Shown here piece after piece: positions 1 through 633 of a stretch of DNA of 633 bases (the first letter of the stretch is position 1; the number at the start of each line of letters is the position of its first letter). Below the pieces are notes generated by a model that did not search any database, had not been told where the DNA came from, and saw nothing but the letters and a program-made list of their open reading frames with translations. Made by a program: the position numbers and the translations under genes. Origin of the DNA: Escherichia coli. GTDB taxonomy: Bacteria > Pseudomonadota > Gammaproteobacteria > Enterobacterales > Enterobacteriaceae. The DNA is taken from NCBI RefSeq assembly GCF_003334305.1, contig NZ_QOWS01000073.1. The stretch is one strand, 5' to 3'.

Positions 1-633
1 TCATCAGGGACATCGCAAACAATATGAAGACGGATTTCTTCTCTGCCGTGACTCTTTTCACTGATTGCGTAACTGTCATGCTCTGGATTATTTAATTCTT
101 TCAGCGGAAATTTTTCCTCAAAGGCTTTATTTAGCCGCCCCTGGTTTCCTTTTACCGCGAATAAATAATCACCTCCCTGTTTTTGTATCTTCTCTGCAAT
201 ATCTTTCTGGCAACCCATCGCATCAGTTGTGATGATTTTTCCTTTAATATCCAGCATGTTAAGAAGTTCTGGGATAGCTGTAATCTCATTAGATTTCTCA
301 TCCGTCTTGATCTGTCCGATGACCAGACTGTGCATTGTTGAGAACGCACTAATGACATGAATCGCTCCCCTGCGGCGACTCTTGTCATAAGAGTGCCGGA
401 GCGTTTTTCCATCAATTGCAATGACGTCTTTATCATCTGAAGAATGGCAGTCACGCATCCAGTTAATAAAGCACTCATGAAATTTTGCAGGACTGATACA
501 GGATACAACTCTGGCAATAGTATCGTGAACAGGAATACCATTTTCAAAATCACCATATTGCTTCAAGAAATCGAGATGTGTTTCCCCGAAATCCTCTATA
601 TCTTCCCAACTTTCTGCACCAGAAATAACGGCA
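1..633 (-). CDS. ISAs1-family transposase (H-repeat-associated protein, ISEc1-like), internal fragment, partial at both ends; in-frame codons occupy 632..3
   Basis: Seen in sequence: manual translation of the reverse complement in this frame gives 210 consecutive sense codons with no stop across the whole window. Recognition: motifs such as [50 protein letters not shown] and [33 protein letters not shown] match, from memory, the H-repeat / ISAs1 transposase family (E. coli YhhI/YdcC/YbfD-type proteins, roughly 378 aa). The ORF track missed it only because no start or stop falls inside the window. No database search was run, so paralog identity and percent identity are unknown. Confidence 0.9.
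1..633 (-). mobile_element. Internal portion of an ISAs1-family insertion sequence (H-repeat element); terminal inverted repeats and target-site duplication not in window
   Basis: Inferred from the transposase CDS that fills the window. ISAs1-family elements are single-ORF insertion sequences of roughly 1.2-1.4 kb (established knowledge), so the element boundaries must lie beyond both window edges. GC of about 41% by hand count suits a mobile element, but the host genome GC is unknown. Confidence 0.8.
222..413 (-). other. Region containing two candidate catalytic aspartates of the DDE motif: Asp codon at 411..413 (in VIAIDGKT) and Asp codon at 222..224 (in IITTDAMG)
   Basis: Seen in sequence: both are GAT codons on the minus strand, 63 residues apart, each following a hydrophobic beta-strand-like stretch as is typical of the first two acidic residues of DDE/RNase-H-fold transposases. 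Assigning them as the catalytic residues is inference from general DDE architecture, not from an alignment. The catalytic Glu would lie downstream of the gene, beyond position 1. Confidence 0.4.

What the first reader, a model, noticed from the sequence alone, without database searches (positions are those of the whole stretch)
1..633. Window-spanning ISAs1/H-repeat transposase gene on the minus strand, missed by the ORF track
A 210-codon stop-free frame covers the full window on the minus strand and encodes a protein I recognise as an ISAs1-family (H-repeat-associated) transposase. It is absent from the ORF track because it has no in-window start or stop. This is a known mobile element, not a novel system, but it is the correct annotation and it means the locus sits in or beside accessory DNA.
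Basis: partly seen in the sequence, partly recalled or inferred. Interest (0 to 1): 0.4.

Follow-up and report, generated by a model that had tools for sequence, protein, structure and literature searches.

The report
Internal piece of ISEc1 transposase gene

Summary
The minus strand carries one stop-free frame across all 633 bases (210 full codons). No shuffle out of 5,000 reached that length, and substitutions between copies fall mostly on third codon positions (dN/dS 0.05-0.17).

The translation scores 282.8 bits against NCBIfam's ISAs1 transposase model (cutoff 70) and has the Pfam architecture DDE_Tnp_1_assoc + DDE_Tnp_1. The DNA is 100% identical to chromosomal genes annotated "ISAs1-like element ISEc1 family transposase" (yhhI type). 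Matches occur in 5,343 of 5,426 complete E. coli genomes.

Caveats: the window cannot be assigned to one locus, whether its own copy is intact is unknown, and H-rpt transposition has not been observed in E. coli. This is already known; interest is low.

The parts
1..633 (-). Internal fragment of the ISEc1 (H-rpt) transposase coding sequence: element nt 881-249 read on the + strand. Full codons 36-245 of 378 occupy bases 632-3. There is no start, stop or element end in the window.
   Evidence: Open frame; exact match inside the 1,137-nt gene of L001 and L002 at residues 36-245; NCBIfam ISAs1 transposase 282.8 bits.
456..632 (-). C-terminal two thirds of the N-terminal DDE_Tnp_1_assoc domain (protein residues 36-94), all-helical in the model. 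A DNA-binding, end-recognition role is inferred.
   Evidence: Pfam PF13808, i-Evalue 3.9e-20, window aa 1-59 matching model positions 30-88 of 88; helices 26-38, 44-53, 55-59, 71-79 and 83-97 in the AlphaFold model.
75..434 (-). First part of the DDE transposase catalytic domain (residues 102-221): the RNase-H-like core strands and helices.
411..413 (-). Codon GAT for D109, the first catalytic aspartate (motif A-I-D-G-K), on the first core strand.
   Evidence: D in 116 of 117 family members that are 35-54% identical to the query; neighbouring G110 and K111 are invariant; lies in strand 105-113.
222..224 (-). Codon GAT for D172, the second catalytic aspartate (motif T-T-D-A-M-G-C-Q), just after core strand 168-171.
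   Evidence: D in 116 of 117 family members; D1-D2 spacing median 63 residues, range 58-69.
141..152 (-). Codons for K196-G-N198-Q199. K196 and N198 are invariant in the family and their role is unknown. The window encodes N198, whereas K-12 YhhI has T198.
   Evidence: K196 and N198 each 117 of 117; the K-12 difference is at window base 145.

Best explanation
The window is nt 249-881, reverse-complemented, of ISEc1. This is the 1,291-bp insertion sequence originally described as the H-repeat (H-rpt) of E. coli Rhs elements. The window encodes residues 36-245 of its single 378-aa ISAs1-family DDE transposase.

Shown here: the frame is open and evolves as a coding sequence. It belongs to the ISAs1 transposase family. 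Identical copies are complete elements with an AAGGAG ribosome-binding site, ATG at nt 145, the stop codon ending at nt 1281, and terminal inverted repeats CAGGG(A/C)AAGAT. The full protein is predicted to have a Tn5-like RNase-H-fold core with a beta-sheet insertion between the second D and the E.

Inferred from established knowledge of DDE transposases (Tn5/IS50): the helical N-terminal region binds the terminal repeats. D109, D172 (both in the window) and E306 (outside it) hold two Mg2+ ions that catalyse hydrolysis at the element ends and then strand transfer into a target. The Tn5/piggyBac-like insertion domain suggests a hairpin-type cleavage step.

For the E. coli element, transposition has not been observed. 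The copies look largely sedentary and chromosomal, and at least some have exchanged sequence by recombination.
Against: Nothing contradicts the identification. The limits concern function. The window lacks the first 35 and last 133 codons, including E306, so the intactness of this particular copy is unknown. No flanking target duplication was found at any of six sites. H-rpt transposition has not been observed (PMC3032704), and ISAs1 elements gave no clear circular-DNA signal in K-12 mobilome sequencing (bioRxiv 10.1101/2024.07.17.603846). [quoted passage not shown] No sequence-level relative is in the PDB, and the geometry of the three acidic residues in the model could not be inspected.
Confidence: 0.97

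Rival explanations
1. The window comes from a defective ISEc1 copy: a pseudogene whose stop, frameshift or truncation lies outside the 633 bases. The locus would then encode no functional transposase even though the window's frame is clean.
For: Several paralogous copies are annotated as pseudogenes with internal stops or frameshifts: ydcC in O157:H7, both tandem copies beside yafV and the second copy in L004. Partial matches of 8-53% of the window exist in some genomes. Many truncated 'partial' transposase proteins are in the database.
Against: Both 100%-identical copies that were opened are complete 378-aa genes. The 25 listed 100% hits all lie under features named as ISEc1 family transposase. 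The window's allele keeps every invariant family residue in its span, including N198, which K-12 YhhI has lost.
Confidence: 0.12
2. The gene is a domesticated transposase kept by E. coli for a host function at Rhs loci, for example promoting exchange of Rhs C-terminal tips, rather than a selfish mobile element.
For: Near-universal presence (98% of genomes) at recurring chromosomal positions such as yhhI and ydcC. Strong purifying selection, including between yhhI orthologues (dN/dS 0.16, on few substitutions). No target duplications. Almost absent from true plasmids and phages. No transposition observed (PMC3032704).
Against: The full IS anatomy is retained with conserved terminal repeats at every copy. 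Identical sequence sits at different loci in different strains. Copies decay freely into pseudogenes at the same loci. Low dN/dS among paralogues is also expected for an IS that spreads only from active copies. No host phenotype is known.
Confidence: 0.05
3. The open frame is a chance or non-coding feature, or the real gene is another ORF in the window (the 134-aa minus-strand ORF at 152-556 in another frame, or a plus-strand ORF).
For: The ORF tool lists a 134-aa ATG-initiated ORF at 152-556, and it stays open in 96-99%-identical copies.
Against: 0 of 5,000 shuffles reach 210 codons. The family HMM E-value is 3e-84. Third-position substitution bias fits the 210-codon frame, whereas the 134-aa frame accumulates 11-14 amino-acid changes from 22-25 nucleotide changes. 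Plus-strand ORFs are at most 55 aa. No Rfam family reaches its threshold.
Confidence: 0.01

Closest known systems
ISEc1 / H-rpt (H-repeat) of E. coli K-12 Rhs elements; genes yhhI, ydcC, ybfD, ybfL
   Same: 99.05% nucleotide identity to K-12 yhhI over the window, with 2 of 210 residues different. Same 1,291-bp element length and same ends in K-12. RefSeq names the identical genes 'ISAs1-like element ISEc1 family transposase'. Copies sit next to rhsB and other Rhs remnants.
   Different: It is a non-K-12 allele with six substitutions, including S43 for G43 and N198 for T198. The exact locus of origin cannot be determined because identical sequence occurs at several loci.
ISAS1 of Aeromonas salmonicida (family prototype)
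   Same: Same transposase family by the NCBIfam model named after it. Single-ORF DDE element.
   Different: ISAS1 is experimentally mobile and generates direct repeats (PMC3661141). For the E. coli element no transposition has been observed (PMC3032704), and no flanking repeats were found at six sites. I did not compare the two sequences directly.
Tn5 / IS50 transposase (IS4 family)
   Different: Only about 10% sequence identity, and no match by sequence search of the PDB. The NCBIfam IS4 model scores 18.4 bits against a cutoff of 115. The protein is shorter (378 against about 477 aa) and has a different N-terminal domain (PF13808). It works like Tn5 in its core but is not an IS4-family member.

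Membership tests
ISAs1 family of insertion sequences | Transposase matches the family-specific profile above the curated threshold | tested here: met
   NF033564 transpos_ISAs1 (equivalog), 282.8 bits against cutoff 70, E 3.1e-84, window aa 1-207 on profile positions 8-217 of 314.
ISAs1 family of insertion sequences | Domain architecture: N-terminal DDE_Tnp_1_assoc followed by a DDE_Tnp_1 catalytic domain | tested here: met
   PF13808 (3.9e-20) then PF01609 (3.5e-18). The same pair is precomputed for nearly all homologues.
ISAs1 family of insertion sequences | Conserved D, D, E catalytic residues on an RNase-H-like fold | tested here: met
ISAs1 family of insertion sequences | Element of about 1.2-1.5 kb with a single ORF and short terminal inverted repeats beginning CAGGG (ISfinder family description, recalled from memory) | tested here: met
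   Not in the window itself. In copies identical to the window the element is 1,291 bp with one 378-aa ORF and ends CAGGGAAAGAT / CAGGGCAAGAT (10 of 11; 11 of 11 in one L004 copy).
ISAs1 family of insertion sequences | Target-site duplication flanking the insertion | tested here: inconclusive
   No perfect direct repeat of 2-12 bp at any of six sites, although ISAS1 is reported to create direct repeats (PMC3661141). Old insertions and recombination between copies erase duplications, and from memory ISfinder lists 0-10 bp for the family, so absence does not exclude membership.
ISAs1 family of insertion sequences | Demonstrated transposition | not testable with these tools
   The literature held here says none has been observed for H-rpt (PMC3032704). 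The prototype ISAS1 is reported to transpose, and the family member ISPmar4 is listed among the elements identified in Paracoccus.
ISEc1 (same element or isoform) | Near-identity in DNA and protein to the reference element (ISfinder isoform convention, recalled from memory: over 95% amino-acid and over 90% nucleotide identity) | tested here: met
   99.05% nucleotide and 99.0% amino-acid identity (208 of 210) to K-12 yhhI over the window; 100% to RefSeq genes named ISEc1 family transposase. ISfinder itself was not available to query.
IS4 family | Transposase matches the IS4 family profile above threshold | tested here: not met
   NF033592 transpos_IS4_1 scores 18.4 bits against a cutoff of 115. 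The similarity to Tn5 is in fold only.

The most novel reading that the evidence does not exclude
ISEc1 in E. coli may be a transposase retained under host-level selection at Rhs loci rather than a selfish mobile element. The evidence that does not exclude this: it is near-universal, sits at recurring positions, has dN/dS 0.02-0.16, shows no target duplications, is almost never found on plasmids or phages, and has never been seen to move. It might, for instance, drive exchange of Rhs toxin/immunity tips. The window's allele keeps the family-invariant N198 that K-12 YhhI has lost, so it would be a better test subject than the K-12 gene.
Probability: 0.05. Interest if true: 0.45.

Novelty: already known. 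Interest (0 to 1): 0.07.

Why it matters
It matters only as correct annotation. The window should be labelled as an internal fragment of the ISEc1 (H-rpt) ISAs1-family transposase gene. It is a multi-copy repeat, so it cannot be used to place the window in a genome, and reads from it will map ambiguously. It suggests, but does not prove, a neighbouring Rhs toxin/immunity region. It opens no new biological question. The only open point is an old one: whether H-rpt/ISEc1 is still mobile in E. coli.

Tried and rejected
- Sequence search of the PDB with the full protein found only chance-level hits (E about 1). The structural relationship had to come from a predicted model and fold search.
- Rfam at a permissive threshold gave one sub-threshold eukaryotic scaRNA hit (22 bits against 60), which I dismissed.
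- The promoter scan is at the shuffle expectation. Two terminator-like hairpins against 0.5 expected are weak and lie inside the coding sequence; I did not interpret them.
- The 134-aa out-of-frame ORF at 152-556 was considered as an overlapping gene and rejected, because its sequence is not conserved at the protein level.
- The comparison of the two ydcC orthologues (L003 against L005) is invalid. The O157 copy contains an indel, so the fixed-offset slices are out of register (376 'differences'). I disregard that line.
- The fuzzy end-search also printed spurious 'left end' matches and one false 1,327-bp 'element' in L005. I ignored these.
- I could not inspect the model's coordinates, so the spatial clustering of D109, D172 and E306 is untested.
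- ISfinder was not available. Family descriptors attributed to it are from memory.

Full report
**Observation.** I translated the 633-base window in all six frames. The minus strand at offset 1 is open for all 210 codons, at + coordinates 632 down to 3. The other five frames contain 5, 6, 8, 18 and 24 stops. At 41.4% G+C, none of 5,000 shuffles of the window produced an open run of 210 codons in any frame (mean longest run 76, maximum 202). The per-frame probability is about 4e-7.

**Identity.** The 210-aa translation matches NCBIfam NF033564, 'ISAs1 family transposase', at 282.8 bits against a curated cutoff of 70 (E 3.1e-84). It covers profile positions 8-217 of 314. The IS4 model reaches only 18.4 bits against a cutoff of 115. 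Pfam gives DDE_Tnp_1_assoc (PF13808, window aa 1-59, 3.9e-20) followed by DDE_Tnp_1 (PF01609, aa 67-186, 3.5e-18).

Megablast against 5,426 complete E. coli genomes finds matches in 5,343 of them, with a median of five places per genome. Of 24,099 places, 24,077 are on chromosomes. Many hits are 100% identical, and the listed ones lie in genes annotated 'ISAs1-like element ISEc1 family transposase', some named yhhI. K-12 MG1655 yhhI, which lies next to rhsB, is 99.05% identical: six substitutions and two amino-acid changes. The window is therefore a non-K-12 allele of the element first described as the H-repeat (H-rpt) of Rhs elements. It is listed in ISfinder as ISEc1; that last point is from my own knowledge and the RefSeq product name.

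**Anatomy, recovered from identical copies.** Two loci contain the window at 100% identity. One lies between yhhJ and the rhsB/yhhH region (L001). The other lies between nfrB and cusS, beside a zincin-like toxin-domain gene (L002).

- Aligning the two loci, similarity begins abruptly at CAGGGAAAGATCATCA and ends at TAATCTTGCCCTG. This defines a 1,291-bp element.
- Its ends are imperfect inverted repeats, CAGGGAAAGAT and CAGGGCAAGAT (10 of 11 matching).
- An AAGGAG Shine-Dalgarno sequence lies 7 nt before the ATG at nt 145, and the stop codon ends at nt 1281. The single ORF is 378 aa.
- The window is element nt 249-881, reverse-complemented, and encodes residues 36-245.
- The same ends and length (1,290-1,291 bp) recur in seven copies at six sites, including K-12. 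None has a flanking direct repeat of 2-12 bp.

**Evidence that it is a real, constrained gene.** Against copies 96-99% identical, substitutions inside the window fall 19 of 22 and 21 of 25 on third codon positions, and dN/dS is 0.05-0.17. Over the whole gene, intact copies give 0.02-0.16, including 0.16 for the yhhI orthologues of two strains, although that rests on only 8 substitutions. One line, L003 against L005, is invalid because an indel puts the sequences out of register.

**Catalytic residues and fold.**

- A search of 1.84 billion cluster representatives found 30,606 relatives at E <= 0.001 and 2,395 at E <= 1e-30.
- In an alignment of the full protein with 116 full-length relatives that are 35-54% identical, D109 (A-I-D-G-K) and D172 (T-T-D-A-M-G) are D in 116 of 117 sequences. 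E306 (H-W-H-V-E-N) is E in 117 of 117. The D-D spacing has a median of 63 residues and the D-E spacing a median of 133.
- D109 (window bases 411-413) and D172 (bases 222-224) lie in the window. E306 does not.
- No PDB entry is detectable by sequence.
- An AlphaFold model built on that alignment is confident: mean pLDDT 95.0, pTM 0.92.
- The model's topology fits an RNase-H-like core. D109 is on strand 105-113 and D172 comes directly after strand 168-171. A four-strand beta insertion spans 221-286, and E306 is on helix 304-316.
- The window therefore encodes most of the N-terminal helical domain, the whole beta1-beta5 core and the first hairpin of the insertion domain. It lacks the E-bearing helix and the C-terminal helices.

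**How it most likely works.** By homology with Tn5 and other DDE transposases (established knowledge; inference for this protein), the N-terminal helical region recognises the terminal repeats. The D109/D172/E306 triad binds two Mg2+ ions that catalyse end cleavage and strand transfer.

The Tn5/piggyBac-like insertion domain hints at a hairpin step. [quoted passage not shown]

The family prototype ISAS1 does transpose, into vapA and abcA with direct repeats (PMC3661141). The ISAs1-family member ISPmar4 is listed among the transposable elements identified in Paracoccus (PMC3281130).

[quoted passage not shown] A K-12 mobilome study found no clear circular DNA from ISAs1 elements (bioRxiv 10.1101/2024.07.17.603846).

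The element looks sedentary in my data too. Only 22 of 72,556 plasmid records match, and several of those are megabase-sized records. Only 2 of 50,697 phage records match. No target duplications were found.

**Limits.** The window cannot be assigned to a locus, because identical sequence occurs at several. It also cannot show that its own copy is complete. Paralogous copies with internal stops or frameshifts are common, although both 100%-identical copies I opened are intact. I put about 0.12 on the source copy being defective outside the window.

**Comparison and verdict.** It is a member of the ISAs1 family and an isoform of ISEc1/H-rpt. Its catalytic core works like that of Tn5/IS4 transposases, but it fails the IS4 family profile and is not an IS4 member. 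The feature is already known and the interest is low.

The only non-trivial reading left open is the old question of whether H-rpt is a domesticated or host-retained transposase at Rhs loci. I rate that at about 5%.

Noticed in passing
window 144-146 (minus strand; codon for residue 198): The window encodes N198 in the K-G-N-Q motif, which is invariant in 117 of 117 family members. K-12 MG1655 YhhI has T at this position through a single base change at window base 145. The reference K-12 copy may therefore be functionally impaired while the window's allele keeps the consensus.
   Followed up: partly
L001:5591-6881 against L002:5591-6881 (element nt 1-1291): The two copies at different loci and in different strains differ at 19 positions, but none falls in the 633-nt span of the window (P about 2.8e-6 if differences were spread uniformly). 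This mosaic pattern suggests recombination or gene conversion between ISEc1 copies.
   Followed up: partly
window 152-556, minus strand, +1 frame relative to the transposase: A 134-aa ATG-initiated ORF overlaps the transposase frame and stays open in copies 96-99% identical and in K-12. It accumulates 11-14 amino-acid changes in the two most divergent copies, so it looks unconstrained. Openness was not checked in more distant homologues, for example Salmonella at about 86% amino-acid identity.
   Followed up: partly
L001, L002, L003, L004 (two copies), L006, L007: element flanks: None of seven ISEc1 copies at six insertion sites has a flanking direct repeat of 2-12 bp, although the family prototype is reported to make target duplications.
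   Followed up: partly
L004:2601-5888 and L006:2601-4966: ISAs1-family copies occur in tandem pairs, one intact or near-intact and one degraded, among small orphan genes (SUKH-3 immunity-like, YdcD, Rhs core fragments). In L006 the second copy is only about 68% identical to the window, so it is a different ISAs1 lineage sitting beside ISEc1.
   Followed up: no
L006 (NZ_AP023206.1, 404-kb 'plasmid pMTY18781-1_lncX3'): This record, labelled a plasmid, carries the chromosomal housekeeping neighbourhood fadE-ivy-yafV around the ISEc1 copy. Several other 'plasmid' hits are 1-5 Mb records. Most plasmid matches are probably chromosomal DNA or mislabelled replicons.
   Followed up: no
proteins P0090, P0098, P0073, P0007, P0094: Some database proteins fuse the ISEc1 transposase to other domains: PF05954 (Phage_GPD/VgrG-like), PF05593 (RHS repeat) plus PF03811, and PF20148. 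Two Shigella sonnei entries are named 'receptor'. These are probably read-through or gene-calling artefacts at Rhs/VgrG junctions, but I did not examine them.
   Followed up: no
window 216-234 (+ strand) and 589-571 (- strand): There are two terminator-like hairpins against 0.5 expected from shuffles. The + strand one overlaps the D172 codon. The excess is weak and lies inside a coding sequence, so I did not interpret it.
   Followed up: no

Follow-up and report, generated by a model that had tools for sequence, protein, structure and literature searches.

The 633-nucleotide stretch of Escherichia coli DNA considered here (assembly GCF_003334305.1, contig NZ_QOWS01000073.1), called the window at its full length, is crossed by a single open frame of a transposase gene and raises the question of whether such a frame marks an insertion sequence (IS) that is still moving or one that has long been settled in the chromosome. 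A preliminary description, made from the letters alone, had assigned the frame to an H-repeat transposase and considered that the copy might be active and drive continuing rearrangement. We regard it as highly probable that the window is an internal piece of an intact ISEc1 transposase gene, belonging to an old, vertically inherited and structurally complete copy that has its place on the edge of an Rhs locus. The H-repeat itself, which ISfinder and RefSeq name ISEc1 (ISAs1 family), has been in the literature since the early 1990s and is a matter of routine annotation.

In the six-frame translation, minus frame 2 runs from 632 to 3 through 210 codons with 0 stops; the remaining five frames hold 5, 6, 8, 18 and 24 stops, and the ORF listing contains nothing longer than 134 aa outside the main frame. 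A run of 210 codons free of stops has a probability of ∼4e-7 at the 41% GC of the window, and not one of 20,000 shuffles has produced a fully open frame, which together with the translation bears out the uninterrupted frame of the preliminary description. Its assignment to the H-repeat has been confirmed as H-repeat/ISAs1-family by the curated ISAs1-family transposase model NF033564 (cutoff 70), which scores 282.8 bits on the window and 417.6 bits on the full protein, where model positions 1-314 of 314 are covered. The 100% matches of the window are annotated as 'ISAs1-like element ISEc1 family transposase' CDS. From the open frame, these matches and the model score, bases 3..632 (minus strand) are codons 36-245 of 378 of the H-repeat/ISEc1 transposase gene (ORF-H), and the window as a whole corresponds to positions 249-881 of an element of 1,291 bp. 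A promoter scan has given a signal no higher than the shuffled expectation, and the Rfam search of the window has returned nothing relevant (one eukaryotic snoRNA match, 22 bits at a gathering score of 60).

The element has been found to be complete beyond the window. When the query is given flanks of 500 bp, matches from unrelated contexts end at identical bases (query 501 and 1791), and the H-repeat is thus a discrete 1,291-bp unit. It carries an ORF of 1,137 nt (378 codons and a stop) at element positions 145-1281, with an AAGGAG ribosome-binding site (Shine-Dalgarno) ahead of the ATG. The terminal inverted repeats are likewise present, with a length of 11 bp and one mismatch (10 of 11 positions match between the left end, CAGGGAAAGAT, and the reverse-complemented right end, CAGGGCAAGAT); copies retain these ends, which are occasionally mutated to CAAGG, TAGGG or CCTTA. 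Short terminal inverted repeats starting with CAGGG are what we take, following ISfinder, to be a trait of the ISAs1 family, and these ends, the NF033564 score above its cutoff and a DDE triad (below) place the element there, as does the single ORF that fills a unit of family size (1,291 bp and 378 codons, within 1.2-1.5 kb).

Intactness extends to the whole gene as well. The 378-aa ORF is uninterrupted in 18 of 18 fetched loci with the exact allele of the window (L001-L007 contain the window itself, and L015-L024 encode the exact L002 protein), and it is also intact in L008-L010, which have been located through plasmid-database matches and not through a window match. Indeed, in every fetched locus outside the RhsC array of K-12 the matched full-length copy has 378 aa and no stop, as judged from annotation only for L027. 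The preliminary description had made its proposal depend on the rest of the gene being intact, which is the case in the fetched exact-allele loci. It had put the unseen part at a third or so, and this was an underestimate: the window holds 210 of the 378 codons (56%), so that 44% of the gene lies outside it (35 codons upstream and 133 downstream). Its premise that intact copies are unusual has turned out to be weak, since the 378-aa form is the dominant protein cluster with 38,559 member sequences, although degraded copies do occur (in L013, and as an additional copy in L025 and in L026). For the H-repeat element, being intact is the usual condition.

The decayed copies are varied in their arrangement. 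In S1-CHI-01-A (L025:1-2983, yafV-ivy-fadE) an H-repeat is split at element position ∼1085-1087 by a group II intron encoding the ltrA reverse transcriptase/maturase, and a spacer of 21 bp separates it from a second copy, which is intact. At L013:8303-10859 (K-12 RhsC) and L026:3001-5284, full and truncated copies stand head to tail with no spacer between them; the K-12 RhsC array consists of a fragment of 380 bp, a ybfL that has indels, and ybfD, which spans positions 25-911.

What the encoded protein would do can be approached from its domains. Bases 456..632 (minus strand) encode the C-terminal two thirds of an N-terminal helical domain, recognised by Pfam as DDE_Tnp_1_assoc (PF13808; window residues 1-59 on model positions 30-88 of 88, E 3.9e-20), which spans residues 8-94 of the full protein, is all-helical in an AF2 model and is presumed to be DNA-binding. 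Bases 75..434 (minus strand) encode the first part of the catalytic domain, DDE_Tnp_1 (PF01609; window residues 67-186, E 3.5e-18), which reaches in the model from beta1 to shortly past beta5 of an RNase-H-like core. The two Asp codons singled out in the preliminary description, 411..413 and 222..224, both read GAT on the minus strand and encode D109 in the motif IAIDGK(TL) and D172 in the motif (I)TTDAMGC(Q). A search of 1.84 billion representative proteins has yielded 30,604 relatives at E ≤0.001. The query has been aligned with 119 full-length relatives that share 35-54% identity (n = 120); here D109 and D172 are conserved at ≥90%, and G110, K111 and E306 (motif HWxIEN) are invariant. E306, the downstream catalytic Glu that the preliminary description could not see, lies 61 codons past the end of the window.

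The model built on the relatives' alignment is confident (pLDDT 94.7, pTM 0.91), as against a pLDDT of 32 for the single-sequence AF2 run. Its strands within the window comprise residues 105-113, 126-133, 138-144, 168-171 and 190-195, with D109 in beta1 (105-113) and D172 as the first residue after beta4 (168-171); E306 is placed on a long helix (292-316), and a beta-rich insertion (221-286) lies between beta5 and this Glu helix. Family conservation and the position in the confident model thus uphold the earlier suggestion that the Asp pair represents the first two members of a DDE triad. D109, D172 and E306 are located where the triad of a Tn5-like enzyme is expected, and the copy looks catalytically complete, an assignment that is founded on conservation and model topology rather than on a residue-level superposition on Tn5. 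The solved structures closest to the model are those of Tn5 transposase (4dm0, 1muh and 3ecp; E 2e-9 to 5e-9, TM 0.51-0.55; for 4dm0 and 1muh E 2e-9 and TM ∼0.52), followed by piggyBac.

The resemblance to Tn5 and other IS4-type enzymes comprises the RNase-H-like core, the beta-rich insertion between beta5 and the Glu helix, and PF01609. The protein differs from Tn5 in that sequence identity amounts to only ∼10% and there is no sequence-level structure match (sequence and profile searches of solved structures in the PDB have returned nothing meaningful, with a best E of 0.5-0.9, and an insignificant match to the RHS protein YenC2 has been dismissed as chance), in its length (378 aa compared to 455-460 aa of the solved Tn5 chains) and in its N-terminal domain, PF13808. 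The IS4-family model NF033592 reaches 19.4 bits at a cutoff of 115, which leaves the protein outside that family. With a Tn5-like fold but an IS4 score far below the cutoff, the ISEc1 transposase probably acts like the Tn5 enzyme without being a member of the IS4 family. By analogy with Tn5 and IS4-type transposases, and judging by fold and motif, the N-terminal helical domain would bind both CAGGG ends and the metal-binding DDE triad would cut and rejoin the DNA.

Megablast has located the element in 5,343 of the 5,426 complete genomes of E. coli; there are 24,099 places in total, with a median of 5 copies per genome and a range of 1-12. The K-12 copies of the H-repeat/ISEc1 (yhhI, also named H-rptB, ydcC and ybfL/ybfD) are the same element as that of the window. 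The reference copy is 97.9% identical to yhhI over 1,291 bp (99.05% in the window), and both share the length, the 378-codon ORF, the CAGGG ends and the position at the downstream end of an Rhs locus. An origin of the window as a K-12 allele has been ruled out by its mismatches to all four K-12 copies (6 to yhhI, 12 to ydcC, 12 to ybfL and 30 to ybfD), and its allele differs from those of K-12 in sitting beside nfrB, at an Rhs locus absent from K-12. Six of the seven fetched 100% matches have nfrB-nfrA on one side and, on the other, the orphan toxin/immunity tips of a PAAR-Rhs (Tox-MPTase4) locus, and the remaining one comes from the yhhI locus of strain 14EC047; as two loci carry it at 100%, the window alone cannot be pinned to one of them. 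The exact window allele is nevertheless the copy between the PAAR-Rhs toxin locus and nfrB.

This association of allele and locus has proven to be tight. All 10 of the 10 places at which the exact protein of the window has been found have the Rhs-nfrB context, and all 10 of the 10 with the K-12 YhhI protein have the rhsB-yhhJ context, both on the longest contigs (33 and 44) out of 24,099 places, so that lineage-specific new insertions could have been missed. Among the 5,426 genomes, at least 1,180 share the nfrB site (both flanks), at least 1,791 the yhhI site and at least 2,350 the ydcC-pptA junction. In the comparison of copy number and insertion sites that the preliminary description had proposed, copy numbers vary from 1 to 12, sites are widely shared and alleles are locus-specific. 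Most of the contexts seen are downstream ends of Rhs loci (rhsB, rhsC, rhsE, the nfrB-side Rhs, L026, L031 and L032), and those outside Rhs include an O-antigen cluster and the yafV region. In the O-antigen cluster of 19SZHZ803Rt (L027:3001-4288) an H-repeat with an intact ORF is flanked by galF and a gene for an acetyltransferase; its right end reads CCTTA instead of CCCTG, and it is not flanked by a target duplication. H-repeat remnants have been proposed as mediators of O-antigen cluster recombination in Salmonella (PMC3715488).

Phage records have contained nothing relevant. In PLSDB the element has given 25 hits, most of them to non-mobilizable records and several to Mb-sized ones, and those that were read carry chromosomal genes (ansP, nhoA, nfrB); examples of such plasmid-labelled records are NZ_OL790696.1 (4.8 Mb), CP054253.1 and NZ_OY754386.1. 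These records are probably chromosomal pieces filed as plasmids rather than plasmid-borne IS copies, and among the PLSDB records read no clean recent insertion with a target duplication has been seen.

Target duplications of 8-10 bp are, as we take it from ISfinder, what the ISAs1 family leaves behind. Eight types of junction have been read, namely yhhI, nfrB (with two left flanks), the plasmid-labelled L008, ydcC (in K-12 and L009), yafV, the Rhs of L026 and the O-antigen cluster, and not one of them shows such a duplication. A flanking duplication, which the preliminary description had named as a mark to look for, is thus absent from all junctions read. ISEc1 resembles its family in the end-to-end match to NF033564, the one ORF in a ∼1.3-kb element, the CAGGG ends and the DDE triad, and departs from it in lacking a flanking direct repeat at every copy examined; the missing duplications bear on the history of the copies and not on membership in ISAs1. 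Paralogous copies differ by 1.5-4%, and are therefore not recent copies of each other. Transposition of the H-repeat has not been observed to date (PMC3032704). Taken with the locus-specific alleles and the widely shared sites, these results do not sustain the view of a possibly active copy causing ongoing rearrangement.

We accordingly consider it unlikely that the copy is transposition-competent, still moving and the cause of such rearrangement, the lack of target-site duplications at the junction types read, the locus-specific alleles and the distance of 1.5-4% between paralogues outweighing a complete ORF with its inverted repeats, Shine-Dalgarno site and DDE triad, a copy number that varies from 1 to 12 per genome, and the contexts outside Rhs (O-antigen cluster and yafV region). 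It does gain from a different ISAs1-family member, ISPmar4, which has been captured in Paracoccus by transposition into a trap plasmid (PMC3281130), and from a 260-bp deletion in one lineage, which begins precisely where the ydcC-locus H-repeat ends on its right side and which eliminates pptA (L009:4291/4292 compared to L030:5001-5261 and L012:8964). Such a deletion is of the type made by intramolecular transposition, which leaves no target duplication, and as a single observation it is a hint. Together with gene conversion between copies (below), this IS-end-anchored deletion hints at past activity. A low dN/dS, as described below, would also be expected if only working copies propagate.

The flanks of the resident copies have revealed a further regularity. 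At the ydcC-pptA junction of a soil isolate that is free of the element, homology to K-12 begins at the first base beyond the IS right end, and the right end of the IS therefore coincides with the edge of a variable Rhs island. At nfrB in K-12, which is without that Rhs locus, homology resumes 116 bp past the IS end, so that no comparable empty-site junction is available there. Across strains the right flank at nfrB is constant and the sequence to the left varies, with different Rhs tips (L006:3753 and L010:1706 compared to L002:3753); the element thus marks the fixed right anchor of a variable region. The left element end abuts a truncated ORF at L001:5407-5756, a HEAT-repeat pseudogene (yrhC in K-12), and at L002:3572-3751 a hypothetical gene with neither of its ends, from which it follows that the element or an adjacent deletion has cut into genes of orphan Rhs tips.

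How the frame has been kept open can be judged from the differences between copies. Among nine intact copies, dN/dS amounts to 0.02-0.3 in nearly all 36 pairs, with a highest value of 0.44 and three pairs without synonymous change, and in the L001/L002 pair 13 of 15 coding differences fall on third codon positions. As far as sequence comparison can tell, the differences are overwhelmingly synonymous and suggest that the transposase gene is or was functional; the purifying selection on it could equally be an effect of some other function. Copies have also exchanged sequence. The yhhI copy of 14EC047 (L001:5753-7043), compared with the nfrB copy (L002:3753-5043) and K-12 yhhI (L011:7235-8525), is a mosaic in which the informative sites at 271-737 are of the nfrB type and those at 17-235 and 912-1273 of the K-12 yhhI type. 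Judged by these sites, the mosaic is a gene-conversion tract between paralogues that happens to cover the window (249-881).

Such a tract gives some credit to the idea that the copy is an inert relic, its frame open only through too little time or through repair by gene conversion, as do the absence of reported mobility (PMC3032704) and the presence of decayed copies beside intact ones. We nonetheless find this improbable, as synonymous divergence between copies reaches up to 0.06-0.15 and the 13 of 15 third-position differences between L001 and L002 point the same way: time has passed and amino-acid changes have been removed. The same length and motifs in relatives of 35-54% identity add to this. 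In the preferred reading of an intact, vertically inherited resident, purifying selection keeps the copy intact and gene conversion occasionally homogenises it with its paralogues.

An equally improbable alternative is that of a transposase retained by the host (domesticated) at the distal Rhs edge, where it would serve the host or Rhs, for example in the exchange of orphan toxin/immunity tips. It would agree with the position of most contexts at the downstream end of Rhs loci, with the target duplications not being found and with the pptA junction, where the IS right end is the edge of the variable Rhs island to the base, as well as with the strain-dependent left sequence beside a constant right flank (L006 compared to L002). 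Copies at the same locus stay intact here: those at nfrB across strains show a dS of 0.035-0.09 and an omega of ∼0.04-0.23, and at synonymous sites they have diverged as much as the host gene next to them (nfrB dS 0-0.08), a comparison that is blurred by gene conversion, which can moreover mimic constraint in situ. Inverted repeats that have been kept and sharp 1,291-bp boundaries in many contexts are, however, what an autonomous IS typically shows; truncation or disruption has affected many copies (ybfQ, ybfL, ybfD and yncI of K-12, and the one split by a group II intron), and copies outside Rhs exist.

The resident at nfrB leaves a small puzzle, in that purifying selection acts on a gene at the edges of Rhs toxin loci despite its transposition never having been observed. 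The most far-reaching answer would be that the H-repeat transposase is a retained Rhs function, held under host-level purifying selection species-wide and rearranging or exchanging orphan tips. We give this a slightly lower chance than even the improbable readings above; if true, it would account for why the element keeps to fixed positions, lacks target duplications and does not transpose in the ordinary way. The element as such is already known, and the allele of the window resides at one Rhs locus, where it is fixed and shows no sign of recent jumping. For ISEc1, where intact copies are the norm, positions are inherited and alleles are locus-specific, an open frame with an intact DDE triad should therefore not count as evidence of a mobile copy.

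Follow-up and report, generated by a model that had tools for sequence, protein, structure and literature searches.

The 633 nucleotides of Escherichia coli DNA analysed here (the window, by which we mean the whole stretch at its full length) are part of the transposase gene of ISEc1, the H-repeat of E. coli. The reading of the data that we favour, with a probability of roughly 0.93 and on the strength of sequence comparison, is that this transposase fragment most probably derives from the copy of ISEc1 at the nfrB-cusS Rhs locus, or else from the copy at RhsB, that the element has moved in the past by DDE transposition, and that its Rhs-linked copies are probably old, have exchanged sequence by gene conversion and appear to be under selection.

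The window and the transposase it encodes

Frame 2 of the minus strand is open across the entire window (positions 1 to 633, 210 codons) and encodes residues 36-245 of a 378-residue transposase, with partial codons at both ends, which corresponds to codons 35-246 of the 378-codon gene and to positions 249-881 of the 1,291 bp element. The list of open reading frames made by program omits frames that run off the ends and so contained only short spurious ORFs for this window; a 134-codon ORF in another minus-strand frame overlaps the real transposase gene, is without support and was rejected. The 210-residue translation matches the NCBIfam model NF033564, "ISAs1 family transposase", with an E value of 3.1e-84 and a score of 282.8 bits, well above the equivalog cut-off of 70, and a DDE_Tnp_1_assoc domain is followed by a DDE_Tnp_1 domain both in the fragment and in a full-length protein identical to it. 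Within the window the C-terminal two thirds of the N-terminal DDE_Tnp_1_assoc domain (PF13808) are encoded at 456..632 on the minus strand (fragment residues 1-59, model positions 30-88 of 88, E=3.9e-20) and the first part of the DDE catalytic domain (PF01609, DDE_Tnp_1) at 75..434 on the same strand (fragment residues 67-186, model positions 3-128 of 200, E=3.5e-18). In the full-length protein Pfam places PF13808 at residues 8-94 and PF01609 at residues 102-343, the latter covering model positions 3-200.

Searches with megablast returned 100% identical copies in many complete E. coli genomes, with the transposase annotated as "ISAs1-like element ISEc1 family transposase", and it is this identity to annotated ISEc1 copies that assigns the window to the 1,291 bp reference element of E. 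coli. The preliminary description, which was made from the letters of the sequence, had taken the window to be an H-repeat of the ISAs1 family and was right to do so, as the NF033564 match, the Pfam domains and the identity to ISEc1 all agree and go far beyond what chance could produce.

By reference to the motifs of IS4-type DDE transposases, the candidate catalytic residues would be D109 in AIDGK (nt 411-413, minus strand), D172 in TTDAMG (nt 222-224, minus strand) and a glutamate, E306 in HVENK, which lies outside the window; a sequence search returned no solved structural relative of the transposase by which the catalytic residues could be fixed. A permissive Rfam scan of the window produced a match to a eukaryotic scaRNA of 22 bits, set against a gathering score of 60, which is a chance match, and nothing else that was credible. 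The window itself is plain transposase coding sequence, in keeping with the earlier expectation that any interesting biology would be found in the flanks, and as it includes neither the ends of the IS nor any flanking DNA its context has to be read from identical copies elsewhere.

Structure and composition of ISEc1

When full copies at four loci are compared in pairs, the region of homology is exactly 1,291 bp long, which we take to be the length of the classical "H-repeat" of Rhs elements. The ends of ISEc1 are imperfect terminal inverted repeats, CAGGGaAAGATcA, and in the full copies that contain the window they read CAGGGAAAGATCA... on the left and CAGGGCAAGATTA... on the right (as the reverse complement), both lying outside the window. 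The founder of the ISAs1 family is ISAs1 of Aeromonas salmonicida. Like the members of this family as defined by NF033564, ISEc1 is ~1.3 kb long, encodes one DDE transposase in which a DDE_Tnp_1_assoc domain is combined with a DDE_Tnp_1 domain, and ends in short, imperfect inverted repeats; a target duplication of ~10 bp, another trait of the family, is seen at the island copy described below. An active IS would not usually look like most copies of ISEc1 in E. coli, which are fixed at Rhs loci and carry no target duplications.

The ISEc1/H-repeat (H-rpt) of K-12 and the element to which the window belongs are one and the same, with the same termini, the same 378-residue transposase, the same placement at the distal end of Rhs loci and the same orientation relative to rhs. 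The sequence of the window is, however, not a K-12 allele and corresponds instead to the allele that typifies the Rhs locus at nfrB-cusS, a locus missing from K-12. Two papers that were retrieved as matches to "ISEc1" (PMC10711316 and PMC7482066) concern other elements whose names merely begin with ISEc1 and were set aside.

The GC content of the window is 41.4% over its 633 bases, about 10 points below that of the E. coli flanks, whilst that of the full IS is 40.0%, compared with 48.7% and 52.1% for the nfrB-cusS flanks and 49-52% for three 30-kb regions of K-12. The composition of ISEc1 is atypical for its E. coli host, and to this extent the earlier proposal of a foreign origin, based on a GC content of about 41%, stands. 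It does not stand as a claim of recent import: since 98% of complete E. coli genomes carry ISEc1, and do so at fixed sites, "foreign" can only refer to an ancient acquisition, and the element is an old resident of E. coli.

Distribution of ISEc1 in complete E. coli genomes

Matches to the window were found by megablast in 5,343 of 5,426 complete E. coli genomes, at 24,099 places and with a median of 5 per genome, many of them 100% identical, and the window alone therefore cannot be assigned to one locus. The occupancy of individual loci was estimated with junction queries, each consisting of 200 bp of the IS right end and 200 bp of flank, and a match in the same 5,426 genomes was counted when it extended over 80% or more of the query. 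The junction on the ybgA side (RhsC) was present in 3,188 genomes, that on the nfrB side in 2,480, that on the pptA side (RhsE) in 2,365 and that on the yhhJ side (RhsB) in 1,826. Overall the junction searches imply roughly 16,000-17,000 IS right ends; by a back-of-envelope calculation over the chosen junctions, which is no census, the four Rhs loci including the tandem copies at RhsC hold around three quarters of these, and rough arithmetic puts about a fifth to a quarter outside all the junctions tried.

All the copies in K-12 are at the distal end of RhsB, RhsC or RhsE and are oriented like rhs, with identities to the window of 99.05% for yhhI (RhsB), 98.1% for both ydcC (RhsE) and ybfL (RhsC) and 95.3% for ybfD (RhsC). 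Identity is 97.2% for copies on the pptA side of the RhsE locus in other strains (L025-L029), and likewise 97.2% for a copy between rpmE and metJ (L047), a further Rhs locus carrying ISEc1 that was found by sampling via protein variants. It is 96.2-96.4% for copies in a non-Rhs setting, the asn-tRNA island of LF82-type strains (L019-L024), and 87% for a remnant in the O-antigen cluster of O157:H7 Sakai.

The K-12 loci also show some structure of their own. At RhsC (L004:16446-18927; ybfQ, ybfL, ybfD) there is a tandem ISEc1 array made up of a partial, a full and an internally deleted copy, and at RhsE a second and far more divergent H-repeat relative, yncI (L003:15587-16640, ~67% identical), lies just upstream of ydcC.

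Identical copies at the nfrB-cusS Rhs locus

Thirteen exact matches to the window, taken from the start of a list in arbitrary order, were inspected in their genomic context. Twelve were located at nfrB-cusS and one at the end of RhsB (yhhI of strain 14EC047), although several of the sampled strains are related, as they share transposase and toxin accessions, and the 12:1 ratio is therefore no estimate for the population. All 13, as well as all the K-12 copies, follow rhs and its orphan tips and occupy the distal end of an Rhs locus, which confirms the association with Rhs elements that had been expected from general knowledge of H-repeats. Furthermore, one exact protein variant was found at nfrB-cusS in 10 out of 10 further contexts, where the window is either 100% or 99.84% identical.

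The nfrB-cusS locus has been catalogued before, as Rhs locus 4 of Jackson et al. 2009 (PMC2935791) and as RHS 3 in the E. coli W genome paper, where it is missing from K-12 and B (PMC3032704). The order of genes is cusS, vgrG, a DcrB-related gene, a PAAR-Rhs toxin gene, small presumed immunity genes or orphan tips, ISEc1 and nfrB, so that what separates cusS from nfrB is an accessory vgrG / DcrB-like / PAAR-Rhs toxin block, present in about 46% of complete E. coli genomes. In the 12 copies at this locus 269 bp separate the IS from the start codon of nfrB, a gene with the same orientation as that of the transposase. The intergenic region between nfrB and cusS in K-12 is only 149 bp and is without the block, and alignment of K-12 with a filled locus, the comparison with an IS-free orthologous locus that the preliminary description had called for, places the whole block within this 149-bp spacer with 23 bp replaced; the IS sits 116 bp inside the nfrB-side boundary of the block. 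The same alignment with the K-12 intergenic region reveals no interrupted host gene at nfrB-cusS, and gene disruption, which had been put forward as one of the things that H-repeats can do, did not occur here.

The toxin gene at nfrB-cusS is often annotated as a "zincin-like metallopeptidase toxin" (Pfam Tox-MPTase4) and is frequently frameshifted or truncated, with breakage by an internal stop, a frameshift or an N-terminal truncation seen at L005:10515-15377, L008:10515-17662 and L001:16515-17849. The toxin tips vary between strains and include Tox-MPTase4, Tox-REase-3 accompanied by a SUKH-3 immunity-type gene, and one tip without a domain match, and in one case (L008) two Rhs units or tips are arranged in series. 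The product of nfrB is the phage N4 adsorption factor, a c-di-GMP-activated exopolysaccharide glycosyltransferase, and the gene is a pseudogene in 5 of the 12 inspected nfrB-cusS loci, through a frameshift in L001, L039, L041 and L045 and an internal stop in L046; the four frameshifted cases share transposase and truncated toxin accessions and may therefore represent a single lineage.

As the exact window occurs at two or more loci it is impossible to name its own flanks with certainty. Going by the sample, it would very probably have come from the copy at the nfrB-proximal edge of the toxin block at nfrB-cusS, and otherwise from the RhsB-linked yhhI.

A transposition footprint outside the Rhs loci

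The asn-tRNA island of LF82-type strains provides a context for ISEc1 that is not linked to Rhs. Here the copy has 96% identity to the window, and 19 of the 5,426 complete genomes contain its junction. This copy is flanked on both sides by ATTGGAACCC(C), a 10/11-bp target duplication (L019:5847-5856 and 7148-7158), and in an IS-free allele of the island, from strain RMDEC465, ATTGGAACCC(C) is present exactly once (empty site L054:6241-6251). Together the island copy and the empty site are a clean footprint of a past transposition with a target duplication of 10 or 11 bp. No target duplication was found at any of the Rhs-linked copies examined, including those that are identical to the window. 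According to the E. coli W paper, transposition of the H-repeat has not been observed (PMC3032704); the island footprint documents, directly in the sequence, a past transposition of an element that the literature describes as never seen moving.

The island has another feature, which is a pair of adjacent genes for hypothetical proteins of 818 and 1,300 residues (L030:6256-12618; E. coli LF82, NC_011993.1 2059986-2066348; the same genes are found in L019-L024). Neither protein has a Pfam match on record or an NCBIfam or PADLOC match. The pair is situated in an asn-tRNA integrase island close to a UvrD-helicase / ATP-dependent nuclease pair, a MazE/PemK pair and ISEc1; the annotations of the helicase and nuclease could presumably fit a phage-defence pair such as Gabija, and the 818/1,300-residue gene pair could be an undescribed defence or other system.

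Probable exchange between copies and a possible role in the turnover of Rhs cassettes

A table of variable sites for the RhsB copy of strain 14EC047 (L006:8591-9881, compared with L001 and L002) shows it to be nfrB-type over at least positions 253-913 and RhsB-type at both ends. This mosaic indicates probable gene conversion between copies that are about 3 Mb apart, and it is because the 14EC047 copy holds an nfrB-type central tract that the exact window is found at two loci. Nine comparisons between copies of the transposase gene have synonymous divergence that can be measured and give dN/dS values of 0.02-0.19, and dS is 0 in one near-identical pair.

At nfrB-cusS the right flank of the IS is constant whereas the DNA that adjoins its precisely preserved left end varies between strains, with at least four left flanks, namely the MPTase4 tip, a second tip, REase-3/SUKH-3 and a bare Rhs core fragment. 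The bare-core allele has lost vgrG and most of rhs. There are two places where the Rhs genes are gone and the IS has been kept in position, one at nfrB-cusS (L032:3980-4856) and one at the RhsE site (L027:5613-5856); in the former a 175-bp piece from within the Rhs core directly adjoins the left end of the IS, so that the deletion ended exactly at the IS terminus.

The account that would best explain these observations is as follows. ISEc1 moves, or has moved in the past, by DDE transposition with duplication of 10-11 bp of the target, as the one non-Rhs copy shows. The Rhs-linked copies would be old insertions, now fixed in position, that have lost their target duplications, their original flanks having presumably been replaced by deletion or recombination. 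These copies would exchange sequence and be homogenised by gene conversion, and their transposase reading frames appear to be kept under purifying selection.

An unlikely but more active role can be envisaged, in which the Rhs-linked copies of ISEc1 take part in the turnover of Rhs toxin/immunity cassettes and are not passive passengers. Two routes, both of low probability, could be proposed: the transposase might make adjacent deletions that end exactly at the left terminus of the IS, or the IS might provide the homology on the right, and the Rhs core that on the left, by which new tips are swapped in. The constant right flank and the varied left flanks at nfrB-cusS, the missing target duplications at Rhs-linked copies, the mosaic structure of IS copies, purifying selection on the transposase frame and the two loci with Rhs-free alleles that retain the IS (L032 and L027) are all consistent with such a role. 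All of these patterns can, however, also be expected where any old repeat is the site of ordinary homologous recombination and deletion. Furthermore RhsA and RhsD of K-12 presumably diversify without an H-repeat, which counts against ISEc1 having a role in the turnover of tips, and Jackson et al. (PMC2935791) explain tip turnover without mention of the H-repeat or of any transposase. More doubtful again is the fullest form of the idea, in which the ISEc1 cap would be a working part of each Rhs locus with its transposase kept by selection, trimming or replacement of cassettes would take place at its left end, and its body would be the downstream homology arm for exchange between strains and loci.

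Two joints between loci might have been taken as products of such exchange. In two draft assemblies the yncH side of the RhsE locus is joined to yafV-ivy-fadE via a full and a partial IS (4857-6557 in both L034 and L035), and in one metagenome contig an nfrB-type MPTase4 cassette is joined to pptA via the IS (L051:4857-5720). Neither joint is found in any of the 5,426 complete genomes, and as they have no counterpart there they are probable assembly chimeras across the 1.3-kb repeat, which weakens the case for cassette turnover. It also serves as a caution that context is unreliable when it is taken from short-read contigs that cross the ISEc1 repeat.

Other possible sources of the window

With regard to the origin of the window, the nfrB-cusS copy is preferred to the RhsB-linked yhhI. 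It would seem improbable that yhhI was the source, and if it were, the element and its biology would be the same and the neighbours would be rhsB, yhhH and yrhC on one side and yhhJ on the other. The yhhI of strain 14EC047 does contain a 100% identical window, and yhhI of K-12 comes within 99.05% of it; set against this, RhsB accounts for only one of the 13 exact matches sampled, that one copy looks like a product of conversion with its nfrB-type central tract, and the yhhJ junction is present in fewer genomes than the nfrB junction (1,826 compared with 2,480).

The association of H-repeats with O-antigen clusters, the other setting suggested for the window, is well founded for the family. In the O-antigen cluster of O157:H7 Sakai (galF to gnd) a 935 bp feature annotated as "ISEc1 Family: ISAs1 partial" (L053:19372-20306, equivalent to NC_002695.2 2774371-2775305) is located between manB, encoding phosphomannomutase, and the last O-unit gene before gnd. 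Its GC content is 39.4% and that of the surrounding cluster is 36.4%. A remnant of an H-repeat has also been described in the Salmonella group D2 cluster, where it lies at the recombination junction (PMC3715488), and an ISAs1 transposase gene has been described within the O-antigen cluster of an EPEC strain (PMC9705854). The remnants in E. coli O157 and Salmonella group D2 belong to the same IS family as the element of the window, but that of O157 shares 87% identity with the window and 85% with the full IS, is shortened to 935 bp and lies in a different genomic setting, and at this level of identity it fails to describe the window's copy. Among the copies inspected, no exact or near-exact copy of the window was found between galF and gnd. 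The polysaccharide link is real for the family and, judged from these identities, appears not to apply to the copy from which the window came.

It is thus very remote that the window came from an H-repeat in or beside a surface-polysaccharide (O-antigen) cluster, where it would mark past recombination between clusters, since, for all that the Sakai, Salmonella D2 and EPEC cases are genuine, the O157 remnant is so divergent, no polysaccharide genes adjoin either the 13 exact copies or the 35 places that were sampled via eight protein-variant look-ups, and nfrB, although it encodes an exopolysaccharide glycosyltransferase, is the fixed core neighbour at nfrB-cusS.

Significance

Both ISEc1/H-repeat and the nfrB-cusS Rhs locus are already known, and descriptions of the H-repeat and of its links to Rhs elements and O-antigen clusters go back to the 1990s. 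With the element so long described and the locus catalogued, the assignment of the window carries little weight as a discovery. What has been added is small and consists of the insertion footprint with its empty site, the missing target duplications at Rhs-linked copies and the gene conversion that probably takes place between loci, all of which could feed into a study of the turnover of Rhs tips. For annotation the exact sequence is of use, as it most likely flags an Rhs toxin locus that is linked to type VI secretion, varies between strains and is missing from K-12, and which carries vgrG, a DcrB-like protein, a PAAR-Rhs protein with a zincin-like metallopeptidase or other toxin tip, and orphan tips.
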